Program-made: the position numbers and the translations under genes | Notes under the pieces: generated by a model | What the model was told of the DNA's origin: nothing | The model's input: the letters and a program-made list of their open reading frames with translations, nothing else | The model's database searches: none | Assembly (NCBI GenBank): GCA_007124095.1 | Contig: SLFU01000209.1 | Coordinates: forward strand, 1 to 59,253 | Length of the DNA: 59,253 nucleotides | DNA from: Gemmatimonadota bacterium | GTDB lineage: Bacteria > Gemmatimonadota > Gemmatimonadetes > Longimicrobiales > Gaopeijiaceae | Direction: 5' to 3' | Shown: one piece after another, positions 1 through 59,253 of the stretch | Numbering within the stretch: the first letter of the stretch is position 1 | Layout: each line of letters begins with the position of its first letter

Positions 1-1064
1 GGCCAGGGGTACGCGATCAGCGCGTCCATCGACTCGGGACCAACCTCCTCGACCTGCACACCGAGTCGCTTCCGGTGCAGGTCGAAGAGGTGCCGAATAA
101 GGTGAGGCACGTCCTCCATGCGCTCGCGCAGGGGAGGAAGATCGACCGTCATCACGGCAATCCGGTAGTACAGGTCCTCGCGGAACCGTCCCTCCTCGAC
201 TTCCTGTTCGAGCGATCGGTTCGTCGCGGCCACGATCCGAACATCCACCTTCCGGGTCCGCGTGTCGCCGACTCGACGAACCTCCCCCTCCTGAAGGACC
301 CTCAAGAGCTTCACCTGGAGGGATTCCGGAAGCTCGCCGACCTCATCGAGGAAGAGGGTCCCCCCGTCCGCGGCCTCGAAGAGGCCCTCGCGGTCCGCGT
401 CCGCGCCGGAGAAGGCGCCCCGCACGTGCCCGAAGAACTGCGACTCGAGAAGCCCCTCGGGGATCGCCCCGCAGTTGATGGGTACGAAGGGACGATCCGC
501 ACGATTGCTTTCCCGGTGGATCAAGCGGGCCAGGAGCTCCTTTCCGGTTCCTGTCGGCCCGGTGAGAAGGACGCTGATCGAATGCCGAGCCACCCGCGTG
601 GCAATGTCCAACGCTCGCACCATCCCCGGGGACCGAGCGATGATCTCGCCGAACTCGGTGTCCGCAGCCGGCTCCCTCGGCGACTCGGACCCGTCCTTCA
701 GGATCCGCTCCCGCTCCTCTACCTTCTTGAGCGTCATGAGGAGCTCCTCCGCCCCGAACGGCTTCGGGAGGAAGTCGGCCGCCCCCATCCGCACGGCCTC
801 GACGGCAAGGTCGGTCGTGCCATAGGCGGTCATGAGAATGACCGGGGCCACGCCCTTGGACTCCCGGTAGCGCTTGATGAAGCCCAATCCATCCAGCCCG
901 GGCATCCGCAGGTCCACCATCACGAGGTCGGGTGCGTTCTCCAACGCCTTCCGAAGACCCTCCTCGGCGTCGGCGGCGGAGCCGATCTCGTAGCCGGCGT
1001 CGTCGAGTATCAAGTCTAGGGAACGGCGGAGGCCGTCGTCGTCATCGATCACAAGAATCTTCAT
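1..1064 (-). CDS. sigma-54-dependent response regulator (NtrC/PilR-like); C-terminal HTH runs off the window
   Basis: Hand translation of the minus strand from ATG at 1064 gives [42 protein letters not shown] (receiver). This is followed by an AAA+ sigma-54 interaction domain: [18 protein letters not shown] Walker A, GAFSGA loop, [17 protein letters not shown]. The start overlaps the kinase stop as ATGA (1061-1064). It is absent from the ORF track because it is open at the window edge. Confidence 0.9.
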
Positions 1065-2365
1065 TGAGTCTCATCTCCCACGGCATCCTCCTCTGCTTCT
1101 GGCAATCGAACTGTGAAGCGGGCACCGCCCTCCGCCCGATTCTCTACTGCCACATCGCCTCCCAGATCCTCCACGATGCGAGCCGTGATCGCGAGCCCCA
1201 TCCCTGTTCCGTCTCCCGGTTCGCGAGTTGTGAAGAATGGATCGAAGAGGCGAGCCGACTCGTCCGGGGACACCCCGGGCCCATTGTCTTCCACCTCCAC
1301 AACCACGTCCCGGCCCCAATGTCGTCGCTCCGCCTTCCCGGAGAGCAGCCGGGGAATCCTCCTTCGATGGGAGTAGTCTACTCCCGGAGGATCCTCGGCT
1401 CTCCGGACCGCAAGGGCTCTCTGGGGTGCCGGAGCCGAGGTCAGCCGGATCTCCACCTGCGGATCTTCGTGTCCCTCCACCGCCCTGAGCGCGTTTAGGA
1501 GCAAGTTGAGGAGCACCTGCTCGAGGTGCTGGGGGAGGGCGCGGACAGAGTAGGTGTCCGAGTCCCCCGTCCGCCGAATCGTAACCCCGCCCAGGGCTCC
1601 GCGCCCGTCGAGCAGAGTCACGGCTCGATCCACCGCGTGATGGAGCGACACGATCGGATGCCTGCTGCCTCCATTCCCGCCCCTGGAGCCCGTCAGCTCG
1701 CCTCCCCGGTGAATCTCGGGCCGGGCGAAGTCCATCACACTCTTGATGATCCGGTCTATCCGGTGCGCCTCTTCGGCCGCCTCCTCCAGGAGGCGCGTCG
1801 GATTCTCTCCGTCCCGAGCTTTCCAGGTGGCAAAGTCCAGATATCCCATCAAAGCGCTCAGTGGGTTGCCCACCTCGTGGGCCAGTCCCGCCGCGAGGGT
1901 GCCCACCGACGCCAACCGAGCCGTCCGCACCAGCTCCTCCGTCGCCTCTACCAGGTCCTGATTCGTTTCATTCAACGATCGAATGTTCTGCGCGAGTGTC
2001 TCCTGGCCCGAAATCAAGTGCTCGGCCATGGTGTTCAGGTTCAGGATCAGTCGGTCCAGCTCCTCGATCCCTTCCAGCGGAATGCGGTGCTCATAGGCTC
2101 CTCCTGCGATGCTCTCCGCGTGCTTGCCGATCTCCTCCAATCGATCGAACAGCATCCGCTGGAGGAAGTGGCGCAGAAACAGGAAAAGTATGCTCAGATC
2201 CGCCACCACGATGATCGCGATGAAAAAGGCAACCTGCGCGGGTGACGTAAGAAGCGGCAGTGCGACGAGTACGGCGGCGACGACAACGAGGATCGCCCCG
2301 AGAACCAGCGCCGCCATCGAGAGGAAGAACTCCCGGCGGAGGGAGATCCGGCGAAGTGCCGACAT
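1061..2365 (-). CDS. sensor histidine kinase (2 TM, HAMP, HisKA, HATPase_c), PilS-like by context
   Basis: Track ORF 1061..2506. Motifs seen: H-box [12 protein letters not shown] and ATPase [36 protein letters not shown] prefer the start MSALRR at 2365, which has GGAGGG 9 nt upstream. The longer N-terminus would run through a 13-bp perfect hairpin and abut the pilin stop. Confidence 0.85.
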
Positions 2366-2411
2366 CAACCCATCCCTCCGGGCTCGGACCGGCCGCCGCA
2401 ATCCCGCGACG

Positions 2412-2447
2412 AAGGGGTGGGGCGCGAAACCCCTCGCCCCACCCCTT
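2412..2447 (-). terminator. perfect 13-bp GC-rich stem-loop between the pilin gene and the kinase gene (no U-tract)
   Basis: The plus strand reads AAGGGGTGGGGCG-cgaaacccct-CGCCCCACCCCTT, about 59 nt downstream of the pilin stop. It could act as a partial terminator or stabiliser that decouples high pilin expression from the regulators. No T-run follows it. Confidence 0.4.
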
Positions 2448-2505
2448 CCCGCTCCCGGATCCCCATACTCATGGGATTCCAATCCTCTCGAGATTCCAAA
2501 GGTCA

Positions 2506-2880
2506 TCAGCTCGGCGGACCGTCTGCGTCACACTCAATCACGCCTACCTCGGAATCGTATGAACACCCCCAACTCGTGCCGTTGTGGTTGGCGGTCGCGG
2601 TGTAGCTGGTCCCACCGTCACCCACGGTGACGGCAACTGTGACTCCCTCGCTCGCGTTGATGAGCGACTCATCACATCCGGTGTACTCAAACGGATTCTC
2701 GGAGTTGTCCTGCAGACACATCTCCATCGCGGTCCGAAGCTGATTCAGATCGGACTGCATCGAAGAAGCGTAGGCACGCTCACGTGTCTCACCGAACCTC
2801 GGGATCGCGATCGCGGCCAGAATTCCGATGATCACGACCACGATCAGCAGCTCGATCAGAGTGAAACCTTTTCTGTCCAT
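2506..2880 (-). CDS. pilA: type IV pilin (prepilin with N-methylation motif)
   Basis: Sequence MDRKG/FTLIELLIVVVIIGILAAIAIPRF has the class III signal (G-1, F+1, E+5) and C-terminal Cys residues. I trimmed the start from track ORF 2506..2988 to the ATG at 2880. Confidence 0.9.
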   Translation of the reverse strand: MDRKGFTLIELLIVVVIIGILAAIAIPRFGETRERAYASSMQSDLNQLRTAMEMCLQDNSENPFEYTGCDESLINASEGVTVAVTVGDGGTSYTATANHNGTSWGCSYDSEVGVIECDADGPPS

Positions 2881-2961
2881 GTTCCTGTCCTTTCCAAAAG
2901 GGATTCGAGAACGGTACGCGGCGAGTGAGCCTTTCGCTCGCCTCGGCCGCAAGAGTGATAT

Positions 2962-2977
2962 TGCAAGGCGCGCACCA
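2962..2977 (-). promoter_or_regulatory. sigma-54 (-24/-12) promoter for pilA
   Basis: The minus strand reads TGGTGCG-CGCC-TTGCA, against the consensus TGGCACG-N4-TTGCW. The invariant GG and GC are present at the correct spacing. It sits about 85 nt upstream of the pilA ATG, and sigma-54 activators are encoded directly downstream. Confidence 0.7.
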
Positions 2978-3137
2978 AGACTGCCCAAGGGGCCATAACA
3001 TTATGTAGATATTTGCCTTACATGTCCCACCATCGCGTCTCCTGACCGATTGCGCCCGAAGATCCCCTCGACTTTTGCAAGTCCTTTGCAGGATGAGAGA
3101 CTCCAGTACCGCGCCGGATGGGGCGGAGAGGCCCGCC

Positions 3138-3941
3138 TCAGCCGGGCGGGAGCTCCCAGGGGTCATGGTCCGGGGGGGTCCATCGGGGCGAGCGAGGTCT
3201 GAGGAGATTCGAGCGAAGGATGTGCCAGATCGCCGCCACCCCGTCCCTCCAACCAATCTTCTTTCCCTCTTCGTAGGAGCGTCCTCGATACGAGATCGGA
3301 ACCTCGTAGATCCGGGCTCCGGCCTGGGCGAGTCGAGCCGTGATCTCGGGCTCGATCCCAAACCGGTCCCGCGTGAGCGGGAGGGTCTCGAGCAGATCCC
3401 CACGGATTACCTTGTAGCAGGTTTCCATGTCGGTGAGGTTCAGATCAGTGAAGACGTTCGACAGGAGAGTCAGAAAGCGATTTCCGACATAATGCCAGAA
3501 GAGGTGGACGCGATGGGGGCCACCCAGGAAGCGGGAGCCGTAGACTGCGTCCGCCCACCCCTGGAGGATCGGGGCAAGGAGGTTTGGGATCTCCGCCGGA
3601 TCGTACTCGAGGTCCGCGTCCTGCACGACCACGATGTCCCCGGTGCACTCCCGGAAGCCCGAACGAAGGGCAGCCCCCTTTCCCCGATTCCGCTCATGCA
3701 AGATGAGCCTCTCGATCAATCCCTCCTTTTCGAGCTCGAGGAGGAGGGGACGTGTGCCGTCGGTCGAGCCGTCATCGATCACGAGGAGTTCCAACCGGAA
3801 TGGCAATGCCCGCACCGCGCGGATCAGGCGCTCCACGGTGTCGACTTCATCGTAGACCGGAACCACGACGGACACCCGCACCCGCCCCTCGACCGAATCG
3901 GGCCCGAGGGGAGACTCGGCTGGCGGGATACCTCCAATCAC
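3138..3941 (-). CDS. family 2 glycosyltransferase
   Basis: Motifs VSVVVPVYDE..LLVIDDGSTDGT..NRGKGAALRSG..VVVQDADLEYDP fit a GT-A fold with DxD. I propose the GTG start at 3941, which overlaps the upstream regulator stop as GTGA. The track start at 4049 would overlap that gene by more than 100 nt. Confidence 0.85.
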   Translation of the reverse strand: MIGGIPPAESPLGPDSVEGRVRVSVVVPVYDEVDTVERLIRAVRALPFRLELLVIDDGSTDGTRPLLLELEKEGLIERLILHERNRGKGAALRSGFRECTGDIVVVQDADLEYDPAEIPNLLAPILQGWADAVYGSRFLGGPHRVHLFWHYVGNRFLTLLSNVFTDLNLTDMETCYKVIRGDLLETLPLTRDRFGIEPEITARLAQAGARIYEVPISYRGRSYEEGKKIGWRDGVAAIWHILRSNLLRPRSPRWTPPDHDPWELPPG

Positions 3942-5308
3942 GAGTCTCCGAGACCGTAACGGTTGATCTTCCGGTACAGAGTGGATGGATCGATCCCGAG
4001 CACCTCCGCCGCACGACTCTTGTTCCCCCCTTCCGCCTCCAGAACCCAATGGATATATGCACGCTCGATCACCTCCATCGTGGGATTCTTCGAGTCGAAC
4101 GCATCGACGAGACCGGGGGGATCAACCTCCCGCACTCGCTCCGGGAGCGCCTCGACCTCGAGCGTGGGGCCGGAGGAGAGCACCGCAGCCCGTTCCAATG
4201 CGTTCTCCAGCTCCCGGACATTCCCGGGCCACCGGTAGTCGAGGAGGGCCTGTTCGGCCTCCTTGGATAACGTCCGGGGCGCCTTTCCGTCCTCGGCCAT
4301 CCGTTCCAGGAAGTGCCGAGCGAGCAAGGGAATGTCGTCCCTTCGGTCGCGGAGCGGAGGGAGCACGAGCGCGATTACGTTCAATCGGTAGAAGAGGTCG
4401 CTCCTGAACTCACCCTTCCGGATCTGCTCCTCCAGATCCCGATTGGTCGCCGCGATTATACGGACATCGATCGGCACGGCTTCGGTCGCCCCCACCGGAA
4501 TCACCTCCCGCTCCTGAATCGCCCGGAGCAGCTTGACCTGGGTCTGGGGCACGAGCTCACCGATCTCGTCCAGGAGGAACGTCCCTCCCCGTGCGGCGAC
4601 CAGGTGACCCTCCTTGTCCCGATCCGCACCGGTGAAGGAGCCCTTCACATGCCCGAAGAGCTCGCTGTCGAGAAGGGTTTCCGGGAGGGCTCCACAGTTG
4701 ATGGAGGCGAAGGGGCCCTCGCTCCGATCCGAGAGGGTGTGGATGTAGCGGGCCACCACCTCCTTTCCCGTCCCGCTCTCCCCACTGATCAGGACCGTCG
4801 AGTCGGTAGGAGCCACGGTGCGTGCCAACTCGAGGATCTCGGTGAAGCAGGAGCTCTGACCGATCGGCCGATCTCCGTGCCCCCGGGTGCGCCTCCGGAT
4901 CTCCTTCTTCAATGCCCGGTTCTCGACCCGGAGCGAACGCGCCTCGACGGCCCTCCGGCAGACAGCCAGGAGCTCGTCGTTCCCGAAGGGCTTCTGGAGG
5001 TAATGGTAGGCACCGGCATTCACAGCCTGGACGGCGGACTGCAGGGAGGCCTGAGCCGTCATCAGAATCACCATCATTTCCGGATCGACGTCCCGGGCCC
5101 GAGCGAGAATATCGAGCCCCGTGGCGCCCGGCATCCGGATGTCCGAGATCACCAGATCGGGCCGTTCCCGCTCCAGCGCCACCAGGCCATCCCTCCCCCC
5201 CAGCGCGACGGAGACCTCGTAGTCCTCCCGCCGGAGAAGGATCTCCAACGATTTCAGGATCCCGGCCTCGTCATCCACCAGGAGGATCTTGATGGGCCTA
5301 TCCGTCAT
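3938..5308 (-). CDS. sigma-54-dependent response regulator (receiver, AAA+, Fis-type HTH)
   Basis: Motifs ILLVDDE..ISDIRMPGATGL, GESGTGKEVVARYIH, GSFTGA, FLLDEIGEL, and C-terminal AAEVLGIDPSTLYRKI. Confidence 0.92.
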   Translation of the reverse strand: MTDRPIKILLVDDEAGILKSLEILLRREDYEVSVALGGRDGLVALERERPDLVISDIRMPGATGLDILARARDVDPEMMVILMTAQASLQSAVQAVNAGAYHYLQKPFGNDELLAVCRRAVEARSLRVENRALKKEIRRRTRGHGDRPIGQSSCFTEILELARTVAPTDSTVLISGESGTGKEVVARYIHTLSDRSEGPFASINCGALPETLLDSELFGHVKGSFTGADRDKEGHLVAARGGTFLLDEIGELVPQTQVKLLRAIQEREVIPVGATEAVPIDVRIIAATNRDLEEQIRKGEFRSDLFYRLNVIALVLPPLRDRRDDIPLLARHFLERMAEDGKAPRTLSKEAEQALLDYRWPGNVRELENALERAAVLSSGPTLEVEALPERVREVDPPGLVDAFDSKNPTMEVIERAYIHWVLEAEGGNKSRAAEVLGIDPSTLYRKINRYGLGDS

Positions 5309-5323
5309 AAGTGCCTCCGCACG

Positions 5324-7015
5324 TCATGGTTCCCGAGCTCCGCCCTGAATCGGCGATCCGGGGAGGTACATATTGAACTCCGCCCCTCCATCCCGGGGGC
5401 TTTCGGCGAGGATGACCCCACGGTGGGCCTCGACCGCACGATGGACGATGGTCAAGCCAAGCCCGGTCCCTCCCTGTCGGGTCGTGAAAAAGGGATCAAA
5501 GATGCGAGCAACCACATCGGGAGCCATACCGCATCCCTGATCGCTAATCCGGATTCGAACCGGGTCGGGAACCTCCACTCCGGCGGTCCCCGGTCGGCCC
5601 CGCAGATCCTCGGCCGTGAGTCGCACCGTCCCACCCTCCGGGGAAAACTGGACGGCATTGAGGAGCAGGTTGAAGAGGGCTCGGTGGAGGAGATCGCCGT
5701 CTGCGGGGATCATGAGCCGATCGGGGACCGGATCCAACGCGATCGCAACCCCCCGCCTCTCGGCATCCGGATGCTTTCTAACGACCGCCACGCACTCCAC
5801 GAGAAGTTCTTCCAGCTCCACTCCATCGACGCGGTTGACCTGGACCGAGGAGAACTCGATGAATTCGGAGAGGAGCCGGCTCAGTCGGTCGGACTCCCGC
5901 ACGACCATGGCGATCAGGGCGCGCCGATCTCCTTCCTCCAGGTCCGGTCCGGAGAACTGCTCCACCGCACTTCGGATGGAGGCCAGAGGATTGCGAATCT
6001 CGTGGGCCATCGCGGCGGAGAGCTGAGCCACCGCCTGCAGGCGATCGGTCCTCCGGTTCAATGCCTCGATCTTCTCCAGCCGGGTGATGTCCTGGAAGAT
6101 CGCAGTGACGACCCGATCTTCGCCTTCCGAATCGCGCACCGTCGTGCTTATCCCCAGGGTGACGCGATCTCCGTTCTGTGTCGCGATCGCCTCGTGCCTG
6201 CTCACGGTCACACCCTCTTCCAATCCGCGGCGGAGGCACTGGACGAGCTCCGGAGCACGGTCCTCGATTGCCTCGAGCACATTCCGTCCGCCGAGGTCGC
6301 GGCCGCTCCACGCCAACAGCCTTTCGGCCGCGGGATTCATATATGCTAGATGCCCACTGCGGTCCACGGTCAATACGCCCGCGCTGATCGTATCCAGGAT
6401 GTCCCCGGTGTCCAGCTTGAGCCGCTGCAGCTCGGACTCGACGGCGCCCAGCGCCATACCGGCCCTCCTCAATCGGTCTCCCAGAATCCCGGTTACGAGT
6501 GCCACAAGCGCGAAGAGCCCCATTTGAAGGAGGACGCTCGCGGAAAGCGTCTCCGCATGCCCCCAGAAGATGGCGGCGAAGTAGAGAATGGATGAGAGAG
6601 CTCCGATCAGGACCCCACCCGGAAGGGGCAGGAGAAGGGCCCCCTCGCTCACGACCAGGATGTAGAGCCACGCGAAGTTGCTCTCCCCGCCCCCGGTCAC
6701 GTGTACGATCCCCGTTACCAGGAGTACATCGAAGAGGACCTGGCCGTAGCGGAAGTTATGGCTCGGAGGCCTGGCCTGGACGTGGGAATGCCAGTACCCT
6801 CCCGCGGTGACCAGGAGAGCCGCGAGGAACATGACGGTGGCGAGAAAAGTCTGCTGGGGCTCCGCTTGCCCCCAGGCCCACAGCGCGCCGACCAGAATCC
6901 CAGAAACGAGGGTGAGGCGCCCCAGATACAGGAGTCGGAGGAGATCGGCGCGCGCGAGCTCCGCCACCCGCGCCCGGACACCGCGAAGCTTCCCGTCCTC
7001 CCGTGGCACGATCAA
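5324..7015 (-). CDS. membrane sensor histidine kinase (multi-TM N-terminus, PAS, HisKA, HATPase_c)
   Basis: The first ~170 aa are hydrophobic. A PAS-like region (ILDTISAGVLTVDRSGHLAYMNPAAERLL) follows, then H-box MAHEIRNPLASI and ATPase GGTGLGLTIVHRAVEAHRG. Confidence 0.9.
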   Translation of the reverse strand: MIVPREDGKLRGVRARVAELARADLLRLLYLGRLTLVSGILVGALWAWGQAEPQQTFLATVMFLAALLVTAGGYWHSHVQARPPSHNFRYGQVLFDVLLVTGIVHVTGGGESNFAWLYILVVSEGALLLPLPGGVLIGALSSILYFAAIFWGHAETLSASVLLQMGLFALVALVTGILGDRLRRAGMALGAVESELQRLKLDTGDILDTISAGVLTVDRSGHLAYMNPAAERLLAWSGRDLGGRNVLEAIEDRAPELVQCLRRGLEEGVTVSRHEAIATQNGDRVTLGISTTVRDSEGEDRVVTAIFQDITRLEKIEALNRRTDRLQAVAQLSAAMAHEIRNPLASIRSAVEQFSGPDLEEGDRRALIAMVVRESDRLSRLLSEFIEFSSVQVNRVDGVELEELLVECVAVVRKHPDAERRGVAIALDPVPDRLMIPADGDLLHRALFNLLLNAVQFSPEGGTVRLTAEDLRGRPGTAGVEVPDPVRIRISDQGCGMAPDVVARIFDPFFTTRQGGTGLGLTIVHRAVEAHRGVILAESPRDGGAEFNMYLPGSPIQGGAREP

Positions 7016-7031
7016 GGAATCACCCTCGGGG

Positions 7032-7604
7032 TCAGGGGGAGGGAGCCCGAAGAGCCGTGAGCTCTCCGATCAGGTCTCGAATCCGTCGGAGCTGCGTTTC
7101 CACCACCCTCAAGGCCTCTTCCCGCTCGGGATCCGATTCCGGCTCCATCAACATCAACTGCGTCTCGGCCAGCGCTGAAGTGAGCGGATTGTTGACGTCG
7201 TGGCGGATACGGGACACCTCCTCGAGGGAGTGCCGGAAGGAGAGAAGTGCCCTGGCCGTCCCCCCTTCTTCCATCCGCTCGAGAGTCGAGCCCCACCCCT
7301 CACGAAACCCAGGGGAGACCGGGACGACGGAGAAGCCATCGCCGTCATGGTCGACCAGGAGCAGCGCCCAGGCCCCGGACTCGCGGCCCAATCGGCTCAC
7401 CAGCTCATGGACGATCCCGGAATCGACCTCCGAGGGGACGAAGACCCAGCCGGGCTCGAGCGCCCTCCCTCCCTCACCGCCCGAGAGTAGCACCTCGGGC
7501 GAAGGCACTTCCCGCAGGCGACCCGAGGCCTGGAGGCATTTGCGGAGCGTGGAGAGATCCACTCCCTGGGGAGCGATGAGATATCGGGGTGTCGGATCAG
7601 GCAA
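7032..7604 (-). CDS. DHp-only protein (HisKA-like phosphoacceptor domain, no ATPase domain)
   Basis: The C-terminus SRIRHDVNNPLTSALAETQLMLME...LRRIRDLIGEL is a clear H-box/DHp domain. The ORF stops right after it, 16 nt before the kinase gene. The start is uncertain. I propose TTG at 7604 (GGAAGGA upstream), because the track start at 7913 overlaps the LysM gene. Confidence 0.6.
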   Translation of the reverse strand: MPDPTPRYLIAPQGVDLSTLRKCLQASGRLREVPSPEVLLSGGEGGRALEPGWVFVPSEVDSGIVHELVSRLGRESGAWALLLVDHDGDGFSVVPVSPGFREGWGSTLERMEEGGTARALLSFRHSLEEVSRIRHDVNNPLTSALAETQLMLMEPESDPEREEALRVVETQLRRIRDLIGELTALRAPSP

Positions 7605-7752
7605 GGTGTTCCTTCCGTGGGATGCCTCAGGGATGGAGACTTGCCCCGTCCGCCCTCCTGGATCCCCCTCCCCGGTGTTCAATGGCAGGTGACACCAGAA
7701 TCCGACGGACGATAGGCGGGTGCACGTTCCACCCCACTGCCGGGACAGGCCC

Positions 7753-9159
7753 CTATTGAGTAACCGGCACGCTGAGCGTCTGACCTGGATAAACCCGGCT
7801 GCTCCCGATCTGGTTCGCCGTCTGGATCTGCTCCACGGTGGTACCGTGTCGGTTCGCGATCGTCCAGAGCGATTCGCCCCGGCTGACGGTGTGCTGGACT
7901 GGGAGGGATCCACCGGATCCTCCCGGAATCACCAGGGACTGACCGATCAGAATCCGGGAACCTTGAATTCCATTCGCCGCTCGGACCCGATCCTCACTAA
8001 CCCCGTAACGCCGGGCAATCGTCCAGAGCGTTTCGCCCCTGGCCACCGTGTGGGTGGTCTCCGGGAGCTCCGCTCCCTCGATCCCGGCCGGAAGAGTCAA
8101 CTCGCGTCCCGCTAGAATCCGACTTCCGGACAAGCCGTTCGCACGGCGCAGAGCCTCCTCCCGGACCCCATAGCGTCGGGCGATCGACCAGAGCGTCTCG
8201 CCCCTGGCCACCGTGTGGGTCGCCGGCGTGACCGCTTCTCCATTTGTTGCACCCGCCGCCGGCGGATGCTCAGGAGAGTTGGCAGCCACGACATTCTCGC
8301 CGGCTCCGGTCGCTTCGGCGTCCGAGGGAGTGGACTCACCCGAAGCCACTGTGGTAACCACCTCGTACACGGGAATGCGCAACTCCTGGCCGACCAGGAT
8401 TCGGTCCCCCCTGATCCCGTTCTCCGATCGCAGCCGAGTCGTCGAAGCGCCGTACCTCGTGGCGATCGTGGAAAGCGTTTCTCCCCGCCGGACCCGGTGA
8501 GTCACCCAGCGACTCTCCATCTGCGGCCCATTCCCCAGCGCCGCGGCCATGGCGTTCGCATCCCCGGTCAGTCGGGCCAGATGCTGAGTGTAGGGCTGGG
8601 GATAGACCGCCAGGTGGTAATGTGGAGGGCGGCGCTCGTAGATTGCCTCGAGGACTCCCTGTCGCTCGAGGCTCATCAGGGTGGACTCCAGCCACTGACG
8701 ACAGGCGGCTCTTCCGCTCCTCCTGAGGTCGACCGCCATCCCCGTGGGGTGCACGGATCGTGAGGAGGCGTTCGGCGGCTGATTGGAGCGCGGCCGAGTC
8801 AAGCTGGTCACCACGAGCTTCTCTCCGCAGGCGGCTCGATACTGGCTGGCGAGGCGCTCCAGGAAGACCCTCACCTCCGGCCTCGTGTAGGGGAAGGACA
8901 CGTTGTGTATGTCCATGTCCCGGTTCGGAGCCACCGGGACGAGATACCCGTTCCGGACGAAGTCCCGGACCTGTTGGGGGGTCTGGAGATAGGTAAAGGC
9001 GTGCGCCCTCGCCTGGGCGTTCTGACGATCGAGGGACGCCGCGGATCCCCGCAGAGACTGGGCGTCGGCCGACTCGAACGAGATGACGAGCAACGCAAGA
9101 ACACTGGCGGCGACGAAAGGAAGGTGCGCCGGCGAAGGGCGCGTCGGAAGAAGCGTCAT
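7753..9159 (-). CDS. secreted LysM-repeat protein (4 LysM) with an N-terminal peptidase-M15/DUF5715-like domain
   Basis: A signal-like N-terminus is present. The central region contains SVHPTGMAVDL, consistent with an LAS/M15-type fold. Four repeats follow of the form H(T/R)V.RGE(T/S)LW(S/T)IA.R(Y/H)G.... Confidence 0.85.
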   Translation of the reverse strand: MTLLPTRPSPAHLPFVAASVLALLVISFESADAQSLRGSAASLDRQNAQARAHAFTYLQTPQQVRDFVRNGYLVPVAPNRDMDIHNVSFPYTRPEVRVFLERLASQYRAACGEKLVVTSLTRPRSNQPPNASSRSVHPTGMAVDLRRSGRAACRQWLESTLMSLERQGVLEAIYERRPPHYHLAVYPQPYTQHLARLTGDANAMAAALGNGPQMESRWVTHRVRRGETLSTIATRYGASTTRLRSENGIRGDRILVGQELRIPVYEVVTTVASGESTPSDAEATGAGENVVAANSPEHPPAAGATNGEAVTPATHTVARGETLWSIARRYGVREEALRRANGLSGSRILAGRELTLPAGIEGAELPETTHTVARGETLWTIARRYGVSEDRVRAANGIQGSRILIGQSLVIPGGSGGSLPVQHTVSRGESLWTIANRHGTTVEQIQTANQIGSSRVYPGQTLSVPVTQ

Positions 9160-9286
9160 GTCGATCCGTCGTGGATGGTCGGTGGCTCAGGGTTTCCGCA
9201 ACCCGGAGTCGGGTTGCCGCAAGCCAGATCAACCAATAAACGTATGATTCCCCCTGCGCAAGCCATCATGAGCGACGCACCGGCGC

Positions 9287-9323
9287 AAAAAAAAGGGGAG
9301 GGGTCGGAATCCGACCCCTCCCC
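9287..9323 (-). terminator. rho-independent terminator of the SOD gene
   Basis: Minus strand: GGGGAGGGGTCGG-att-CCGACCCCTCCCC followed by TTTTTTTT. It begins about 75 nt after the stop at 9399. Confidence 0.85.
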
Positions 9324-9398
9324 TACCCCGCCAATGTCAGTGGGTACCGACGACTTGCCAGACGTGAGCCCACACCTGGTTCGGAGTGTCCCGAGCGT

Positions 9399-10037
9399 TT
9401 AGACGTCCGCGATCCACCCGCCCTCGGCCGCGGAATATTTCTTCCCTACGACATCCCAGTTGACCACGTTCCAGAAGGCCTCGAGGTATTCTGGCCTCCG
9501 ATTCTGGTACTTCAGGTAGTAGGCATGCTCCCAGACGTCCACCCCCAGGATCGGGGTCGAGCCCTCGACCAAGGGAGAGTCCTGATTCGCCGTCGAAGTC
9601 ACTTGCAGATTCCCGAAGGGATCGACGACCAACCAGCCCCAGCCCGAGCCGAACTGTCCGGCGGCGGCGGCGGAGAGCTTCTTCTTGAAGGCGTCGAAGG
9701 AACCGAAAGCTTCGTCGAGCCCGGAGGCCAGCTCCCCCGACGGAGCCGAAGCCCCTCCAGGGCTCAGGATCTCCCAGAATAGCGCGTGATTGTGATAGCC
9801 GCCTCCGTTGTTCCGCACGGCAGTGCGGACCCCCTCCGGGACCCATGCCAGGCCGCGGAGGAGCTGCTCGGCGGAGTACCCGTGCAGCTCGGAGTGATCT
9901 TCGATGGCCTTGTTGAGATTGGTGGTGTACCCGTTATGGTGCTTTGAATGATGGATCTCCATCGTCCGTGCATCGATGTGCGGCTCCAGTGCGTCGTACG
10001 CGTACCCGAGATCGGGAAGTGAGTGAGGGTGGGCCAT
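9399..10037 (-). CDS. Fe/Mn-family superoxide dismutase
   Basis: [28 protein letters not shown] ... [28 protein letters not shown]. Confidence 0.95.
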
Positions 10038-10177
10038 TGATCAGGACCTCCTTGGAGTCGAGTTGAACGAATTTATCCCCGCCGGCTGGTCGCGCCCTCC
10101 GCAGCTCGACGGGAACCGCTGGTTCGAAAGACCCCCGAAGGACACCTCCGTTCCGGACGGGAGCTCTCCAGCCCATC

Positions 10178-11092
10178 TTGACGGAGCAAGAAGCCATGCC
10201 TGACACCCCAGCTCCGGACCGAGCGCCGACCGAGCCCCGTTCGCAACCCGCATCCCTGCACGAAGTCGCGGAACGATTCGGAACGGCCCGTCCCCTCGTG
10301 GGAATGGTTCACCTCCGTCCCCTCCCGGGAGCCCCCGGCTGGCAAGGATCGATCGCCGAGGTCCTCGAGCGGGCGGAAGCCGACACGGAGGCGCTCCTGG
10401 AGGGTGGGATGGACGGCGTGCTCGTGGAAAATTTCGGAGATCTCCCCTTCTATCCCGGTGGGGTGGCACCCGTGACCACCGCCTCGATGGCCCGAGTCAC
10501 CTCCCACGTACGATCCATCTCACGGGGGCGCCCGATCGGGGTCAACGTCCTCCGGAACGACCCTATTGCGAGCATCGCGGTGGCGACGGCCTCCGAGGCC
10601 GACTTTATCCGGGTCAACGTACACACCGGGAGCATGTTTACCGACCAGGGGCTCATCCACGGACGAGCCCATGAGACGCTGCGAGAACGCCGGCACCTCG
10701 CCCCGGAGCTTCTCATCCTGGCAGATGTCATGGTGAAGCACGCCGTTCCGCCTCCCGGGGCCGACCCTCATCAGCAGTCAAGGGACCTCCGGAACCGAGG
10801 GCTGGCGGATGTCCTGGTCGTGTCCGGCCCGGAGACGGGTGCCCCCGCGGATCCCGTTCGCCTCGAGGTCGTCCGGAGGGCTGTCCCGGACACGCCCGTC
10901 TGGATCGGAAGCGGAATGGGCTTGGACACCGTGCGCTCCCTCATGAGAGACGCCCACGGTGCAATCGTCGGGACCGCCCTTCACCGCGAAGGACGGTTGG
11001 GACTCGGAATCGATGTCGACCGCGTCCGAAGGCTCGTAGACGCGGTCCGGGGTCAGGAGCCCCCCTTGAGCCAGGGCTTTCGTCGGAAATAG
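10178..11092 (+). CDS. BtpA/SgcQ family protein
   Basis: GMVHLRPLPGAPGW..GMDGVLVENFGDLPF..NVLRNDPIASIAVA..FIRVNVHTG. Confidence 0.8.
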   Translation: MTEQEAMPDTPAPDRAPTEPRSQPASLHEVAERFGTARPLVGMVHLRPLPGAPGWQGSIAEVLERAEADTEALLEGGMDGVLVENFGDLPFYPGGVAPVTTASMARVTSHVRSISRGRPIGVNVLRNDPIASIAVATASEADFIRVNVHTGSMFTDQGLIHGRAHETLRERRHLAPELLILADVMVKHAVPPPGADPHQQSRDLRNRGLADVLVVSGPETGAPADPVRLEVVRRAVPDTPVWIGSGMGLDTVRSLMRDAHGAIVGTALHREGRLGLGIDVDRVRRLVDAVRGQEPPLSQGFRRK

Positions 11093-12762
11093 GAGTCCGC
11101 CAACTCCTTCACCTTCGGAGTGAGGAAGACGATCGCGACGAGATTGGGAATGATCACCAGACCCAGGAAGACGTCCCCCAGCGTCCATGCGACGGTGAGG
11201 GGAACGACCGCCCCCATGAAGTGCATCCCGACGAAGACAATCTTGTAGGGAAGCACCGCCCGCTCTCCGAAGAGGTAGAAGGCGCACCGATCCCCATAGT
11301 AACTCCACGCGATGGCAGTGGAGACCGCGAAGAGAAGCACGGTCAGGAGCACGATGTAGTGCCCCCAATCCCCGGGAAGTCCCCTGCGGAAAGCCACCAT
11401 CGTGAGCGGCGCTCCGTTCTGAGCCGCGTCGCCGTAGAGTTCCGCGTACTCCATCCCATCATCCCCGATCGCGCGCTGCTCCCCGGGAAGGATGGTGCCA
11501 CTGAAGAGCGAGGTCTGGGCGAAATCCGTGTAGAAGGTGTCCACCGGAACTTCGTGCCAAGCCAGCATTCTGGCCCCGGCGCCGAACTGCGTGGGGACCC
11601 CGTCCCGCACTTCGATCTCCGCGGGAGGGGTTACGAAGAAGTCGAACTTCCCATCCGGACGCTCCTCCACAAAGCTCAGGTGCCCCCCCGTAAAGGAGAG
11701 CTGGGTCGGAAACCGGTCGTCCCACGACGCTGTGATGATGATCACCAGCGCGGTCATCGTGCAGATGACGATGGTATCGATGAAGGGCTCGAGGAGAGCC
11801 ACCACGCCCTCGGACACCGGTTCCTCGGTTTTCGCCGCGGCGTGGGCGATCGGGGCGGACCCCTGCCCTGCTTCATTGGAGAAGAGGCCCCGTCGCACCC
11901 CCCACATCATCGTGACGAGAAAGGCTCCGACCCCCGCCCCCGCCACCCCGGCCGAGGGGTTGAAGGCCTCGGTCACGATCAGCGCCAGGGAGGGGACGAC
12001 CTGGTCGTAGTTCAGGATGATGATGACCATGGCGGCTGTCACGTACACGACCGCCATCGTCGGAGCCAAAATGGCGGTCACCTTCCCGATCCTCCGGATT
12101 CCCCCGATGATTACCGCTGCGACTACGGCGGCCGTGACGAGCCCGCTCAACCAGATCGGTAGGGCGAACTCGTCCCGCATGACATCGGCCACGGTGTTGG
12201 CCTGCACCCCGTTGCCCGTGAGAAAGGCCGTGATCCCGAGGAGGGCCGCGAAGAAGATCGCGACTGGCTTCCAGTTTTTCCCGAGGCCCCGTTCGATGTA
12301 GTACATCGGCCCACCCGAGACCGTCCCCTCCCACACAGGATGGTCCGGGCCCCGCTCCTTCACATCCCTGTAGTACTGCGCGAGCGTCACCTCCGCGAAT
12401 TTCGTCGCCATCCCCAAGGCCCCCGTGACCCACATCCAGAAGAGGGCGCCGGGGCCTCCCCAGTGGAGAGCAATCGCGACCCCGGCGATGTTCCCGATTC
12501 CCACGGTAGCAGAGAGGGCGGTCGAGAGAGCCTGGAAATGGGTGATGTCCCCCGTCTCGTCCGGATCATCATACCGACCGCTCGTGACCATGAATCCGTG
12601 AGCGAGTGCGCGAACCTGGATAAAGCCGAGCCGGAAGGTGAAGTAGAAGCCGGCGCCGAGCAGGAGGATGACCACGAATGGGATGGTCTCGTCCCCGACC
12701 TGGATGCCGGATGCCCAGACCCATCCCTCCATGGCTTCGACGAAGTCGCGAAGTACCCCCAT
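11053..12762 (-). CDS. alanine/glycine:cation (sodium) symporter, AGCS family
   Basis: FQALSTALSATVGIGNIAGVAIALHWGGPGALFWMWVTGALGMATKFAEVTLA. I prefer the start at M24 (12762), which has an AAGGTGAGGG element upstream. The 3' end overlaps the convergent BtpA gene by 40 nt. Confidence 0.85.
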   Translation of the reverse strand: MGVLRDFVEAMEGWVWASGIQVGDETIPFVVILLLGAGFYFTFRLGFIQVRALAHGFMVTSGRYDDPDETGDITHFQALSTALSATVGIGNIAGVAIALHWGGPGALFWMWVTGALGMATKFAEVTLAQYYRDVKERGPDHPVWEGTVSGGPMYYIERGLGKNWKPVAIFFAALLGITAFLTGNGVQANTVADVMRDEFALPIWLSGLVTAAVVAAVIIGGIRRIGKVTAILAPTMAVVYVTAAMVIIILNYDQVVPSLALIVTEAFNPSAGVAGAGVGAFLVTMMWGVRRGLFSNEAGQGSAPIAHAAAKTEEPVSEGVVALLEPFIDTIVICTMTALVIIITASWDDRFPTQLSFTGGHLSFVEERPDGKFDFFVTPPAEIEVRDGVPTQFGAGARMLAWHEVPVDTFYTDFAQTSLFSGTILPGEQRAIGDDGMEYAELYGDAAQNGAPLTMVAFRRGLPGDWGHYIVLLTVLLFAVSTAIAWSYYGDRCAFYLFGERAVLPYKIVFVGMHFMGAVVPLTVAWTLGDVFLGLVIIPNLVAIVFLTPKVKELADSYFRRKPWLKGGS

Positions 12763-12978
12763 ACCGACCCTCACCTTGTGCGTGGAACGTGGGAAAGTCG
12801 GTACAATGGACGTGAGGTCACGTCGGGGCAAGAGTTGGAAGGGAAGCCCTCGATCCGGGGAAGGGGCGGCGGAACCCGGACCCGGATCGGGGGTGACGAA
12901 GCGGGAGCGCTCGCAACATCCCTATGGCGACGATCACTACCGGCCCGAAGTGAAGCCTTCGGGAGAGGAGCCGACCAC

Positions 12979-13425
12979 ATGGATGACGGCCTGAACATCT
13001 ACCTTGCGGGAGAGATCCACAGCGACTGGAGGGCTCGGTTTCGGGAAGCCCTGGAGAAGCGGGGCGTCTCCGCCCGGTTCCTCGGGCCCCAGGAGCAGCA
13101 CGCACGATCGGACGACATCGGTGAACTGATCCTGGGCGAGCAGCCGGACGACCGGTATCGGGACCTGGTCGGGGCACGCGTGAACACCCTTCGCGGCCGA
13201 GTGCACCTTCGGGCCGCGGATCTGGTCGTGGCCTGCTTCACCGAGAAATACCGGCAGTGGAACACGGCTGCCGACGCGGGGGCGGCTCTCGCAGCGCAGG
13301 TACCTCTGATCCTTGTCCGTCCACCCGAGTTCATCCATGCCCTGAAAGAGGTGGACGCCCTGGCAGACCTCACGGTCGATACGCTGGATCAGGCCGCGGA
13401 TGCCGTGGCTTACATCGTAGAGTAA
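12979..13425 (+). CDS. YtoQ family protein (nucleoside 2-deoxyribosyltransferase-like fold)
   Basis: NIYLAGEIHSDWR..FLGPQEQHARSDDIGE..KYRQWNTAADAG..ILVRPPEFIHALKEVD closely parallels Bacillus YtoQ. The first 213 codons of track ORF 12340..13425 are antisense to the symporter, so I discarded them. Confidence 0.85.
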   Translation: MDDGLNIYLAGEIHSDWRARFREALEKRGVSARFLGPQEQHARSDDIGELILGEQPDDRYRDLVGARVNTLRGRVHLRAADLVVACFTEKYRQWNTAADAGAALAAQVPLILVRPPEFIHALKEVDALADLTVDTLDQAADAVAYIVE

Positions 13426-13554
13426 GGTCGGAGGCACCTACACGTGCGCTTCGGTGGTGCGGTCCCGGGACGGGTCAATTCTGCGAGGGGTTGGAGGTTC
13501 GAGCCTGGCAGGATCCGAGCGGGGGGAGAGGGGCGCCCTGGGTGGGCGGCTGGG

Positions 13555-13770
13555 TCACTTGTAACGGTAGGTGATCCGACCCCGGCTGAGGTCATAGGGG
13601 GACATCTCCACTTTGACCCGATCACCCTCGAGGACCCGGATGTAGAACTTCCGCATCTTTCCGGAGAGATACGTAAGGATCTGGTGCCCGTTCTCCAATT
13701 CCACTCTGAAATTGGCGTTGGGCAACACCTCGGTCACCGTTCCCTCCACTTCAATCGCGTCGTTCGACAC
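13555..13770 (-). CDS. infA: translation initiation factor IF-1
   Basis: (V)[70 protein letters not shown]. The GTG start at 13770 is preceded by GGAG. The rest of track ORF 13555..14235 is an extension. Confidence 0.93.
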
Positions 13771-13942
13771 GCACTTCTCCTGTCTGTCTTGGAACTTCCC
13801 GACTGCGTCGCTGCCGGAACCTATATAGAAGAAAAATGTAACCGAAACCAGTCGATCCTGACAATGTGGGACAGAGAGAATCCGTGGAGAACCCGTGTGC
13901 GGGCCTCTTCCCCTTCCCGACTTCCGGCGAAGCCGCCGTCCC

Positions 13943-14218
13943 ATGAAACCAACCGTCCTCGTCATCATCGTCCTCGCCTTCCTGACCTTCATCGGAGGCG
14001 TCGTATGGACCACCATGCAGGCCGCCGAGGTCGAATGCGAGGTATGCCTAAACTTTCCGCAAGGGGAAGTCTGTCGGATGGGTCGCGGGCCTACGGAGGC
14101 GGAGGCCCGGGTGGCGGCCCAGGAGAGTGCCTGCGGGGGGAACGTCTCGGGGATGGCAGACCTGATCGCCTGCCGCGGCCAGGCTCCCGCCCGGACAAGC
14201 TGCCCACCCGCGCGGTGA
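13943..14218 (+). CDS. small membrane-anchored Cys-containing hypothetical protein
   Basis: [22 protein letters not shown] forms a TM anchor. The soluble part has 5 Cys, including CEVC. Codon third positions are GC-rich, like the neighbouring genes. I recognise no family. Confidence 0.4.
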
Positions 14219-14249
14219 GCGCACCAGCACCCCACGACCCGGGCTCAGT

Positions 14250-15155
14250 CTAACGTAGCGGATGCTCCAGGAGGGGGGTGCCCAACCGCACCTCAGCCCC
14301 CTCCCGCAGCTCCGGTCGAAAGGGCGGAAGCTCGCTCTCGGGCGCGCTCATCAGGAGAACCACCGTGGATCCGAGGTGGAAAGCCATGAGCTCTTCCCCC
14401 CTGGCCACGTCGAGGGCCGGTCCATAACGTCGGATCTCGGCTCGCCTCCGGCCCGGTCGGTTCGTCACTCCCCCGTGGCTGGTCCCACTCCAGGACGGAT
14501 CGAACGTGGTCGAAATGCTTCCGACGTTGTAGGCACCTACGGCGACCAACGCCATATCCACTCCGCCTCGTTTGAGCAGGACCACCAGGCGCTCGTTCCG
14601 AGGGAAGAGATCGTGGACCGAGCCCACGGCCGGGAGATTCACCGGGAGGAGCCGGCCCGGGATCGCGCGCGCCTCGAAGATCTCGCCCCCGATAGGCGCG
14701 TGAATTCGGTGATAATGTCGGGGACTCAGGTAAATCGTCAGGAAGAGCCCCGACGCGAATCGGTCTCCCTCGGTGCCCTGGAGGAGCTCGTTCACGGAAT
14801 ACTCGATTCCTTTCGCCTGAAGCGCCGAACCACCCTCGAAGGCACCATGGGCACCCACGATCCCATCCACAGGCGACCCGGGCAATCCTGGCGGTCCAGG
14901 CCATTCACGGAGCCCGGGGCGAAGCCGGCGGACAAAGAAGGTGGAGAGGCTCGCGTAAGCTTCGGGCGGCCGCTCGGCCTCCGAAAGATCGACCCCGACC
15001 GCCATTGCGAACCCGCGGTTCACCAGGCCCTGGAGTGGAGAGGGAAGGCGCCGCGCGGCAAGCCAGCCCCATGAGCGGGAGAGACCTCCCTGCGGGAGAA
15101 TCCGGAGGAGGGCGAGGAGGGCCCTCCAACGTAGGGGGGCCCGGGTCACCGGCAC
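14250..15155 (-). CDS. psd: phosphatidylserine decarboxylase proenzyme
   Basis: FLTIYLSPRHYHRIHAPIGG..RLLPVN..ERLVVLL..FHLGSTVVLL, where the GST is the self-cleavage site region. Confidence 0.85.
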   Translation of the reverse strand: MPVTRAPLRWRALLALLRILPQGGLSRSWGWLAARRLPSPLQGLVNRGFAMAVGVDLSEAERPPEAYASLSTFFVRRLRPGLREWPGPPGLPGSPVDGIVGAHGAFEGGSALQAKGIEYSVNELLQGTEGDRFASGLFLTIYLSPRHYHRIHAPIGGEIFEARAIPGRLLPVNLPAVGSVHDLFPRNERLVVLLKRGGVDMALVAVGAYNVGSISTTFDPSWSGTSHGGVTNRPGRRRAEIRRYGPALDVARGEELMAFHLGSTVVLLMSAPESELPPFRPELREGAEVRLGTPLLEHPLR

Positions 15156-15191
15156 TGCTCGACCCGCGCCCCTGCGAGAACGCGCCCCGGC

Positions 15192-16079
15192 TTACCGGGT
15201 TGCGAAGACGGCGACGGCCGCGAAGCCCGCCGCCGCGAAGAGCCGGCGCCACGAGAACTGGGCTCCTTCCGTCGGGGCAGGGGGACGAGTCCAGGCGAGG
15301 ATGGTCCCGCAGCTCGAACGCGAGTATTGCATCGGGGAAGTGGCTCCGGAGTAAACCTCGAGAGCCTCCAGCTCGTGGACGGTGAGCACCTCATCGACTC
15401 GCGCCGGCGTGGCAATGGGGAGCCCGTCCAAGACCACATCCGGTACACATCCCCCCCGAAGTCGAACATCCGGACTCAGCAAACCTCCCCTGAAGATTAC
15501 CCTGGCTCCGGGGACGCTCCGGAAGAGATCCGATACCCTGCCCGGTCGCCGAGCCTCGATCTCTTCGCGGGTAAAGGAGTACCCGAAACCCGACTGACGA
15601 CGATCGTAGAATCCTGCGTTTTCGAGCCGGCTCTGCCGGGTCACGGTCACCACGATCCCCTCCAGCTCCATCGCCTGGGGAGCCAATTCTGCGGTGAGCT
15701 CCACCGTTCCGTCCTCCAGGAAGATGCCCACCTGGGAAGCCGCGGTGAAGCCCACCGACCGGATCCGGATCCGATAGACCCCGATCTCGAGCCGCTCCGT
15801 CCGAAAGGCTCCGAACTCGTTGGTCTCCCCCTCCCAAGCGACAGCCTCCTCGTCCTCGTCCTCGTCCACCGGGCCGATCAGGATCTGGGCGGACGGCAGC
15901 GCCTCGCCGCTGATCTGGTCGCTAACGGTACCGGTGATCACCACCCCCCGGTCACCGGTGGTGGCCTGACCCTCGGCGGGGACGGGGACACAAGCGATAA
16001 AGACTCCGCCCAAAGCCAGCCACATGAGCGGCACCGAGCCTCGAACTTCCATATCTCCCTCCCGCAAACGAAGGGCCAC
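15192..16079 (-). CDS. carboxypeptidase-regulatory-like domain plus TonB-receptor plug domain protein (no barrel)
   Basis: ITGTVSDQISGEALPSAQILIG..YRIRIRSVGF fits a CarboxypepD_reg domain. RVSDLFRSVPGARV..VVLDGLPI..ELEALEVYSG fits a plug domain. The ORF ends about 40 aa later. The start could be 16079, 16052 or 16025. Confidence 0.75.
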   Translation of the reverse strand: MALRLREGDMEVRGSVPLMWLALGGVFIACVPVPAEGQATTGDRGVVITGTVSDQISGEALPSAQILIGPVDEDEDEEAVAWEGETNEFGAFRTERLEIGVYRIRIRSVGFTAASQVGIFLEDGTVELTAELAPQAMELEGIVVTVTRQSRLENAGFYDRRQSGFGYSFTREEIEARRPGRVSDLFRSVPGARVIFRGGLLSPDVRLRGGCVPDVVLDGLPIATPARVDEVLTVHELEALEVYSGATSPMQYSRSSCGTILAWTRPPAPTEGAQFSWRRLFAAAGFAAVAVFATR

Positions 16080-16446
16080 TGCGGATCGCCCCCCCAGAGG
16101 AGCCGGACGAGCCGCTCGCCCTGGCGAACCATTCGACCCTCACTACACTGTAGTCATCCGAATCGCCCGGCGCCATGATCTTCTCCCATCTATCCTCCCG
16201 GAGCAGGGAGCCGATCCAGCCCGAGCCGGCAGAGAGCCGATGCCGGGAGGTGGCCGACCATTCGAACCCCAGCTCCCCACCCCGGGATCCGAATCCGCCA
16301 ACCCCACGCCCGGGAAGCTAAAAGGGTCGACTCGCCCGGATCGGGTGGCAGCGTTGGCAGGAATCCCCCTGGGTGCTCCGGGGGTAGGAGTTCCCGACCA
16401 CCTCAGCCATGTGACCGAAATCCACCCGAAGCCAGGGAGTTGCAGC

Positions 16447-18072
16447 ATGCTCGTCCGACCGTCCGTTCATTCCTTCCCGGGTCCACTCGGGAACCCGGCA
16501 TCGGTCCTGCTCTCGAGGCTCCCGCCGCGCCTGGTGCCCGTGCTCGCCCTCGGCCTCCTCTTCGGGGGACCAGTGCCAGGACATTCGCAGGCCGCGGCTC
16601 CGCCCACGACGGCCGTGGCGGAAGCGGCGGAGGGGATCACCGAAGAGGCCGTCTTCGATCATCTCTCCTTCCTCGCCTCCGACGAGCTCCGCGGCCGGGA
16701 CACCCCCAGTCCGGGACTCGAGGAGGCGGCAGCCTACTTGGTGAACTGGCACATCGGGCTGGGACTCGAGCCCGCGGGTGAGGACGGGACCTACCTCCAA
16801 CGATTTCCCTTCCGGTTCGTCGGCCTGGACCTGGAGCGCGCGGCCTTGGAGCTTCAGGGACCGGACGGGACGGTGTCGGTGCCGGTGGGCGAGGAGGGCT
16901 TCGTCAACGGCTACGCGGAGGAGGCCTTCCACGCTCCCCTCACCTTCGTCAGCACCATCCAGGGGATGGAACTCAACTCCGGGGCTCTTGAGGGCCGGGT
17001 CGCCGCCTTTCCCCTTTCCGGCGCCTGGGGCCAGGCGCTCTGGTCGACCGCGGGACAGCAGGCCGATTTCGCTCGAGCAGCCGGTGCCACCGCGGTGATC
17101 CACGTTCTGGATCGGAATTTCGCCCCTCAAGCCACCTCCCAGTTGAGCACGATGCTCGCGGAGCCGTCGTGGACGCTCGGCACCGGGGACGCACCGCAGC
17201 TCTTCATCCGCAGGGGGGCCCTGGAGGGCGTCTCGCAGGGATGGGACGATTTGCTCTCCCGCGCCCGGGACGGGGAGGTGTTCCGGGAGGATCTGGAGGG
17301 CGTGGAGCTCACCGGCGCCCTGGCTCCGCGGCTCCTCGAGGATGCCGACCCCCCGAACGTCCTTGCTCAGATCCCGGGACGGGATCCGGAGCTCCGGAAC
17401 GAGTACATCGTTCTGAGCGCGCATTTCGATCATGTGGGCGTTGGTGAACCGATGGACGGGGACTCGATTTACAACGGGGCCGACGACAACGCCTCGGGCA
17501 CCACGGCGCTCCTCGAGGTCGCACGTGCCCTGAGCTCCCTTCCCGAAGGCGAGGGGCCGAGGCGCACGGTGGTCTTCGCCCACGTGAGTGGCGAGGAGAA
17601 AGGGCTCCTGGGGTCGGAGTGGTTCGTCGACAACCCAACAATCCCGATCGAGAATGTGGTCGCCAACATCAACGCAGACATGGTGGGGGGCGATTCCCAC
17701 CCGGATACGGTCGTGGTCCTGGGAAAGGAATACTCCTCACTCGGCCCCTTGGTCGACGAGGTGAACGGCCGCCTCCCGGAGCTCAACCTCACTACAGCAC
17801 CGGACCTCTGGCCCGAGCAGAGACTCTTCTACCGGTCGGATCAGTACAACTTCATGCGGAAGGAGATCCCGTCCCTCTTCTTCTTTACCGGGCTTCACGA
17901 GTGCTATCACAGGCCCTGTGACACGATTGACTTCGTGAGCAGTGACAAGGTCACGCGAATCTCCCGCCTGATCACCCACGCGGTGATGGAGATCGCCAAC
18001 CGGGACGAGCGCCCCGAGTGGACCCCGGAGGGGCTGGCGGAGGTTCGGGAAATGGTGCAGAGCGGCCGGTAG
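16447..18072 (+). CDS. M28 family aminopeptidase with PA domain
   Basis: A signal peptide follows MLVRPS (16447). Metal and catalytic motifs seen: SAHFDHVG, GADDNASGTTALLEVARAL, SGEEKGLLGSEWF, NINADMVG. Confidence 0.88.
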   Translation: MLVRPSVHSFPGPLGNPASVLLSRLPPRLVPVLALGLLFGGPVPGHSQAAAPPTTAVAEAAEGITEEAVFDHLSFLASDELRGRDTPSPGLEEAAAYLVNWHIGLGLEPAGEDGTYLQRFPFRFVGLDLERAALELQGPDGTVSVPVGEEGFVNGYAEEAFHAPLTFVSTIQGMELNSGALEGRVAAFPLSGAWGQALWSTAGQQADFARAAGATAVIHVLDRNFAPQATSQLSTMLAEPSWTLGTGDAPQLFIRRGALEGVSQGWDDLLSRARDGEVFREDLEGVELTGALAPRLLEDADPPNVLAQIPGRDPELRNEYIVLSAHFDHVGVGEPMDGDSIYNGADDNASGTTALLEVARALSSLPEGEGPRRTVVFAHVSGEEKGLLGSEWFVDNPTIPIENVVANINADMVGGDSHPDTVVVLGKEYSSLGPLVDEVNGRLPELNLTTAPDLWPEQRLFYRSDQYNFMRKEIPSLFFFTGLHECYHRPCDTIDFVSSDKVTRISRLITHAVMEIANRDERPEWTPEGLAEVREMVQSGR

Positions 18073-18087
18073 CACCCGACCTCGGCC

Positions 18088-21000
18088 TCACAGCTCGCAG
18101 ACCTCCCCCCCCTCGAGGAAGGCGAGGGCTCCGGACACCCGCTCGGGAGGGACGTACTCCGAGCGGGCCAAGGCTCGAACGTACGATTCGAGCTGGGGCC
18201 GGTAATAGGCGGCACGATCCGCCAGGGCCCCCGGAGAACCGGATACACGATCGGTCTTCCAGTCCACTACGAGGAGTCGCGGGCCGTCGGGGCCGGGGAT
18301 CCGGATCACGCGATCCGCGACGCCCTGCACGAGTCGCCCCCCCTCACGGGAAAGAAAGGGGAGCTCCCGTTCTACTTCCGTCCCGTCCGGAAACGCCTTT
18401 CGCGAAAGCAGACGCCGGATCGCTGGGGCGCGGATCCACTTCCGGAAGCGATCGAGGAGGTCAGCGAGGTCGGGGATCGGGTGTGGCATGGACCCCGACA
18501 GTGCCCGGAGATCCTCCTCCCCCGGGATTCCATCCTCAACCCATCCGATCTCGGCGAGCCAGAGATGCACCAGGGTGCCACGGGCCATCGCCCCCCGGTC
18601 TCGGGGGCGAAGCAACACGCTCACGCCGCGGCTCCCACGCCCTTCCAGCTCGGACGGAGAGAGGTGTATGAGCCCCCGGGATCGAGGCCCGGTGGCCATC
18701 CCGATCGGCTCGGGTCCGGGAGGACCGTCCCGCCGCTCCGGGGCAAAAGGCTCGCCCCCCACCTGGGTGGTGGTCCTCCCGGCCACTTCCGCCCAGTCCG
18801 GATCTCCCGACTCCCACACGGTGCCAGGGGCCTCTCCCCCCCCCTCCCCGGGGCCGAGCCCCAGCCCTTCCCGGATGAGACCAGCCGGAGTCGGGGCGGC
18901 CTCCCGTCCCCGTTCGATCAGGAGGTGCACGGCGAAGCGCGGCCGGGTCAGGGCGACGTAGAGCCCCCCCAGCTCGTCTCGAAACCGAGCTGATTGTCGC
19001 TCACGGTCCGCATCGGCGACCTCGGGGAACAGGCTATGTAGCCCCTGCTTCACATAGGGATACACACGGGTGACGGGACCGGCCGGATGTTCCCGGCAGG
19101 GCAACGGTCCATGGTCGCGGCCGCCCGCTCGAAAGGATCGCTCGAGCTCGGGCAGGACAACGGCATCGAACTCCAGGCCCTTCGCCCCGTGGATGGTCAT
19201 GACCCTGACCAGGGCACTCCCCGGAGCCTCGACCGACACGCGGGAGGCGAGGTGGACAAAGCGGGTCGGGCGGAGGGGAGTCTCCTTCTGGTCCTGCCGG
19301 AAGGCAAGCTCGACGAGCTGACCGAGCCTGGCCCGCTCCCTCTCCGACACGTGGGGCTGCAGGGCCCGGACCCAGGTGTCGAGAACGGGACCGTAGCCCT
19401 CGAGAAGAAGCCTTCTTCGGATTTCTCCGGCCCTCTCCTCCCCCTCCCTTTCGGAGCGGAAGTCCCGGAATCCCAGTTTCGGTCCCAGGGGACTGTGGGA
19501 CACCGTATAACGAGCCAGGAGATCTCCCGGATGATCTGCCGCCCTGAGAGCGGCGAAGATCACGTGGACCGGCCAGACGTCGGTCAAGGGCGAGCCCCCT
19601 TCCTCGCTCACCTCGACTCCCGCCCGCCGGAGGAGGTTGATCATGTGCGTGACCGCCTTGCGGGTGCGGCAGAGAACGCCGACCGAGGCACCCGGGGCAC
19701 GCTCTCGAATCGCCTGAACCTCCTCCACCGCGGCGTGGAGCACTCCCTCGCGGAGCCCCCTCGCGTGTTCCTCTCCGGCGACCTCCACCACCCGGGCATA
19801 CCCGGGCGTCTCGGCTCGGGCGGCCCGATGCCGTGTGAAGCTCTCCATCCACTCGGCGGCGACCGCGCTCTGCACCGCATCCAGGATGGTGGAGCTGGGG
19901 AGTGCCTCGAACACCCGGTTGACCACGTCCAGCACGGTGGGTCCCGATCGATAGCTCTCCTCCAACGTCCGTCTCGGGAGATGCGAGCGCGCCGCGATGA
20001 AATCCAGAAGCCTCGGCTCTCCCCCGCGCCAGGCGTAGATGGACTGCTTGGGGTCGGCGACCACGACCGCCGCCCGCTCCCCGGCATATCCCTGGAATAT
20101 CTCGTCCGCGAGTGGAGCGAGGGTCCGCCACTGCAGGAGGGAGGTGTCCTGAAACTCGTCGAGGAGGAGGTGCCGGATCCGTCCATCGAGGCGGTAGAAG
20201 AGCTCGTCCCCCCTCCCCGTGGCGCCCATCTCCAGGAGGAGATGCGGAATGTCCTGAAACCGAAAGACGCCCCGGGTCTCCTGCGATCGTCGGAAGGCAG
20301 CCTCGAAGTCGGCGGCGAGCCTCCCGAGCGCCTGCGCCCGGCCCGCGAAGTCGGAATGAAGCGCGGCCCTTGCCATCCGGAGAACCGCATCGAAGAGCCC
20401 CTGGATTTCTTCCGGAATGGCGACCCGGTCGTATTCTGCCTCTCCCCCGAGAAGCTTGGCAAACACCCCCTGGGCGAAGAGGCCTTCCCAGTTCCCCCGT
20501 TGGAGCGCCTCGCCATGCTTTTCCATCGCGGCGCGCCAGCGCTTTCTGGGCGTCCCGTCGGCCCGGGTGGGAAGCTCGACTTCGGCGATGCGATCGGCCA
20601 CCGCCTCGATCTCCTCCGGACGGGGGGAGTCCGCCCCGGTGCCGGGGAATCCCCAGGGGTCCTCGGCCCCGGGATCCAGATCCCGGTAAATCTCCTGGAG
20701 CGCCGAGACGATTCCCACGAGCTCGCCGTGTACCCCCCGCCTCACCTCACCGGAGCGATACATGCGGAGGAGCTCCACCAGCTCTCCCTCGTCGGCGTGG
20801 TCCAGGAGATCGTCCACCGCCGCCAGCACGAGCCCCTCGGCCTCCCATTCATCGGCCACGCTCCAGTTGGGGGGAAGTCCCAACTCGAGCGCAAAGGTGC
20901 GCGCCACCCGGTGAAAGAAGGCATCCAGGGTGAAGATGTTCAACCGATCCAGGTCCGCCACTACCGCCTGGAGGAGCTCGCCGACCCGCGCCCGATCGAG

Positions 21001-21282
21001 GCTGGGCGCTCCCGGGAGGGACGAATGACCCGAGAGCTCTTGAAGCGCCTCACCGTCCATCTCCGCCTCGGCAAGCCGGAGGAGGACCCGATCGAGGATC
21101 TCCCCCGCGGCCTTCCGGGTGAAGGTGGACGCCAGGAGCTCCCCGGGGGACGCCCCGGCGTTCAGGAGGGCGATGATCGTGGAGGAAAGATGGTAGGTCT
21201 TCCCGGTGCCCGCCGACGCGAGGACGAGCTCCCTCGGAAAGCTCACGCCGCCCCGGACCGGGCTCCGCCCCGGATCAGCCAT
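18088..21282 (-). CDS. addA: UvrD/Rep-family helicase with C-terminal PD-(D/E)XK nuclease (AddA-like)
   Basis: Walker A ASAGTGKTYHLS, LLLDEFQDTS, C-terminal VVDWKTD..YRPQLESY nuclease motif. I prefer the start MADPGRS at 21282, which overlaps the upstream gene stop by 8 nt. The track start at 21720 lies inside the upstream gene. Confidence 0.85.
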   Translation of the reverse strand: MADPGRSPVRGGVSFPRELVLASAGTGKTYHLSSTIIALLNAGASPGELLASTFTRKAAGEILDRVLLRLAEAEMDGEALQELSGHSSLPGAPSLDRARVGELLQAVVADLDRLNIFTLDAFFHRVARTFALELGLPPNWSVADEWEAEGLVLAAVDDLLDHADEGELVELLRMYRSGEVRRGVHGELVGIVSALQEIYRDLDPGAEDPWGFPGTGADSPRPEEIEAVADRIAEVELPTRADGTPRKRWRAAMEKHGEALQRGNWEGLFAQGVFAKLLGGEAEYDRVAIPEEIQGLFDAVLRMARAALHSDFAGRAQALGRLAADFEAAFRRSQETRGVFRFQDIPHLLLEMGATGRGDELFYRLDGRIRHLLLDEFQDTSLLQWRTLAPLADEIFQGYAGERAAVVVADPKQSIYAWRGGEPRLLDFIAARSHLPRRTLEESYRSGPTVLDVVNRVFEALPSSTILDAVQSAVAAEWMESFTRHRAARAETPGYARVVEVAGEEHARGLREGVLHAAVEEVQAIRERAPGASVGVLCRTRKAVTHMINLLRRAGVEVSEEGGSPLTDVWPVHVIFAALRAADHPGDLLARYTVSHSPLGPKLGFRDFRSEREGEERAGEIRRRLLLEGYGPVLDTWVRALQPHVSERERARLGQLVELAFRQDQKETPLRPTRFVHLASRVSVEAPGSALVRVMTIHGAKGLEFDAVVLPELERSFRAGGRDHGPLPCREHPAGPVTRVYPYVKQGLHSLFPEVADADRERQSARFRDELGGLYVALTRPRFAVHLLIERGREAAPTPAGLIREGLGLGPGEGGGEAPGTVWESGDPDWAEVAGRTTTQVGGEPFAPERRDGPPGPEPIGMATGPRSRGLIHLSPSELEGRGSRGVSVLLRPRDRGAMARGTLVHLWLAEIGWVEDGIPGEEDLRALSGSMPHPIPDLADLLDRFRKWIRAPAIRRLLSRKAFPDGTEVERELPFLSREGGRLVQGVADRVIRIPGPDGPRLLVVDWKTDRVSGSPGALADRAAYYRPQLESYVRALARSEYVPPERVSGALAFLEGGEVCEL

Positions 21283-24112
21283 CCGGGGCCTCCTCAGTCC
21301 CGGGTTCCCGGAGAAGGCCGATGCCCATGAGTGGAGCCAGGGGGTCGCCGTCTCGGAGAGGTGGAGCGTCCGGATCGGGTCGAATCGGCTTCCCGGCCAG
21401 GAGGGGACGGAGCGCCGAGCGAGCCGCTTCATCCGCCGATTCCAGCTCATCCGGGACCCATTCCGCCATGCGGATTCCGATCTTCCCCAGGGCACGGGGC
21501 ACGTTGAAGTACCCCATAGCGACGGAGGTGACAGAGGATTCTCTGAGATCGAGCCCTCTGAGATAAGGCGCCAGATGACGGTAGAGGGGAAGCTGGAGAT
21601 CTGTCCAGCGTCTTTCCCGCCTGGTCCGGTGCTGCTCGTCGGGATCCCCAGCGGTCTCCGAGCTCTTGTAATCGAGGAGCCGGACTCCCAGCTCGGGGTG
21701 CCTGTCCACTCGATCCACACGTCCGGTCAGGAAGACCGTGTCATCGTCCACCGGAAAGGGCACTCCTTCGTCTGGAACCGCAGCCTCCACCGCGACGACC
21801 TCCCATCCCGTATTCCGCTCGCGCGCCTCCACCTGCGCGAGCGCCTCCAGCCGGGTCCGAAGCTGCGCAATCTGGACCCGGACCGAAGGGAGAAGCCGGG
21901 TTCCGAACTCACGGCGCACCACTTCGTCGAGTCGCTCCACGAGCCCGCGGGTCAATCGATCCGCCCGTCCCTCCGCCCGCAGGTCGGTGCCGAGCGACTC
22001 GAGGACCCGGTGTGCCAGCGTTCCGAAAGCCATCGGGTCGAGCTCCCGCCGTTCGTCCTCGACCCAGGCCGCTCCGGCCTTCCGGGTCAGAAGCCAGCGG
22101 TAGGGATCCTGGAGCAATTCCCGGAAGGCAGTCACCCGGATCTTGAACGGGGGGTCGGGAGGGAGAAGCTCGGGCTCGGGCGGACACGTTAGAATTGCTT
22201 CGCGGGGAGGAGACGTCGCCGCCGCCCGGAGTCCGGGCGGGCGGACCGGCCCCTCCTGGCGATAGTGACGAAGGATCCGGGTCGCCGCGAGCTCCGAGGG
22301 GCCCTGGAGTACGAGTGGGGAGGGACGGAGGGGATCGCCCTGGGCCGAGCGTCTTCCGGAGACGAGGAGGAATCGCATCCTGGAGCGTAGGATCGCCGTC
22401 ATCCAGTATGTGTCGCGAGCTCTCCTCTCCCGCTGCCCTTGGATCCCCAGAGCTACCCGCAACCCATCCGGCAGGAAGGGATGCGCGATCCGGGACTCCG
22501 GAAGGGATCCTTCGTTCACCCCTGTGAGCACCAGCACGGGCGCATCGTCGAGGGGCAGCTCGAGCCAGCCGAGCATCTCCACTGCGGAGTCCTCGGCCGG
22601 GGGAGGCACTGCCGCGCCCTCGATCTCCCCGAGGAGGAGGCCGAGGACCGAGGCCCCGGAGAGCTCCGGATCGGGACCGGGCACCCCCTCCTCCACTTCG
22701 TCCAGAACCCCACGGAGCGCGAGTGCGAAGGCCTCGACCTCCCGGTCCTCGGCCCGGGAGTCATCGAGGACCCGGGACCCGTAGATTGCCTCCACGAGGC
22801 CGACGACCGGATCCGTCCACTCCCGGAGCCGCCGGGGGCGCCGCAGGGGCTCGAGGAGGTCCTCCATGCTCCGCCGAAGCCGCTCCGACAGCTCCCGGCC
22901 CGGGATCCCTGCCCTGCCCGGAAAGGCCCCCGGGCCCGCCTCCTTGGGAAGCACACGCTCCCGGAAGTCGTCCAGCGCACGGATCGTTCGGTCCTGGTCG
23001 AGTCCCATCGCCCTCAGCCACGGAGCAAGCTGCGGGTGGCGGACCAGCTCCGCCAGCGCCCCGGGAGTTCCCTCCCGCAAGTACCTTGCGATCGCCGCGA
23101 GAAGGAGGTACGGACCGATCCGCGGAAACGACCGTCCCGCCGCCACCCTGGACGGGAGCCTGTGGAGGTCCAAGCGCTGCGCCAGGTACGGGACGACCTC
23201 GGCATCGGGTATTCCCACCGTGACCTCCTCGGGGGAGTAGCCTCCCTCGAGCCCGGCCAGATAGTCCATGACGCGTTCCGCCTGTGCGACCGGCGCCCCG
23301 ACCACCTCGAAATCGCCCTCCTCGATGGGCAGCGCCCGGCCGTTCCAGGACTCGGTCCGAAGGGTGCCATCCGGAAAGAAGCCGTCCGCCTCTTCCTGCG
23401 GAGCGTGCACCAACACGCGAACCGTTCCCTCGAGCGCCGAGAGCATCTCCCGGGCGCAGCGGGAGAGCTCAACCACTCCCACCAACCACACTTCTCCGGG
23501 AGAAACGAGGTTTCCCTTCCGGAGCGCGGTCCTGCGCGCCGTCTCCCGGTCCTCCCACCCCGAGCTCCGGAGCCGTCGCAGCACCCTTCGCTGTACCGCC
23601 GAGAGGACCTCCCACCGGGGGCCGTCATCGAAGAGGAGACCGGACTCGCAACGGGACGCCACATCTCGGAAGGTCAAGAGCTCCGCGCCCAACTCACGGT
23701 GCAGCCCTTCGATCACCCTGGCAATCGCCAGCCACCCCATGAAGTCGCCTCCTGCCGGTGGGCGCGAGAGGAGTAGGTGCATCTCGGAGGTCGAGAGCTC
23801 GGTCAGCTCCGCAACCCAGGCGAGCCGGGCACGCAGGGAGGGTGGAGGAGGTGCGGATGGCCGGTACAGGAGCTCGGGAAGGGTCCCGATCGTGGCCATT
23901 TGCGGGGGCCGCAACGGCTGCCCCCGAGCCTCGGCCCGCTCCGCAAGCAGTTCGCGGAACCGGCGCCCGGCCCGTCCACCCGGGGTCACGATCACGCGAT
24001 CGGAGAGAACCAGGGGCCCAGTGGACTCGAGATCCTCGAGAAGCACCCGGACTGCCGCCGGAAGCGCGGGTTCTTCCCACCCCAGGAAATCGCGCTCGAA
24101 GGAAGCGGTCAT
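21275..24112 (-). CDS. addB: PD-(D/E)XK nuclease family protein, AddB-like partner of the helicase-nuclease
   Basis: About 945 aa with a degenerate Walker A (TPGGRAGRR). The C-terminal GRVDRVDRHP..RLLDYKSSE is a RecB-type nuclease motif. It is translationally coupled to the AddA-like gene. I prefer the start MTASFERDF at 24112. Confidence 0.75.
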   Translation of the reverse strand: MTASFERDFLGWEEPALPAAVRVLLEDLESTGPLVLSDRVIVTPGGRAGRRFRELLAERAEARGQPLRPPQMATIGTLPELLYRPSAPPPPSLRARLAWVAELTELSTSEMHLLLSRPPAGGDFMGWLAIARVIEGLHRELGAELLTFRDVASRCESGLLFDDGPRWEVLSAVQRRVLRRLRSSGWEDRETARRTALRKGNLVSPGEVWLVGVVELSRCAREMLSALEGTVRVLVHAPQEEADGFFPDGTLRTESWNGRALPIEEGDFEVVGAPVAQAERVMDYLAGLEGGYSPEEVTVGIPDAEVVPYLAQRLDLHRLPSRVAAGRSFPRIGPYLLLAAIARYLREGTPGALAELVRHPQLAPWLRAMGLDQDRTIRALDDFRERVLPKEAGPGAFPGRAGIPGRELSERLRRSMEDLLEPLRRPRRLREWTDPVVGLVEAIYGSRVLDDSRAEDREVEAFALALRGVLDEVEEGVPGPDPELSGASVLGLLLGEIEGAAVPPPAEDSAVEMLGWLELPLDDAPVLVLTGVNEGSLPESRIAHPFLPDGLRVALGIQGQRERRARDTYWMTAILRSRMRFLLVSGRRSAQGDPLRPSPLVLQGPSELAATRILRHYRQEGPVRPPGLRAAATSPPREAILTCPPEPELLPPDPPFKIRVTAFRELLQDPYRWLLTRKAGAAWVEDERRELDPMAFGTLAHRVLESLGTDLRAEGRADRLTRGLVERLDEVVRREFGTRLLPSVRVQIAQLRTRLEALAQVEARERNTGWEVVAVEAAVPDEGVPFPVDDDTVFLTGRVDRVDRHPELGVRLLDYKSSETAGDPDEQHRTRRERRWTDLQLPLYRHLAPYLRGLDLRESSVTSVAMGYFNVPRALGKIGIRMAEWVPDELESADEAARSALRPLLAGKPIRPDPDAPPLRDGDPLAPLMGIGLLREPGTEEAPDG

Positions 24113-24282
24113 TGAGATCCGGTGCAGAAGGAGCGGATGGCGGGGGGGATCTCGGCCCGGAGGTGGCGGGCCCTCGGGACAGCCTCGTAGATTGCCCCGC
24201 GACGCACCTCTGGCGGCGGGCCACCAGACCGGCGCCAGCATCGCCGAGAGTTCACGATCCTGGGAGGGATGCGCGCAGCTCG

Positions 24283-24627
24283 ATGCAGAATCTCATCATT
24301 CGGTTGTTCGTGAACGCGGTGGCGCTCTGGGTGGCGGCACAGCTGGTAGGGGGCATCGACCTTCCGGGGGAGTTCTGGCCGGTCCTCCTCGTCGCTGCCG
24401 TCTTCGGGATCGTTAACGCTCTGATTCGACCCGTGCTCATCCTCCTTTCCCTCCCCTTCCTCATCCTGACCCTGGGCCTCTTCACCCTCGTCATCAACGC
24501 CCTCATGCTGATGCTCACCGCGGCCCTGATAGCTCCCCTTTCGGTCGCGAGCTTCTGGTCAGCCCTCCTCGGGAGCATCCTCATCTCGCTGGTGAGCTTC
24601 CTCTTCTCCGTCCTCCTGCCTGAATAG
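24283..24627 (+). CDS. phage-holin-family / DUF360 membrane protein
   Basis: MQNLIIRLFVNAVALWVAAQLVGGIDL..FGIVNALIRPVLILLSLPFLILTLGLFTLVINALML. The track ORF extension 23758..24282 is antisense to addB. Confidence 0.8.
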   Translation: MQNLIIRLFVNAVALWVAAQLVGGIDLPGEFWPVLLVAAVFGIVNALIRPVLILLSLPFLILTLGLFTLVINALMLMLTAALIAPLSVASFWSALLGSILISLVSFLFSVLLPE

Positions 24628-24709
24628 GACTCCGGCTGACGGTCCCGACTCGGCCGGAACCGTGGCCGGGAAGCCGGCGCCCGGCACCGAGCCTTCCCCG
24701 ACGCGGAGA

Positions 24710-25081
24710 TCAGGATTGGCAGCCCCCGCAGCGCTCGGCCTCAGGGTAGACGAGGAGGCGCCCCGGCGCCAGAGGAGCGCCGCATCCCTCGCAGAAGCCG
24801 TACCGTCCGTTTTCAATCCGCTTCAGCGCGGAAATCAAGGCGCCGTGTCTCGCCCGCTCCCGCTCCTGGAGATTTCGGGTGAGGTGCTGATTCTGGAGGG
24901 CATCCATACGGGAAAGGCGCCCGACCGCCTGCTGGTCCAGCTCGACCGGGCGACTGGCCTCATCGGTGACCGACATGCTCTTCTCGAGGCGGCGCAGCTG
25001 CCGTTCCAACTCGGCGCGCAGCTCCTCCAGGAACTCGGCGGAAAGCTCGGGATGCTCCTTCGGAGGGATCCCCTCAGTCAC
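24710..25081 (-). CDS. TraR/DksA-family C4 zinc-finger protein
   Basis: A coiled-coil N-terminus is followed by LSRMDALQ and then CEGCGAPL...ERCGGC. Confidence 0.8.
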   Translation of the reverse strand: MTEGIPPKEHPELSAEFLEELRAELERQLRRLEKSMSVTDEASRPVELDQQAVGRLSRMDALQNQHLTRNLQERERARHGALISALKRIENGRYGFCEGCGAPLAPGRLLVYPEAERCGGCQS

Positions 25082-25104
25082 GCCGCCGCCTCCCGGACTG
25101 GAGC

Positions 25105-26358
25105 TCAGTAACGGGGGAGGCTCGGATCCACTTCTTCCTGCCAGCTCAGGATCCCACCGCGAAGATTCCAGACCTTCCGGAAACCGGCCTGCTGGAGCTG
25201 CTTCAGGGCCTTAGCGCTTCGCGTGCCCCCCTGGCAGTGCAGCACGATCTCTTCGGCCGAATCCAGCTCCGAGAGGCGTTCCGGGAGGGAATCGAGCGGG
25301 ATCAGCTCGGCTCCCAGGGGACCGAGGTTCACGATCTCCCACTCGTGCGGCTCCCGAACATCCAACATGCGGAGAGAGTCGCCGCGATCGAGGCGACCTT
25401 TCAGCTCGGTCGCGGAAATGGTCGGCACATCCTCGTCCGCCGCCTCCGGACCTTCCTCATAGGCAGGAACCCCACAGAACTCGAGGTAGTCAATGAGCTC
25501 GGTGACCGTGGGCTCATCTCCACACACCGGACAATCCGCGTTCTTCCGCAAGGTGAGGGTGCGCCACTCGAGGGCGAGGGCATCGAAGAGGAGGAGTCGG
25601 CCGATCAGCGGATCACCCTTCCCCAGGATCAGCTTGATCGTCTCGAGCGCCTGGAGAACGCCGATGATCCCCGGGAGCACCCCGAGCACCCCGCCCTCTG
25701 CGCAGCTCGGGACCATTCCGGGGGGTGGGGGTTCCCGGAAGAGGCATCGGTAGCAGGGGCCGTGGCGGGCGTCGAAGACCGAGACCTGCCCCTCGAACCG
25801 AAATATCGATCCGTAGACATTCGGCTTCCCGAGGAGGACACAGGCGTCGTTGACGAGATAACGGGTCGGGAAGTTGTCCGTCCCGTCCACCACCACGTCG
25901 TACGGCTCGAAGAGCTCGAGCGCGTTGTCGCTCGTAAGACGAAGCTCATGTCGATCGACCTGGACGTGAGGGTTCACGTCCTTCAACCGCTCCGTCGCGG
26001 AATCCAGCTTCGATCGGCCAATGTCCTTCGTTCCGTAGAGGATCTGACGCTGGAGGTTGGTGTGGTCGACCACGTCGTATTCCACGATCCCGATGCGTCC
26101 CACTCCGGCTGCAGCGAGGTAGAGCCCAAGGGGCGACCCCAAACCACCTGCACCCACCATCAGGACACTGGCGTCCTTCAGACGCCGCTGCCCCTCCATC
26201 CCGACCTCGGGCATGATGAGATGGCGGGAATACCGCTCGATCTCTTCGTTACTCAGTCCCGGCAACTCCCGGCCCGACCCGATTGCCCACGGTGGGGAAC
26301 CCCCGTTCTCGCTCGACGGACGAATCGGCGTCTCGGTCCCACTCTCGGATGCACTCAC
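25105..26358 (-). CDS. moeZ: MoeB/ThiF-type E1 adenylyltransferase fused to a rhodanese domain (MoeZ-type)
   Basis: YSRHLIMPEVGMEGQRRL..VLMVGAGGLGSPLGLYLAAAGVG..DHTNLQRQ..CYRC...CPVC. The C-terminal rhodanese carries the active-site loop CQGGTRS. Confidence 0.88.
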   Translation of the reverse strand: MSASESGTETPIRPSSENGGSPPWAIGSGRELPGLSNEEIERYSRHLIMPEVGMEGQRRLKDASVLMVGAGGLGSPLGLYLAAAGVGRIGIVEYDVVDHTNLQRQILYGTKDIGRSKLDSATERLKDVNPHVQVDRHELRLTSDNALELFEPYDVVVDGTDNFPTRYLVNDACVLLGKPNVYGSIFRFEGQVSVFDARHGPCYRCLFREPPPPGMVPSCAEGGVLGVLPGIIGVLQALETIKLILGKGDPLIGRLLLFDALALEWRTLTLRKNADCPVCGDEPTVTELIDYLEFCGVPAYEEGPEAADEDVPTISATELKGRLDRGDSLRMLDVREPHEWEIVNLGPLGAELIPLDSLPERLSELDSAEEIVLHCQGGTRSAKALKQLQQAGFRKVWNLRGGILSWQEEVDPSLPRY

Positions 26359-26373
26359 GAACCCTTTCTCACC

Positions 26374-27099
26374 TCAGATGTTGTGGAGCCCACACTCCAA
26401 TCGCACACTCCCGCGCCACCGCCCCGCCCGCTCGTGCTCACCAGGTTTGACCGGTGTCGTGAGCGGCGCGTCCCCTATGCTAGGATAACCCTTGTCGTGA
26501 AGGGGGTGATAGGGGAGGTCGTGACTCCGTATGAAATCCCATACCCGATCTCTCGTCCACCCTGCCAGCGGATTGATCTTGAGCCAGGTGCCCCGTTCGA
26601 GCACCGGAAGTTCCGCACGTGAGGGGGACTGATCTCGCCTCCGCCCCGTGATCCAACCATCCACCTCCCGCAGCGCCTTCCGCATCGGATCCTGTTTGGT
26701 CAGGCGATGATAGAGTTCGGCATCGCGCTCCCAGAGCCGAGGCCCATGGACCGCCTCGAAGGCCTCGCGCGAAGGCGCCGGCCGGTACACACGGAGATCG
26801 AGATCGTAGAGATCCCGCATCCGTTCGGCGTGCTCCAGGGTTTCCGGAAAGTGGTAGAGCGTGTCGATGAAGATGACCGGGAGGCGGATCCCCTCCTGGG
26901 ACAGGAGATGAATCAGAACCATCCCCCCAACCCCGAAGGTCGAGGAGAGGGCAACCCTTCCTTCCGGGAGGGCGTCGTCGGCCCAGCGAAGCGCCTCCCT
27001 CGGGTCCGCGCCGGCGAAGCGCCGATTTCGCGCGTCGACCTCTCTGGGACTCAGTTCCAACGCCGGGAGGGCAGTCGTATCGGTGGTCGTGCCCGTCAT
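26374..27099 (-). CDS. cysH: phosphoadenosine phosphosulfate (PAPS) reductase
   Basis: SSTFGVGGMVLIHLL..IFIDTLYHFPETL..KINPLAGWT.. with a C-terminal ECGLH. The CC..CxxC Fe-S motif of APS reductases is absent. GGAAGGAG lies upstream of the ATG. Confidence 0.9.
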   Translation of the reverse strand: MTGTTTDTTALPALELSPREVDARNRRFAGADPREALRWADDALPEGRVALSSTFGVGGMVLIHLLSQEGIRLPVIFIDTLYHFPETLEHAERMRDLYDLDLRVYRPAPSREAFEAVHGPRLWERDAELYHRLTKQDPMRKALREVDGWITGRRRDQSPSRAELPVLERGTWLKINPLAGWTRDRVWDFIRSHDLPYHPLHDKGYPSIGDAPLTTPVKPGEHERAGRWRGSVRLECGLHNI

Positions 27100-27164
27100 C
27101 TGTCTCCTTCCGTGAAGTTCCAGCGGTGGATGGCCAGAGGGCTCTCCACCTGATCCGTAGTACG

Positions 27165-27197
27165 AAAAAAGCCCCGACCTCTCTGCGAGGTCGGGGC
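27165..27197 (-). terminator. intrinsic terminator in the cysH leader (attenuator A)
   Basis: Minus strand: GCCCCGACCTC-gcaga-GAGGTCGGGGC followed by TTTTTT. It ends 65 nt upstream of the cysH ATG and starts 28 nt after the stop of the Cys-rich leader ORF. Confidence 0.8.
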
Positions 27198-27225
27198 CGA
27201 AGATTCAGCGCGATGTCTCTTGTGT

Positions 27226-27312
27226 CTACGCGCAACACCTCCCGGACCCACCCCGCAGGGGGATCTGACAGCAGCAGCACATAGCACAGCAAAGAGTGAA
27301 AGCGCGCTTCAT
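27226..27312 (-). CDS. Cys-codon-rich leader peptide (28 aa) of the cysH-moeZ operon
   Basis: Hand translation gives ATG AAG CGC GCT TTC ACT CTT TGC TGT GCT ATG TGC TGC TGC TGT CAG ATC CCC CTG CGG GGT GGG TCC GGG AGG TGT TGC GCG TAG, which is MKRAFTLCCAMCCCCQIPLRGGSGRCCA (8 Cys of 28). GAGGA lies just upstream. There is an alternative internal start at 27282. Confidence 0.55.
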   Translation of the reverse strand: MKRAFTLCCAMCCCCQIPLRGGSGRCCA

Positions 27313-27405
27313 TTTCCTCGTCGACTCCCAGGTCGTTGAAATCGGAGAGTGAGCAGACGAACCAGCTTCTCTCGGTGAGGAGTTTATCCGCATCCCCGGA
27401 TCAGG

Positions 27406-28878
27406 TCAAGTGTGCTCCCGAGCTTCCGAAATGAAGAGGGAGCATGGTTCCGGGCAAGGTACCCCCTGCGAAGGCCTCGCAGGCACTCCGAAGGAAGGTC
27501 GCCAAACCGGAGTGCGGAGGCAGCGATCCGCAGCGCAGACGGTCTGTGTGAGCCGCTCCAGCTCCGAGTCGGACATCCCCTCCAACCCGGCGTAGATCCC
27601 CGTTTGCCTTCGGGCAACCTCTTCGAAAGAGCGCGGGGAAAGGCCGCCCGTTCGACCCAGATACCAGTGCACCGGAGCCACCGGGTAGAGGTGCGCATAG
27701 ACCTCCCACACCTCCGCTTCGTCCAGCCCGGAGAAGCGCCATCCCCGGCGGAGGCCGGGAGCGGTCCGGACCGGCCGATGATCCCCGGTTTCCGTCGTGG
27801 CCCCGAGCCCGACAGCTCCGTCGGGGGTCTCCACCCTCCTCAGTTCCGATCGGGATCGCTCGCGGTCGAGATGATGCCGAATCTCGAAGCACCCTTCCTC
27901 GCCGGGTCGCACGAGCGTCTCGAGGAAGCTCCGACCTTGGGGGCCCGCGGACCGCAACCACTCCCCGAACGCTTCACGAGCCCTGGCGGAGACCGGAGGG
28001 GAGGAGGAGGAGTCCCGACCGGCTCCCGGAGTTTCCGGACGGGCTTCCCTTCGTGCCTCCTGCTCCACAAGCTGAAGGACCACCTCGACCATCGCGGGAT
28101 GGGGGCCGACCGGCTTTCCGTACCAGATGGTCGTCTCTCCGCGCCTTGTCCGCCCCCCGGTGAGTGCGAGATCGTCGGGAATTGTCGTCCCGGCATGCCA
28201 CCCTTCCGCGATGAAGAAGGGGACCACGATTACGTTGCGCACCCGTTCTCCGTCGAGAACCTCGGCCAGCCGTGGCTCCTGGTCCAGAAAGGCGGGAATC
28301 ACGCTCCCGTACGATCCCTCACGCCGCAGCGCCTCGACGATCGCCCGCGTGGTCCTCCCGGAATCCGGGTGCCGGTTCGTCCCGTGCCCGGCCACGACAA
28401 GAGTCGCTCCCGCCTCTTCCTCCGCGGAGAGGGACGCCGCTTCCCGGGCCCGCTCCATAACGACCTGGCTCATCCGTGGATGAGTGCCCACTGCGGGACA
28501 CTCCCTGATTCGCAGATCAGGCCGCGCAACGAGGGTGCGGTCCAACGCCAGCTCTCTCGGGACCACTCGGTCCGTGAAGTACCCTGTGCTCGTGAACACC
28601 GGAACGACGAAGACCTCGGAGCGCTCGACGAGATGGAAAGCCTGATGCAGCTGCGGCTCCTCCTTCCAAAACGCCACCCGGACCTCCCCGAAGCTCCCCC
28701 TCGCCCGGAGGCGTCGAGCCAGCTCGTGCACCGGCCGGGCCGAGGCCGGACTCAGGTGGGATCCATGACCCACCAGAAGGACGCAGCACTCGAGCCGATC
28801 GGAGAGGGGTCCGGGACCTTCGGTAATGGACGGGTCGATCCTTGACAAGGTGGAATTACCTCCTCTTCTTTTACTCAT
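27406..28878 (-). CDS. double CbiX (sirohydrochlorin chelatase) domains fused to a DR2241-like Fe-S domain
   Basis: There are two CbiX-type repeats: VLLVGHGSH..VVPVFTSTGYF and LVVAGHGTNRH..VVPFFIAEGWH. The C-terminal ~230 aa carry a Cys cluster (VCAADRC .. CPEPC) and resemble DR2241-family proteins from memory. Confidence 0.75.
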   Translation of the reverse strand: MSKRRGGNSTLSRIDPSITEGPGPLSDRLECCVLLVGHGSHLSPASARPVHELARRLRARGSFGEVRVAFWKEEPQLHQAFHLVERSEVFVVPVFTSTGYFTDRVVPRELALDRTLVARPDLRIRECPAVGTHPRMSQVVMERAREAASLSAEEEAGATLVVAGHGTNRHPDSGRTTRAIVEALRREGSYGSVIPAFLDQEPRLAEVLDGERVRNVIVVPFFIAEGWHAGTTIPDDLALTGGRTRRGETTIWYGKPVGPHPAMVEVVLQLVEQEARREARPETPGAGRDSSSSPPVSARAREAFGEWLRSAGPQGRSFLETLVRPGEEGCFEIRHHLDRERSRSELRRVETPDGAVGLGATTETGDHRPVRTAPGLRRGWRFSGLDEAEVWEVYAHLYPVAPVHWYLGRTGGLSPRSFEEVARRQTGIYAGLEGMSDSELERLTQTVCAADRCLRTPVWRPSFGVPARPSQGVPCPEPCSLFISEAREHT

Positions 28879-29043
28879 CGGTTCGAGGGTTGGGTCGAAC
28901 GGGTCTCGGTGAACACCGTACCCCCTCGATAAAGGTCACCTATCGCCCTGCCAAGTCGAGCTTGCGACGTTAGAAGCCCTGGCCCTCTCCGAGGCCGGGG
29001 CTCTTTTCATGGAATCCGACTCAACGTAGGAGCGACCACCCGC

Positions 29044-29916
29044 ATGGGCACCGTATTCCTGGTGGGGGCCGGACCGGGCGACCCGGACCTGCTCACCCTC
29101 CGGGCGCATCGCCTTCTCCAAAGAGCCGACGCCGTCGTCTACGACGCGCTCGTGAACTCGGAAATTCTGGAGCTCGCCCCGACCCGCGCCGGTCGATTCG
29201 ATGTCGGCCGGCGAAAAGGGGAGAAGCGGATCGCCCAGGGAGACGTGAACGATCTCCTCATCCATCTCTCGGGATCCCACGAGGTGGTCGTCCGGCTCAA
29301 GGGCGGGGATCCCTTCGTCTTCGGCCGCGGAGGGGAGGAGGCGCTCGCACTCCGGGCGGCTGGGGTGCCCTTCGAGGTCGTGCCCGGAGTAAGCGCGGGA
29401 ATCGGGGCGCTGGCATACGCAGGCATCCCTCTGACCCATCGCGGTGTCGCCTCGTCAGCCACCTTCCTGACCGGGCATCGAGTCCTGCCCGCAACAGGAG
29501 ATCGGGAAGGAGTATCCGCCGTCGGAAGTGAGGACCGGACCCTCGTCATCTTCATGGGGCTCTCGCGGCTCGAGGAGATCGCCTCGGAACTGATCCGTGG
29601 CGGGCGCTCTCCGAAAACCCCCGCGGCCATCGTGGAATGGGGGACCTACCGGGAACAGCGAACCGTGACCGGCGATCTCCGCACCCTCCCCGAACGCGTC
29701 CGCACAGCCGGCATCTCCGGTCCCTCCCTGATCGTCGTGGGCGAAGTCGTGCGTCTGCGCAGCGAAGTCCGTTGGTATAGCGAAGGAGCTGAGCAGGCAG
29801 ATTCGCCGGAGCGATCATCGGACCCGCCCGGACGGAAGGAGCCCGGCCAAGGGAGTCGCCCCGCGGAGGGGGACTGGACAGTCGTCCCCACTCCGGGAAG
29901 CGCCTTCGGCGACTGA
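29044..29916 (+). CDS. cobA: uroporphyrinogen-III C-methyltransferase (SUMT)
   Basis: GTVFLVGAGPGDPDLLTLRA..ADAVVYDALV..VVRLKGGDPFVFGRGGEE..VPGVSA. A ~45-aa low-complexity C-terminal tail follows. Confidence 0.9.
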   Translation: MGTVFLVGAGPGDPDLLTLRAHRLLQRADAVVYDALVNSEILELAPTRAGRFDVGRRKGEKRIAQGDVNDLLIHLSGSHEVVVRLKGGDPFVFGRGGEEALALRAAGVPFEVVPGVSAGIGALAYAGIPLTHRGVASSATFLTGHRVLPATGDREGVSAVGSEDRTLVIFMGLSRLEEIASELIRGGRSPKTPAAIVEWGTYREQRTVTGDLRTLPERVRTAGISGPSLIVVGEVVRLRSEVRWYSEGAEQADSPERSSDPPGRKEPGQGSRPAEGDWTVVPTPGSAFGD

Positions 29917-29961
29917 ATCCCCTCCCCACCCGGCCAGGATTGATCGAGCGGAGCGGTAGCT

Positions 29962-30207
29962 CTATGGGGGGGTCAGCTCGAAGTGGGTGTAGTTCTTGGC
30001 AATATACGAGGTCCACTCCTCCGGCACGTCCGTGTCGGGAAAGATCGCCTGGACAGGGCACTCCGGCTCACAGGCCCCACAGTCGATGCACTCGTCCGGA
30101 TGGATGTAGAACTGATCGTCGGATTCGTAGATGCAATCCACCGGACATACGTCGACACAGCTCGCATCCTTGGTGTCTATGCACGGCTCGGTAATGATGT
30201 ATGTCAT
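29962..30207 (-). CDS. 7Fe-type ferredoxin (3Fe-4S plus 4Fe-4S)
   Basis: [25 protein letters not shown] ... [12 protein letters not shown]. Confidence 0.9.
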
Positions 30208-30212
30208 GGGAT

Positions 30213-30791
30213 CTATTTTTTCCTTTTCCCCGAAGGGAATTCGGCCTCATTCAGGACCCGTCCGGGCCCCTTCGCGCCTCCGGTTACACCACCGGAATCC
30301 CGACGTGCCCCCCGAACGTGTCCAGTGGGAGGGTCGGCGCGGGGGATCTCCCGGACACTGCCTCCGGGTTCCGGATCCCGGCACCAGGCCCGGATCCGCG
30401 GAGGTTCGGAGCCCCGGGTGAACCCCGCGATCACCCATACCGTGTGGGGCCAGAGCTCCATGAACCGTCGATCCACGGGAGAGGGTACCGGTTCGCTATC
30501 GGGGTGGGTGTGGTAGAACCCCACCACCTCCTCTTCGGATTCACGGAGGGACTTCTCGACCTCCAGGAGGCGAAGCGGATCGATCATGAATCGATTCCGT
30601 CGCCTCTCGGGAGGCTCGGTGTTGGGCGTGGGGACGATCGAGGTCACAAGCACGACCCCCTCCGCACTTCTCCGACCGACGAGGAGGCCGCACGCCTCCT
30701 CCGCGGCCGCAGCGCGAGCCTCGGCGACGACTGCGTCCCCCACCTCCTCGAACCAGGCCCAGCCCGTCACACGCGAGGGAGTGCGGATCAA
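30213..30791 (-). CDS. JAMM/MPN+ (Mov34) metallopeptidase
   Basis: EACGLLVG ... [17 protein letters not shown] matches the E..HxHx7Sx2D motif. I propose the TTG start at 30791, which lies 4 nt after the carrier-protein stop and has GGGAG upstream. The track start at 30893 overlaps the carrier gene. Confidence 0.8.
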
Positions 30792-30795
30792 TCGC

Positions 30796-31077
30796 TCACT
30801 CCCGGCCCCCTGCGATCGAGGGAACGATCGAAACCTCGTCTCCTTCACTGACTGGGGTCTCGAGCTCCTTCTCGTAACGGATGTCGGTGCCATTCACGAA
30901 GACGTTCAGGAACTGGCGAAGCTCGCCCCCCTCCTCCGTGATCCGCGCCAGCAGATCGGGATTCTCACGTCCTACGTGAGCCAGCACGTCACGCACCGTC
31001 GCGCCCTCCGCTTCCAGCTCCCCACGACCGTGGGTCAGCTTCCTCAGGGCACTCGGCACCCGGACCGTCACACTCAT
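30796..31077 (-). CDS. MoaD/ThiS-family sulfur-carrier protein ending ...AGG-RE
   Basis: MSVTVRVPSALRKLT..FLNVFVNGTDI..GDEVSIVPSIAGGRE. The AAGGAG element favours the third ATG (31077), but 31083 and 31086 are also possible. Confidence 0.8.
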   Translation of the reverse strand: MSVTVRVPSALRKLTHGRGELEAEGATVRDVLAHVGRENPDLLARITEEGGELRQFLNVFVNGTDIRYEKELETPVSEGDEVSIVPSIAGGRE

Positions 31078-31149
31078 CGACATCATCTCCTTGCCGCATC
31101 TCACGAGTCTCCGGGGGCCCGGCGATATCCAGGGCATTCCCCGCACTTC

Positions 31150-32433
31150 TCATCCAACAGGCTCCTGCTGGCCCGCCTCGGCGAGCCGAACCACCTCCGA
31201 AAGCCTCGGGTCGATCGGTTCACCCAGCTCGAAGGTCGCTCGAGCCGCATTTGGGGTCTTCAGGCCGTTGCCCGTGATACAGAGCACGGTCGGCCCACCC
31301 TTCGCGAATCGACCCTCTCGCGCCAGCCGGGCCGCTCCGGCTACGACCACCCCGCCGGCCGTCTCCGTGAAGACCCCTTCGAGGCTGGCCAGCAACCGGA
31401 TGCCCTCCACGATCTCGTCGTCCGAGACCGCCTCGCCCCAGCCTCCGCTGTCGAGCATGGACCGGAGGGCGAAGGGGCCGTCTGCGGGGTTCCCGATCGC
31501 AAGCGAGCGAGCGATGGTGTCGGGCTTCCGGACCGGCTGGACACGACTTTCCCCCGCGTGAAGAGCATTGACGATGGGCGCACATCCCGAGGCCTGGGTC
31601 CCGAAGAGCCGCGGGGTCCGGGACTCAGCCACGAGCCCCACCTTCTCGAGCTCCTTGAAGCTCTTCTCCAGCTTCGTGATCAGGGAGCCGCCCGCCATCG
31701 GAGCCACGACATTCGCCGGCAGAGACCAGCCGAGCTGTTCGACGATCTCGAATCCGACCGTCTTCGAGCCCTCCGCATAATAGGGGCGCAGGTTCACATT
31801 CACGATCCCCCACCCGAACCGATCCGCGACCTCGGCACAGAGCCGATTCACATCATCGTATACGCCCTTGATGCGCACCAGTCGGGCTCCATGGACACCG
31901 GTGGCGACCACCTTCTCAGGTTCCAGGTCCTCCGGAATGAAGATCCACGCTTCCAATCCCGCAGACGCGGCCTGCGCCGCCACGGAGTTGGCAAGGTTAC
32001 CGGTGGAGGCACACCCCACCACAGAGATGCCGAACTCATGTGCGCGCTGGAGGGCAATGGCGACCACCCGGTCCTTGAAGGACTGGGTTGGGTGATTCGA
32101 AGAATCCGCCTTTATCCAGAGGTCCTCGATGCCGAGAGCGTCCCCGAGGCGCGGGGCCGGCAGGAGAGGGGTCCAACCAACCGCGTGTCCCCCCTCGGGA
32201 TCCCGCTCGATGGGAAGGAGCTCGCGGTAGCGCCAGAGATTGGTGGGCCGGCTGCGGATCAACTCCGGAGAAAGGGTGCCGTGGAGCCCCTCCAGGTCGT
32301 AGTCTACTTCGAGAGGTCCGAAACACTCCTCGCACACATGAAAGGGCCCCGCCTCCGTCACCGTCCCGCAGAGGCGACATCGAAGGGTGTCGAGGGTGCT
32401 GGAGGCCACCGGTCCGGTCTTCGTCTGTTTCAT
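31150..32433 (-). CDS. threonine-synthase-like PLP enzyme with an N-terminal zinc ribbon
   Basis: CRLCGTVTEAGPFHVCEECFGPLEV is a Cys4 ribbon. NHPTQSFKDRVV carries the PLP lysine. The tryptophan-synthase-beta fold is evident throughout. Confidence 0.85.
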   Translation of the reverse strand: MKQTKTGPVASSTLDTLRCRLCGTVTEAGPFHVCEECFGPLEVDYDLEGLHGTLSPELIRSRPTNLWRYRELLPIERDPEGGHAVGWTPLLPAPRLGDALGIEDLWIKADSSNHPTQSFKDRVVAIALQRAHEFGISVVGCASTGNLANSVAAQAASAGLEAWIFIPEDLEPEKVVATGVHGARLVRIKGVYDDVNRLCAEVADRFGWGIVNVNLRPYYAEGSKTVGFEIVEQLGWSLPANVVAPMAGGSLITKLEKSFKELEKVGLVAESRTPRLFGTQASGCAPIVNALHAGESRVQPVRKPDTIARSLAIGNPADGPFALRSMLDSGGWGEAVSDDEIVEGIRLLASLEGVFTETAGGVVVAGAARLAREGRFAKGGPTVLCITGNGLKTPNAARATFELGEPIDPRLSEVVRLAEAGQQEPVG

Positions 32434-32500
32434 GTTGAGTACCCGTCTTCCACAGGGGAGCCTTGATCTCGGCAGCCCGCGCTGACGCCGCCGCTCCCGT

Positions 32501-32541
32501 AAACAAAAAAGCCCAGACCTCCATCGGGAGGAGGCCGGGGC
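32501..32541 (-). terminator. intrinsic terminator in the leader of the thrC-like operon (attenuator B)
   Basis: Minus strand: GCCCCGGCCTCC-tcccgat-GGAGGTCTGGGC followed by TTTTTTGTTT. It ends 67 nt upstream of the ATG at 32433. Confidence 0.8.
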
Positions 32542-32572
32542 TCGTTCAGCTCGTCGGATCCGTTGCTTGCTG

Positions 32573-32671
32573 CTAAGGCCCTCCGGACACGACCGTCCCC
32601 GCCCTGACCTCCTCGAGCGAGGAAGCCATCATGGAACAGCCGCACATGCTGATTGTGGCGGTTGCGGTCAT
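32573..32671 (-). CDS. Cys/Met-codon leader peptide of the thrC-like/moaD/JAMM operon
   Basis: Hand translation gives ATG ACC GCA ACC GCC ACA ATC AGC ATG TGC GGC TGT TCC ATG ATG GCT TCC TCG CTC GAG GAG GTC AGG GCG GGG ACG GTC GTG TCC GGA GGG CCT TAG, which is MTATATISMCGCSMMASSLEEVRAGTVVSGGP. The inner start at 32647 gives MCGCSMM... I see no strong SD, so the start is uncertain. Confidence 0.45.
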   Translation of the reverse strand: MTATATISMCGCSMMASSLEEVRAGTVVSGGP

Positions 32672-32958
32672 GTTGACGCTCGTGTCTGGCTTCTTTCGGA
32701 CTACAGCTCTCACGACCCGTGGGACGGACGGCCGCAGAAAGCACGGAACGAAACGCTATGCAACCACCCACCGCCAGTCAAGCCCCACCGGATTCGTTCG
32801 CCCCTCACGGAGGGAGGCCCGGCCGAAGATGATGACGATAATGAGCCTTGACAGCCCTCTCCATCCCGACCGAGCATACGGTACATCCTGAAGACATGCT
32901 GAAAGCGGGTCCAAGCGCCGCCAAGCCTTCGTTCCACTCTCCACGAGGTCAAATCACT

Positions 32959-34182
32959 GTGAACCGATTCCATCCCCTCCTGACCGTCCTCGTCCTTTTC
33001 GGATTGGCGGCGTGCGACGCCTCATCGGCCGACGGGCCCGAACCCGCCAACAGCGCCCCTTCCGCCGTCGAGTTCGAGGTCTGGGCGGCGGACCAGAACC
33101 TCAACCAGGTTTACATTCTGGGGCCAGACGGGGAGGTCCTCCGCACCATTGATGCCTCGGAGCTCGGAGGAGCCGATCGTCCGCACATGCTCTGGGGCGT
33201 CCCGGGCGACGGCTACGTCTACAGCGCGAACACAGTTTCGGCCTCCGTTTCCATACTCGACCGACGGTCTGGAGAAGTGGTGGAGGTGATCGAAGAAGTG
33301 GGCCAGGCTCCCCACGCGGCGCAGCCCAATCCGACCCGCCCCGACCGAATCTACGTCTTCAACATCGCCCCTCAGGAATCCGACGCCGACGGAATGCCCG
33401 ACCGGGGGGAGACGATCGCCGAAATCGTTCGGACGGATGGCGCGGACGGACCGAGCTGGGAGCTCACGCGCTTCCTGGACCTCAGGGCGGATCCCGCGCT
33501 GGCCGACTCGGATCTCTTTCCCAGCCGCCGGCCGGTGTGTGGAGGGTTTTCCCCGGATGGGAGCCACCTCCTGGTGACCCTCTTCAATGGAGGACTGGCC
33601 GTGGTCGACCTGGACGGATGGAGCGTTTCGCGAGCGTGGGGGAGTGACGAGATCGCGGAGCACGGATGCGGCTTCGCCTCGTCCTTGGATGGGGAGGAAA
33701 TCTACGTGACCGCCGGAGGCATGCACGAGTCATGGATGTACGTCTTCGACGTGGGGGGAGCCGAGCCCCAGCTGGTTGCGACGCATGACCTCTCCGGAGC
33801 GGGCCAGGACGCGCACGGCGTCTACGTCGATCCGGTGCGAGACGAGCTCTGGGTCGTGCACCGGGCGAGCGACAACATCACCATCCATCCGCTCGCGTCG
33901 ATCCAGACGGAGGGCCACGACTTCGAGACCATCGACTTCGTGGGGTCCGCGCCGGACCTCGTGGCCTTCTCCCCCGACGCGAGCCGGGCCTACCTGACCT
34001 TGCGCGGGCCGAATCCGGCGCCCACCATCCCGCACGCCACCGTAGGCGAGACTCCCGGAGTGACGATCATCGACGTTCCGGGCCGGGAGGTCCTCGAGAT
34101 CGTGCCCCTCGGAGACCAGATCGAAGCCGATTTCCACGGAATCTTCATCCCGGAGGCGAACCACGGCATCGGAGGCTCCTGA
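32959..34182 (+). CDS. beta-propeller (YVTN/YncE-like) lipoprotein
   Basis: LLTVLVLFGLAAC is a lipobox. The rest shows a repeated strand-rich pattern typical of propeller repeats (VYILGPDGEVLRTID, VYSANTVSASVSILD, LLVTLFNGGLAVVDL, IYVTAGG, LWVVHRASDNITIH). I prefer the GTG start at 32959, with 32896 as an alternative. Confidence 0.7.
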   Translation: MNRFHPLLTVLVLFGLAACDASSADGPEPANSAPSAVEFEVWAADQNLNQVYILGPDGEVLRTIDASELGGADRPHMLWGVPGDGYVYSANTVSASVSILDRRSGEVVEVIEEVGQAPHAAQPNPTRPDRIYVFNIAPQESDADGMPDRGETIAEIVRTDGADGPSWELTRFLDLRADPALADSDLFPSRRPVCGGFSPDGSHLLVTLFNGGLAVVDLDGWSVSRAWGSDEIAEHGCGFASSLDGEEIYVTAGGMHESWMYVFDVGGAEPQLVATHDLSGAGQDAHGVYVDPVRDELWVVHRASDNITIHPLASIQTEGHDFETIDFVGSAPDLVAFSPDASRAYLTLRGPNPAPTIPHATVGETPGVTIIDVPGREVLEIVPLGDQIEADFHGIFIPEANHGIGGS

Positions 34183-34198
34183 GCTCAAGGGTCAGGGC

Positions 34199-35575
34199 TC
34201 AGACCGTATCCACCGGTCGGGCCCTGGCCTGGGCCTCGCGAGCCACCCGACGACCCTCGTCCTCGTCGACCAGGTACAGCACTGCGGCCCCCACCACGAA
34301 AAAGATGAGGACCGACAGGATCCCGAGTCGACTGGACCCCGTCATCCCGACGACGAGGCCCATGACCGATGGGCCGATCATGCCGGCGAACTTGTCCATC
34401 ACCCCGTAGAAGCCGAAGAGCTCGCCGGATTTGTACGCAGGGATCATGCTCGAGAAAAGGGAGCGGGAGAGCGCCTGGGTTCCGCCCTGCACCGTCCCCA
34501 CGAGGAAGGCCAGAATCCAGAAGTGGAGCGCCGTCGTCATGAAATACCCGAGGACGGTAATCCCCGTATAGACGAGGAGCCCGAGGAAGATCGCTCGCTT
34601 TGTGCCGATCCTGCCGGCCAACGAACCGAAGAGGAAGCTGAAGGGCACTCCGACGAACTGCACCAAGACGATCGCTCCGATCATGTGCCCCTGGTCGATC
34701 CCCACCTCGGCGCCGTATATCGCGGCCATCCGGATGATCGTTCCGATCCCGTCTCCGTAGATCAGGTACGCGACGAGGAGGATGAAGGCGTTCCGGTAGG
34801 AGCGGAGTTCCAGGAAGGTCGACTGGATGCGAATGAGGGCAAAGCGGAGAACGCTTCGCTGGAGGACCTCGCCGGGCACGATCTCGGCTTCGGGCTCGTC
34901 GACCCAGAGAAGTAGGGGAATCGTGAAAACGGCCCACCACACAGCGACCGCCACAAAGGAAAGCCGCACCGGAAGGGTTCCCTCCGGAAGCCCGAACAAA
35001 GAAGGCGCCTGGATCAAGAGAAGGCAGAAGGCCAGGAGGAGGCCGGCTCCCAGGTATCCGACTGCGAACGCCCCGGTGGAGACGCGATCCACCTCATCGG
35101 ACCGGGCCACGTGCGGGAGGAGGGCGTCGTAGAAGACAATGCTGGCGTTCGCCCCGATGTTGACCAGGACGAAGAAGCCGAGGCCCATCAGCCAGTCCCC
35201 CTCGTGCACGAAGAAGAGTAACCCGGCACCACCGATGCCCAGCGCCGCGAATCCAGCGAGGAGCGGCTTCTTGATCGAGGCCCGGTCGGTGATCGCGCCC
35301 ATCACAGGGGCGACGACGGCCACGAGGGCAATTCCGAGCGTGGTGGCGAAGGCGAAGTTCCGAACCGCTTCCGGGCCGGAGAGCTCGGAGGCCACGACGC
35401 TCTGGAAGTAGATCGGGAAAACGGTGGCGACGATGACCGCCCACATCCCGGTCGTCGCCCACTCGTACATGGCCCACGCGCGGAGCTCCGGCCGGTGCAG
35501 GCCCAGGCGCTCCAGAAGGGGCATCGTCTCCGAGCCCAAAGCCATCGGGCCTTTTCGCGATCCCTCCTCGGTCAT
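34199..35575 (-). CDS. MFS transporter (UMF1/Atg22-like)
   Basis: There are 12 predicted hydrophobic segments. The WAMYEWATTGMWAVIVATVFPIYF start is typical of the UMF1 family. The start codon is uncertain (35599, 35575 or 35545). Confidence 0.8.
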   Translation of the reverse strand: MTEEGSRKGPMALGSETMPLLERLGLHRPELRAWAMYEWATTGMWAVIVATVFPIYFQSVVASELSGPEAVRNFAFATTLGIALVAVVAPVMGAITDRASIKKPLLAGFAALGIGGAGLLFFVHEGDWLMGLGFFVLVNIGANASIVFYDALLPHVARSDEVDRVSTGAFAVGYLGAGLLLAFCLLLIQAPSLFGLPEGTLPVRLSFVAVAVWWAVFTIPLLLWVDEPEAEIVPGEVLQRSVLRFALIRIQSTFLELRSYRNAFILLVAYLIYGDGIGTIIRMAAIYGAEVGIDQGHMIGAIVLVQFVGVPFSFLFGSLAGRIGTKRAIFLGLLVYTGITVLGYFMTTALHFWILAFLVGTVQGGTQALSRSLFSSMIPAYKSGELFGFYGVMDKFAGMIGPSVMGLVVGMTGSSRLGILSVLIFFVVGAAVLYLVDEDEGRRVAREAQARARPVDTV

Positions 35576-35884
35576 GGCGGTCTCCGTCGGCGGGTGCATG
35601 CGAACTGGGCCTTCTGCGGACGCCGCCCGAAGCGAAGGCTCCGGCTCGCCCCGGGTCACAATCGAGAATGATATAAGCGTTCCAGTGCTCCGCGTCACCC
35701 TCATCCCGCCCATCCGGAAACCATTGGTGCGGCGGTCCCGCCTCGATCGAGGAACCGCCCGGAGGTTCCTCCCCTACGAAGGGACACCTCGATAGTATTA
35801 ATATTGATGACTGGAAGGACGGCTCGGCTTGAAAGGAAGGCGACCGGGCCTGCCCGGCAGAACAGCTACCCTGGATGGAGTGAC

Positions 35885-37084
35885 ATGATGATGAAGCCGA
35901 TCCATTCGCCCATTCCGATGATCGGGTGTCTCTTGGTCCTTGCTCCGGGTGCGCTACCGGCGGCCACGCAGGAACAGGTCTTCGATTCCGAGCTCCACGA
36001 CTACCGCATGGTGACCGTTGTCGACGGGCTCCAGGACCCCTGGTCGATCGCCTTTCTTCCCGGAGGTGAGATGCTGGTCACCGAGCGGACCGGGGATCTC
36101 CGGATCGTACACGATGGTGTCGTTCACCCGGATCCGATCGAAGGGGTTCCGGAAGTCCGCTTCCAGGGACAGGGCGGACTTCTCGACGTGGTCCTCCACC
36201 CGGACTTCCAGTCCAACCAGCTCATCTACCTCAGCTTTTCCAAGCCGAACGATGACTCCTCCGAAGGCACGACCGCGGTCGTGCGGGGCCGGCTCGACGG
36301 CCACTCCCTCGTAGATGTCGAGGAGATTTTCCAGGCGGAGGCCTGGAGCGCCTCGGGAAGTCACTTCGGATCGAGGCTCGCCTTCGACCCCGACGGCTAC
36401 CTCTTCATCACTGTTGGGGATCGGGGTGTGAGCCCGATGTCGGTGCCGGTGGAGGACCACCCCGCTCAGGACCTCACGAACCACATCGGATCTACGATCC
36501 GGCTCCATGACGACGGGAGCGTCCCCGACGACAACCCGTTCGTAGGACGGGACGACGCCCTTCCGGAGATCTGGAGCTACGGGCATCGCAACTCCCAGGG
36601 TATGGCCATCCACCCCGTGACCGGCGACGTCTGGCAGACGGAGCACGGCCCCCAGGGGGGGGACGAGCTCAACCTCATCCTCCCCGGCCGCAACTACGGC
36701 TGGCCGGTGATCGGGTACGGGGTCCAGTATGGCGGCTCGCACTTCCACGAAGGCACCCACCGCGAAGGAATGGAGCAGCCGGTCACGTACTGGACTCCTT
36801 CCATCGCGACCTCGGGACTCATGATCTACACCGGGGATCGTTTCCCCGAGTGGAGCGGACACATCTTCGCGGGAGGGCTCGCCGGCCAGCAGCTCCACCG
36901 CATCGCCCTCGAAGAGGGGGAACACGGCTATGAGATCCAGCGGATGGAGCGGCGCCCGCTCCTGTTCGGAGTGGGCCGGATCCGCGATGTTCGGGAGGGC
37001 CCGGACGGCCTGATCTACGTCGCGCTCGACGACCGTCAGGGTGGCGGCACCACACCGATCCTGCGCCTCGAGCCCCTGGACTGA
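35885..37084 (+). CDS. PQQ-dependent (soluble glucose/sorbosone) sugar dehydrogenase, copy 1
   Basis: A signal peptide follows MMMKPI. Motifs: LQDPWSIAFLPGGEMLVTER, GGLLDVVLHPDF, FITVGDRG, SYGHRNSQGM, EHGPQGGDELN, GRNYGWP. Confidence 0.88.
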   Translation: MMMKPIHSPIPMIGCLLVLAPGALPAATQEQVFDSELHDYRMVTVVDGLQDPWSIAFLPGGEMLVTERTGDLRIVHDGVVHPDPIEGVPEVRFQGQGGLLDVVLHPDFQSNQLIYLSFSKPNDDSSEGTTAVVRGRLDGHSLVDVEEIFQAEAWSASGSHFGSRLAFDPDGYLFITVGDRGVSPMSVPVEDHPAQDLTNHIGSTIRLHDDGSVPDDNPFVGRDDALPEIWSYGHRNSQGMAIHPVTGDVWQTEHGPQGGDELNLILPGRNYGWPVIGYGVQYGGSHFHEGTHREGMEQPVTYWTPSIATSGLMIYTGDRFPEWSGHIFAGGLAGQQLHRIALEEGEHGYEIQRMERRPLLFGVGRIRDVREGPDGLIYVALDDRQGGGTTPILRLEPLD

Positions 37085-37115
37085 CCCCACGTTCCGGATG
37101 CTTCCGGTTTCTCAT

Positions 37116-38603
37116 ATGGCTCGCCGACTCCTCTCCCGACTCCCCCCGAACTCCACATCACGTGGGGAAGGGGGGTGGTTCCTGGTGGCACTGATCGCCG
37201 CCCTGGGGCTGGCTACCCTCTTGCTCGTCCTCTTCTTTCTCCGCGTCGGAACCCGCGGGCCCGATGCGGTGGTGGTCCTCCCGGGAGAACTGGAGGAGCT
37301 CCCCCCATCCTCACTCCACCTCCCTATCCTCTATGACCCCGCACCCCTTCTTGGGGCCCTGGAGGAGGTGGTCCCGGCTCGGATCGGGAATCTCACGGAT
37401 CGCCGGCCTCATCCTTCGGACCCGGCGCTCCGGTATGCCTTCCAGGCCGAGCGCGATCCATTCGAGGTCGAGCTCCGAGGGGACACCGTCCACCTGAGCA
37501 CCGTGATCCACTACGGTGGACAGATGTGGTATACCTCCCCCTTCGGAGGCGAGTTGACGGCGCACTGTGGAGTCGCCGAGGCCGGGGCGACTCCTCCGAG
37601 AGCCCGCATCCGGCTCTCCTCCCCCCTCGAATTGGAAGGGGATTGGACCGTCCGGACTCAAATGCGGGTGGGGGAGATCGGGCCCCTCACGCCGGAGGAT
37701 CGCTGCCGGGCCACTTTCCTGCAGATGGATCTGGACGTCACGGATCTGATCATGACCGCCGCTGAGCTCTGGCTCGAGGACCAGACCGGAGCGGTCGATT
37801 CCGTACTCGGCAACCTCGACCTGCTCCCCTATGTCGAGACATTCTGGGAAGCGCTCCGGAGCCCGATCCCCCTTGCAGACGGGGTGTGGCTCCTCCTCGA
37901 CCCGACCGCATTGGCGGGGGGCAGCTTGGGAGGGATGGACGCCGACGAGCCCAACATCCGGTCCGCGATCGGCATCACGGCCCGTCCCCGAATCGTCATG
38001 GGCTCACCTCCGGCCGCTTCGTCCACACCACTCCCCCCCCTGGACACGGAAGCCCACCCCGAAAGCGTCTCCATCCTGCTCGACAGTCAGGTCGACTACC
38101 CGTACCTCTCGGAACTGCTGACATGGGCGCTCCGGGATGACCCCATCCAGATCGCGGGCCGTGAGCTCCGGGTTCGGGAGGTGAGGGCGGAGAGTGCGGG
38201 AGAACAGCGGCTCGCGGTCGACCTGGAGGTGGAAGGGGCCTTCCAGGGCCGGGTTCACCTCGTCGGAACGCCAGTGTTCGATTCGAGCTCGGGGGAAATC
38301 ACGGTTCCGGATCTGGACTTCACCATCGAGGACGGAAGCGTCCTGGTGCGAGCCGGAGCCTGGGTCGCCCGAACGGGATTCCCCGGGTACATCCGGAGTC
38401 AGGTGAGGTTTCCGGCATCCGACTTCCTCGAGGCCGGACGAGCGCTCGCCGCAACCGGGATGAGCCACCAGCTTTCCGCCCAGGCGCGACTAGAGGGAAG
38501 CGTGGACTCGATCGAGATCGTCCAGCTATCCGCCACCCCGACGGGCCTGGTGGTCCGTTCCCAGGTGGTGGGGGACGCACGCTTGGTGGTCGTAGAAGAT
38601 TGA
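37116..38603 (+). CDS. membrane-anchored hypothetical protein (possibly DUF4403 family)
   Basis: An N-terminal TM segment (WFLVALIAALGLATLLLVLFF) is followed by ~450 aa with no motif I can name. The family assignment is from memory only. Confidence 0.6.
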   Translation: MARRLLSRLPPNSTSRGEGGWFLVALIAALGLATLLLVLFFLRVGTRGPDAVVVLPGELEELPPSSLHLPILYDPAPLLGALEEVVPARIGNLTDRRPHPSDPALRYAFQAERDPFEVELRGDTVHLSTVIHYGGQMWYTSPFGGELTAHCGVAEAGATPPRARIRLSSPLELEGDWTVRTQMRVGEIGPLTPEDRCRATFLQMDLDVTDLIMTAAELWLEDQTGAVDSVLGNLDLLPYVETFWEALRSPIPLADGVWLLLDPTALAGGSLGGMDADEPNIRSAIGITARPRIVMGSPPAASSTPLPPLDTEAHPESVSILLDSQVDYPYLSELLTWALRDDPIQIAGRELRVREVRAESAGEQRLAVDLEVEGAFQGRVHLVGTPVFDSSSGEITVPDLDFTIEDGSVLVRAGAWVARTGFPGYIRSQVRFPASDFLEAGRALAATGMSHQLSAQARLEGSVDSIEIVQLSATPTGLVVRSQVVGDARLVVVED

Positions 38604-38646
38604 TCTCGGCGGAGCCGTTGCGAGCCAAGCCACAACTGGAAAGGAG

Positions 38647-39240
38647 ATGCGGATGGGATCCCTGGTGCCCCTGGCCCTCGTCGTCGTACTGGTCGTGTAT
38701 GTCGCATCGCGCTATAACCGGCTCGTCGCGCTTCGGGAGCGATATCGAAACCAGTTCTCGCAAATCGACGTCCAGCTCAAACGCCGCTACGACCTGATCC
38801 CCAATCTGGTCGAAACGGCGAAGGGGTACATGTCCCACGAGCGGGAGACCTTGGAGGCGGTCGTGCAGGCTAGAAATGAGGCAAGGGAGGCCGAGACTCG
38901 AGCCGCATCGAATCCGGGCAGCCCCGAGGCAATGGACGAGCTGTCCGGTGCCGAACGTCACCTGGGGGGAGTCCTGACCCGCTTCTTCGCCCTCGTGGAG
39001 TCGTACCCCGATTTGAAGGCCAGCGAGAACATGCGACAGCTCCAGGAGGAGTTGGCCTCGACCGAGAACCGCATCTCCTTCGCCCGCCAAGCTTACAACG
39101 ACGCGGTGATGCAGTACAACGCCACCCGTGCCTCCGTCCCGACGAACCTCTTCGCCTCGACCTTCGGGTTCGGACCCGCGGAGTTCTTCCAGGTGGAGAT
39201 CGAGGCGGAACGGGAGTCTCCTCGAGTCTCCTTCGACTGA
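38647..39240 (+). CDS. LemA family protein
   Basis: A TM segment is followed by YNRLVALRERYRNQFSQIDVQLKRRYDLIPNLVETAKGYM.HERETLEAV..AR. Confidence 0.88.
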   Translation: MRMGSLVPLALVVVLVVYVASRYNRLVALRERYRNQFSQIDVQLKRRYDLIPNLVETAKGYMSHERETLEAVVQARNEAREAETRAASNPGSPEAMDELSGAERHLGGVLTRFFALVESYPDLKASENMRQLQEELASTENRISFARQAYNDAVMQYNATRASVPTNLFASTFGFGPAEFFQVEIEAERESPRVSFD

Positions 39241-39251
39241 TCCCCCTGAAC

Positions 39252-41138
39252 TTGGATTTCTTCGACGCGCAAGACGAGGCTCGTCGGCGTTCCGGTCGTC
39301 TCCTCTGGATCTTCGGCGCCGCCGTCCTGGGGATGATTCTGGTCGTCTACCTGGCCCTGGTGTTCGCCCTGGGCCTCTTCACTCCCGGCATGGCGAGCAT
39401 GACGGCGGTCACCCACCCGGAGCTCTTCGGCGGGGTAGCCCTCGGAATGACTCTTCTCATCGGAGCGGGGACCCTCGTTCGCACCGTGCAGCTCCGGAAA
39501 GGGGGATCGGCCGTAGCCGCCCTCCTGGGCGGGCACCCCGTGGACCCGAACACCTCGGATCCCGCGGAACGCCGCCTCTGGAACGTGATCGAGGAGATGG
39601 CGATCGCCTCCGGGACCCCCGTGCCCGCCGTCTTCGTCCTGGATGGCGAGGCGAACATCAACGCCTTTGCGGCAGGGCACACAATCCACGACGCTGCGAT
39701 CGCCGTGACCCGCGGAGGGTTGGAACAGCTCAGCAGGGACGAGCTTCAGGGGGTAATCGCCCATGAGTTCAGCCACATCCTGAACGGCGACATGCGCCTG
39801 AACCTGCGGCTGGTAGGCCTTCTCTTCGGAATCCTCCTTCTCACCGTGGCCGGCCGAGGCCTCCTCCGGGGATCGATGGGGTCCCGAGGTGGGAGGAAGG
39901 GCCGCGGGGGCCAGATCACGCTCGTGGGCTTCGCCCTCATCCTCGTGGGCTACCTCGGGGTCTTCTTCGGGCGGCTCATCCAGGCCGCCGTCTCACGGCA
40001 GAGGGAGTTTCTCGCCGACGCGGCGGCGGTCCAGTTCACCCGGAACCCGGGTGGGATCTCCGGGGCCCTCCGGAAGATCGGCGAAGCGAGCGAAGGCTCC
40101 GAGATCCGAGACCACCACGCTCAGGAGCTGGGCCACCTCTTCTTCGCCGATGGCATGACGAGCGGACTCTCCCGCCTGATGGCCACGCACCCTCCCCTGA
40201 AAGAGCGGATTCGACGGATCGAAGCGGGCGCGGGCAGTCCCGATCTCGCGTCGCCTCCCCTGCCCTCCGGCGAGGTGCCGTCCCCTTCGAGAGGGGCGGG
40301 ATGGGAGCGGCCCCTCGCCGGATTCGCACCCCTGGCCTCAATCGGAAATCCGTCGGGAGAACACGTCGCCTACGCCCGAGGACTCCTCTCGGAGCTCCCG
40401 GCAGAGGTGCGGCGGGCGTCTCGCCAGCCGGAGGAGGCCGCCTCGCTGGTTACCGCCCTCCTCCTCTCGGAAGACCAAACCGTCCGGCAGTGGCAGTCGG
40501 AGATCCTCGCCGAAGCCCTGGGCACCCGTTCAGCCGACCGGGCAGGCGCCCTCCGTGACTCCTTCAACTCATTCGGCGCCGAGCTCCGCCTCCCCCTCCT
40601 GGACCTCTGTCTTCCCGCGCTGCGTAAGCTGCCCCTGGAACGGTCGAAGCGTCTCCGAAGCGTGGTACCCCGGCTCATTCGGGCCGACGGACGCGTCGCG
40701 ACCTTCGAGTTCGCCCTCTACCACATCCTCCGGCGAAATCTGGAGGAGCCCGGGGAGGGACGCCGCTCCACACCACGCCGGGGCTCCACCTCCGGCTTCC
40801 GTCTGCACCGCGAATTCGAGGTGATCCTCTCCGCCCTCGCTCGGGCCGGGGCCGACTCGGAGGAGGAGATTCAGAGGTCTTTCGAAGCCGGAGCCTCCAC
40901 CCTACCCGGCGGGAAGGGAGCATGGGCACTTCATCCCCCGGGAGTGGCCACTCTGGATGAGGTGGATGCCGCACTCGATCGAGTCGAAGCGGCCGCGGCA
41001 GGCGTCCGAAAGGTCCTCTTGAAGGCGGCGGCCGCCACCGTACGTGCGGACGGGCGTTTCGAGCTTTTCGAGGTGGAGCTCCTGCGTGCGGTCGCCGAGG
41101 CGCTGGACGCTCCGATGCCTCCCACGATCTCACCCTGA
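39252..41138 (+). CDS. M48-family (HtpX-like) zinc metallopeptidase with a long C-terminal domain
   Basis: TM segments, the zinc site [13 protein letters not shown] (HExxH), and a downstream [13 protein letters not shown]. About 300 extra C-terminal residues are present. Confidence 0.85.
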
Positions 41139-41167
41139 CCGCAGACCCAACTGACGCAGGAGACCCA

Positions 41168-42196
41168 ATGAAGATCGCCGTCTTCAGCACCAAGCCCTAC
41201 GACCGGGTGGCTCTGGACCAGGCCAACGAGAACCACGGACACACCCTCTCATATTTCGAATCCCGGCTGACGCCGAACACGGTTTCACTGGCCAACGGGT
41301 TCGATGCCGTCTGCCCCTTCGTAAACGACAACCTCTCCGCTCCAGTCGTAGAGAAGCTGGCCGAAGCGGGTGTGCGCCTGCTGACCCTCCGTTCGGCCGG
41401 CTTCAACCACGTGGACCTCGGCTCCGCTCACGCCCACGGGATCGAAGTCTCCCGGGTCCCGGCCTACTCTCCTCACGCCGTCGCGGAGCACGCGATGGCG
41501 CTCATCTTGACCCTCAACCGGAAGCTGCACCGCGCCCACGCTCGGGTCCGGGAGGGCAACTTCTCTCTCGATGGCCTTCTGGGGTTCGACCTGCACGGCA
41601 AGTCCGTAGGCGTCGTGGGAACCGGGAAGATCGGAACCGCCTTCTGTAAGATCCTGGCGGGATTCGGCTGCGAGATCGTCGCGCACGACCCGGTGCCGAG
41701 CGAAGAGGTTCGGGCGCTGGGTGCCCGGTACGTGGAGTTCGATACGCTCCTTTCCTCCGTGGACATCGTCGCGCTCCACCTCCCCCTCACCCCCGACACC
41801 TACCATCTCATCGACTCGCGAGGGCTCGCTCAGATGAGGGACGGGGTGATGTTGATCAACACCAGCCGAGGCGCCCTCGTCGACACCCGAGCCGTGATCG
41901 AGGGTCTCAAGTCGGGAAGGATCGGGGCGCTCGGCCTGGATGTCTACGAGGAGGAGGGGGACCTCTTCTTCGAGGACCTCTCCAACACCGTGATCCAGGA
42001 CGATGTCTTTGCCCGGCTCCTCACCTTTCCGAATGTTCTCATCACGGGGCACCAGGGTTTCTTCACCGAGGAGGCGCTCGCGAGCATCGCGGAGACGACG
42101 CTCCACAACGCCTCCGCATTCGAGAGGGGGACGGGAGACTTCCATCGGGTGGCGCTCACGGAGGTAACTCCCCAGGGCGCCACCGGCCAGGATTAG
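41168..42196 (+). CDS. ldhA: D-lactate dehydrogenase (D-isomer 2-hydroxyacid dehydrogenase)
   Basis: Near-colinear with E. coli LdhA: [12 protein letters not shown].., [64 protein letters not shown]. Confidence 0.92.
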
Positions 42197-42247
42197 GGAA
42201 CCGCCGGCCAGGAGCTCGGGAACCGTCGCACTTCCGCTCCCCGCCCT

Positions 42248-42289
42248 TGCGCGTCACTCCGTGCGCGTCACTCTGTGGGCGTCACTCCG
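42248..42289. repeat. 3 x 14-nt perfect-phase tandem repeat TG(C/G)GCGTCACTC(C/T)G
   Basis: tgcgcgtcactccg / tgcgcgtcactctg / tgggcgtcactccg at the convergent junction of ldhA and the orphan kinase. The third unit contains the kinase stop codon. Confidence 0.8.
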
Positions 42290-43901
42290 AGGGGGGATCG
42301 ACAAGGGGAAGGAGGATCCGGAAGCGACTGCCCTTCCCCGGTTCGCTCTCCACCAGGATGTGGCCCCCGCTCTGCTTCACGATTCCGTAGGCCGTAGACA
42401 GCCCGAGGCCGGCCCCCTCTCCGACCGCTTTTGTCGTGAAGAACGGCTCGAAGATCCGGTCGAGCACCTCCGGCGACATTCCCGACCCGGTATCCTCCAT
42501 CCACAGCTCGACGTACTCGCCGGGCTGCGCCTGCCAGGCAAAGGCATCCGCCGCCTCCGCCGAAAGAGAGTGGGAGGCCAGCCCAAGGGTGATCGTCCCC
42601 ATTTCCGCAATCGCATCCGCCGCGTTCGCCGTGAGATTGGCGACCACCTGATGCATCCGTGCGGAATCGACCTTGACCCACCAACCTGGCTCAATGGGTT
42701 CGATCCGGAGCTCCACCCGCTCCGTGGCCAACCGACTGAGGGTCGGCTCCATCTCCTGGATGAGGACCCCCAGATCGAGGACCTCCTCGACGAGGATCTG
42801 ATTCCGGCTGAAGGCCAGAAGTTGTCCCGTGAGGTTGGAGGCTCGCTGGACCTCCTGGAGCACCTCATGTAGATCGTCGATCATGATCGACCCTTCCGGG
42901 AGATCCTCGAGCATCATTTCGGAGTAACCCCGAATGACCGTGAAGAGATTGTTGAAATCGTGTGCGAGCCCAGCGGCGAGCCGCCCTATCGCCTCCATCT
43001 TGTGCGCCTGCAGGCGGTGATCTTCGACGGTCTTGCGCTTGGTGAGGTCCCGGAGGGTGAAGACGATCCCTTCCACCGGTGAAACGCTCAGAAGATTCCG
43101 GACCGTGAGATCCACGAGCCGCTCGTCACCATCGGGACTCCCGAGGCGGACCAGGGACCGAGCGGTGCCTCCTGGGGTGTCTACAACCGCCTCGAGGAGA
43201 TCTGAGATCCGGACCTCGTCCTTCCCGGGGAACAGCCCGACGATCGTCTTGCTCGGCAGGTCCCCAGCCGGCACTCCCAGGATCCCGTGTACCTCCCCAC
43301 TCGCATACCTGAGGTGGCCGGCCGCGTCGGTAACCACTACTGCCAATCCGGAGCCTTCGGCCAGAGCCCGAAAATAGGCCTCCCGCCGGCGGAGCTCATC
43401 CTCGGCCCGCCGGTTTCGGAAGGCAGCTCCCACCCGGTCGGCGATCGCCCGGAGGAGGAGGTCCTCCTCCGGGAGAAAACGATCGAGAAGCTCTGGATCC
43501 GGCTCGCTTCGGAAGGAGGCCTCCAGCTCTCCCACCTCCTCGTCCTCTCCGGCCAGCACCGGTACGCTGAGTGACCATTCGGTATTCCGGAACCCGGACG
43601 ACGCGTACACCTCCCCACCGAGGTGGAGACGGGCCCCGACCTCGTCCGGAAGCTGGAAGCCCTCGGGAATCGCTTCGACGGTTTCGCGGATCGCGACCTC
43701 CCACTCATTGTTCGGTCGTCGAAGGGCAGCATCCACCTTGAAGAGGCACCCCAGTTCCTTGACTCGCTCGCGCAGGTTTCTTTCGAGCTTGTCGCGATCT
43801 TCCTGACGCTTCGCCTCGGCTCCGCCCTCTCCAGCCCTCCCGCTCCGGAACGCCCTCCCATCGTCGGGAATTTGCTCGGATTCCTCGTTCGGTGGAGCCA
43901 T
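42282..43901 (-). CDS. cytoplasmic sensor histidine kinase (GAF/PAS-type sensor region, HisKA, HATPase_c), no adjacent regulator
   Basis: HDFNNLFTVIRGYSEMM is the H-box. GAGLGLSTAYGIVKQSGGHILVESEPGKGSRFRILLP is the ATPase region. A PAS-like segment GLAVVVTDAAGHLRYASGE is present. Confidence 0.88.
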   Translation of the reverse strand: MAPPNEESEQIPDDGRAFRSGRAGEGGAEAKRQEDRDKLERNLRERVKELGCLFKVDAALRRPNNEWEVAIRETVEAIPEGFQLPDEVGARLHLGGEVYASSGFRNTEWSLSVPVLAGEDEEVGELEASFRSEPDPELLDRFLPEEDLLLRAIADRVGAAFRNRRAEDELRRREAYFRALAEGSGLAVVVTDAAGHLRYASGEVHGILGVPAGDLPSKTIVGLFPGKDEVRISDLLEAVVDTPGGTARSLVRLGSPDGDERLVDLTVRNLLSVSPVEGIVFTLRDLTKRKTVEDHRLQAHKMEAIGRLAAGLAHDFNNLFTVIRGYSEMMLEDLPEGSIMIDDLHEVLQEVQRASNLTGQLLAFSRNQILVEEVLDLGVLIQEMEPTLSRLATERVELRIEPIEPGWWVKVDSARMHQVVANLTANAADAIAEMGTITLGLASHSLSAEAADAFAWQAQPGEYVELWMEDTGSGMSPEVLDRIFEPFFTTKAVGEGAGLGLSTAYGIVKQSGGHILVESEPGKGSRFRILLPLVDPPSE

Positions 43902-44104
43902 CGCCCTTCCGCCCTTCTACGTGGATTGTCGTGACCAGGGGTCGGCGATCCCCTCCCAAGGAAGTTGCGGCTCGCACGCCATCCGCGCCATCGTTAGGTT
44001 TTGAAATCGGACCGACTCTCTGAAGCGCTCGCCCTCTTTCGGGGCGCACCAACTCTCCGAAGCACACATCTTCGGAATGAGTGACTCTCGAAGCTTCGAG
44101 GCAA

Positions 44105-44767
44105 ATGAAAGCCTTCTCGGGACACCGGGTATTGCCCGCGCTCCTGGGCGTGGTCGCCCTCACGGCTTGCGGTAGCCCGTCCAAGGCCCCGTCATCCGCG
44201 CCTCCCCCCCCCATCGATCGGATGTCCGAAGAGGGCCCGGAGGGTTACCGCTACACGGATGCGGACGTACAGTTCATGCAGAACATGATCCTCCATCACG
44301 CACAGGCTCTCGAGATGAGCCGACGGGCCCCCGGTCGAACCGAGCGGGAGGACATCCTCCTCCTGGCCCGTCGGATCGAACGGTCCCAAGGAGATGAGAT
44401 CGCGCTGATGAAGCGTTGGCTCGAAGCCCGGGGCGAAGAGCTCCCCGAATCCGGCCACCACCCTCACGAACACCACGGCCACCACGCCGCCGAGCGCGAG
44501 CACGGTGTTGAGCTCATGGCCGGGATGCTTACCGAGGCGCAGTTGGATCAGCTGGCGGCGACCGAAGGCCCGGAGTTCGATCGGCTCTTCCTCCAACTCA
44601 TGGTCTACCACCACGAAGGCGCTCTGGACATGGTGGAGGAGCTTTTCTCGGTGGGCGGAAGAACCGCGCAGGACCCGGAGCTCTTCCAATTCGCCTCCCA
44701 CGTCAACAGTGACCAACGAATCGAGATCACGCGCATGCTCGAAATGCTGCGCGCCGGAGAGAGATGA
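44105..44767 (+). CDS. DUF305-family (ferritin-like four-helix) lipoprotein
   Basis: Lipobox LTAC. The duplicated motif FMQNMILHHAQALEMS / FLQLMVYHHEGALDMV is typical of DUF305. Confidence 0.8.
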   Translation: MKAFSGHRVLPALLGVVALTACGSPSKAPSSAPPPPIDRMSEEGPEGYRYTDADVQFMQNMILHHAQALEMSRRAPGRTEREDILLLARRIERSQGDEIALMKRWLEARGEELPESGHHPHEHHGHHAAEREHGVELMAGMLTEAQLDQLAATEGPEFDRLFLQLMVYHHEGALDMVEELFSVGGRTAQDPELFQFASHVNSDQRIEITRMLEMLRAGER

Positions 44768-44801
44768 TCCCGGTCCCACTCACACGTGCACAGGAACCAG
44801 A

Positions 44802-46634
44802 ATGAGACTCTCGATGCTGCCTCGCCATGAGCCCACCGTGCGGCCAGCTGCCTGGTCTGGCTGTCTGATGCTGGCCGCCGGCCTGTGTTTCTCCACTGCT
44901 CCCGGGGCGGCCCAGTCGGGCTTCACGCCCGGGGGCGACGATGACCCCCGCGTCGGACTCGCCGCCGGATGGCACGATGCGGAAGAGGCGAGCTGGAACA
45001 TGGAGCTCCTCGCAAGCCAACGAAGGCCCGACGACTTCCGGAATCCGGAGACCCCAGGGGACGGCGGGTTCTCCAACACCGACATCGGCTTCCAGGACGA
45101 CCTCGTCTTCGTGGGCAACTACCACGGGTTCACCGTCTACGACATCTCCGACCCGAAGAACCCGGAGCTGAGGGCCTCGGTCGTCTGCCCCGGGGGACAG
45201 GGCGACCTCTCCGTGTTCGGGGACCTCGTGTTCATCTCGGCCCAAGAAAACCGGGGGCGTGTGGACTGCGGCACCCAGGGGACCGAGGGAACCGTCGACC
45301 CCGATCGGTTTCGGGGGGTGCGAGTCTTCGACATCAGCGATCTCGACAACCCCGTCCAGGTCGCGGCCGTGCAGACCTGCCGCGGGTCCCACACCCACAC
45401 CGTGGTCACCGACCCGAGCGATCCGGAGACGATCTACATATACAATTCCGGCACGAGCTTCGTCCGATCAGCCGAGGAGCTCGAAGGCTGCACCGACGTG
45501 CGAAACCCGAACGACCCCACGACCTCCTTCTGGAGCATCGATGTCATCCGGGTGCCCCTCGCCGCCCCGGAGCAAGCGCACCTCATCGACTCACCTCGCG
45601 TCTTCGCCGACGAGGAGACCGGAGAGATCGCCGCGCTCTGGCCCGGTGGGGACCACGGGGAGGGCACGCAGAGCTCCCGCGACACAAACCAGTGCCATGA
45701 CATCACGGCCTATCCCGAGATCGGGCTGGCGGCAGGGGCGTGCTCGGGCAACGGGATCCTCTTCGACATCTCGACCCCCGCCATCCCCGTCCGGATGAAT
45801 GAGGTCGTCGACCCGAATTTCGCCTACTGGCACTCGGCTACGTTCAACAACGATGGGACCAAGGTGATCTTCACCGACGAGTGGGGCGGGGGAAGCGCGC
45901 CCCGCTGCCTCGCGACCGATCGGCCCGAGTGGGGAGCTAACGCGATCTTCGATATCGTCGACGGACGGATGCAGCTCGCCAGCTACTACAAGCTTCCGGC
46001 TCCCCAGACCGAAACCGAGAACTGCGTGGCGCACAACGGATCGCTCGTCCCGGTACCGGGGCGGGACATCAAGGTCCAGGCGTGGTATCAGGGGGGAATA
46101 TCGGTCTTCGACTTCACCGACTCGGAGAATCCGTACGAGATCGCCTTCTTCGATCGCGGTCCCCTGAGCGAGACGGAGCTCTTCACGGGAGGCTTTTGGT
46201 CCGCCTACTGGTACAACGGTCAGATCTACGGTTCGGAGATCTCACGGGGGCTCGATGTCTTCGAGCTGACCCCGAGCGAGCACCTATCGGAGAACGAGAT
46301 CGCCGCAGCGAATCTGGTTCGATTCTCCGAGTTCAACCCCCAGCACCAGCCCAGAAACGTCTGGCCTCCCGAGATGGTGGTTGCGCGCGCCTACTACGAC
46401 CAGCTGCTCCGGCACGACGGCCTCCTACAGGATCGAGCCGCCGTGGTGGCCACGGAGCTCGACCGGATCGACGGCCTCCCGGTGGGAACAGAAGCCCGGG
46501 CGGCCCTGGCCGAGCTGGCCACGGAACTCTGGGAAGACGCCCGTAGGGTCGATGCGGGCGAAGAGGTCGGCGACGCGGAGCGCATCCGGACCCTCGCAGG
46601 AGCCCTCCTCGACGTGGCGACGACGATGCGTTGA
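44802..46634 (+). CDS. secreted LVIVD-repeat (beta-propeller) protein
   Basis: A signal peptide follows MRLSMLP. Repeats fit the LVIVD pattern: DLVFVGNYHGFTVYDISDPKNP, DLVFISAQE..GVRVFDISDLDNP. The first 99 codons of track ORF 44505.. overlap the DUF305 gene and were dropped. Confidence 0.65.
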   Translation: MRLSMLPRHEPTVRPAAWSGCLMLAAGLCFSTAPGAAQSGFTPGGDDDPRVGLAAGWHDAEEASWNMELLASQRRPDDFRNPETPGDGGFSNTDIGFQDDLVFVGNYHGFTVYDISDPKNPELRASVVCPGGQGDLSVFGDLVFISAQENRGRVDCGTQGTEGTVDPDRFRGVRVFDISDLDNPVQVAAVQTCRGSHTHTVVTDPSDPETIYIYNSGTSFVRSAEELEGCTDVRNPNDPTTSFWSIDVIRVPLAAPEQAHLIDSPRVFADEETGEIAALWPGGDHGEGTQSSRDTNQCHDITAYPEIGLAAGACSGNGILFDISTPAIPVRMNEVVDPNFAYWHSATFNNDGTKVIFTDEWGGGSAPRCLATDRPEWGANAIFDIVDGRMQLASYYKLPAPQTETENCVAHNGSLVPVPGRDIKVQAWYQGGISVFDFTDSENPYEIAFFDRGPLSETELFTGGFWSAYWYNGQIYGSEISRGLDVFELTPSEHLSENEIAAANLVRFSEFNPQHQPRNVWPPEMVVARAYYDQLLRHDGLLQDRAAVVATELDRIDGLPVGTEARAALAELATELWEDARRVDAGEEVGDAERIRTLAGALLDVATTMR

Positions 46635-46751
46635 CGGGGTCAGTGGGGAGAGGCCAGTCCGCCCCATCGGACGGTTCGAGTGGACACGGCACCATGACGA
46701 GACCTATTGTGGGACGAAGCCCCCCCTCAGTGACGTGGAGATGCGATCCCG

Positions 46752-48005
46752 ATGGAATGGAGTCGTAGCATGATTCGTGAACGTACACCCTTCCCCACTT
46801 CTGCCTTGGTCCCGGTCCTGCTCGCCGTCTTCGCGAGTCCCGCCGCGGCCCAGGCTCCGGTCATTGACCGATCCGATGACTCCGAGGTCGTCTACCGATC
46901 GGAGAGCGTCGGAGAGTATCGCGTGGTCACTGTGGTCCACGAGCTTCAGGATCCCTGGTCAATGACCTGGCTTCCGAACGGCGATATGCTGGTCACCGAA
47001 AAGCCCGGCCGCCTCCGGGTCGTCCGGGACGGGGTGCTCCAGCCCGACCCGATCGGCGGAGTTCCGGAGGTCCACCATGTTGGGCAGGGCGGACTCCTCG
47101 ACGTGGCGCTCCACCCCGACTTTAACTCCAATCAACTCCTCTATCTCAGCTACTCGAAACCGAACGCGGACGGAAGCCAGGCCACCACCGCCGTCGTGCG
47201 CGGGCGGCTGGAAGGGGGCCTCCTCCACGATGTGGAGGAGGTCTTCGAGGCGCAGGCATGGAGCGACGCGGGGGGACACTTCGGCTCTCGGCTAGTCTTC
47301 GATCGGGACGGCTTCCTCTTCATCACGGTGGGTGACCGAACTCCGAGCTCGATGACGCCGAACATTCCCCGGGAGGAGCACCCCGCCCAGGACCTCACAA
47401 ACCACCAGGGAACCACCGTCCGACTCCACGACGACGGACGGGTTCCGTCAGACAACCCTTTCGTCGGCGAGGCCGCCGCCCTTCCGGAAATCTGGAGCTA
47501 CGGGCACCGCAATCCCCAGGGCATGGCCGTCCACCCGGAAACCGGGGATCTCTGGCAGACCGAGCACGGCCCCCAGGGAGGCGATGAGCTGAACCTCATC
47601 CTCCCGGGGCGAAACTACGGATGGCCCGTCATCGGGTACGGAGTCCACTACGGTGGCACCCCCATCCACGAAGGCACCCACCGCGAGGGCATGGAGCAGC
47701 CAGTCTGGTATTGGACCCCCTCCATCGCCACCTCGGGGCTCGCCGTGTACATGGGTGACCGGTTCCCCGATTGGCGAGGGAGCCTCCTCGCCGGTGGACT
47801 CGCCGGGCAACGGATCGAGCGGGTCCCGGTCGCGGAGGAGGGAGAAGGGTATCGGGCAGGCCGTCTCGAGCGGCCGGGCCTCCTCATGGGCTTCGGACGA
47901 GTCCGGGACGTCCGCGAGGGCCCGGACGGCTACGTTTACGTGGCCATCGACGACCGGACCTTCGGGGCTCCGACCCCGATCGTGCGCCTCGAGCCGGTGG
48001 ACTGA
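46752..48005 (+). CDS. PQQ-dependent sugar dehydrogenase, copy 2 (paralog of 35885..37084)
   Basis: It carries the same motif set as copy 1 (LQDPWSMTWLPNGDMLVTEK, GGLLDVALHPDF, SYGHRNPQGM, EHGPQGGDELN, GRNYGWP) and aligns colinearly along the whole length. Confidence 0.88.
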   Translation: MEWSRSMIRERTPFPTSALVPVLLAVFASPAAAQAPVIDRSDDSEVVYRSESVGEYRVVTVVHELQDPWSMTWLPNGDMLVTEKPGRLRVVRDGVLQPDPIGGVPEVHHVGQGGLLDVALHPDFNSNQLLYLSYSKPNADGSQATTAVVRGRLEGGLLHDVEEVFEAQAWSDAGGHFGSRLVFDRDGFLFITVGDRTPSSMTPNIPREEHPAQDLTNHQGTTVRLHDDGRVPSDNPFVGEAAALPEIWSYGHRNPQGMAVHPETGDLWQTEHGPQGGDELNLILPGRNYGWPVIGYGVHYGGTPIHEGTHREGMEQPVWYWTPSIATSGLAVYMGDRFPDWRGSLLAGGLAGQRIERVPVAEEGEGYRAGRLERPGLLMGFGRVRDVREGPDGYVYVAIDDRTFGAPTPIVRLEPVD

Positions 48006-48031
48006 CGCGAGGGGGAGGACCTCGACTGGAA

Positions 48032-48937
48032 TCAGGCGCGGATCCGCAGCCGCGTGCCCCAGGGATCTCTGGCCACCCCGTCGGGGACCCCACCCTCGAC
48101 GGGGTGGCCCGCGCTCTTCAGACTCGCGTGGACCTCGCCCACGTGCTCGGGAGAGGGAAGGCAGAGTTCCCACTCGAGGAGTCGAGCCTCGTCCTCCCCG
48201 GCCGGCTCCCCGCCCGGAGCCCAGGTATTCAGGCCCAGATGGTGGTGATAGCCGCCCGCCGATAGGAAGAGAGCGCCGGGATAGCTCCACACCGTCTTGT
48301 CGAGTCCAAGCGCCTGGTGATAATAAGCCTCGGCCCGCGCGAGGTCGCCCACGTGCAGGTGGATGTGCCCAATCCCCGTTCCCTCGGGCATCCCCCCCCA
48401 CGGCTCGCCCCTCGCCTCGCGCAGGAGGTCAGCCAGGTCCAGGGGATCGGTGGCCATGACGAGCTGGCCCCCCTCATGGCGCCACGACGAGCGAGGGCGG
48501 TCCGCGTAGACCTCGATGCCGAGCCCGTCCGGGTCGTGTAGATAGAAGGCCTCGCTCACCCGGTGGTCCGATGCACCGGCCCCAACGCCGCGCTCCGCGA
48601 GGTGGGCAGCGAACCGGGCGAGTGCTCGGCGATCCGGAAGGAGGATCGCGAAGTGGTAGAGCCCAAGCCGTCCCCGCCGGGGGACGGGCGCGGCACCCGC
48701 CCGCTCGTGGAGCTCGACCAGCGCTGCCCCGTCCCCCGGTGTACCGAGGAGGGCGGCTTGACCTCCGCCACCTTCGATGGTTCGAAGTCCGAGGACCTCC
48801 TCGTAGTAGTTCACCGAACGTCCCAGGTCCGCCACCTGCAACCGCACCCGTCCCAGGTGGGTCCCCGGGGGAAGGCGATAGCCCTCCGGAGCGATTCCGA
48901 ACGGCGACGGAGGCGACCGCGATTCGGGTTCACTCAC
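48032..48937 (-). CDS. two-domain VOC-family ring-cleaving dioxygenase / glyoxalase-like protein
   Basis: Tandem VOC modules: LGRVRLQVADLGRSVNYYEEVLGL and IGHIHLHVGDLARAEAYYHQALGL. Confidence 0.75.
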   Translation of the reverse strand: MSEPESRSPPSPFGIAPEGYRLPPGTHLGRVRLQVADLGRSVNYYEEVLGLRTIEGGGGQAALLGTPGDGAALVELHERAGAAPVPRRGRLGLYHFAILLPDRRALARFAAHLAERGVGAGASDHRVSEAFYLHDPDGLGIEVYADRPRSSWRHEGGQLVMATDPLDLADLLREARGEPWGGMPEGTGIGHIHLHVGDLARAEAYYHQALGLDKTVWSYPGALFLSAGGYHHHLGLNTWAPGGEPAGEDEARLLEWELCLPSPEHVGEVHASLKSAGHPVEGGVPDGVARDPWGTRLRIRA

Positions 48938-48991
48938 GATCCACTCCCAGCTGAACGAGGCGGCATTGATGGCACGCGCGCGAGAACTCCT

Positions 48992-51340
48992 TCAGCCTCC
49001 GGGCTGTAACGTCAGGGAATGCACCGCCCGACTCTCCACCGCCTCGCGGCTGAAGAGCACGGGCATGTACTCCCCGCTCGCCAGGGTTTCCCGGGCGTTG
49101 GCGTAGAAGGGGCTCCCGAGCTGACCGGACTGGCCCGGCGAGTTGATCCAAATGGAGTTGTCGATGTCGGAAAGGTCGACGATGCGCCGGAAATTGGCCC
49201 CGGTGGCGTTCAGGGTGCCGAATCCGCCCGGTCGCTCGATCGGGGGCAAATCGAACTCCGATGCGAGCATGTGGGAGAATTCGCTCGTGTGAATGCGTCC
49301 GTAGCGCCACTCGGACCAATCCCCTCCCCACTCCCCCGTCAGCCGGTCGATCGCCTCCCGGAGCCCGGACTCGACGATGCTGCGGCGCTCGTCCTCAGGT
49401 GAGGCCGAGTCAAGGGCGGCCTCGTCGACCGCGGCCGTCCACCGAACGTAGATCGCTCCGGCCGTGGTCTCGGCGGAGAGGACTGCGTCCCACCCCTGGA
49501 TCAACTCCCGAGCGCGCTCCACCTCCGGATCGTCTGAGGTCCAGCCTTGGAAGAGGGGGAGATCGCGCTCGGCCTGCAACGAGTACGAGTCGTGTTGAAT
49601 TCTCCCGTGCTCCTCGACCGTGGTGTTCTCGGCTTCGTCGAGGAGTTGACGAAGCCGGACGATCCGGGAGGTCTCGGCCCCGATGCTCGAGTGGTAGAAG
49701 ACCGGTCGCCCCTCGTAGTCGTCCGGGTGGACGTTGTTGTTCGCAGTGGCGACGTACCCGCGCTCGGGATTCATTTCTCGCGGAAGGTCGGAGCGAAAGC
49801 CCGTCCACTCGTAGCGCCCGTCGCCAGGTACCGGAAGGCGGCCGTTCCAGCCGTCCCGATCCGGCGTCAGTCCGGAAACCTGGAGCGCTATGTTGCCGTC
49901 CGCGTCCCCGCACACCAGGCTGTGCGTCGGGACCCTCCAGGACATCGCCCGATCGAAGAAGTCGGTGCAACTCGTCGCCTGGGCGAGAGCGAAGTTTCCG
50001 AAATACGGCGCCGTTCCGGGCTCCTGGTTCACAGACCGTACAGCGAAGGCGCGCCGGTTCTCGAGGTCCTCATAGAAGATCGGGCCATTCCGGCTGAACT
50101 TGAGTTCGACGGTCCGAGGGGTGTCTTCCCCCTTCACCCAAATCTCCTCGGTTATCACCTCGATCGGCACCCAGCCGTCCCGCCAGCGGGTCTGCCCGGG
50201 ATCGTCCGGGTGGAGCTCCTCGACGAAGAGGTCCACCATGTCCGTGCCGGCGTAGGTGAACCCCCAGGCCATCGTCTCGTTGTTCCCGGAGTGGACTCCG
50301 ACGAAGGGAGGCTCGCCGCCACCGAAGAGGTGCCACTCCGGCGCATTCAAGTGCACGAAGTAGCGGAGAGCCGGCATCTCGACACGCCGATGTGGATCGT
50401 TCGCGAGAATCGGGACGCCCGACTCGGTGCGCGATCCACTCACGACCCAGTTGTTGCTCCCGGCATCCATCGGATTCCAGGGGGCTGAGAGTCGAGCCGT
50501 CTGCACCTCGGAGACCAGAGCGGAATAGGGCTCGATGACCTCCAGATCGGGAAGGCGGTCGCCGTCGAAGGGATCTGCGTCCCCCGCCCGTGCGGCATCG
50601 AGAAGCTCGTCCGTGAAGAGGCTCAGGTCGAGCCCCTCTGGCACCACGAGATCGTCCCACGGATCAGGTGCAGCACGGCGGTTCGCCTCCTCTACGCCCA
50701 GGCGTGCCACATCCATCGCGAGTTGGATCTCTTGGATCGCGTTTCCCCGGACGCTCGGGAGAGCGATCTGCGCCCAGCGCAACACCACCGTCTCGGCCGT
50801 CCACGGATCAGGACGGATGCCGGTCAGCTGAAACTCCACGGGGAGGTTGTCGGCGTTCTGCTCGATGAAGGCGTTCACCCCGTTCGCGTAGGCCGTGAAG
50901 ATCCGTACGGCCTCAGGATGGTAGCTCGTCCACTCGGTTTCGTCGAAGGGCCCCCGGAACATCAGGAGGCGCGCACGCTCGTCGTACTCGACCGCGGCGG
51001 GTCCGTAGATCTCGGCGAGTCGGCCCTCCCGCCAGTGACGCCACAGGTCCATCTGCCAGAGCCTGTCCTGGGCCATTACGAAGCCCTGGGCGAAGAAGAG
51101 ATCGTCCGTGTTCCCAGCGTAGATGTGGGGCACCCCCCGCTCATCTCGGATCACCTCGACCGGTTCGCGGAGTCCGGAGAGGGTGACCTCACCGTCGATC
51201 TGGGCAAGGACGGAGGCCGCCAGCTCCTCGAGCGAGTCGTACTCCCCGGGGCCTCCGGCGGGCGCCTCCGCACAGCCGAACACCAGGAGCACCGCGACGA
51301 CGCCCGGCCAGAGTGTGGAAATCGGGTGACGAGGCGTCAT
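48992..51340 (-). CDS. penicillin acylase / acyl-homoserine-lactone acylase family Ntn hydrolase
   Basis: GVPHIYA, FAQGFVMAQDRLWQMD, and the nucleophile context AGSNNWVVSG. Lipoprotein-like signal LLVFGC. I prefer the start MTPRHP at 51340. Confidence 0.85.
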   Translation of the reverse strand: MTPRHPISTLWPGVVAVLLVFGCAEAPAGGPGEYDSLEELAASVLAQIDGEVTLSGLREPVEVIRDERGVPHIYAGNTDDLFFAQGFVMAQDRLWQMDLWRHWREGRLAEIYGPAAVEYDERARLLMFRGPFDETEWTSYHPEAVRIFTAYANGVNAFIEQNADNLPVEFQLTGIRPDPWTAETVVLRWAQIALPSVRGNAIQEIQLAMDVARLGVEEANRRAAPDPWDDLVVPEGLDLSLFTDELLDAARAGDADPFDGDRLPDLEVIEPYSALVSEVQTARLSAPWNPMDAGSNNWVVSGSRTESGVPILANDPHRRVEMPALRYFVHLNAPEWHLFGGGEPPFVGVHSGNNETMAWGFTYAGTDMVDLFVEELHPDDPGQTRWRDGWVPIEVITEEIWVKGEDTPRTVELKFSRNGPIFYEDLENRRAFAVRSVNQEPGTAPYFGNFALAQATSCTDFFDRAMSWRVPTHSLVCGDADGNIALQVSGLTPDRDGWNGRLPVPGDGRYEWTGFRSDLPREMNPERGYVATANNNVHPDDYEGRPVFYHSSIGAETSRIVRLRQLLDEAENTTVEEHGRIQHDSYSLQAERDLPLFQGWTSDDPEVERARELIQGWDAVLSAETTAGAIYVRWTAAVDEAALDSASPEDERRSIVESGLREAIDRLTGEWGGDWSEWRYGRIHTSEFSHMLASEFDLPPIERPGGFGTLNATGANFRRIVDLSDIDNSIWINSPGQSGQLGSPFYANARETLASGEYMPVLFSREAVESRAVHSLTLQPGG

Positions 51341-51650
51341 GGGGCACTCCCGGCTGGCATTTGAGTGGCATGCACACTCCCCAGAATAGGCGGCTCTGGG
51401 GAAGGCGGCAATCGAATTCCGGAATCTGCCGCTGGCGCCCTCGAGTCCTGGATAACCGTCTACGCCGACGCCTCGTGGATCGAGACGCCGGTCGGTCCCG
51501 GGTCGCACCGTCCGTACCGCCGGAGAACTGCGCAAGGAAAAAAGTATTGTGGATGTGAGATAGGGTAGCCTAACTTACGCTTGAGGAAGGACTAAACATT
51601 GATCGATGACGACGCACCTCATCCCGACCGCCCTGGCTCCGGAGGCCGTC

Positions 51651-52334
51651 ATGTATCCGCTACTTCACCGCAGCCTTCTCCTCTCCCTCCCCATGCTCCT
51701 CACAGCCGTCGTCTCCTGCAACGGCAACGACGACCCGGCCACACCTCAGGACCCGGGATCGATTACCGGAATCGTAGTGGACGAGGAGGGTGAGGGCCTC
51801 CCCGGTGCAGGGCTGCTCGTGAGCCGCTCGGGTGAAGATGACCGGACCGCTACCTCGGGAGGGGACGGAACGTTCTCTGTCGCCAGCCTCGTGCCCGGGG
51901 GATGGATCCTCGCGGTCACACCGCCTTCCGGCTACGAAGCGGCCCCGAACCAAAGCCTGTCTCTCCAGGTGGAGGTCCCCTCGGGCGACGCTGTGGAGGT
52001 GACCATCCAGCTCCGGAGCGTGGACCCCGGAGAGAACGACGACGTCGTGGAGATCCAACTCACAGTCTCTCAGACCTTCAGCCCGGACGACGTGACCATC
52101 GAGCCCGGCACCACGGTCCGGTGGGTAAACGTCAGCAACGAGCTGCACACGGTCACCCCGGATGGGCATTCGGAGTGGGCCCGCGCCGAGCTGAGCTCTT
52201 CGGGAGAGACCTTCGAGCATACCTTCGAGACCGAGGGGGTCTTCGACTACTTCTGCGAGCCGCACCTCGCTATGGGCATGACGGGGACGATCCGGGTCGA
52301 GAGCAACGCAGACGACAACGACGAAGACCCATAG
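51651..52334 (+). CDS. lipoprotein with a carboxypeptidase-regulatory-like domain fused to a plastocyanin/azurin-type cupredoxin
   Basis: Lipobox VVSC. ITGIVVDEEGEGLPGAGLLVS fits a CarboxypepD_reg domain. The type-1 Cu ligand pattern is H(TVTP)...CEPHLAMGM. Confidence 0.8.
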   Translation: MYPLLHRSLLLSLPMLLTAVVSCNGNDDPATPQDPGSITGIVVDEEGEGLPGAGLLVSRSGEDDRTATSGGDGTFSVASLVPGGWILAVTPPSGYEAAPNQSLSLQVEVPSGDAVEVTIQLRSVDPGENDDVVEIQLTVSQTFSPDDVTIEPGTTVRWVNVSNELHTVTPDGHSEWARAELSSSGETFEHTFETEGVFDYFCEPHLAMGMTGTIRVESNADDNDEDP

Positions 52335-52382
52335 GAAGGAGGGGCGGAGGACGGGAACGGGGACGACTCGGAAGGCGGTGTC

Positions 52383-54227
52383 GTGTCTGACATTCACCAC
52401 ATGCCCTTCGGGGCGGAAGTCGGTGGGTCGGGCGTCGGATGTCGGCTCTGGGCCCCTGATGCATCAGAGGTGAGCCTGGAACTGGCAACCGCAGTCGACG
52501 GAGCTGCACGCTCACTCCCCATGGCCAGAGAGCACGGGGGATGGTTCGCACTCCATGTGGAGGATGTAGGCCCGGACGCTCTCTATCGATATGGCATCGG
52601 GAATGAGCGGTCCGTCCCCGACCCTGCCTCTCGCTTCCAACCCCGGGGGGTACACGAGCCCAGCCAGGTGGTGGATCCCAGAGCCTTTCGATGGAACCAC
52701 CTCGAGTGGAAGGGCCGTCCATGGCACGAGGCCGCCATCTATGAGCTTCACGTAGGCACATTCACCGCCGCCGGCAGCTTTTCCGGTGTGGAAGATCGCC
52801 TATCACACCTCGCGAACCTGGGCGTCAGCGCCATCGAGCTCATGCCGGTGGCCGCTTTCCCCGGTGGCAGGAACTGGGGATACGACGGGGTCCTACCCTT
52901 CTCTCCCGATCACACCTACGGCTCCCCAGACTCATTGAGACGCCTGGTGGACGAGGCCCACGGCCGGGGTCTCATGGTCTTTCTGGACGTGGTCTACAAT
53001 CACTTTGGTCCCGAAGGCAACGACCTCCACTCGTACGCTCCCCAGTTCTTCACGGACCGCTTCGAGACTCCCTGGGGTGAGGCCATCGACTTCGGCTCCC
53101 GGCAGGTCCGGGACTTCTTCATCCACAACGCACTCTACTGGCTGGAGGAGTTCCGTATCGACGGACTGCGCCTCGATGCCGTCCATGCCATCCGGGACGA
53201 GAGCCCGGTTCACATCCTGGACGAGCTGGCCGACTCGGTGCACGAGCGGTTCTCCGGAAAGCGACACGTGCACCTGGTGCTGGAGAACGGACGAAACGAG
53301 GCCCGCTATCTGTCCCGCAGGGACGGTGGCGCGCCCTCCCGCTACGCGGCTCAGTGGAACGACGACTTTCACCATGCGGCCCACGTGGTGGCCACGAGCG
53401 AGGATGGCGGCTACTACGGGTCTTACGTGGACGCGCCCCTTCGCCACCTGGGACGCTGTCTGGCCGAGGGCTTCGCATTCCAGGGAGATCCCTACCCCTA
53501 CTGGGATGGTCGCCCCCGGGAAGAGCCCATCGACCACCTGCCTCCCACCGCCTTCGTGACCTTCCTGCAAAACCACGACCAAGTGGGCAACCGAGCCATG
53601 GGCGAGCGCCTCAGCGAGCTGGCCGACTCCCGGGTGCTGGATGCACTCTTGACCATCCTCCTGCTCGCTCCCTTTCCTCCGCTACTTTTCATGGGAGAAG
53701 AATGGGCCGCGCCTGAACCTTTCCTCTTCTTCTGCGATTTTGGCGAGGAGCTGGCCGACCACGTCCGCGAGGGTCGGCGACGGGAATTCTCCGGGTTTCC
53801 GGGCTTCGGGGACCCCGCCGCGCACGAGCGAATTCCGGACCCGAATGCGAAACAGACCTTTCTCCGCTCCGTTTTGGACTGGGATCACCGGGAACGCGGA
53901 CCCCACAGGCGGCGACTCACCCAATGCCGGAACCTTCTGGCATTGCGCCGCCGGAAAATCGTCCCCCTCCTGTCCGGGCTGTCCCGAGGGCGCTCCGACT
54001 GGAGTCGCTTTGGTGCGACGGGGCTCGACGTGCGCTGGTCCCTGGCTGAGCAGTCCGGCCTGTGCCTCTTGGCCAACCTGGGCGATGGGGAAGTACGGAG
54101 GGCCCTCCCAGGGGCGGATTGGAGCTGGCTCCACGGCACTCATGGTCCCCTGACTCATCGTCCCCGTCTCGACGATTCCCCGGATCCCCTCCTGCCCCCG
54201 TGGTCTGCATCCTGGTTCGTGACGTGA
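52383..54227 (+). CDS. treZ: malto-oligosyltrehalose trehalohydrolase (GH13)
   Basis: PDPASRFQPRGVHEPSQVVD, YELHVGTFT, IELMPVAAFPGGRNWGYDGV, FLDVVYNHFGPEGN, GLRLDAVHAI, FLQNHDQVGN. Confidence 0.88.
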   Translation: MSDIHHMPFGAEVGGSGVGCRLWAPDASEVSLELATAVDGAARSLPMAREHGGWFALHVEDVGPDALYRYGIGNERSVPDPASRFQPRGVHEPSQVVDPRAFRWNHLEWKGRPWHEAAIYELHVGTFTAAGSFSGVEDRLSHLANLGVSAIELMPVAAFPGGRNWGYDGVLPFSPDHTYGSPDSLRRLVDEAHGRGLMVFLDVVYNHFGPEGNDLHSYAPQFFTDRFETPWGEAIDFGSRQVRDFFIHNALYWLEEFRIDGLRLDAVHAIRDESPVHILDELADSVHERFSGKRHVHLVLENGRNEARYLSRRDGGAPSRYAAQWNDDFHHAAHVVATSEDGGYYGSYVDAPLRHLGRCLAEGFAFQGDPYPYWDGRPREEPIDHLPPTAFVTFLQNHDQVGNRAMGERLSELADSRVLDALLTILLLAPFPPLLFMGEEWAAPEPFLFFCDFGEELADHVREGRRREFSGFPGFGDPAAHERIPDPNAKQTFLRSVLDWDHRERGPHRRRLTQCRNLLALRRRKIVPLLSGLSRGRSDWSRFGATGLDVRWSLAEQSGLCLLANLGDGEVRRALPGADWSWLHGTHGPLTHRPRLDDSPDPLLPPWSASWFVT

Positions 54228-54383
54228 CGGCGGAGGACCGGGCCCCAGCGAGCCCCAACACACCTCCTCGTAAATCGTGCGGTCCGCCTGTTATATTGAC
54301 CCGCATTTGAATACGGATGGTCCTCCCGTATCGAGCATGCTCATCGTTCGGCACGGCCATCGTATCTTCCATCAGGGTGACCC

Positions 54384-55121
54384 ATGTCAGAGACTGATCG
54401 ACCAAGCGAAGGGGAGAAACAGCGGGCCAGGGAGATCGCCGCCCGAGTCCAATACCTGCGCGTCCACGGGCTCGGGATCGAGTCCTTCGACGCCTTTTAC
54501 GACCGCTTGACCACAGGCCTTTCTCCGGAGGAATCGGAGCAGTTCCCGAGCCGCCTGCAAGCGGAGCAATTCGAGGTCGACCAAGAGCCGCCCCCGCTCT
54601 ATATCGGTCGAATCGTAGAGGTGTTCGGCGTCACCTGGCAGTGGTTGGTTCGGGGAACCGGTGATGTGACCTTGGTTCGCGAGAAACCGCCGCAGTCGCC
54701 CCCTGCCGATGATGGTGACGAGATGCAGAGGGACAGGGTCGTGGAAGTGATTGCCGGAGAATTTCCATCCTATCACCGGGTTTCCCCACTGATCCAGAAC
54801 GCCCTGCATGAAGCCGTGGTCCGCCGCATCGACGAAGAGTTCGGCCAGGACGAGACTCCAACCAGAAACGCCTATCTCCAGGCGGCCCTGGATATCGGGA
54901 AGGTGCTCCAGTTTCCCGTGTCGCGACTGCGGCCAGGAGGACGCATCGACGACTGGGTTCAAGTCGAAGCCTATGTTCTGGCCCTGTGTCAGGCCATCCT
55001 CACCATCCTCCCCACGGAAGAGCAAAGTGAGGAAATCCGGCAACGAAGGAAGGACCCGCAGTGGGAGAGCACGGGCCCGGATCAGTTCAGAGGCCGAGAC
55101 TCAGCGTATGGGAATACTTGA
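54384..55121 (+). CDS. hypothetical protein with a possible N-terminal HTH
   Basis: LYIGRIVEVFGVTWQWLVRGTG resembles the end of a Cro/C1-type HTH. The rest is unrecognisable. It is preceded by an AT-richer promoter-like stretch, and its 3' end overlaps the convergent gene by 35 nt. Confidence 0.55.
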   Translation: MSETDRPSEGEKQRAREIAARVQYLRVHGLGIESFDAFYDRLTTGLSPEESEQFPSRLQAEQFEVDQEPPPLYIGRIVEVFGVTWQWLVRGTGDVTLVREKPPQSPPADDGDEMQRDRVVEVIAGEFPSYHRVSPLIQNALHEAVVRRIDEEFGQDETPTRNAYLQAALDIGKVLQFPVSRLRPGGRIDDWVQVEAYVLALCQAILTILPTEEQSEEIRQRRKDPQWESTGPDQFRGRDSAYGNT

Positions 55122-57381
55122 GAACCAGGCTGCGCTCGGAACTGAAGGGTCGAACGGGATCGAAGGAGTGACGATCGGTGACCAGTCCCTCATCCCACAC
55201 CAAATAGAAGTCGTTGCCTTCACGGGGATTATAGCGGAGGCGCAGGTTGGCGATCACGGCCCGATGAGCACTGTTGTACTGTACAAAGACCATGCCCGAG
55301 GTGACGGTTGAGAGCTGGAAATCGGTACGCATCCGGACGACATGCGCGGTGAAGCTCTCGTTCCGCTCGGGAAACTCCACATACTCGAGACCGTAGCTTG
55401 TGTTCATGCTCAGGTGAATCGACGGGTTCCAGTTTGGCCCGAGCGACGCCGAGGCCCTCCGGCCGTCGTAGAAGCCTCCTCCTTCCAGGCTGGCGTTGAT
55501 GCCTGAGAGGGAGCCCATCGAGGACCGGTACTGGAGCCGACCCGACACGAATCGGTAGACCTCCCCACCCGGTACACTCGTCCCCTCCGGAAGGGAAAAC
55601 CCGGTCTCCAGGTTTTCGTAGCGCCCATCCAGACTGAAAATGAGCCGATTTCCACCTCTCGTCTCGACCTCGGCGGTGGGCGTCACCTCGACCGTCTCCA
55701 CCGTACGATCCGAATTCCTCCGGAATACCGTCCCGCTCAGGCTCATGGCGTATCGAAGAAGGGAGGACTCGGATCCCAGACGCCGGCCGTACCCGATCTC
55801 GGCGTCCCCCTTGAGAAAGTCCCGGCGCCTCAGGAACCCCATTCCAGGCTCGAAGGCTTCACCGGCGCGGACAAGATCCAGGAGATAGGTCAGCTCATCC
55901 TCTCCCCTCCGCTCCCAGTTCAGTCGCAGGAGTCCACGATTGAAAGGATTCCCTCCACTCCCCATCGACGCCTCATCGTCTTCGAAGCTCTGAGCCAAAT
56001 TCAGCGTCAGGTAGTCGTCCCCGGCTATCCGAAAGATCCCATCCAGCCCGTAGACCAGATTGTAGCGTCCCGCCGACGCAATCCGACTCGTGACAATCCC
56101 TCCAACATAGGAATAGGGATTCCACACCCTTCGTCGGACTCTCACCACTCCCTGATTCTCAGAGGGAAGCAGCTCCGACTCCGCCGTATGCATATTCAGG
56201 AGACCGACATCCCACTCGCCGACCCGACCCACCAGCCGGGCTCCCCCGTATATCCGGACCGGCTCTCCTTCTGCCAGCCCCACTCGCCTCGAGTGGAAGA
56301 GCCGCTCCTGATCTCCGAGCGAATATTCGAAGGCCGCCTCTCGTTCCTGGAAGAAACGGCGCTTCTCTGGGAAGAAGAGTGAGAATCGGGTGAGATTCAG
56401 CCTCTGATCATCCGCCTCCACCTGAGCGAAGTCGGTATTGACCGTGAGATCCAGAGTGAGGTTCGAGGTGATCCCGTACTTTAGATCTCCCCCGATCTCG
56501 CCAACGGCGGTGGAGTGGCGTTCATATTCCGCCTCGACGCCATCCAGGGCATGGGAGTAAGATGTGCCCAGGAGGCTGTAGGGAGTGATGTGTACGGGCT
56601 TGACCTCCTGGAGGTCCTCAAACACGACCTTTCGCATCTGGGTCGGTTTGGTATGGCTGAAATTTCCCCATCGCGGAGGAATCTCCGGATAGATATGCCG
56701 CTCGTTCTTGCGGGGAATACTGCGCAGCATTGACAGTCCCATCACCACGCGACCGTCTTCATCCGTCTGAAAGAGTAAACTTGAAAAGGGGATCCGAAAC
56801 TCGGCATGCCACCCCTCCTCATCACGCACGACCTCCACGTCCCAGTAGGTGTCCCAGTCCATATTCCAGACCACCCCATCGTTCCGATGCGCCACGTCGG
56901 TCCGAACCCCGGCCGGGGTCGTGATAAAGCCCAGCGAATTCTCCTCATCATTCAAGGTGTCGAGGTAGATCATGCAGCGGTCGCTGGTCCACCCGGCTTC
57001 GTTTCGGCTCAGGGATGAAATCTGGATACCGGAAGGGTCCGAATCGTACGCTCGACACGAAAAATAGAGGTACTCCCCATCGTAGGCGATCCGGAACTCA
57101 GTCCGCTCCGTCGGCTCTTCACCAAAGTCGGGGATCATCATCACCGCCGGAAGCGGCTCGATCGCCTCCCATACCTCTTTGTCCCTCCGCCCATCCAGAA
57201 CGAGAGGTTCCTCAATGCGGGGTATGGCTAGTAGGTCCTCCGCGTCGACTGGAAGGCTTTCGGAGTGCTGGCGGGCACTCAGGGGAGACGCACCAAGCAC
57301 CACCAGTACAGCCCACGCGACAATGAAACGCCGGATCTGCAAGAGTTCGGCGGCCTGGGGAGCCGTCGAACCTCGAGTCAT
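55087..57381 (-). CDS. CBM9-like domain plus large beta-rich domain protein (DUF5916-type outer-membrane protein)
   Basis: A signal peptide is present. LVLDGRRDKEVWEAIEPL..FRIAYDGEYLYFSCRAY fits the CBM9/DOMON-like N-terminus. About 550 aa of alternating beta-strand pattern follow, ending ..LVLKYSHTLSLGL. Confidence 0.7.
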   Translation of the reverse strand: MTRGSTAPQAAELLQIRRFIVAWAVLVVLGASPLSARQHSESLPVDAEDLLAIPRIEEPLVLDGRRDKEVWEAIEPLPAVMMIPDFGEEPTERTEFRIAYDGEYLYFSCRAYDSDPSGIQISSLSRNEAGWTSDRCMIYLDTLNDEENSLGFITTPAGVRTDVAHRNDGVVWNMDWDTYWDVEVVRDEEGWHAEFRIPFSSLLFQTDEDGRVVMGLSMLRSIPRKNERHIYPEIPPRWGNFSHTKPTQMRKVVFEDLQEVKPVHITPYSLLGTSYSHALDGVEAEYERHSTAVGEIGGDLKYGITSNLTLDLTVNTDFAQVEADDQRLNLTRFSLFFPEKRRFFQEREAAFEYSLGDQERLFHSRRVGLAEGEPVRIYGGARLVGRVGEWDVGLLNMHTAESELLPSENQGVVRVRRRVWNPYSYVGGIVTSRIASAGRYNLVYGLDGIFRIAGDDYLTLNLAQSFEDDEASMGSGGNPFNRGLLRLNWERRGEDELTYLLDLVRAGEAFEPGMGFLRRRDFLKGDAEIGYGRRLGSESSLLRYAMSLSGTVFRRNSDRTVETVEVTPTAEVETRGGNRLIFSLDGRYENLETGFSLPEGTSVPGGEVYRFVSGRLQYRSSMGSLSGINASLEGGGFYDGRRASASLGPNWNPSIHLSMNTSYGLEYVEFPERNESFTAHVVRMRTDFQLSTVTSGMVFVQYNSAHRAVIANLRLRYNPREGNDFYLVWDEGLVTDRHSFDPVRPFSSERSLVLKYSHTLSLGL

Positions 57382-57758
57382 GTCTCTTCGCGAAGCCAGT
57401 CGTAAATCGTTTCCAGCTCGGAGTCTGGCGCGAGATTCTCGCCGAAGGGAGGCATCGCTCCCATAGGCTCTCGGATGAATTTGATGAACTCCTCCAACGA
57501 CAGCTCGGTGTCCCTCAGCTCAGGGCCGACTCCACCCTCGCCGGACATCCCATGACATCCGGCACAGCCCAGGAATGTGATATAGAGATCCTCCGCGGAC
57601 GGGCCGGGAGCCTCCTGAGCCACACCATTTCCCGGAAGCGCAAGGAAGGACAGAACTGCCAAACATCCGAGAAGGCCCCAAAGTCCTTTCGGGCGAGAAC
57701 GCCCCGACGGGTCGCTCGCCACTTCTGAAGCCATAGTATATGCCCTGCCGTGCCCCAT
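57378..57758 (-). CDS. monohaem c-type cytochrome
   Basis: A signal peptide, the haem-binding site CAGCH, and a distal Met in GAMPPF. The stop overlaps the downstream start as ATGA. There is an alternative start at 57734. Confidence 0.8.
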   Translation of the reverse strand: MGHGRAYTMASEVASDPSGRSRPKGLWGLLGCLAVLSFLALPGNGVAQEAPGPSAEDLYITFLGCAGCHGMSGEGGVGPELRDTELSLEEFIKFIREPMGAMPPFGENLAPDSELETIYDWLREET

Positions 57759-57875
57759 GATATCTCCCTTGACCGGAGTGAAGATGTCGACTTCCCTCCC
57801 CCTCTGAAAGCTAGTCTCGCTTCAGGATCACAACAAGCATGCATCCCCTCTCGACGTTGCCCATCCGGCTGCCCT

Positions 57876-59253
57876 CTACGACGCCAGGATCAGCGGAATG
57901 AGAAGGGTGGCAGCTACGGATACGATCATGATTGTGATCAGATTCATCCAGATCCCGGCCTTCACCATCTGGGGAATGGTCAGATACCCCGAACCGAACA
58001 CGATCGCATTTGGAGGCGTGGCCACCGGAAGCATGAAGGCCATGGAAGCCGCCAGGGCCGCTGTTGCCATGAGGGTTAGAGGCTCAAAGCCAAGCCCGAC
58101 GGCCACGCCGGCCATGATGGGCATTGCCATCGTGGAGGTCGCGGTATTGGAAGTGATCTCGGTCAGAAAGACGAAGAGCGTGGCCACCATCGCCACGAGG
58201 ACGAACGCGGGAACCATGCCCAATGCGCCCACTCCGGACCCGATCCAACTGGCAAGTCCGGACTGATCCATGGCACGGGCCAGGGACAAGCCCCCGCCAA
58301 AGAGGACCAACACTCCCCAGGGGATTCGCTTGGCCGTAGGCCAGTCCAGTGCAAAGACCCCACGCTTTCGATCCACCGGGATGAGAAAAAGAGCGAGCGC
58401 TCCCGCCATCGCGATCGTACCATCCGTGACAAAGGGCATGAAGCTCTGGATCCCGGGAACGGTGAATCCATCGAAGACTTTTGGTTCTCGCATGATCCAA
58501 GCCAGAGCGGTGAGGGTGAAGACGATCCCCACGACCCTCTCACCTTGACTGGCACGACCCAGAGATTGGCGCTCTTCCATGATGAGTGCCTCGGCATTTC
58601 CGGACAGCTCTCCCGGACGATACAGAACCCAGACAAGCAGAAACCACGCCGCCGGAAGTGCGACAAGTGCGACGGGCACTCCCACCATCATCCACTGCAG
58701 AAATCCAACCTGGATTCCCAACATCTCGCTCGCCGCCCCTGCCATCACGGCGTTCGGAGGGGTTCCGATCAGCGTCGCCGCCCCCCCAATATTTGCGGCA
58801 TAGGCGGTCGCCAGCATCAGCGCAATCCCGAATGCGTAGGGGCCTTCCTTTCCTTCAGGACGGAACATGTCGCCAAGGGCCAGCCCGATGGGAAACATCA
58901 TCGCTGTTGCCGCGGTGTTCGAAATCCACATCGAGAGAAATGCGGTCGCAATCATGAATCCCAACACGAGCTGACGGGGACCCGCTCCGACCGCCGCGAC
59001 GATCCCGAGCGCAATCCGTCGATGGAGTCCCCAACGTTCCATGCAGAAGGCAATGAAGAAGCCTCCCATGAAGAGAAAGATCAGCTCATTGGCATAGGGT
59101 GCGGCGGCATTGGGCATCGTCAGGATACCCAGAGCCGGAAAGAAGACCAGAGGGACCAAAGACGTCGCGGGAATGGGGATGGCCTCCGTCATCCACCATA
59201 CCGCCATCAGAGTCGCGACCGCGGCCGTTCTCCAGCCCACTTCGGCCAGGCCC
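57876..59253 (-). CDS. DASS/SLC13-family anion:sodium symporter (N-terminus beyond the window)
   Basis: AVWWMTEAIPIPATSLVPLVFFP and the second hairpin motif SNTATSTMAMPI are present. The reading frame stays open upstream of the track start to the window edge (..GLAEVGWRT..). Confidence 0.85.
   Translation of the reverse strand, partial: GLAEVGWRTAAVATLMAVWWMTEAIPIPATSLVPLVFFPALGILTMPNAAAPYANELIFLFMGGFFIAFCMERWGLHRRIALGIVAAVGAGPRQLVLGFMIATAFLSMWISNTAATAMMFPIGLALGDMFRPEGKEGPYAFGIALMLATAYAANIGGAATLIGTPPNAVMAGAASEMLGIQVGFLQWMMVGVPVALVALPAAWFLLVWVLYRPGELSGNAEALIMEERQSLGRASQGERVVGIVFTLTALAWIMREPKVFDGFTVPGIQSFMPFVTDGTIAMAGALALFLIPVDRKRGVFALDWPTAKRIPWGVLVLFGGGLSLARAMDQSGLASWIGSGVGALGMVPAFVLVAMVATLFVFLTEITSNTATSTMAMPIMAGVAVGLGFEPLTLMATAALAASMAFMLPVATPPNAIVFGSGYLTIPQMVKAGIWMNLITIMIVSVAATLLIPLILAS

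Follow-up and report, generated by a model that had tools for sequence, protein, structure and literature searches.

What is made by an 8-kb island of a soda-lake Gemmatimonadota bacterium in which the parts of a sulfur-carrier-protein route to homocysteine are gathered, and how is its expression controlled? Our analysis of the window (the whole 59,253-nucleotide stretch of contig SLFU01000209.1) indicates that the island probably encodes the full MetM/MetO route to homocysteine by way of a protein thiocarboxylate, as well as some of the genes that supply sulfide, under leader-peptide attenuation. A first-pass annotation, made from the sequence by itself, had named the genes, their places and their domains; Pfam and NCBIfam profile searches confirmed 9/9. 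Its proposal that an E1 with a rhodanese domain, a carrier ending in GG, a JAMM peptidase and a PLP enzyme form a thiocarboxylate sulfur system is likewise supported by domains and gene neighbourhoods.

The reference pathway, in which MetM, MetO, Mec and MoeZ convert O-phosphohomoserine to homocysteine, was reported from Streptomyces albulus (Hasebe et al. 2024, cited in PMC13759103). GapMind 2026 records experimental evidence for the four S. albulus proteins (PMC13759103; bioRxiv 10.1101/2024.10.14.618325) and reports that MetM is frequently misannotated as threonine synthase; a SAM riboswitch precedes S. albulus metM (PMC12172450). The first-pass annotation had missed both this pathway and homocysteine as its product. 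The corresponding genes lie in operon 2:

31150..32433, minus strand: putative MetM-like ThrC-family PLP (PALP) enzyme with an N-terminal Cys4 zinc ribbon (PALP, 229 bits)
30796..31077, minus strand: MetO-like sulfur-carrier protein of 93 aa, ThiS/MoaD fold (ThiS, 59 bits)
30213..30791, minus strand: Mec/HcyD-like JAMM metallopeptidase (Prok-JAB, 71.6 bits; 14-letter motif present)
29962..30207, minus strand: FdxA-type 7Fe ferredoxin (3Fe-4S + 4Fe-4S), last gene of operon 2 (FdxA_Actino, 115.8 bits, cut-off 125)

Sequence relationships mark the ThrC-like enzyme as a putative MetO-thiocarboxylate-dependent homocysteine synthase. It shares 37% identity with the housekeeping ThrC of the genome, encoded on contig C151 (PRK08197, 546 bits), and scores 300 bits against the same model, under the cut-off of 303; C19, C22 and C34 of its zinc ribbon are invariant among related proteins, and C37 is nearly so. 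The carrier gene starts at the ATG at 31077, with AAGGAG 9 nt upstream, and its product ends in ...SIAGG-RE, two residues past the GG. The JAMM gene has a TTG start with GGGAG 7 nt upstream, and across loci the presence of a JAMM gene correlates with a C-terminal extension of the carrier (12/50 versus 1/53; p = 7e-4). The ferredoxin has the cysteine pattern C9, C17, C21-P ... C40xxC43xxC46xxxC50-P; its gene is not conserved in the loci of the closest relatives, G027 and G127.

Operon 1 encodes the E1 and a reductase of the sulfide supply line:

26374..27099, minus strand: CysH, PAPS-reductase type (PRK02090, 239 bits, cut-off 154; TIGR00434, 222 bits, cut-off 165)
25105..26358, minus strand: MoeZ-type E1 with ThiF adenylyltransferase (273 bits) and rhodanese (57 bits) domains
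24710..25081, minus strand: DksA/TraR-type C4 zinc-finger protein (PF01258, 29.1 bits), last gene of operon 1

CysH falls below the cut-off of the APS-reductase model TIGR02055 and contains one cysteine, in ECGLH, and no Fe-S cysteine pairs. The rhodanese active-site loop of the E1 is HCQGGTRS; the protein passes PRK08762 (463 bits, cut-off 449) and reaches 509 bits with the MoeZ model PRK07878, under its cut-off of 647. Since it is the sole ThiF-family gene in the assembly, the E1 is probably not dedicated but common to molybdopterin and thiamin synthesis (MoaD, ThiS). The zinc-finger gene starts 23 nt past the moeZ stop, and its product is below the cut-offs of the DksA-like NCBIfam models; no such gene was found beside moeZ or cysH in the G027 and G127 loci.

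Two genes of the siroheme branch lie between the operons:

27406..28878, minus strand: CbiX-CbiX-DR2241-4Fe4S fusion, putative sirohydrochlorin ferrochelatase (Pfam CbiX twice, DR2241, Fer4_23)
29044..29916, plus strand: CobA/SirA uroporphyrinogen-III C-methyltransferase (TIGR01469, 294 bits, cut-off 185)

The fusion is a full-length homologue of Deinococcus radiodurans DR2241 (PDB 2JH3, residues 33-488, E 6e-39), and linkage of cobA to cysH/metM recurs in G127 and at loci L045 and L037. As the first-pass annotation had stated, the window holds no sulfite reductase, ATP sulfurylase or APS kinase; the rest of the genome encodes cysJ-cysI on contig C134 and cysD with a cysN-cysC fusion on contig C128, and a genome search for a Sat-type sulfurylase found none. 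A thrB candidate that could supply O-phosphohomoserine lies on contig C175. The genome also contains metY-metX, so the MetM-like route would be redundant.

Together these genes suggest the following scheme. CysD and CysN-CysC would synthesize PAPS, which the window CysH would reduce to sulfite; CysJI would carry sulfite to sulfide, using siroheme made with the window CobA and CbiX-DR2241 chelatase. The JAMM peptidase would remove the two extra residues (RE) of the carrier, baring its C-terminal GG; the MoeZ-type E1 would then adenylate the carrier, and its rhodanese domain would yield the thiocarboxylate. MetM would replace the phosphate of O-phosphohomoserine with the carrier's sulfur, and an S-to-N acyl shift may be followed by release of homocysteine, possibly by the JAMM peptidase.

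A survey of 151 Gemmatimonadota genomes gave a bimodal distribution of matches: 41/151 genomes encode an orthologue with at least 49% identity, and in the remainder ThrC (32-41%) is the sole match. In a phylogenetic tree, the MetM-like proteins form a clade of their own, apart from the ThrC paralogues that these genomes also encode (support 99/98). The first-pass annotation had suggested comparing gene neighbourhoods, and the comparison revealed a conserved pair: the GG carrier adjoins the ThrC-like gene at 28/30 loci within Gemmatimonadota and 76/80 outside the phylum, so that the arrangement, kept in 104/110 related loci across many phyla, is beyond chance. MoeZ is found within the locus in 22/80 cases and JAMM in 10/80; the order is metM-metO-JAMM-moeZ in G027 and metM-metO-JAMM-cysH..cobA in G127. 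Upstream of the orthologues are riboswitches of the SAM-II class (15/20 loci in Gemmatimonadota) or the SAM-I class (6/11 in other phyla), one or the other being present at 25/41 related loci scanned, which points to homocysteine as the product. The cultured actinomycete Nonomuraea gerenzanensis has a SAM-I riboswitch followed by metM-like (53% identity) and metO-like (48%) genes. Three of the 16/41 loci that lack a SAM riboswitch have a Met/Cys leader ORF and terminator instead; the window, too, contains no SAM riboswitch.

The two operons, which the first-pass annotation had described as attenuator-controlled with the siroheme genes between them, do each have a leader with a short ORF, a hairpin and a U-run. 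In both, Cys codons, or Cys and Met codons, are frequent in the ORF, and an intrinsic-terminator-like hairpin follows it (27198-27165 in leader A, 32541-32505 in leader B):

27381..27409, minus strand: candidate sigma-70-like promoter for operon 1 (TTGACC-17-TAAACT, a consensus match alone)
27226..27312, minus strand: leader ORF A, MKRAFTLCCAMCCCCQIPLRGGSGRCCA (8 Cys in 28 codons; GAGGA 4 nt before ATG)
27237..27258, minus strand: leader A antiterminator segment (ORF codons 19-25; complementary to the terminator 5' arm)
27160..27198, minus strand: leader A terminator (12-bp GC-rich stem, then UUUUUU; predicted -26.4 kcal/mol)
32573..32647, minus strand: leader ORF B, MCGCSMMASSLEEVRAGTVVSGGP (alternative in-frame ATG at 32671)
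32600..32615, minus strand: leader B antiterminator segment (ORF codons 11-17)
32505..32541, minus strand: leader B terminator (predicted -21.9 kcal/mol)

The leader A peptide begins MKRAFTLCCAMCCCCQ. When the whole genome was scanned for 8-codon stretches holding 4 or more Cys codons, leader ORF A was the sole intergenic match to have both a start codon and a terminator. For its antiterminator and the terminator 5' arm, RNAduplex gives a duplex of -23.4 kcal/mol, and the two pair in truncated folds with a ribosome on Cys codons 9-15. An Rfam match of the leader A terminator to NsiR1 was rejected as terminator-like resemblance alone. This terminator might instead just end the upstream cbiX-DR2241 gene.

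The leader B peptide begins MCGCSMM, and the corresponding duplex has a predicted energy of -27.5 kcal/mol. The cysJI leader is a paralogue of leader B (86% identity over 95 nt, with a compensatory stem change), with MCACCMMAPCMKGVGAECIVSGGP as the ORF ahead of cysJ; an orthologue is found in G226, from a related genus. Across these three B-type copies the antiterminator and both terminator arms (5' and 3') change in concert, with position and pairing unchanged, and each copy keeps its reading frame and ATG-TG(C/T) start. The G226 copy has a single Cys codon and a single internal Met codon, so the codons sensed in the B type are uncertain. Other leader ORFs followed by terminators precede metM in G027 (MGCHACTMCMCMCCM), in G127 (MCCCCGG) and at four Acidobacteriota loci (MAMCC.TMAM).

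Ribosome-mediated transcription attenuation would thus serve operon 1, operon 2 and cysJI in place of the usual SAM riboswitch. During smooth translation the ribosome would mask the antiterminator inside the ORF and the terminator would form; a ribosome stalled early in the ORF, on Cys (and Met) codons, would leave the antiterminator exposed, and its pairing with the terminator 5' arm would allow readthrough. Why Cys starvation should switch on a homocysteine route is not obvious. Minimum-free-energy folds of complete leaders always retain the terminator, so the model depends on co-transcriptional (truncated) folds. That retention, the single Cys codon of the G226 copy and the position of the leader A terminator downstream of cbiX would suit ordinary terminators, or protein- or ligand-binding RNA switches, with incidental frames. 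We regard such non-sensing ORFs as unlikely, however: leader A, the sole such match in the genome scan, combines its density of Cys codons with a Shine-Dalgarno sequence, B-type frames and starts are kept while the arms co-vary, and independent Cys/Met-rich ORFs with terminators precede metM in G027, G127 and the Acidobacteriota. Moreover, leader B lies between divergently oriented genes, where its hairpin could not be ending an upstream gene.

The product could also be cysteine, made from O-phosphoserine as in the CysM/CysO route. The carrier's closest solved relatives are of CysO type (4N6E_B, E 1e-16; 3DWG_C, E 4e-13), and the Cys-codon-rich leaders and the kinship of leader B with the cysJI leader fit co-regulation with cysH and cysJI. 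SAM riboswitches on the orthologues, however, are a mark of methionine/SAM metabolism, several leaders contain Met codons, O-phosphohomoserine is the ThrC-family substrate and the published MetM product is homocysteine; the genome, furthermore, already has CysK (416 bits), and we consider a cysteine route improbable. Molybdopterin or thiamin synthesis by the carrier and E1, beside an ordinary second threonine synthase as a chance neighbour, would agree with the single ThiF-family gene and with a TIGR00260 (thrC) score above cut-off. The first-pass annotation had allowed for a molybdopterin role, but contig C2 carries a separate MoaD-like gene next to moaE and moaA, and contig C159 a separate ThiS gene next to thiG, so the window carrier is a third, dedicated one. 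With the conserved adjacency, the SAM riboswitches and the canonical ThrC, this largely refutes such a reading, which we judge very improbable. Equally hard to credit is use of the sulfur for a different small molecule (a thio-cofactor or a natural product, for example): several secondary pathways do use carrier-protein sulfur transfer, and 4N6E_B is deposited simply as a 'ThiS/MoaD family protein', yet the family is widespread in primary-metabolism contexts under SAM riboswitch control and the window has no biosynthetic-cluster genes nearby.

Homocysteine synthesis by a MetM/MetO route is the most probable reading. Where Mycobacterium has CysM and Wolinella MetY, the island has a ThrC-family enzyme; the first-pass annotation was right about this replacement, and the difference that it stressed corresponds to a pathway already published, MetM/MetO. 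The window gene set matches the MetM/MetO/Mec/MoeZ route of S. albulus, and relatedness to S. albulus MetM itself is suggested through Nonomuraea as a proxy and through shared architecture and regulation. With the pathway known since 2024, the new and less ordinary part of the island is its apparent leader-based regulation.

Gene calls from an open reading frame (ORF) listing and profile searches of the window recovered each gene named in the first-pass annotation and support its interpretation of the island as a site of thiocarboxylate-dependent sulfur incorporation. Two operons flank a pair of siroheme genes:

24710-25081, minus strand: operon 1, DksA/TraR C4 zinc-finger protein (profile search)
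25105-26358, minus strand: operon 1, E1 with ThiF and rhodanese domains (profile search)
26374-27099, minus strand: operon 1, cysH (PAPS_reduct 162 bits, PRK02090 239 bits)
about 27400-27100, minus strand: operon 1, leader A (from the sequence)
27406-28878, minus strand: between the operons, CbiX-CbiX-DR2241-Fer4_23 fusion, a full-length homologue of PDB 2JH3
29044-29916, plus strand: between the operons, divergent cobA (TIGR01469, 294 bits)
29962-30207, minus strand: operon 2, 7Fe FdxA-type ferredoxin (profile search)
30213-30791, minus strand: operon 2, Prok-JAB (JAMM) peptidase, TTG start 4 nt past the carrier stop
best start at 31077, minus strand: operon 2, ThiS/MoaD carrier, AAGGAG 9 nt 5' of the start, C-terminus ...SIAGGRE
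31150-32433, minus strand: operon 2, ThrC-family PALP enzyme, MetM-like (profile search)
about 32680-32434, minus strand: operon 2, leader B (from the sequence)

The only cysteine in CysH is the catalytic residue of the ECGLH motif, which indicates a reductase of the PAPS type that lacks an Fe-S cluster. The siroheme branch is represented by a uroporphyrinogen-III methyltransferase and by putative sirohydrochlorin ferrochelatase domains (two CbiX, with DR2241-like similarity over the full length). The divergent cobA and fusion genes are 165 nt apart, and this interval contains a GC-rich hairpin followed by CTTTTC (28975-29012, plus strand) about 35 nt 5' of the start of cobA; no leader ORF was seen there. 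Close homologues are labelled Gemmatimonadota or Longimicrobiales by their sources. A search for RNA-seq evidence of the window sequence matched only soda-lake and salt-lake DNA metagenomes.

The source genome has eight PALP-fold genes, including a canonical ThrC on contig C151 (PRK08197, 546 bits), a CysK (416 bits) and a CBS-like protein. The window enzyme (300.3 bits, slightly below the PRK08197 cut-off) matches ThrC models and shares 37% identity with the ThrC of the same genome; it is thus a ThrC-family paralogue distinct from the housekeeping enzyme. It is not an O-phosphoserine sulfhydrylase of the CysK/CysM family, as cysKM-family models match it weakly and cysK lies elsewhere, on contig C84. 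Matches across 151 genomes of the phylum are bimodal: 41 carry an orthologue of at least 49% identity, and the remainder have ThrC alone, at 32-41%. In a maximum-likelihood tree the MetM-like clade (34 rows, at least 14 phyla) stands apart from ThrC paralogues of the same genomes (support 99/98, with long branches).

The carrier gene adjoins the metM-like gene in 28 of 30 Gemmatimonadota loci and in 76 of 80 fetched from other phyla (none of them from Streptomyces); within the latter, a MoeZ-like E1 is present in 22 and a JAMM gene in 10. The gene order is metM-metO-JAMM-moeZ in G027 and metM-metO-JAMM-cysH..cobA in G127, the two closest relatives. Genes for the ferredoxin and the DksA/TraR protein were not found in either locus, and we therefore do not count them as parts of the system. 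In the first-pass annotation a ThrC-like enzyme in place of CysM or MetY was given as the difference from known systems; the family assignment holds, and the arrangement is that of the published MetM/MetO pathway.

No structure of MetM has been solved; the most similar chains are those of ThrCs (1UIM, 2ZSJ, 6CGQ, and 2D1F), which cover residues 62-416 only. N-terminal to these is a Cys4 zinc ribbon (residues 17-40, CxxC...CxxC) in which three cysteines (C19, C22 and C34) do not vary in the family alignment and the fourth, C37, almost never does. Neither the housekeeping ThrC of this genome nor the solved ThrC structures have this ribbon, which may be a carrier-docking module.

Two variant gene orders were seen among the fetched loci. 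Five Nitrospirota loci (L052, L071, L083, L100, and L104) share the order metM-metO-thrC, the thrC directly 3' of the pair being a housekeeping-type paralogue (36-41% identical). Four Gemmatimonadota loci (L004, L006, L007, and L010) have metM and metO separated by a gene of about 950 nt; in the last three a SAM-II riboswitch lies about 1 kb 5' of metM, which implies that another gene belongs to the operon, and no SAM-II was found in L004.

The carrier has a ThiS domain (59 bits) and a C-terminal GG, and its nearest solved relatives are the CysO-type proteins 4N6E_B and 3DWG_C (the latter at E 4e-13). Past the GG there are two more residues (RE). In a set of 103 loci, 12 of 50 carriers with a C-terminal extension have a JAMM gene in the locus, versus 1 of 53 without one (Fisher p = 7e-4); within Gemmatimonadota, extension and adjacent JAMM gene occur together only in the window, in G027 (R) and in G127 (AGEP). 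This association supports a processing role for the JAMM peptidase like that of Mec or HcyD. A gene for a Mec-type hydrolase is present, with cleavage of the carrier as its predicted function. Other carriers are elaborated further. Five Acidobacteriaceae MetO proteins (L056, L063, L080, L092, and L107) carry a conserved Cys-rich tail past the GG (...CCSYCGQEEC.CGD), with no JAMM gene in the fetched loci. Eight loci (L057, L062, L064, L070, L075, L088, L097, and L098) have an 80-residue domain (...TNIRSASVSE..GL.ALEL.G...) joined to the carrier C-terminus, and in the Actinomycetota locus L045 the carrier is fused directly to the E1; all nine fusion loci have a JAMM gene nearby.

The E1 has the ThiF-plus-rhodanese architecture of MoeZ, at a score below the NCBIfam MoeZ equivalog cut-off (509 versus 647), and is the only ThiF-family gene in an assembly estimated to be 95.8% complete. 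Such a protein and a ThiS/MoaD carrier could instead belong to molybdopterin synthesis, an outcome that the first-pass annotation regarded as fatal to its interpretation. The genome, however, has another MoaD-like gene next to moaE, moeA and moaA (contig C2) and another gene, for ThiS, next to thiG and thiE (contig C159), which makes the window carrier a third, dedicated one. The sole E1 most likely serves all three.

Genes for sulfate activation and reduction, of which the annotation had found no sulfite reductase, ATP sulfurylase or APS kinase in the window, are complete in the genome but scattered: cysD and a cysN-cysC fusion are on contig C128 and cysJ-cysI on contig C134 (CysI, 784 bits), while a Sat-type sulfurylase was not found in the genome. 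A homoserine kinase (thrB) candidate on contig C175 (167.8 bits against a cut-off of 168.25) is a possible source of O-phosphohomoserine for a MetM-type reaction. Contig C34 carries metY-metX, the classical O-acetylhomoserine route, and the genome has two other PLP enzymes of Cys/Met metabolism; the MetM route would therefore be a second way to homocysteine rather than the sole one. Upstream of the metY-metX pair (C34:14680-17097) there is neither a riboswitch (Rfam, E <= 1) nor, on inspection, a Cys/Met leader, and Rfam searches upstream of metY, cysJ, cysD and cysK found nothing.

The product of the window enzyme is suggested by the control of its orthologues. A SAM-II riboswitch lies upstream on the same strand in 15 of 20 Gemmatimonadota loci, and SAM-I lies directly upstream in 6 of 11 loci of other phyla. 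In the cultured actinomycete Nonomuraea gerenzanensis, SAM-I is followed by metM-like (53% identity) and metO-like (48%) genes, a pair that serves here as proxy for the characterized S. albulus MetM/MetO. The presence of two unrelated SAM-sensing RNAs before one gene family argues strongly that the product feeds methionine and SAM synthesis, and hence that it is homocysteine rather than cysteine or threonine. On these comparisons the window enzyme is very probably a MetM-type homocysteine synthase. The window itself differs in its control: no riboswitch was found by Rfam in the whole window at gathering thresholds or in 24500-33000 at E <= 5; the matches were confined to NsiR1, terminator-like in nature, and to miRNAs by chance. 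Where orthologues have a SAM riboswitch, its metM-like operon bears a leader ORF with Cys and Met codons. No Rfam family matches leader A or leader B, whose elements are as follows:

27409-27381, minus strand: promoter-like site of leader A (from the sequence)
27198-27160, minus strand: leader A terminator, 12-bp GC-rich stem and U-run
32647-32573, minus strand: leader B ORF, MCGCSMMASSLEEVRAGTVVSGGP
32541-32505, minus strand: leader B terminator (from the sequence)

The leader A ORF (MKRAFTLCCAMCCCCQIPLRGGSGRCCA) begins at an ATG at 27312 with GAGGA 4 nt 5' of it and has 8 Cys in 28 codons; the terminator lies about 65 nt ahead of the cysH start. A genome-wide scan for poly-Cys runs (at least 4 Cys codons in 8) gave 48 matches, all of which except leader A lie within longer ORFs or lack a start codon or terminator, so that no second intergenic ORF of this kind was found at that threshold. 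Full-length minimum free energy folds of leader A, free or with a ribosome masking the codons or the stop, always kept the terminator; truncated (co-transcriptional) folds and duplex energies were used instead. When truncated RNAs are folded with a ribosome on Cys codons 9-15, codons 19-25 (CUGCGGGGUGGGUCCGGGAGGU) become available to the terminator 5' arm and pair with it; with no ribosome present they fold back onto the Cys-codon region. The antiterminator duplex is calculated at -23.4 kcal/mol and the terminator at -26.4.

The poly-Cys threshold is too strict for leaders of the B type, and a paralogue of leader B was found by inspecting the region upstream of cysJ (C134:21593-21667; L115:194-268). 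It has an ORF of equal length (MCACCMMAPCMKGVGAECIVSGGP) and a terminator and is 86% identical to leader B over 95 nt; a stem change between the two is compensatory (CCUCC/GGAGG to CCUCU/AGAGG). As a third leader ORF in the genome, it suggests a multi-operon cysteine-attenuation regulon. An orthologue of leader B precedes metM in G226, a member of a different genus of the same family. In all three copies, ORF codons 11-17/18 are complementary to the terminator 5' arm and the three strands co-vary, with antiterminator duplexes of -27.5, -24.4 and -29.6 kcal/mol and terminators of -21.9, -18.7 and -20.8 kcal/mol. An RNA switch is therefore well supported; the codons that it senses are less certain, since the ORF in G226 contains a single Cys codon and a single internal Met codon.

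Related arrangements occur in other lineages. In G027 a SAM-II riboswitch precedes an ORF (MGCHACTMCMCMCCMRAF...) and a terminator; in G127 the ORF reads MCCCCGG... and also ends in a terminator region. ORFs of the pattern MAMCC[HRP][TN]M[AG]M..., each with a terminator after it, occur in four Acidobacteriota loci that lack a SAM riboswitch. Two of these, L037 and L065, were folded: the antiterminator stays paired when a ribosome occupies Cys codons 4-5 and is abolished when a ribosome occupies the stop codon. An upstream ORF in L053 was rejected as a leader because it lies within the upstream gene. Small ORFs (MQGIVQCICMFITTTT... and MEGIIQCTCMCITTAQ...) lie 260-285 nt upstream of metM in the Gemmatimonadota loci L018 and L025; in L018, which was scanned with Rfam, the ORF is between SAM-II and metM, a layout resembling the G027 tandem.

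Leaders A and B have the ORFs, Shine-Dalgarno sequences, terminators and antiterminator complementarity of classical attenuators, and their predicted function as such is, in our estimate, reasonably probable at both. We consider the whole account, a MetM-type pathway under predicted attenuation, likely. A broader scheme, a "sulfur ribulon," is offered tentatively and as a somewhat doubtful proposal. In Gemmatimonadota of this lineage, paralogous attenuators would read charging of Cys-tRNA and, through their Met codons, Met-tRNA, and would jointly control cysJI, the MetM/MetO operon and the cysH-moeZ unit, that is, the PAPS reductase and the sole sulfur-carrier E1. In this lineage the leaders would have taken the place of SAM-II, which governs metM across most of the phylum; G027, where the two stand in tandem, would represent an intermediate state, and the Acidobacteriota MAMCC.TMAM leader would have evolved independently. 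If this scheme is true, the part of it that reads Met codons would be a leader-peptide attenuator sensing methionine; no such kind was found in the literature searched.

On the pathway assignment, a gene that would be annotated as threonine synthase becomes a second route to homocysteine. The pathway described in 2024 is widespread, with more than 597 loci in one scan that included Acidobacteriota, Planctomycetota, Verrucomicrobiota, Nitrospirota, Actinomycetota and others. One operon family appears, lineage by lineage, under SAM-I, SAM-II, Cys/Met leader peptides, or two of these in tandem, and this variation in the control of metM offers a natural case of RNA sensor replacement. Cysteine-sensing attenuation would extend past Actinobacteria and Rhodobacterales, and a single genome would have three or more sulfur operons under it.

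The enzymology is already known. The published MetM/MetO/Mec/MoeZ route of S. albulus leads from O-phosphohomoserine to homocysteine (Hasebe et al. 2024, Appl Environ Microbiol 90:e0124724, as cited in PMC13759103, bioRxiv 10.1101/2024.10.14.618325 and PMC12172450). The citing papers describe MetM (A0A059WBP2) as a ThrC homologue "often misannotated" as threonine synthase and MetO (A0A059W7F4) as a carrier matured by Mec (A0A059W3G7), the E1 being MoeZ (A0A401R754), and they place a SAM riboswitch before metM (PMC12172450). Compared by parts list with that route, the window has the same ThrC-family enzyme (not ThrC), adjoining GG carrier, JAMM peptidase and MoeZ-type E1, and orthologous loci elsewhere likewise lie behind SAM riboswitches. 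It differs in having all four parts within 8 kb together with cysH and siroheme genes, in bearing predicted Cys/Met leader-ORF attenuators in place of the SAM riboswitch, and in appending a 7Fe ferredoxin and a DksA/TraR protein to its operons. Three features, drawn from sequence comparison and folding, would go beyond the published account: the grouping of the four components in one island with cysH and siroheme genes, the placing of a single shared E1 under a putative poly-Cys attenuator, and the apparent replacement of the SAM riboswitch by a family of Cys/Met leader-ORF attenuators that includes cysJI.

With the CysO/CysM/Mec+/MoeZ system of M. tuberculosis, the island shares an E1 with rhodanese, a carrier thiocarboxylate (the window carrier resembling CysO), a JAMM hydrolase and, presumably, a PLP enzyme whose substrate is a phosphorylated amino-acid precursor. 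Unlike that cysteine pathway, it has a PLP enzyme of the ThrC family, not CysM, and its product is probably homocysteine, judging from the SAM riboswitches of orthologues. The HcyS/HcyD/HcyF/MetY homocysteine pathway of Wolinella succinogenes, reportedly described by Krishnamoorthy and Begley in 2011, is said to use a carrier whose extra C-terminal residue is cut by a JAMM peptidase, its thiocarboxylate then yielding homocysteine; the genes are reportedly linked to sulfate-reduction genes, and the PLP enzyme is said to be MetY, acting on O-acetylhomoserine. Carrier extension with JAMM, the probable homocysteine product and linkage to sulfate-reduction genes are common to the window, whose PLP enzyme is by contrast of the ThrC family and presumably acts on O-phosphohomoserine.

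The leaders also have counterparts. Cys-codon leader ORFs have been predicted in Actinobacteria (PMC1262725); mycobacterial polycysteine ORFs are leaderless, act translationally by sequestering the ribosome-binding site and form a "ribulon" (Canestrari et al. 2020, bioRxiv 10.1101/834739); and in Rhodobacterales a Cys-codon ORF (uORFC-8-2) and an intrinsic terminator precede cysS (PMC8632094). Runs of Cys codons in short ORFs 5' of cysteine or sulfur genes are common to all of these, as are, with the mycobacterial ribulon, one signal serving several operons and, with the Rhodobacterales ORF, an intrinsic terminator at the end. Leader A, with its promoter-like site, Shine-Dalgarno sequence and intrinsic terminator, falls outside the mycobacterial leaderless set, and by analogy works like those elements without being a member; the window ORFs differ from them in their Shine-Dalgarno sequences and terminator/antiterminator pairs, as predicted for transcription attenuators. 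Compared with both the mycobacterial and Rhodobacterales ORFs, the predicted targets in this genome are cysH-moeZ, cysJI and the metM operon, several leaders mix Met with Cys codons, and the phyla are Gemmatimonadota and Acidobacteriota.

Follow-up and report, generated by a model that had tools for sequence, protein, structure and literature searches.

A candidate cysteine-responsive transcription attenuator upstream of cysH in Gemmatimonadota

Organization of the cysH leader region

The window, i.e. the entire analysed stretch of 59,253 nucleotides, carries on its minus strand the gene cysH (26374..27099, start codon ATG at 27099), which encodes a phosphoadenylyl-/adenylyl-sulfate reductase with a PAPS_reduct domain and is the first regulated gene in the model proposed below. 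Situated 15 nt downstream is a gene for a moeZ/moeB-like adenylyl/sulfurtransferase composed of ThiF and Rhodanese domains (25105..26358, minus strand), which is presumably co-transcribed with cysH. The same cysH/moeZ gene order is found at locus L005. The upstream neighbor combines CbiX, DR2241 and Fer4_23 domains in one gene and is separated from cysH by a gap of 306 nt.

This gap harbors, on the same strand as all features described in the following, a leader ORF of 28 codons plus a TAG stop codon (27312..27226). Its translation, MKRAFTLCCAMCCCCQIPLRGGSGRCCA, contains eight cysteine residues. An SD-like GAGGA motif (27319..27315) precedes the ATG at a short spacing of 2 nt. The proposed regulatory cysteine codons 8–9 (27291..27286) and 12–15 (27279..27268) form the conserved core motif (A)MCC-AMCC, and a further cysteine pair at codons 26–27 (27237..27232) lies directly in front of the stop codon. 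Immediately downstream of the cysteine run follows a C-rich segment (region 1, 27271..27259), the proposed partner of the G-rich region 2 (GCGGGGUGGGUCCGGGAGG, 27256..27238). The latter comprises codons 19–25 of the ORF, which encode RGGSGR, and is the proposed 5′-strand of an antiterminator. A small hairpin of 5 bp (GCGCG/CGCGC, 27233..27208) exposes the stop codon in its loop and would form the apex of this antiterminator, the proposed 3′-strand of which (region 3, UCUUCGGCCCCGACCUCGC, 27203..27185) consists of the 5′-arm of a terminator and the preceding 5 nt.

The predicted intrinsic terminator begins 27 nt after the leader stop codon and spans 27198..27170 with the stem arms GGCCCCGACCTC/GAGGTCGGGGCT. 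Its GC-rich stem of 12 bp (27198..27187 paired with 27181..27170) is closed by the 5-nt loop GCAGA and runs into a T6-tract (27170..27165). Another 65 nt separate the terminator from the ATG of cysH, which is preceded by the SD-sequence GGAAGGAG (27111..27104). The sequence features listed in the initial annotation of this region (ORF, eight cysteines, GAGGA, stem, U-run, SD, gap and flanking genes) were all re-derived and hold.

A promoter-like site, TTGACC-17-TAAACT (27409..27381), was identified by consensus match upstream of the leader, with the −35 hexamer at 27409..27404 and the −10 hexamer at 27386..27381. It is the only sigma-70-like match in the interval 26500..28000; in the window, the stretch from the terminator to cysH shows no promoter-like site. 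The TGA stop codon of the cbiX-DR2241 gene is overlapped by the −35 hexamer, and 68 nt lie between the end of the predicted −10 hexamer and the leader ATG. This site had not been part of the initial annotation.

Conservation of the leader ORF

When the 59-kb window was searched in six frames for runs of three or more cysteine codons, the run in the leader ORF emerged as the sole case. Dinucleotide-preserving shuffling of the 306-nt gap (20,000 replicates) produced a short ORF with a run of at least four cysteines three times and one with at least eight cysteines not once. Together with the conservation in relatives, these results exclude that the cysteine content of the leader ORF arose by chance.

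The core family of the leader comprises eight sequences, namely the window and seven other distinct loci, the cysH genes of which are 63–77% identical. Conservation of the ORF and its cysteine codons in relatives, which the initial annotation had made a test of its proposal, came out in favor of the latter: ORF, stop position, terminator and promoter all recur upstream of cysH. The leader length varies between 24 and 28 codons and the frame is kept, the sole indel inside the ORF being an in-frame one of 9 alignment columns in L093, a locus in which the gene upstream of the leader differs from that of the other core loci. Cysteine is found at codons 8 and 9 in all seven core sequences having those codons, at codon 12 in all eight, and at codons 13–14 in most of them. 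The third bases of the cysteine codons alternate within the family (TGC:TGT = 21:21), Ala codon 10 is spelled GCT, GCA or GCG, and the stop codon keeps its position, either as TAG or as TAA. Synonymous TGC/TGT variation at kept cysteine positions points to selection on the meaning of the codons and places the cysteine codons, judged by their pattern of substitution, under codon-level selection. The cysteine pair at codons 26–27, in turn, is restricted to the window and L005, the other core sequences displaying RR, HR, RC or HF at this position, and is probably not essential. Non-cysteine residues, namely AM..AM and RGGSGR, are also kept within the core family. SD-like purine motifs resembling GGAGG, GAGGA or AAGG precede the leader start in six of the eight sequences at a spacing of 2–3 nt, and a promoter-like TTGAC-17-TA(G/A)A(C/A/G)T is present upstream of all eight leaders; in L094 only, the predicted −10 hexamer is located about 9 nt from the leader ATG.

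An nhmmer search of the window and of all 100 loci with the eight-sequence profile yielded no more full-length copies, the matches being partial and terminator-like. The CysH search of the genome contigs retrieved four loci; at the closest one (79% identical) the contig sequence ends 20 nt upstream of the match, so that this locus provides no leader sequence. On metagenome contigs, the matches listed are mostly to distant cysH genes (38–63% identity), and most of these have no Cys leader within 500 nt. No family in Pfam or NCBIfam was matched by six leader peptides, and a permissive E-value scan of 26000..29000 against Rfam gave sub-threshold matches only, e.g. NsiR1 with E = 0.27 on the terminator.

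Terminator and alternative helices

All 12 pairs of the terminator stem are formed in the eight core sequences (100% paired), with one compensatory change from A-U to G-C in L093 and folding energies of −25 to −30 kcal/mol. The U-tracts are imperfect in several relatives (GUUUUC; GAUUUGUUUUU in L090). The spacer between the terminator and the ATG of cysH ranges from 23 to 122 nt in the core loci and displays no conserved sequence. In L091 and L005 the terminator is merely 23–29 nt away from the ATG, which leaves essentially no space for a separate cysH promoter, so that cysH would be transcribed through the hairpin. In the minimum free energy (MFE) fold of the window, the SD of cysH is not paired with the leader.

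Alternatively, the 3′-half of the ORF can pair with the 5′-arm of the terminator. An interrupted helix of 17 bp is possible in all eight core sequences and claims 10 nt of the 12-nt terminator 5′-arm. It pairs region 2 with alignment columns 129–147, where 95% of the cells are paired versus 36–56% when the register is slid. With −20 to −34 kcal/mol its energy is comparable to that of the terminator, and the helix is predicted in every core sequence once the portion under the ribosome is masked and the terminator still lacks its 3′-arm. Compared with shuffled upstream sequence, the helix has modest z-scores (−0.5 to −3.5, one positive), since G/C-rich sequence pairs easily. Covariation within the eight sequences was confined to one pair with two-sided changes, as also seen in shuffles, and none was found beyond shuffle expectation.

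More than one antiterminator register is compatible with the eight-sequence alignment. The pairing at 8 of 9 positions suggested by the initial annotation is possible, with 94% of the cells paired in the eight sequences, but weak (−0.1 to −9.4 kcal/mol). Comparison of the conformer energies finds terminator and 17-bp helix in the same range; the originally suggested register is far weaker than the 17-bp one. The 17-bp register is preferred on energy over this alignment-compatible 8-bp register, while covariation backs neither of them.

A helix between regions 1 and 2 (columns 60–72 with 77–89) has 81% of its cells paired, its register slipping among the sequences. The small GCGCG/CGCGC hairpin reaches 95% and shows no covariation in the eight sequences. 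The G-rich region 2 is largely invariant across the core family, some codon third positions included. For most of the other leader families examined, an analogous antiterminator helix is predicted as well. According to these folding models, the formation of mutually exclusive terminator and antiterminator helices is feasible.

Proposed mode of action and alternative explanations

The arrangement of the cysH leader most probably constitutes a transcription attenuator of the classical ribosome-mediated type, which would read the charging of Cys-tRNA, with cysteine dependence predicted in vivo. This agrees with the proposal of the initial annotation, which gains support from the conserved cysteine leader, the terminator, the promoter in front of the leader and the lack of room for a cysH promoter in two relatives. 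Transcription would start from the element's own promoter, about 60 nt in front of the leader ATG, and a ribosome would translate the 28 codons of the leader while RNA polymerase proceeds. If Cys-tRNA(Cys) is plentiful, the ribosome would pass the cysteine codons and reach the stop codon. Behind it, region 1 would re-pair with region 2, or the ribosome itself would occupy region 2; the terminator arms could then pair, and the 12-bp hairpin with its U-tract would stop transcription in front of cysH. If cysteine is scarce, the ribosome would stall within codons 12–15, the conserved MCC(C) run, and mask region 1. Region 2 would thereby be free to pair with the emerging 5′-arm of the terminator in a helix capped by the stop-codon hairpin, the terminator would be blocked, and the polymerase would enter cysH-moeZ. 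Such cysteine-dependent read-through would provide more sulfate reduction and sulfur-carrier activation. Most likely, the leader lets the cell turn on sulfur assimilation only at cysteine shortage. In the trp system the antiterminator is no more stable than the terminator; with a similar relation at the cysH leader, control would be kinetic.

The cysteine ORF could also sense Cys-tRNA charging and act at another level, i.e. on translation initiation of cysH by SD sequestration, on Rho-dependent termination or on mRNA stability, with the hairpin being mainly a structural or stability element. The sole experimentally dissected Cys leader does act on translation (10.1101/834739), and the imperfect U-tracts of several relatives, including that of L090, would fit such a role. 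However, a GC-rich 12-bp hairpin with a U-rich tract is kept in every family, the spacer to cysH is variable in length and sequence, and the SD of cysH is free of the leader in the MFE fold, which renders control outside termination improbable. Similarly improbable is a conserved RNA, formed by the G-rich segment and the terminator, that would bind a ligand or an RNA-binding protein in the manner of a riboswitch or TRAP, and in which the ORF would be incidental or secondary. Conservation of the G-rich segment at the nucleotide level, extending to some third positions, the moeZ modules of L099 and L101 without cysteine codons, and a hairpin without Cys ORF in the 5′-UTR of a TP_methylase gene speak for this possibility. 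Yet base pairing with the terminator arm, as required for the antiterminator, accounts for the G-rich conservation, and synonymous variation of the cysteine codons is typical of selection on codon meaning. Moreover, no Rfam family was matched, and the dissimilar leader families have the cysteine run, ORF and terminator in common, but no RNA motif.

The hairpin follows cbiX on the same strand and TGCTGCTGCTGT is a trinucleotide repeat, as would be expected if the former were the plain terminator of cbiX-DR2241 and the Cys ORF a by-product of a (TGC)n-like repeat. Against this stand the retention of ORF and cysteine codons with synonymous changes in eight sequences, in which the cysteine run is mostly not a pure repeat, the shuffle null (0 of 20,000), the conserved promoter between the end of cbiX and the leader, the proximity of the terminator to the cysH ATG (down to 23 nt) and the fact that the element stays with cysH in L093 despite a different upstream gene. 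Reading the hairpin as a plain cbiX terminator was rejected on grounds of conservation, promoter and spacing, and is very improbable. Equally improbable is a function of the 28-residue cysteine-rich peptide itself, for example as a metal- or redox-active micropeptide encoded near sulfur genes for supply. Residues AM..AM and RGGSGR are kept in the core family, and Canestrari et al. allow for such roles in some of the short ORFs of mycobacteria. The leader families, though, share nothing but cysteine runs, the conserved C-terminal part coincides with the RNA pairing segments, Pfam and NCBIfam gave no match, and a terminator at fixed spacing between the ORF and the next gene would be left unexplained.

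Comparison with known leader systems

[quoted passage not shown] In the trpL-type, as proposed for the cysH leader, four successive segments are able to form the helices 1:2, 2:3 and 3:4, the last being an intrinsic terminator in front of the first biosynthetic gene. The cysH leader differs in that the sensed amino acid would be cysteine and in its hosts, which are Gemmatimonadota and other uncultured lineages. Furthermore, the ORF runs 13–16 codons past the cysteine run, so that region 2 lies inside the ORF, and the stop codon is placed in the loop of the small hairpin at the apex of the proposed antiterminator. Neither sequence similarity to the trpL-type leaders nor an Rfam match was found. 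To our knowledge, cysteine is among the few amino acids without a demonstrated classical terminator/antiterminator leader-peptide attenuator.

The initial annotation is right to call Cys-codon attenuators rarely annotated; examples are nevertheless known (10.1101/834739; PMC8632094; PMC1262725; PMC4007540). Seliverstov et al. 2005 (PMC1262725) were the first to predict mycobacterial Cys leaders, and experiments have established that short ORFs with cysteine codons regulate cysteine genes translationally in mycobacteria, the 'Cys ribulon' (Canestrari et al. 2020, 10.1101/834739). Like the cysH leader, these polycysteine ORFs are unannotated and carry consecutive cysteine codons in front of cysteine/sulfur operons, pausing at cysteine being the signal, as is proposed here. 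In both cases several operons per genome possess such leaders, here cysH and thrC-like/ThiS/JAB, and TP_methylase in L095 and L097. Ms5788A, the mycobacterial case dissected in detail, acts by SD sequestration at the level of translation and without an intrinsic terminator (10.1101/834739). In contrast to the leaderless mycobacterial ORFs, the cysH leader has a 5′-UTR of about 60 nt (from the predicted promoter) with an SD-like motif, and its intrinsic terminator is conserved; neither a leaderless start nor a Cys tract sequestering the downstream SD in the absence of a terminator was found.

Predicted Cys-codon transcription attenuators are, in addition, uORFC-8-2 upstream of cysS in Rhodobacterales, a Cys uORF with terminator (Brewer et al. 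2021, PMC8632094), and the 10-residue Cys leader of Deinococcus deserti cysS (PMC4007540). Both are predicted to be ribosome-mediated and have tandem cysteine codons, which in uORFC-8-2 are accompanied by a terminator stem and U-run. However, they would control cysteinyl-tRNA synthetase rather than sulfate assimilation, possess two cysteine codons only and belong to other phyla. By its description, uORFC-8-2 is set apart by a two-stem structure with tandem cysteines near positions 14–15, as opposed to CC-AM-CC(CC) at codons 8–15 upstream of cysH, and the cysH leader does not show the features that define uORFC-8-2. While the mechanism is of a known type, this leader family and its hosts in Gemmatimonadota and other uncultured bacteria appear to be undescribed. 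In the literature searched, no report of RNA-level regulation of this sort in Gemmatimonadota was found. The cysH leader shows how these bacteria may regulate sulfate assimilation and, with about 150 nt, provides a compact candidate that is directly testable in reporters.

Further cysteine leaders and related modules

At least six further leader families with cysteine runs (e.g. CCCCCC, CCCRCSC, CCCC and CC) were found, which by inspection rather than by a formal test have no evident similarity to the core leader. They include MTLTPAMAMCCCCCCADPRNRGKERPA, MILNSCCCRCSC.., ..GCCCSCMEAR.., ..AAACCCCMEAR.., ..M[VA]CCMAI.. and MKFASLHKCCMQCICRC.., are sited upstream of cysH or siroheme-synthesis operons of more distant lineages and are each followed by a terminator 22–33 nt past the stop codon. 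A Cys leader with terminator was present in 14 of 86 cysH-upstream regions compared to 1 of 86 reverse-complement controls, and in a scan of 1.05 Mb for Cys leaders 18 of the 20 matches adjoin sulfur genes. This distribution suggests that dissimilar Cys leaders upstream of cysH and siroheme operons form a widespread class overlooked by annotation pipelines, since the ORFs fall below gene-calling length thresholds. As a rule for their search we offer a cysteine run, 13–21 codons, a stop codon and a terminator after 22–33 nt.

The window contains a second, homologous leader-terminator module upstream of the thrC-like/ThiS/JAB/ferredoxin operon, with the motif M-C-x-C-x-M-M, and this module is a candidate attenuator of that operon. 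In L095 and L097, the TP_methylase operon has a Cys leader as well. Partial nhmmer matches led to the PALP and TP_methylase leaders; one PALP leader has a single cysteine. The homologous modules upstream of moeZ in L099 and L101 have no cysteine codons, so that another sensor may act on the shared RNA part, and the 5′-UTR of the TP_methylase gene displays a terminator-like hairpin without any Cys ORF.

A broader reading, put forward here tentatively as possible rather than probable, would give terminator-type Cys attenuators the leading part in regulating assimilatory sulfate reduction, possibly in place of a CysB-like factor, in Gemmatimonadota as well as in a probable Acidobacteriota lineage and further uncultured groups. 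They would have arisen repeatedly as unrelated families, and in the organism of the window homologous modules would gate several operons of one sulfur cluster, namely cysH-moeZ and thrC-like/ThiS/JAB/ferredoxin, their specificity being reset by swaps of the regulatory codons. If true, this would amount to a 'ribulon' working through transcription termination, not translation. The assignment of L067 to Acidobacteriota is tentative and based on a single named relative, an Acidobacteria MAG with 71% identity.

Architecture of the cysH leader

On the minus strand, to which all window coordinates refer unless stated otherwise, a 306-nt gap separates the stop of the CbiX-DR2241-Fer4_23 gene (27406..28878) from the ATG of cysH (27099). 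The gap holds a leader ORF of 28 codons, MKRAFTLCCAMCCCCQIPLRGGSGRCCA, which starts with ATG at 27312, ends with TAG at 27228..27226 and is preceded by GAGGA (27319..27315). An intrinsic terminator follows 27 nt past the leader stop, with a 12-bp stem (GGCCCCGACCTC / GAGGTCGGGGCT, loop GCAGA; 27198..27170) and a T6 tract (27170..27165). The cysH ATG lies 65 nt beyond the terminator, with GGAAGGAG in front. This anatomy (ORF, Cys codons, hairpin with T-run, Shine-Dalgarno sequence and ATG of cysH) had been described in the initial annotation and is borne out here, while a consensus match to a sigma-70-like site, TTGACC-17-TAAACT (27409..27381), had been missed; it is the sole such match within 26500..28000. 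The predicted -35 hexamer TTGACC (27404..27409) contains the TGA stop of the cbiX-DR2241 gene, an overlap also found in L005, one of the cysH loci used for comparison. The cysH product displays a PAPS_reduct domain and is assigned by NCBIfam to phosphoadenylyl-sulfate reductase; a ThiF-rhodanese MoeZ/MoeB-like gene begins 15 nt after cysH.

Across all frames of the 59-kb window, which has a G+C content of about 65%, the leader contains the only run of at least three Cys codons. Among 20,000 dinucleotide-preserving shuffles of the 306-nt gap, a short ORF with at least four consecutive Cys was obtained three times and one with at least eight Cys never. The element is covered by no family of Rfam, Pfam or NCBIfam.

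Conservation and coding signature

The nearest proteins to the CysH of the window belong to Gemmatimonadetes/Gemmatimonadota and Longimicrobium MAGs. Comparison with cysH loci whose CysH is 62-77% identical to that of the window revealed the same element directly 5' of cysH in seven more distinct sequences (L005, L008, L090, L091, L092, L093 and L094), which form the core family together with the window. Their leader peptides are MKRQFSLCCAMCCCCQVRPRGGSGRCCA, MMKVAAMCCAMCCSLATLRRGGPGRRRV, MNRFTAMCCAMCCGQASPSRGGSGRHRA, MKATAMCCAMCCCLTPPRRGGSGRRRA, MRKTAAMCCAMCCCLAALRRGGPRRRRA, a TTG-started peptide of 24 letters, and MAMTAMCCAMCSCPASPAGGGSRRHFA. All seven carry TTGAC-17-TA(G/A)A(C/A/G)T upstream of the leader and the terminator GGCCCCG(A/G)CCTC...GAGG(T/C)CGGGGC(C/T), beginning 22-27 nt past the stop. 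Since the gene upstream of the element in L093 encodes a methyltransferase and not CbiX, the element accompanies cysH. Between terminator and cysH ATG lie 23-122 nt; the intervals in L091 (23 nt) and L005 (29 nt) leave essentially no space for a separate cysH promoter. In L094 (2206..2246), only about 9 nt separate the end of the predicted -10 element TAAAGT from the leader ATG, and a Shine-Dalgarno sequence cannot be seen; the mRNA translated here may be leaderless or nearly so, in the manner of mycobacteria.

The ORF and its Cys codons, whose conservation the initial annotation had left to be checked, are kept in all eight core sequences, and the alignment with its codon table shows selection on the Cys codons. 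Cys occupies codons 8 and 9 in the 7/7 sequences having them and codon 12 in 8/8, and codons 13-14 are Cys in most. Bases 1 and 2 of the Cys codons are invariant with the third base free (TGC 21, TGT 21), and the Ala codon separating the two Cys pairs is variously GCT, GCA or GCG. The stop, TAG or TAA, falls at a single alignment column, and the sole indel inside the ORF, located in L093, is in frame because it is 9 columns long. Codons 20-25 ('RGGSGR'), in the 3' half of the ORF, are largely kept at the nucleotide level, as expected if the constraint acts on RNA. In the mechanism proposed below, the decisive Cys run is the second (codons 12-15), since it is the sole run retained in L093 and since a ribosome stalled at codons 8-9 would fall short of the C-rich segment that follows the run. 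Both Cys of the last pair (codons 26-27) are found in the window and L005 alone, and this pair is probably immaterial.

Alternative RNA structures and proposed mechanism

Every cell of the terminator helix is paired in the eight-sequence alignment (100%), and L093 carries one compensatory change from A-U to G-C. With the alignment cut to the RNA present before the terminator 3' arm is made, RNAalifold yields a single consensus alternative. Here the G-rich segment 2 within the ORF (columns 75-93, 27256..27238) pairs with the terminator 5' arm (segment 3) plus the preceding 5 nt (columns 129-147, 27203..27185), and the apex is a 5-bp hairpin with the leader stop codon in its loop. Both helices are feasible and would exclude one another. 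The proposed antiterminator including its apical hairpin reaches -20 to -34 kcal/mol, the terminator -25 to -30 kcal/mol. The 17 antiterminator pairs are standard in 95% of cells, versus 36-56% after a shift of the partner by 1-3 columns. Most of these pairs are invariant, their covariation in the eight sequences is no higher than in shuffles, and in this respect the 2:3 helix is the weakest link of the four-segment scheme. The 8-bp register proposed in the initial annotation is compatible with the alignment (94% paired) but weak, at only -0.1 to -9.4 kcal/mol.

When stalling was simulated, with the RNA around the Cys run masked as ribosome-covered and the nascent RNA folded only as far as the terminator loop, the G-rich segment captured the terminator 5' arm in 8/8 core sequences. 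The terminator folds once the ribosome sits at the stop codon, and likewise without a ribosome; the C-rich segment 1 (27271..27259) then pairs with the G-rich segment. These folds match the four-segment logic of trp/his/leu-type attenuators. Against shuffled upstream sequence, nascent-fold z-scores lie between -0.5 and -3.5 except for one positive value.

The best-supported reading is that the cysH leader acts as a ribosome-mediated transcription attenuator reporting the charging of Cys-tRNA(Cys). From a transcript presumably started at the sigma-70-like site, the leader would be translated through to its stop when Cys is plentiful; segments 1 and 2 would pair, or the ribosome would cover segment 2, so that the terminator would form and transcription end before cysH. 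When Cys is scarce, the ribosome would stall at the MCC(C) run and cover segment 1, whereupon segment 2 would capture the terminator 5' arm and polymerase would read into cysH-moeZ.

Cys leaders of other families

Leaders without evident similarity to the core family occur at more distant cysH loci, each with its Cys run and, 22-33 nt past the stop, an intrinsic terminator: MTLTPAMAMCCCCCCADPRNRGKERPA in L014, MILNSCCCRCSC(L/P)SPVGCRGDVV in L010/L011, MNMRTSATGCCCSCMEARLGPRATGRVVLTLYT in L067, MSIRRAAACCCCMEARTGPRADGRVALTLSHH in L078, ...M(V/A)CCMAI... on the cysH side of L095/L097, and MKFASLHKCCMQCICRCAPL... in L040, there ahead of a 318-aa ORF and then cysH. Cys leaders were found in 14/86 cysH-upstream regions versus 1/86 reverse complements, and in a 1.05-Mb scan that covered all loci and the window on both strands, 18/20 hits adjoin sulfur-assimilation genes. 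For most of these families, the simulated nascent folds again pair the terminator 5' arm with part of the ORF's 3' half, most clearly in L010/L011, where CCGGUGG within the ORF duplicates the terminator 3' arm. Among named sequences, the CysH of L067 is closest to that of an Acidobacteria MAG (71% identity); judging from this single name, the theme probably reaches beyond Gemmatimonadota.

L095 and L097 possess a second leader, ...M(S/R)MCPMCCCACSA...LMR plus stop (minus strand; L095 1243..1017, L097 1224..1037), upstream of a TP_methylase operon, with the terminator CCCGGTCTCG..GAGGCCGGG and T7, likewise 22-33 nt past the stop. Relative to the cysH leader of these loci it is oriented divergently, which places two predicted Cys attenuators back to back in one lineage. 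In Longimicrobium (L096), the leader MNHGMACCRCRM... precedes sir-cysH, and the terminator finder called no clean terminator after it. L040 (1177..1410), of a lower-GC lineage, displays a clear promoter-like site TTGACT-17-TATATT, followed by the leader MKFASLHKCCMQCICRCAPLARARSPQGVQIDL with its stop and a long terminator. In L078 (2039..2500), the Cys leader and its terminator are separated from cysH by a small ORF (MFEETSTRSVVKSLSWRIIATL...) that apparently encodes a membrane protein.

Alternative explanations and known Cys leaders

The same Cys sensor could possibly act on translation, Rho or RNA stability. The sole dissected Cys leader is translational: in M. smegmatis, Cys leaders were experimentally shown to be leaderless, SD-sequestering translational attenuators that form a 'ribulon' (10.1101/834739). 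Against such an output, the hairpin and U-tract of the cysH leader are conserved, whereas the spacer to cysH is variable and unconserved. An RNA sensed by a ligand or protein, with an incidental ORF, is kept alive by Cys-less homologous modules in front of moeZ in the relatives L099 and L101, yet the leader families lacking evident similarity have only Cys run and terminator in common. If a Cys-rich micropeptide were the functional product, the terminator geometry would be left unexplained, and the peptide has no family match. A plain cbiX terminator is contradicted by conservation, promoter and spacing.

The transcription attenuator proposed for cysH is real as a conserved element and cleanly testable, but conceptually unsurprising, since Cys leader ORFs are already known. 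They have been predicted without terminators in Actinobacteria (PMC1262725); predicted examples with a terminator precede cysS in Rhodobacterales (uORFC-8-2; PMC8632094) and Deinococcus deserti (PMC4007540). In the literature, which was incompletely covered, no report was found of terminator-bearing Cys leaders upstream of cysH or in Gemmatimonadota.

Neighbouring sulfur genes and further leader modules

The minus-strand cluster of the window runs thrC-like PALP, ThiS/MoaD-like, JAB, ferredoxin, (divergent TP_methylase), CbiX-DR2241, leader, cysH, moeZ, and combines a sulfur amino-acid pathway of the sulfur-carrier-protein type with siroheme synthesis. The threonine-synthase-like PALP (427 aa), ThiS/MoaD-like carrier, JAB protease and ferredoxin (29962..32433) form a set that resembles pathways making cysteine or homocysteine with a sulfur carrier protein (CysO/CysM/Mec-like or MetM/MetO-like). 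Upstream of this operon lies a second leader-terminator module (32505..32790), comprising a promoter-like TTGACT near 32782, the leader ORF MTATATISMCGCSMMASSLEEVRAGTVVSGGP with its stop (32671..32573) and the terminator GCCCCGGCCTCC..GGAGGTCTGGGC with T6 (stem 32541..32511, whole 32541..32505). Leader and terminator are conserved in L099 (MLKTVLSPRYMCRCRMTT...) and L101 (MPETVVPIGYMCRFPMTT..., single Cys) with the motif YMCR(C/F)xM, and the homologues also have in common a G-rich segment that is able to pair with the terminator 5' arm. The leader of the PALP operon may sense Cys and Met together, and the conserved module supports a possible control of several operons by related attenuators.

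The divergent cbiX/TP_methylase intergenic region contains a terminator-like hairpin, GCCCTGGCC-(8 nt)-GGCCGGGGC followed by TCTTTTC (28976..29008, plus strand), which is oriented with TP_methylase and located in its 5' UTR (ATG 29044). The hairpin is kept in L090 (about 678..640, minus strand), there preceded by a tandem GTAGTTGAG repeat, and no Cys ORF accompanies it. In L099 (13675..13933) and L101 (13673..13928), moeZ is a separate unit with its own leader of about 260 nt, laid out like the cysH leader, with a conserved 19-codon ORF (MPDLMMLRGRAGNRRVQMK / MPDLPMSGGRGRNRRLRMR) that contains 0 Cys codons and several Met and Arg codons, and the terminator GA(G/A)CCCCGGACTC..GAGCCGGGGT.

What the first reader, a model, noticed from the sequence alone, without database searches (positions are those of the whole stretch)
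31150..32433. ThrC-family enzyme in a sulfur-carrier operon: possible O-phosphohomoserine-dependent homocysteine (or O-phosphoserine cysteine) synthase
The protein has the threonine synthase PLP-lysine motif (SFKDR) and a Cys4 zinc ribbon at the N-terminus. It is co-transcribed with a GG-type sulfur carrier and its JAMM protease, and it sits behind a Cys/Met-codon leader. Threonine synthase acts on O-phosphohomoserine. By analogy with CysM (O-phosphoserine plus CysO-thiocarboxylate), this paralog could transfer sulfur from the carrier thiocarboxylate to a phosphorylated hydroxy-amino acid. From memory, ThrC-like enzymes have been implicated in non-canonical methionine pathways in some actinobacteria, and that recollection needs checking. 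The Met codons in leader B fit a homocysteine/methionine product.
Basis: inference. Interest (0 to 1): 0.6.

Follow-up and report, generated by a model that had tools for sequence, protein, structure and literature searches.

The report
MetM-type homocysteine synthase, mislabelled threonine synthase
This gene looks like threonine synthase but belongs to the recently described MetM family, which makes the methionine precursor homocysteine from O-phosphohomoserine using sulfur carried on a small protein; it is a new member of a known pathway, here in a soda-lake Gemmatimonadota bacterium.

Summary
ORF 31150-32433(-) encodes a 427-aa ThrC-family PLP enzyme with an SFKDR lysine motif and an N-terminal Cys4 ribbon. 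A ThiS/MoaD carrier ending GG-RE, a JAMM peptidase and a ferredoxin follow it, and a Met/Cys-codon leader ORF with a terminator precedes it.

The window protein falls in a strongly supported clade (SH-aLRT 100) with Streptomyces orthologues (50% identity). That clade is almost always followed by a carrier gene (74 of 80 loci). It is separate from canonical ThrC, which sits next to hom/thrB.

A SAM-I riboswitch lies directly upstream of the clade's gene in 8 of 8 Streptomyces-like genomes and 19 of 30 genomes from other phyla. Three residues I recall as phosphate-binding in ThrC are replaced across the clade.

The genome also holds an E. coli-type thrC in a thrA-thrB-thrC operon, a PRK08197-type ThrC, metX/metY and metH. 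The local variant is regulatory: a leader-peptide attenuator in place of the riboswitch.

Verdict: new member of a known kind, not assayed. The scan had already noted the leader and called the operon 'metM-like'.

The parts
32753..32781 (-). Promoter-like element: TTGACT, 17 nt spacer, TAGCGT
   Evidence: Read from the sequence. A similar TTGAC..TAGCGT element sits at the same place in the same-genus relative L216. The consensus scan did not call it, so this is an inference.
32573..32671 (-). Leader ORF of 32 codons with clustered Met and Cys codons (..ISMCGCSMM..)
   Evidence: Met/Cys-rich or Met-only leader ORFs followed by a terminator stand before 5 of 8 Gemmatimonadota orthologues (window, L216, L218, L219, L220).
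32505..32545 (-). Intrinsic terminator (G+C stem plus T-run) between the leader and the ThrC-like gene, acting as the attenuator
   Evidence: stem 32536-32516 followed by a T-run; fold. Ribosome-masking folds gave an antiterminator in 2 of 5 relatives only.
31150..32433 (-). MetM-type ThrC-family PLP enzyme, 427 aa: predicted carrier-thiocarboxylate-dependent homocysteine synthase
30796..31077 (-). MetO-like ThiS/MoaD sulfur carrier, 93 aa, ending AGG-RE
   Evidence: Pfam ThiS at 59 bits. 44% identical over 90 aa to the Streptomyces achromogenes carrier that follows its MetM orthologue. Start site and ribosome-binding site.
30213..30791 (-). Mec-like JAMM metallopeptidase, predicted to remove the RE tail and expose the GG carboxylate
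   Evidence: Prok-JAB at 71.6 bits; desampylase model at 73.8 bits, below its cut-off. [14 protein letters not shown] motif. The start lies 4 nt after the carrier stop.
29962..30207 (-). Small Fer4 ferredoxin, last gene of the operon; role unknown
   Evidence: Pfam Fer4 at E 2.7e-10. Sequence.
25105..26358 (-). MoeZ-type E1 (ThiF domain plus rhodanese domain), predicted to adenylate and thiocarboxylate the carrier
   Evidence: ThiF at 273 bits plus Rhodanese at 57 bits. The MoeZ model NF005902 scores 509 bits, below its cut-off of 647.

Best explanation
The gene encodes a MetM-type homocysteine synthase: a threonine-synthase paralogue that, like ThrC, binds O-phospho-L-homoserine on PLP and eliminates phosphate. 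Instead of adding water at C-beta, it accepts the C-terminal thiocarboxylate of the neighbouring MetO-like carrier at C-gamma and gives homocysteine.

The inferred steps are as follows. The carrier is made with a GG-RE tail and the adjacent JAMM (Mec-like) peptidase trims it to GG. The MoeZ-type E1 with its rhodanese domain, 5 kb downstream, adenylates the carrier and loads sulfur. Sulfate reduction is supplied by the cysH and siroheme genes between them. ThrB (contig C175) supplies the phosphorylated substrate. MetH (contig C78) methylates homocysteine to methionine.

Expression is set by a leader-peptide attenuator that reads Met and Cys codons, where Streptomyces and many other phyla use a SAM-I riboswitch.

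Shown here: family membership, synteny, regulation and the presence of the partner genes. Inferred: the chemistry, the carrier processing, the sulfur loading and the attenuation.
For: 1. Published pathway. MetM, MetO, Mec and MoeZ convert O-phosphohomoserine to homocysteine in Streptomyces albulus, and MetM is 'often misannotated' as threonine synthase. S. albulus metM has an upstream SAM riboswitch and an adjacent metO.

2. Streptomyces-like orthologues. Eight large genomes of 68-71% G+C all show SAM-I riboswitch (76-81 bits), then a ThrC-like gene, then a MoaD-like gene. One is Streptomyces achromogenes. The window protein is 50% identical to it over 391 aa (E 4e-120), and the carriers are 44% identical.

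3. Phylogeny. In a tree of 95 ThrC-family proteins, a clade of 46 (SH-aLRT 100, stem 0.79) holds the window protein, all 8 Streptomyces-like proteins and all 28 proteins with a carrier gene next to them. A separate clade of 25 holds canonical ThrC, 15 of them next to hom or thrB.

4. Carrier linkage. 74 of 80 related loci from many phyla have a MoaD-like ORF, nearly always directly downstream.

5. Riboswitches in other phyla. 20 of 21 SAM-I riboswitch hits in 30 such genomes lie just upstream of this gene, covering 19 of the 30 genomes.

6. Signature residues. Thirty clade-specific residues were found and the window protein has 29. They include L147, N214, R216 and Y219, where canonical ThrC has T, S, N and R. 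The PLP lysine and the STGN motif are kept.

7. Other ThrC genes. All 30 genomes tested carry at least one further ThrC-family gene. The window's own genome has two more.

8. Partner genes. thrB and metH are present in the genome. thrB is adjacent to the orthologue in L127, L120 and L138.

9. Leaders. Met/Cys leaders stand before 5 of 8 Gemmatimonadota orthologues, and one (L218) is Met-only.
Against: No enzyme assay exists for this protein or for any Gemmatimonadota member.

The S. albulus MetM sequence itself (A0A059WBP2) could not be fetched. The link therefore runs through Streptomyces orthologues recognised by the published architecture.

The protein scores above the curated cut-off of the thrC model TIGR00260.

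A cyanobacterial homologue 51.6% identical to MetM showed threonine synthase and threonine deaminase activity in vitro and did not raise methionine in vivo (PMC12172450). Residual or dual ThrC activity is therefore possible.

The genome already has metX and metY, so the route is redundant. Only 8 of 61 related genomes carry it.

The local context (cysH, siroheme genes, Cys codons in the leader) would fit a cysteine product equally well.

The MoeZ and JAMM proteins score below the curated cut-offs of their closest named models.
Confidence: 0.85

Rival explanations
1. It is an O-phosphoserine-dependent cysteine synthase. It would perform CysM-like chemistry on a ThrC scaffold, taking sulfur from the carrier thiocarboxylate to make cysteine.
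For: The operon lies in a sulfate-assimilation island with cysH, a MoeZ-type E1, and the siroheme genes cobA and CbiX. The leader holds Cys codons, and relatives L219 and L220 have Cys-rich leaders. In two relatives the gene directly follows sulfite reductase.
Against: The protein is orthologous to Streptomyces genes under SAM riboswitches. In other phyla, 20 of 21 SAM-I riboswitch hits precede this gene. The leader in L218 has many Met codons and no Cys codon. thrB is adjacent in L127, L120 and L138. CysK/CysM models score only about 50 bits against cut-offs near 390. The genome has CysK-like and CBS-like genes for cysteine.
Confidence: 0.05
2. It is simply a threonine synthase. On this view the neighbouring carrier and JAMM genes serve another acceptor.
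For: TIGR00260 scores 246 bits against a cut-off of 167, and the nearest solved structures are threonine synthases. Public annotations call every relative 'threonine synthase'. A cyanobacterial homologue has threonine synthase activity in vitro. The MAG's E. coli-type thrC is cut by a contig end.
Against: A thrA-thrB-thrC operon and a PRK08197-type ThrC (546 bits) are present in the genome. Public runs read the PLP lysine codon of the operon's thrC as AAG and carry contigs that run on past the contig end. The clade is separate from ThrC linked to hom or thrB. It replaces T88, S155 and R160. It is under SAM or Met control, not Thr control. The carrier gene is conserved directly downstream in 74 of 80 loci.
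Confidence: 0.05
3. It uses free sulfide or another thiol rather than the carrier, or it makes a different gamma-substituted product such as a precursor for a cofactor or secondary metabolite.
For: A ferredoxin of unknown role ends the operon. A small sister clade has the zinc ribbon but no carrier gene.
Against: The carrier gene is tightly and widely linked to this gene. The Streptomyces system is reported to use MetO-thiocarboxylate. The cysteate synthase model scores 57 bits against a cut-off of 325.
Confidence: 0.05

Closest known systems
MetM/MetO/Mec/MoeZ pathway of Streptomyces albulus (Hasebe et al., Appl Environ Microbiol 2024; listed in GapMind 2026, PMC13759103)
   Same: A ThrC-homologous PLP enzyme is followed by a ThiS/MoaD carrier. 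A JAMM hydrolase and a MoeZ-type E1 take part. The window protein is 50% identical to a Streptomyces orthologue, lies in the same clade and carries the same signature residues. Expression responds to methionine status.
   Different: The host is Gemmatimonadota from a soda lake. Control is by a Met/Cys leader-peptide attenuator instead of a SAM-I riboswitch. The carrier has a GG-RE tail, and the JAMM gene and a ferredoxin are in the same operon. The genome also keeps metX and metY. The function has not been assayed.
Canonical threonine synthase ThrC (for example Thermus thermophilus, PDB 1UIM/1V7C)
   Same: The two share the fold-type II PLP domain, the SFKDR lysine motif, the STGN loop and presumably the substrate O-phosphohomoserine (206 bits to 1UIM).
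   Different: The window protein has an extra N-terminal Cys4 ribbon of about 60 aa. T88, S155, N157 and R160 are replaced by L, N, R and Y. It falls in a separate clade, is not linked to hom or thrB in this window, and is linked to a sulfur carrier.
Wolinella succinogenes HcyS/HcyD/HcyF/MetY protein-thiocarboxylate methionine pathway (Krishnamoorthy & Begley 2011; cited in PMC5764234 and PMC8191291)
   Same: Homocysteine sulfur comes from a carrier thiocarboxylate. From memory, the carrier carries a C-terminal extension that a JAMM-type protease removes, and the genes cluster with sulfate-assimilation genes.
   Different: The acceptor enzyme there is MetY, a fold-type I enzyme that acts on O-acetylhomoserine. 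Here it is a ThrC paralogue that would act on O-phosphohomoserine.
Mycobacterium tuberculosis CysM/CysO/Mec/MoeZ cysteine pathway
   Same: The logic is the same: a carrier thiocarboxylate donates sulfur to a phosphorylated hydroxy-amino acid on a fold-type II PLP enzyme, with JAMM and MoeZ partners (from memory).
   Different: CysM belongs to the CysK/CysM family, uses O-phosphoserine and makes cysteine. The window protein scores far below the CysK/CysM cut-offs.

Membership tests
MetM (MetO-thiocarboxylate-dependent homocysteine synthase) | ThrC-homologous fold-type II PLP enzyme with the catalytic lysine | tested here: met
   PALP at E 1.4e-67. SFKDR with K120. 206 bits to T. thermophilus ThrC.
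MetM (MetO-thiocarboxylate-dependent homocysteine synthase) | Groups with Streptomyces MetM orthologues and apart from canonical ThrC | tested here: met
   The clade of 46 (SH-aLRT 100) holds the window protein and 8 Streptomyces-like proteins. Identity to the S. achromogenes orthologue is 50%. Caveat: the S. albulus protein A0A059WBP2 itself was not available.
MetM (MetO-thiocarboxylate-dependent homocysteine synthase) | Sulfur-carrier gene (metO, ThiS/MoaD fold, GG end) directly downstream | tested here: met
   The carrier lies 72 nt downstream and is 44% identical to the Streptomyces carrier. 74 of 80 related loci have such a gene. Here the GG is followed by RE.
MetM (MetO-thiocarboxylate-dependent homocysteine synthase) | Mec-type JAMM hydrolase and MoeZ-type E1 present | tested here: met
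   The JAMM gene is in the operon. The ThiF-plus-rhodanese E1 lies 5 kb downstream. Both score below the curated cut-offs of their nearest named models.
MetM (MetO-thiocarboxylate-dependent homocysteine synthase) | A separate threonine synthase and a homoserine kinase in the same genome | tested here: met
   thrA-thrB-thrC lies on C175 with thrC cut by the contig end, and four public runs read the PLP lysine codon as AAG. A PRK08197-type ThrC lies on C151.
MetM (MetO-thiocarboxylate-dependent homocysteine synthase) | Methionine/SAM-responsive control (SAM riboswitch in Streptomyces) | tested here: inconclusive
   No SAM riboswitch was found in the window or the genome. A Met/Cys-codon leader plus terminator stands in its place and is conserved in relatives. 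Its function is inferred, and the folding test was mixed.
MetM (MetO-thiocarboxylate-dependent homocysteine synthase) | Catalyses O-phosphohomoserine + carrier-COSH -> homocysteine | not testable with these tools
   This needs an enzyme assay or complementation.
Canonical threonine synthase (EC 4.2.3.1) | Residues T88, S155 and R160 (T. thermophilus numbering); I recall these, unverified, as phosphate-binding, and they are invariant in the canonical clade sampled here | tested here: not met
   The window protein has L147, N214 and Y219 at these positions. The canonical clade has T, S and R in 100% of its members.
Canonical threonine synthase (EC 4.2.3.1) | Placement in the clade of ThrC genes linked to hom or thrB | tested here: not met
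   The canonical clade of 25 (SH-aLRT 96) excludes the window protein. TIGR00260 is passed (246 against 167) but it also passes the MetM-like clade, so it does not discriminate.
CysM/CysK O-phosphoserine or O-acetylserine sulfhydrylase | Membership of the CysK/CysM sequence family | tested here: not met
   The best cysteine synthase model scores 50 bits against a cut-off of 387.

The most novel reading that the evidence does not exclude
In this lineage the MetM-type enzyme may be more than a back-up for MetY. It could be the main entry point of reduced sulfur into both sulfur amino acids. Sulfate would be reduced and loaded on the carrier, homocysteine would be made first, and cysteine would then be derived from it by the genome's CBS-like and cystathionine gamma-lyase genes. 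That would explain why one attenuator reads both Met and Cys codons and why the operon lies inside the sulfate-reduction island. The co-transcribed ferredoxin could feed the reductive steps.
Probability: 0.12. Interest if true: 0.55.

Novelty: new member of a known kind. Interest (0 to 1): 0.3.

Why it matters
Every public annotation seen here for this clade reads 'threonine synthase'. Genome-based reconstructions of methionine and threonine metabolism in many phyla are therefore wrong in the same way.

- the clade itself;
- about 30 signature residues, including STGN-L in place of STGN-T and NxNLRPYY in place of NSxNPxR;
- a carrier gene directly downstream;
- a SAM-I riboswitch or a Met/Cys leader upstream.

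It also shows that the pathway described in Streptomyces in 2024 is spread over Acidobacteriota, Planctomycetota, Verrucomicrobiota, Cyanobacteria, Nitrospirota, Actinomycetota and Gemmatimonadota. For this particular gene the result is an annotation correction and a regulatory variant, not a new kind of system.

Tried and rejected
- **Riboswitch search.** Rfam found nothing in the window at gathering score. At E up to 10 around the leader it found only chance hits driven by the terminator. It found no SAM-I riboswitch in the whole genome.
- **Papers not held.** The Hasebe 2024 paper and the Krishnamoorthy & Begley 2011 paper are not in the library. Their content is taken from citing papers and from memory, and is marked as such.
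- **ThrC phosphate-site residues.** A literature search for the T. thermophilus residues returned nothing relevant. That these residues bind phosphate therefore rests on memory.
- **Alignment too divergent.** The search for related loci with the 29-sequence alignment failed for lack of a conserved stretch. A 10-sequence alignment worked.
- **Leader folding.** With the stalled-ribosome region masked, an antiterminator appeared in L216 and L220. The terminator persisted in the minimum-energy fold for the window, L218 and L219. The attenuation mechanism is not settled by this.
- **Expression.** No RNA holder was listed for the stretch, so nothing can be said about expression.
- **Cluster look-up.** The 90% cluster look-up did not list A0A059WBP2 among the 15 members shown.
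- **Rejected families.** Cysteate synthase, threonine/serine dehydratase and CysK/CysM readings were rejected on score.
- **Not run.** No structure prediction and no complex prediction were run. The enzyme-carrier pairing rests on synteny and the published Streptomyces work.

Full report
**What is there**

The window is contig C144 of a 2.83-Mb Gemmatimonadota metagenome-assembled genome with 65% G+C. The nearest named proteins come from Gemmatimonadota and Longimicrobiales MAGs. The stretch is held by soda-lake, alkali-sediment and salt-lake metagenomes.

ORF 31150-32433 on the minus strand gives a 427-aa protein. It matches Pfam PALP at E 1.4e-67, TIGR00260 thrC at 246 bits (cut-off 167), and NF006050 at 300.3 bits, just under its cut-off of 303. 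The nearest solved structures are threonine synthases from Thermus, Aquifex, Bacillus and Mycobacterium, at 171-206 bits. The SFKDR lysine motif lies at residues 118-122. The four cysteines of an N-terminal ribbon (C19, C22, C34, C37) are conserved in relatives.

Three genes follow on the same strand. A ThiS/MoaD carrier lies at 31077-30796 behind an AAGGAG site; it begins MSVTVRV and ends AGG-RE. A JAMM peptidase at 30791-30213 starts 4 nt later. A small Fer4 ferredoxin lies at 30207-29962.

Further along are cobA (plus strand), a CbiX-DR2241-Fer4 fusion, cysH, and a ThiF-plus-rhodanese E1 of the MoeZ type at 26358-25105.

Upstream of the ThrC-like gene are a 32-codon ORF with the run SMCGCSMM and an intrinsic terminator. 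That terminator is the only terminator-like site on this strand between 29800 and 33000.

**Is it the only thrC?**

No. The genome has two more ThrC-family genes.

One is on C151. It is 37% identical to the window protein and matches NF006050 'threonine synthase' at 546 bits.

The other lies on C175, at the end of a thrA (aspartokinase-homoserine dehydrogenase)-thrB-thrC operon. It is of the E. coli type, with a Thr_synth_N domain, and the contig end cuts it. The MAG reads its PLP-lysine codon as AGG (Arg), 40 nt from the contig end. Contigs of four public runs read A at that base, giving AAG (Lys). Some of those contigs run past the end of the stretch, and relatives have FKD. The Arg is therefore an assembly artefact or a minor variant.

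The genome also has metY and metX side by side, two further Cys/Met-family PLP genes, CBS-like and CysK-like genes, and metH. No metE was found.

**What is known**

Hasebe et al. 2024 described MetM in Streptomyces albulus. MetM is a threonine-synthase homologue that converts O-phosphohomoserine to homocysteine using the thiocarboxylate of the carrier MetO, and Mec and MoeZ prepare the carrier. GapMind 2026 lists all four steps and notes that MetM 'is often misannotated' as threonine synthase. Another paper states that S. albulus metM has an upstream SAM riboswitch and an adjacent metO. It also reports that a Microcystis homologue, 51.6% identical to MetM, has threonine synthase and deaminase activity in vitro. 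The primary paper is not held.

**Tying the window protein to MetM**

I sampled 301 Actinomycetota genomes, and 136 had a homologue at E of 1e-80 or better. That tally includes three unpublished genomes (G031, G078 and G150), and no other claim rests on them.

Eight large genomes of 68-71% G+C all show the published architecture: a SAM-I riboswitch (76-81 bits), then a ThrC-like gene, then a MoaD-like gene ending GG. One is Streptomyces achromogenes, where the two genes are annotated 'threonine synthase' and 'MoaD/ThiS family protein'. The window enzyme is 50% identical to it over 391 residues (E 4e-120). The carriers are 44% identical over 90 residues.

**Linkage and phylogeny**

A scan of one genome per species returned 80 loci at 50-60% identity. 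They come from Acidobacteriota, Planctomycetota, Verrucomicrobiota, Cyanobacteria, Nitrospirota, Actinomycetota and other phyla. A MoaD-like ORF is present in 74 of the 80, nearly always directly downstream on the same strand.

All 30 of these genomes that I searched hold at least one further ThrC-family gene.

In a maximum-likelihood tree of 95 ThrC-family proteins (quick search, SH-aLRT only), a clade of 46 has support 100 and a stem length of 0.79. It holds the window protein, six Gemmatimonadota relatives, all eight Streptomyces-like proteins and all 28 proteins with a carrier gene next to them. Canonical ThrC forms a separate clade of 25 (support 96), 15 of them next to hom or thrB. The PRK08197-like proteins, including the C151 copy, form a third group with no recurring neighbour.

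thrB sits immediately beside the MetM-like gene in L127, L120 and L138. This fits O-phosphohomoserine as the substrate.

**Regulation across phyla**

In the same 30 genomes, 21 SAM-I riboswitch hits were found in 20 genomes. Twenty of the 21 lie just upstream of the MetM-like gene on the same strand, which covers 19 of the 30 genomes. In all but one of those 19 it was the only SAM-I hit in the genome. This evidence is independent of sequence similarity and shows that the clade serves methionine/SAM synthesis, not threonine synthesis.

**Signature residues**

Thirty positions are at least 90% conserved in the clade and rare in canonical ThrC. The window protein has 29 of them.

Mapped onto T. 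thermophilus ThrC, T88, S155, N157, R160 and Q164 become L147, N214, R216, Y219 and S223. The PLP lysine, S-T-G-N, N154 and E-G-x-K-T are kept.

From memory, T88, N154, S155 and R160 bind the substrate phosphate in ThrC. I could not verify this in the library. A reshaped phosphate and leaving-group pocket would fit a change from beta-addition of water to gamma-replacement by a thiocarboxylate. That is an inference.

**The local variant**

Rfam finds no riboswitch in the window or the genome. Five of the eight Gemmatimonadota orthologues instead carry a short ORF rich in Met and Cys codons, followed by a strong terminator. They are the window, L216 (same genus), L218 (many Met codons, no Cys), L219 (an MCMCMCCM run) and L220. 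Two others directly follow a sulfite reductase gene.

Simple ribosome-masking folds gave an antiterminator in two of the five. An earlier follow-up in this scan reached the same reading of the leader.

Only 8 of 61 genomes of the same family and order carry the gene. Together with metX/metY, this marks it as an accessory, redundant route.

**Verdict**

The most likely function is a MetM-type, carrier-thiocarboxylate-dependent homocysteine synthase (about 0.85). The JAMM protein would trim the GG-RE tail, the MoeZ-type E1 would load sulfur, ThrB would supply substrate and MetH would finish methionine.

The rivals are a cysteine-forming O-phosphoserine enzyme, a plain threonine synthase, and another donor or product. 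Each is unlikely (about 0.05) but only an assay excludes them.

The finding is a new member of a known kind with a regulatory variant. Its main value is correcting a widespread misannotation.

Noticed in passing
L015:2772-2774 (own genome, contig C175, 40 nt from its end): The MAG reads the PLP-lysine codon of the E. coli-type thrC as AGG (Arg). Contigs of four public soda-lake and salt-lake runs read AAG (Lys), and some run past the end of the stretch. The same-genus genome G331 also breaks inside this gene. This is probably an assembly problem at a motif shared with more abundant organisms.
   Followed up: yes
G001-G030, places listed: In 19 of 30 genomes from several phyla a SAM-I riboswitch sits directly upstream of the MetM-like 'threonine synthase'. 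In 18 of those 19 it is the only SAM-I hit in the genome. G027 has two MetM-like copies, each with its own riboswitch and carrier gene.
   Followed up: yes
own genome C151:3561-4625(-); L223-L244: A PRK08197-type ThrC paralogue (33-39% identical to the window protein) is present in most of the related Gemmatimonadota genomes searched. It forms its own clade with no recurring neighbour and, in these genomes, no Cys4 ribbon. It is unclear whether this copy or the E. coli-type copy is the housekeeping threonine synthase.
   Followed up: partly
L218 (upstream of its MetM-like gene), L219, L220, L216: The leader ORFs before Gemmatimonadota orthologues differ in codon content. L218 has runs of Met only (MMMM..M.M..MMM). 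L219 has MCMCMCCM. L220 and L216 mix Met and Cys. All are followed by a strong terminator.
   Followed up: partly
L217 and L221: In two relatives the MetM-like gene directly follows a sulfite reductase gene, with no leader between them.
   Followed up: no
L041, L046, L062, L069, L081; L042, L048, L054, L075: Some carrier ORFs do not end at GG. Acidobacteriaceae copies end in Cys-rich tails (..QEECICGD). Several others are about 170-aa ORFs ending ..VLDVVE, with a JAMM gene within 3 kb. These are stop-to-stop ORFs, so the ends need checking.
   Followed up: no
L151, L156, L157, L158: A small sister group of ThrC-family proteins has the N-terminal Cys4 ribbon but no adjacent carrier gene. It scores between MetM-like and canonical ThrC on the clade profile (428-470 bits). 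Its function is unknown.
   Followed up: no
window 29962-30207 (-): An 81-aa Fer4 ferredoxin is the last gene of the operon, 5 nt after the JAMM stop. I found no role for it in the published MetM pathway summaries.
   Followed up: partly
L127 (G019), L120 and L138 (G027): Homoserine kinase (thrB) lies immediately next to the MetM-like gene or its carrier gene in these genomes. This fits O-phosphohomoserine as the substrate.
   Followed up: partly

Follow-up and report, generated by a model that had tools for sequence, protein, structure and literature searches.

The minus-strand operon that begins with a thrC-like gene in this Gemmatimonadota DNA is preceded by an intergenic region with an intrinsic terminator, and the locus raises the question of what decides whether RNA polymerase stops there or enters the genes. 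We analysed the whole stretch of 59,253 nucleotides (hereafter, the window). The operon contains the following genes.

31150..32433, minus strand: thrC-like PLP enzyme with an N-terminal Cys4 ribbon, first gene of the operon (Pfam and NCBIfam)
30796-31146, minus strand: ThiS/MoaD-like carrier with the C terminus ...GG-RE
30213-30893, minus strand: JAMM protease
29962-30207, minus strand: ferredoxin

Matches to PALP/ThrC, ThiS, Prok-JAB and ThiF plus Rhodanese showed that the gene set of the MetM/MetO/Mec/MoeZ thiocarboxylate route to homocysteine (bioRxiv 10.1101/2024.10.14.618325) is present. The thrC-like enzyme is presumed to be a MetM-like homocysteine synthase, and the operon would encode a route of the MetM-MetO-Mec type, in which a protein thiocarboxylate serves to convert O-phosphohomoserine into homocysteine. 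A PDB search with the thrC-like enzyme returned threonine synthases only and no MetM. SAM riboswitches found before orthologues of the gene, as described below, indirectly back the methionine-pathway role of the operon.

A first-pass annotation of the window had proposed that the region upstream of the thrC-like gene encodes a short ORF rich in Cys and Met codons, followed by a terminator and equipped with a near-duplicate of the terminator 3' arm. We located the following elements, given in the direction of transcription.

32753..32781, minus strand: putative sigma-70-type promoter (-35 TTGACT at 32781-32776, 17-nt spacer, -10 TAGCGT at 32758-32753)
32573..32671, minus strand: leader ORF of 32 codons plus TAG, MTATATISMCGCSMMASSLEEVRAGTVVSGGP
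32627..32647, minus strand: regulatory codon cluster ATG TGC GGC TGT TCC ATG ATG (M C G C S M M)
32619..32627, minus strand: segment 1 (GGCUUCCUC), 5' strand of the 1:2 anti-anti-terminator hairpin
32601..32614, minus strand: segment 2 (GAGGAGGUCAGGGC), partner of either segment 1 or the terminator 5' arm, including the 12-mer 32612-32601
32553..32593, minus strand: middle hairpin (GUCGUGUCCG...CGGAUCCGAC), whose loop contains the TAG 32575-32573 and which lies inside the 2:3 helix
32528..32541, minus strand: segment 3 (GCCCCGGCCUCCUC), the terminator 5' arm, which pairs with segment 2
32541-32530, minus strand: terminator 5' arm GCCCCGGCCTCC, followed by the loop 32529-32523
32522-32511, minus strand: segment 4, the terminator 3' arm GGAGGTCTGGGC (GGAGGUCUGGGC)
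32510-32501, minus strand: U-tract TTTTTTGTTT (UUUUUUGUUU), which together with segment 4 (32501..32522 for the two) completes the intrinsic terminator

The short ORF was found on the minus strand exactly where the annotation had placed it (32671 or 32647 to 32573). Its translation is MTATATIS-MCGCSMMASSLEEVRAGTVVSGGP, and two in-frame ATGs, at 32671-32669 and, as an inner alternative, at 32647-32645, share the stop codon TAG at 32575-32573. The cluster MCGCSMM contains two Cys and three Met among its seven codons (Cys at 32644-42 and 32638-36; Met at 32647-45, 32632-30 and 32629-27), and TGC and TGT, the two synonymous Cys codons, both occur in it. The strong minus-strand terminator claimed 67 nt before the gene was also borne out by the sequence, by folding and by a consensus scan: the hairpin 32541-32501 folds at -20.9 kcal/mol, and the end of the U-tract lies 67 nt from the thrC-like ATG (32433). 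Likewise, the 12-mer GGAGGTCAGGGC (32612-32601) agrees with the terminator 3' arm in all but one of its positions (11 of 12), as had been stated. The two leaders of the window do share ATGTGC and a terminal TAG; among relatives the TAG stop is not universal, being replaced by TAA in L215 and by TGA in L211 and L218.

For the alternative helices of the window leader, we folded the nascent RNA as far as segment 3 and calculated duplex energies. Segment 1 starts on the final base of the final Met codon of the cluster, and the 1:2 hairpin is present in the predicted MFE fold. The alternative duplex 2:3 (32614-32601 with 32541-32528) reaches -27.8 kcal/mol, with z = -2.7 against shuffled sequences. 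We masked the footprint of a stalled ribosome in silico: with the second Cys codon or the Met codons in its A site, 1:2 gave way to 2:3; with the ribosome placed at the stop codon, the terminator alone remained. The alternative-structure folding that the first-pass annotation had suggested as a check predicts a 1:2/2:3 switch in the window upon masking of the stalled-ribosome footprint. In equilibrium MFE folds with segment 1 masked, the terminator was still formed in most relatives, which is why nascent-RNA folds and duplex energies were preferred; the model therefore depends on kinetic competition.

Conservation was analysed in 12 distinct leaders, namely that of the window and 11 others located 5' of orthologous thrC-like genes; all belong to one phylum, Gemmatimonadota, and several are close kin. 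The downstream proteins of the set are 68-87% identical to that of the window. An equivalent leader ORF was found in all 11 other leaders, and the in-frame cluster of Cys and/or Met codons was kept in 12 of 12, the remaining peptide being divergent in sequence and length and the RNA of the relatives outside the cluster being largely divergent as well. The clusters of the relatives read MCDCSMM, MCRCRM, MCRFLM, MCMCRCSM, MCRSMMM, MCRRM, MHMSM, MCTGMCMCM, MCMCCMMM, MYMCMMM and MCCCC. They grow or shrink by whole codons (MCMCCMMM, MCMCRCSM, MCCCC, MYMCMMM), and both TGC and TGT are used. The cluster begins 5-10 codons 3' of an upstream in-frame start in every leader except L216, whose ORF opens directly at MCCCC with an AGGGAG Shine-Dalgarno sequence before it. 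All 12 leaders have a hairpin whose start lies 0-8 nt past the final regulatory codon, as well as a terminator (-15 to -33 kcal/mol) that follows 20-33 nt past the stop codon.

The claim of a competing anti-terminator segment stood for the window and, across the family, in part. Duplexes 2:3 of -25 to -30 kcal/mol occur at a constant offset of +30 to +52 nt from the cluster, and in 7 of the 12 leaders the duplex had a z of -2.1 or lower against shuffles. The segment is upheld for the window clade and for L217 (constant position, -25 to -30 kcal/mol) but not for five of the 12 (L208, L211, L216, L218 and L220), where the duplex could not be told from shuffles (z from -0.3 to -0.9). Lineage-specific matched changes were seen in 2:3, namely GAGGAGG/CCUCCUC, GGGGAAGG/CCUUCCCC and GAGCAGG/CCUGCUC. 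The terminator helix was paired at 93% and the middle hairpin helix (61-70/93-102) at 89% over six sequences; the 1:2 helix (27-35/40-48 of alignment A4) was paired at 85%, with two pairs changed on both sides. The conservation and covariation check named in the annotation was favourable as to the cluster, which is in frame in 12 of 12, but the six alignable leaders gave a weak column-wise covariation signal. In these six, shuffle controls were not beaten for most measures, and pairs with both sides changed numbered two in the terminator-state structure and one in the anti-terminator. The weak signal is explained by helix registers that shift across lineages and by the small variation among close sequences.

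Wider searches were also carried out. A metagenome scan with the pattern TCCGGAGG-N(20-45)-GAACGAGCCCC gave chance matches and no additional leader. In a ThrC-like scan of genome contigs, the matches listed were 50-59% relatives from other phyla, and nhmmer found no related leader; these relatives served as controls and as examples of SAM riboswitches.

To measure rarity, we used a cluster criterion of at least two Cys and at least four Cys plus Met codons inside eight codons, and a combined criterion that adds a terminator. Three short ORFs on both strands of the 59-kb window have such a cluster, and two only are also followed by a terminator, one 5' of the thrC-like gene and the other 5' of cysH. 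Short ORFs with cluster and terminator numbered 0 in 1.28 Mb of unrelated control loci versus 10 in 76.5 kb of Gemmatimonadota loci, and all 10 sit upstream of sulfur genes. Mixed Met/Cys clusters stand before the thrC-like operon, and clusters that are mostly or wholly Cys (LCCAMCCCC, MCCCCCM, QCCCCCR, MMCCC, CAMCCSM) stand before cysH, siroheme and sulfite-reductase genes; the codon make-up of the leader thus matches the function of the downstream operon. In the control scan, Cys-containing short ORFs located 5' of the thrC-like gene in Nitrospirota loci (L054, L026, L080 and L045) had no criterion-grade terminator after them.

Known RNA families were searched with Rfam 15. No family reached its gathering score anywhere in the window, SAM classes included, and at E<=10 the region 32380-33000 gave nothing relevant, only terminator-like noise. 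The sX13 and Atu_C7 matches obtained at this level align the terminator only and were rejected. A known riboswitch model, which the first-pass annotation had named as the finding that would speak against a translated leader, was thus absent from both the window and this region. The same search picked up SAM-I or SAM-II in nine related loci, and therefore works on such material. In more distant relatives, the corresponding position holds SAM-I in loci of Planctomycetota and Verrucomicrobiota and SAM-II in other Gemmatimonadota, which marks the operon as belonging to the methionine pathway and the site as a regulatory slot. In L208, L217 and L220, a SAM-II with its own terminator stands in series 5' of the leader peptide; the leader is therefore a separate module. 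Like the window leader, SAM-II (RF00521) and SAM-I (RF00162) occupy this slot before orthologous thrC-like genes and act via a terminator. They sense SAM directly by an RNA aptamer, whereas the window is without such an aptamer.

Transcription would start near 32746, about 75 nt 5' of the ATG 32671, judging from the putative promoter. The window and L081 both keep the block TTGAC-N17-TAnnnT 5' of the leader, and it was seen by eye also in L208, L211, L213 and L215-L220. The promoter 32753..32781 is put forward as a candidate because the consensus scan made no call for it. As for translation, the upstream ATG 32671 is the likelier start than the inner ATG 32647, since an in-frame ATG lies 5-10 codons 5' of the cluster in 10 of 12 leaders and a GTG in one. 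No Shine-Dalgarno sequence was recognisable before either start codon of the window leader; since the window's thrC-like, JAMM and CbiX genes lack one as well, its absence does not decide the matter.

Taken together, these findings suggest that the region is probably a ribosome-mediated transcription attenuator of the trp/his type, with Cys and Met as sensor codons, that controls the thrC-like/ThiS-like/JAMM/ferredoxin operon. The earlier proposal of a Cys/Met leader peptide with a segment 1/2/3/4 attenuator draws support from the clusters in 12 of 12 leaders, the lack of an Rfam match and the predicted change from 1:2 to 2:3. Computation established which sequence elements are present, how far they are conserved, which alternative pairings they can form and how specific they are relative to controls; from these, we infer leader translation, stalling, kinetic competition and the physiological signals as follows. 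Transcription would begin near 32746, and a ribosome would translate the 32-codon leader from 32671. With ample Cys-tRNA and Met-tRNA, the ribosome would travel past segments 1 and 2 as far as the TAG (32575); 3:4 would then pair, and RNA polymerase would terminate at the U-tract 32510-32501. If the leader is not translated, 1:2 would sequester segment 2 and termination would likewise result. A shortage of charged tRNA-Cys or tRNA-Met would make the ribosome stall at codons 10-15 (32644-32627) and cover segment 1. The free segment 2 would pair with segment 3 ahead of the synthesis of segment 4, so that no terminator forms and polymerase reads through into the operon. Sensing of Met is less secure than that of Cys, because Met starvation should also impair initiation and thereby favour termination.

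Several other explanations were weighed. DNA of 65% GC often contains open frames of 25-35 codons as well as stable hairpins, and shuffled sequences reach duplexes of about -20 kcal/mol, so an open frame and a hairpin might have met in GC-rich intergenic DNA by chance. This reading is effectively refuted by the absence of cases in the 1.28 Mb of controls, compared with 10 in the related loci and two in the window, all before sulfur genes, and by the retention of the cluster across 12 leaders; the first-pass annotation had rightly argued that two Cys-codon leaders in one sulfur island are unlikely to be accidental. A second reading, in which an undescribed riboswitch or another ligand- or protein-binding leader RNA runs the terminator and the ORF is incidental, could appeal to six leaders that share long invariant stretches (GUCCGGAGG, GGAUYCG, GAACGAGCCCCG) at a downstream protein identity of merely 75-87%, to the middle hairpin well kept in the close clade, and to the riboswitches that govern orthologues of the gene. 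We consider it very unlikely, as nothing relevant matched in Rfam at E<=10 and as both the invariant stretches and the middle hairpin, the latter confined to the close clade, are lost in L208, L211, L216, L217, L218 and L220, six leaders in which the Cys/Met codons stay in frame and both the terminator and the 1:2 hairpin are still present. The complete SAM-II and terminator that precede the leader in three lineages, as a separate module, point in the same direction.

The run of AUG/UGY triplets might also be read as a site for a multimeric RNA-binding attenuation protein similar to TRAP and not as codons. TRAP binds (G/U)AG repeats, and the conserved feature here is a series of repeated trinucleotides just 5' of an anti-terminator element, a layout similar to that of the B. 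subtilis trp leader. A description of TRAP is found in PMC4027176. Binding of this kind is highly improbable here, given that the triplets are contiguous and always in frame with an upstream start (12/12), that the ORF stops 20-33 nt ahead of the terminator 5' arm (12/12), and that the triplet types are exactly the codons of the two sulfur amino acids, in a ratio that follows the function of the downstream operon. No linked candidate gene for a binding protein was seen in the loci examined. Finally, the ORF might encode a functional Cys-rich micro-protein, or the terminator might end an independent small RNA, with the promoter of the operon located downstream. A terminated transcript of 240 nt is expected in any case, the gap between terminator and gene is 67 nt in the window, and attenuators whose products act in trans are known, an example being rnTrpL/peTrpL, an attenuator-derived sRNA and leader peptide for which trans functions are described (PMC6614838, PMC7298713). 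Such a product is nevertheless a very unlikely explanation: the peptide beyond the codon cluster is conserved neither in sequence nor in length, the element recurs specifically before sulfur genes, and the distance from U-tract to gene start is just 24-40 nt in several relatives, which leaves little room for a promoter there. A role in trans would, moreover, supplement cis attenuation and not replace it.

Attenuation by the leader peptide, the reading that we prefer, can be compared with known systems; the general model of the classical type is summarised in bioRxiv 10.1101/834739. The enterobacterial trpL, hisL, thrL, leuL, pheL and ilv leaders likewise have a 5' short ORF with a cluster of end-product codons about 8-15 codons into the peptide, four segments with mutually exclusive 1:2, 2:3 and 3:4 pairings, and a U-tract terminator before the first structural gene. 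The window leader differs from them in its sensor codons, Cys and Met mixed in one cluster, in its phylum, Gemmatimonadota, and in an extra conserved hairpin with the stop codon between segments 2 and 3; some of its relatives differ further in standing in tandem after SAM-II. Polycysteine short ORFs of mycobacteria are leaderless, Cys-responsive attenuators (Canestrari et al., bioRxiv 10.1101/834739). They share with the window leader a Cys-enriched short ORF before sulfur/cysteine operons, and the parallel control of several loci in the mycobacterial "ribulon" resembles the two leaders of the window and the poly-Cys leaders of its relatives. In these, consecutive Cys codons close the ORF at its 3' side, and control is exerted on translation by unmasking a downstream ribosome-binding site, with no intrinsic terminator (10.1101/834739). 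The window leader, in contrast, has a mixed Cys/Met cluster in the middle of the ORF and a canonical U-tract terminator, and transcription from its candidate promoter would give a 5' leader of about 75 nt; with this terminator 67 nt 5' of the gene start, the terminator-free sequestration of the mycobacterial type does not apply. Comparative genomics has likewise yielded candidate Cys leader peptides in Actinobacteria, where short ORFs before cys/cbs operons contain Cys codons in runs (Seliverstov et al. 2005, PMC1262725). No terminators were recognisable in them, and the authors did not settle how they act but suggested Rho dependence (PMC1262725), whereas the window leader has an explicit terminator and anti-terminator.

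Leader-peptide attenuation has been documented for few amino acids, mainly in Proteobacteria, Actinobacteria and some Firmicutes (PMC2965389), and the described cysteine cases are actinobacterial and either without terminators (PMC1262725) or translational (10.1101/834739). In the literature searched, we found no terminator-based leader-peptide attenuator for Cys or Met, and none of any sort for methionine. The mechanism is thus classic, its amino-acid specificity is unusual and the phylum is little studied. With somewhat more confidence than doubt, we propose a "sulfur ribulon" at the level of the phylum Gemmatimonadota, composed of terminator-based leader-peptide attenuators whose codons are tuned to each operon (mostly Cys for cysH, siroheme and sulfite-reductase genes; Met plus Cys for the MetM/MetO type). 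These may be the first classical transcription attenuators that read the charging of Cys-tRNA and Met-tRNA and may include the first Met-sensing leader peptide, and some, in series with SAM-II, may work as gates in which a single mRNA leader takes two inputs (SAM AND charged tRNA). The tandem leaders would be natural cases of a riboswitch and a ribosome-based sensor acting on one leader. The element also backs the placement of the widely mis-annotated "threonine synthase" found beside ThiS/JAMM in methionine/cysteine metabolism. If confirmed, the element of the window would add Cys and Met, the two sulfur amino acids, and a phylum that has received little study to the known range of leader-peptide attenuation, and it would provide a simple sequence signature with which to annotate sulfur regulons in metagenome-assembled genomes.

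The short ORF, terminator and near-duplicate 12-mer that the first-pass annotation had placed ahead of the thrC-like operon proved accurate on the minus strand, and leader B, which they compose, is a real feature. Its ORF, terminator arms and U-tract were read from the sequence.

Elements of leader B
32781-32753, minus: putative promoter TTGACT-N17-TAGCGT, a block conserved with relatives
32671-32573, minus: ORF MTATATIS-MCGCSMMASSLEEVRAGTVVSGGP; ATG at 32671, second in-frame ATG at 32647, TAG at 32575-32573
32644-32627, minus: regulatory Cys/Met codons, the stalling site in the model
32627-32619, minus: segment 1
32614-32601, minus: segment 2
32541-32528, minus: segment 3
32541-32530, minus: terminator 5' arm GCCCCGGCCTCC, then a 7-nt loop
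32522-32511, minus: terminator 3' arm GGAGGTCTGGGC
32510-32501, minus: U-tract TTTTTTGTTT

The terminator was also called by a consensus scan (hairpin energy -20.9 kcal/mol), and the 12-mer GGAGGTCAGGGC (32612-32601) differs from its 3' arm at a single position out of 12. Between the U-tract and the thrC-like start at 32433 are 67 nt. The conserved TTGACT-N17-TAGCGT block is probably the promoter of the leader B transcript, in which case the RNA ahead of the ORF would run to about 75 nt. The divergent neighbour (32962-34182, plus strand) encodes a lipoprotein with the signal peptide ...LFGLAAC and a weak beta-propeller repeat match; since it begins at GTG 32962, the intergenic region is 528 nt. 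Three related loci (L081-L083) have a similar divergent gene, with no function assigned.

Besides that of the window, 11 distinct leaders ahead of orthologous genes (protein identity 68-87%) were collected by exact-protein look-up, starting from the closest ThrC-like homologues. Nucleotide-level alignment was good for six leaders including that of the window; the remainder share the architecture only. All 12 keep a short ORF in which Cys and/or Met codons cluster tightly in frame.

Cys/Met clusters of the 12 leaders (L-numbers, related loci)
Window: MCGCSMM
L081: MCDCSMM
L084: MCRFLM
L087, thrC-like leader: MCRCRM
L213: MCMCRCSM
L215: MCRSMMM
L208, thrC-like leader: MCRRM
L217: MHMSM
L220, thrC-like leader: MCTGMCMCM
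L211: MCMCCMMM
L218: MYMCMMM
L216, thrC-like leader: MCCCC

The clusters differ in length by whole codons, and their Cys codons include both TGC and TGT. In 11 of 12 leaders the cluster follows an in-frame ATG or GTG by 5-10 codons; the peptide outside the cluster is not conserved. At the sequence level, a retained cluster within a divergent peptide is the pattern expected of regulatory codons, and is unlike that expected of an aptamer or a functional micro-protein. A known riboswitch was also looked for. Rfam 15 gave no match in the whole window at gathering scores, and at E<=10 only sub-threshold matches, aligned to the terminator alone, were found in 32380-33000. This negative result is meaningful because in related loci the same tool did detect riboswitches of both the SAM-I and the SAM-II class.

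The RNA architecture was then compared. A hairpin began 0-8 nt past the last regulatory codon in 12/12 leaders, and the terminator (-15 to -33 kcal/mol) lay 20-33 nt past the stop codon. Pairing of the terminator 5' arm with the region after the cluster was strongest at a constant offset from the cluster (+30 to +52 nt). In L217 and the window clade this anti-terminator duplex had an energy of -25 to -30 kcal/mol. Across the set, it scored z <= -2.1 against shuffles in seven of 12 leaders and was indistinguishable from shuffles in five divergent ones. The partners change in step from lineage to lineage (GAGGAGG/CCUCCUC, GGGGAAGG/CCUUCCCC, GAGCAGG/CCUGCUC). Column-wise, the six alignable leaders were 89.5% paired, as against 32-55% with the partners slid; double changes were few and most shuffle controls were not exceeded.

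The nascent RNA of the window was folded as far as the terminator loop under three ribosome conditions. Without a ribosome, hairpin 1:2 was predicted. When the footprint was masked with the A site at the second Cys codon or the Met codons, helix 2:3 was predicted instead, surrounding a middle hairpin that bears the stop codon. A ribosome placed on this codon left the terminator as the sole predicted structure. Equilibrium folding often retained the terminator; the switch therefore has to rely on kinetics, like the classical systems.

For specificity, we scanned for short ORFs with at least one Cys and at least four Cys+Met codons within eight codons, with a hairpin (-14 kcal/mol or stronger) and a T-run within ~130 nt downstream. 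There were 10 in 76.5 kb of Gemmatimonadota loci; unrelated control loci, 1.28 Mb scanned on both strands, gave none. A stricter scan (at least two Cys) found three clusters in the window, of which only leader B and leader A, upstream of cysH, had terminators.

Leader A and other Cys-rich short ORFs
Window 27312-27226, minus: leader A ORF MKRAFTLCCAMCCCCQIPLRGGSGRCCA (then stop), cluster LCCAMCCCC, GAGGA Shine-Dalgarno sequence
Window, within 27312-27160, minus: leader A terminator GGCCCCGACCTC...GAGGTCGGGGC+TTTTTT, upstream of cysH (27099)
L087 6940-7041: leader A equivalent before cysH, …NCAMCCSM…, with terminator
L220 6268-6435: ARMMCCCTYAMAC, cluster MMCCC, before a ferredoxin/sulfite-reductase pair, with terminator
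L208 6310-6417: VVMCCCCCME, before a HEM4-family gene; no terminator at the scan threshold
L216 5072-5164: SQCCCCCRG, before cysG/sulfite reductase; no terminator at the scan threshold

Genes for sulfate reduction and siroheme are headed by mostly-Cys clusters, the thrC-like operon by mixed Met/Cys ones. The additional ORFs in L208, L216 and L220 suggest a Cys-sensing regulon that spans several operons. By nhmmer, leaders A and B are weakly similar in their 3' halves (E = 0.0085). Cys-containing short ORFs (MYNCCKCIF..., MMCTCRR..., MNCSCRR..., HGCRCN...) also precede the thrC-like gene in Nitrospirota loci L054 (-205..-82 from the gene start), L026, L080 and L045; none has a terminator at the scan threshold, and they may be unrelated. 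L054 and L026 have the string TGTTGTAAAKGCATTTT in common. Separately, a metagenome pattern scan brought in by chance, around the pattern match, a highly conserved family of ~200-nt sequences (L099, L110, L111, L126, L128, L189, L192, L193, L205; core ...GATGAGTGCGTGCGTAATGT...TCCGGAGGGCACCTGTTGTCGCCGGTGCG...GGGAACGAGCCCC...GCGATTCGGACCGACC...). L099 and L110 had no Rfam match at gathering scores; the family may represent either a structured RNA not yet described or a piece of conserved coding sequence.

The elements of leader B, their conservation and the alternative pairings were established computationally. Together with the terminator-linked specificity, the codon clusters and pairings support by computation the attenuator proposed in the first-pass annotation, and we consider it likely that leader B is a classical ribosome-mediated transcription attenuator. 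In this model, fast translation of the leader, or none, would let 3:4 form and stop transcription at 32510-32501. A ribosome stalled on the Cys/Met codons (32644-32627) would cover segment 1, leaving segment 2 free to pair with segment 3, and read-through would follow. We infer leader translation, stalling and the starvation response. The case for Cys sensing is stronger than that for Met, because Met limitation would also lower initiation and the in-frame AUGs could partly act as alternative starts.

Genes of the operon behind leader B
31150-32433, minus: ThrC-family PLP enzyme with N-terminal Cys4 ribbon
30796-31146, minus: ThiS/MoaD-like carrier, C-terminus ...SIAGG-RE (then stop)
30213-30893, minus: JAMM protease
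29962-30207, minus: ferredoxin

Next come cobA (plus strand) and, beyond it on the minus strand, a CbiX/DR2241-type chelatase, leader A, cysH and a MoeZ-type ThiF-rhodanese. By gene content, the window matches the recently described MetM/MetO/Mec/MoeZ route, which converts O-phosphohomoserine to homocysteine and whose MetM, homologous to threonine synthase, is frequently mis-annotated (bioRxiv 10.1101/2024.10.14.618325). The PDB relatives of the ThrC-like enzyme are ordinary threonine synthases. The nearest named protein homologues come from Gemmatimonadota/Longimicrobiales MAGs. The Gly-Gly of the carrier is exposed only after C-terminal trimming, which fits the JAMM protease next door. Where the carrier begins is uncertain: GTG 31146 is one possibility, an internal start near 31071 another.

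SAM riboswitches occupy the same slot elsewhere. In Planctomycetota and Verrucomicrobiota loci (L008, L010, L016, L042), SAM-I lies about 100-330 nt upstream of the orthologous 'threonine synthase', which indicates that the gene family would serve methionine, not threonine, biosynthesis. SAM-II alone precedes the orthologue in Gemmatimonadota L050 and L052. In L208 (2697-2771), L217 (2733-2808) and L220 (2691-2764), a SAM-II riboswitch (RF00521) that has its own terminator lies directly before the Cys/Met leader ORF, and a second terminator comes after the ORF, apparently placing two sensors in series on one mRNA leader. These riboswitches tie the operon to methionine metabolism, and the occurrence of SAM-II alone, the tandem or the leader alone points to the leader as an independent sensor module that can replace or supplement the riboswitch.

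Leader B would work like the trp/his/thr/leu leaders and shows every sequence-testable feature of that class. It differs in the amino acids sensed, in mixing two of them in one cluster, in its phylum (Gemmatimonadota) and in that its type sometimes stands in tandem with SAM-II. The Cys-codon short ORFs already known from Actinobacteria either have no terminator (PMC1262725) or are leaderless translational attenuators that unmask a ribosome-binding site (10.1101/834739); leader B thus falls outside that class. In a limited literature search, no leader peptide for Cys or Met that acts through a terminator came up, and nothing on Gemmatimonadota. The mechanism is classical; what is new and directly testable lies in its specificity, its phylogenetic setting and the riboswitch tandem.
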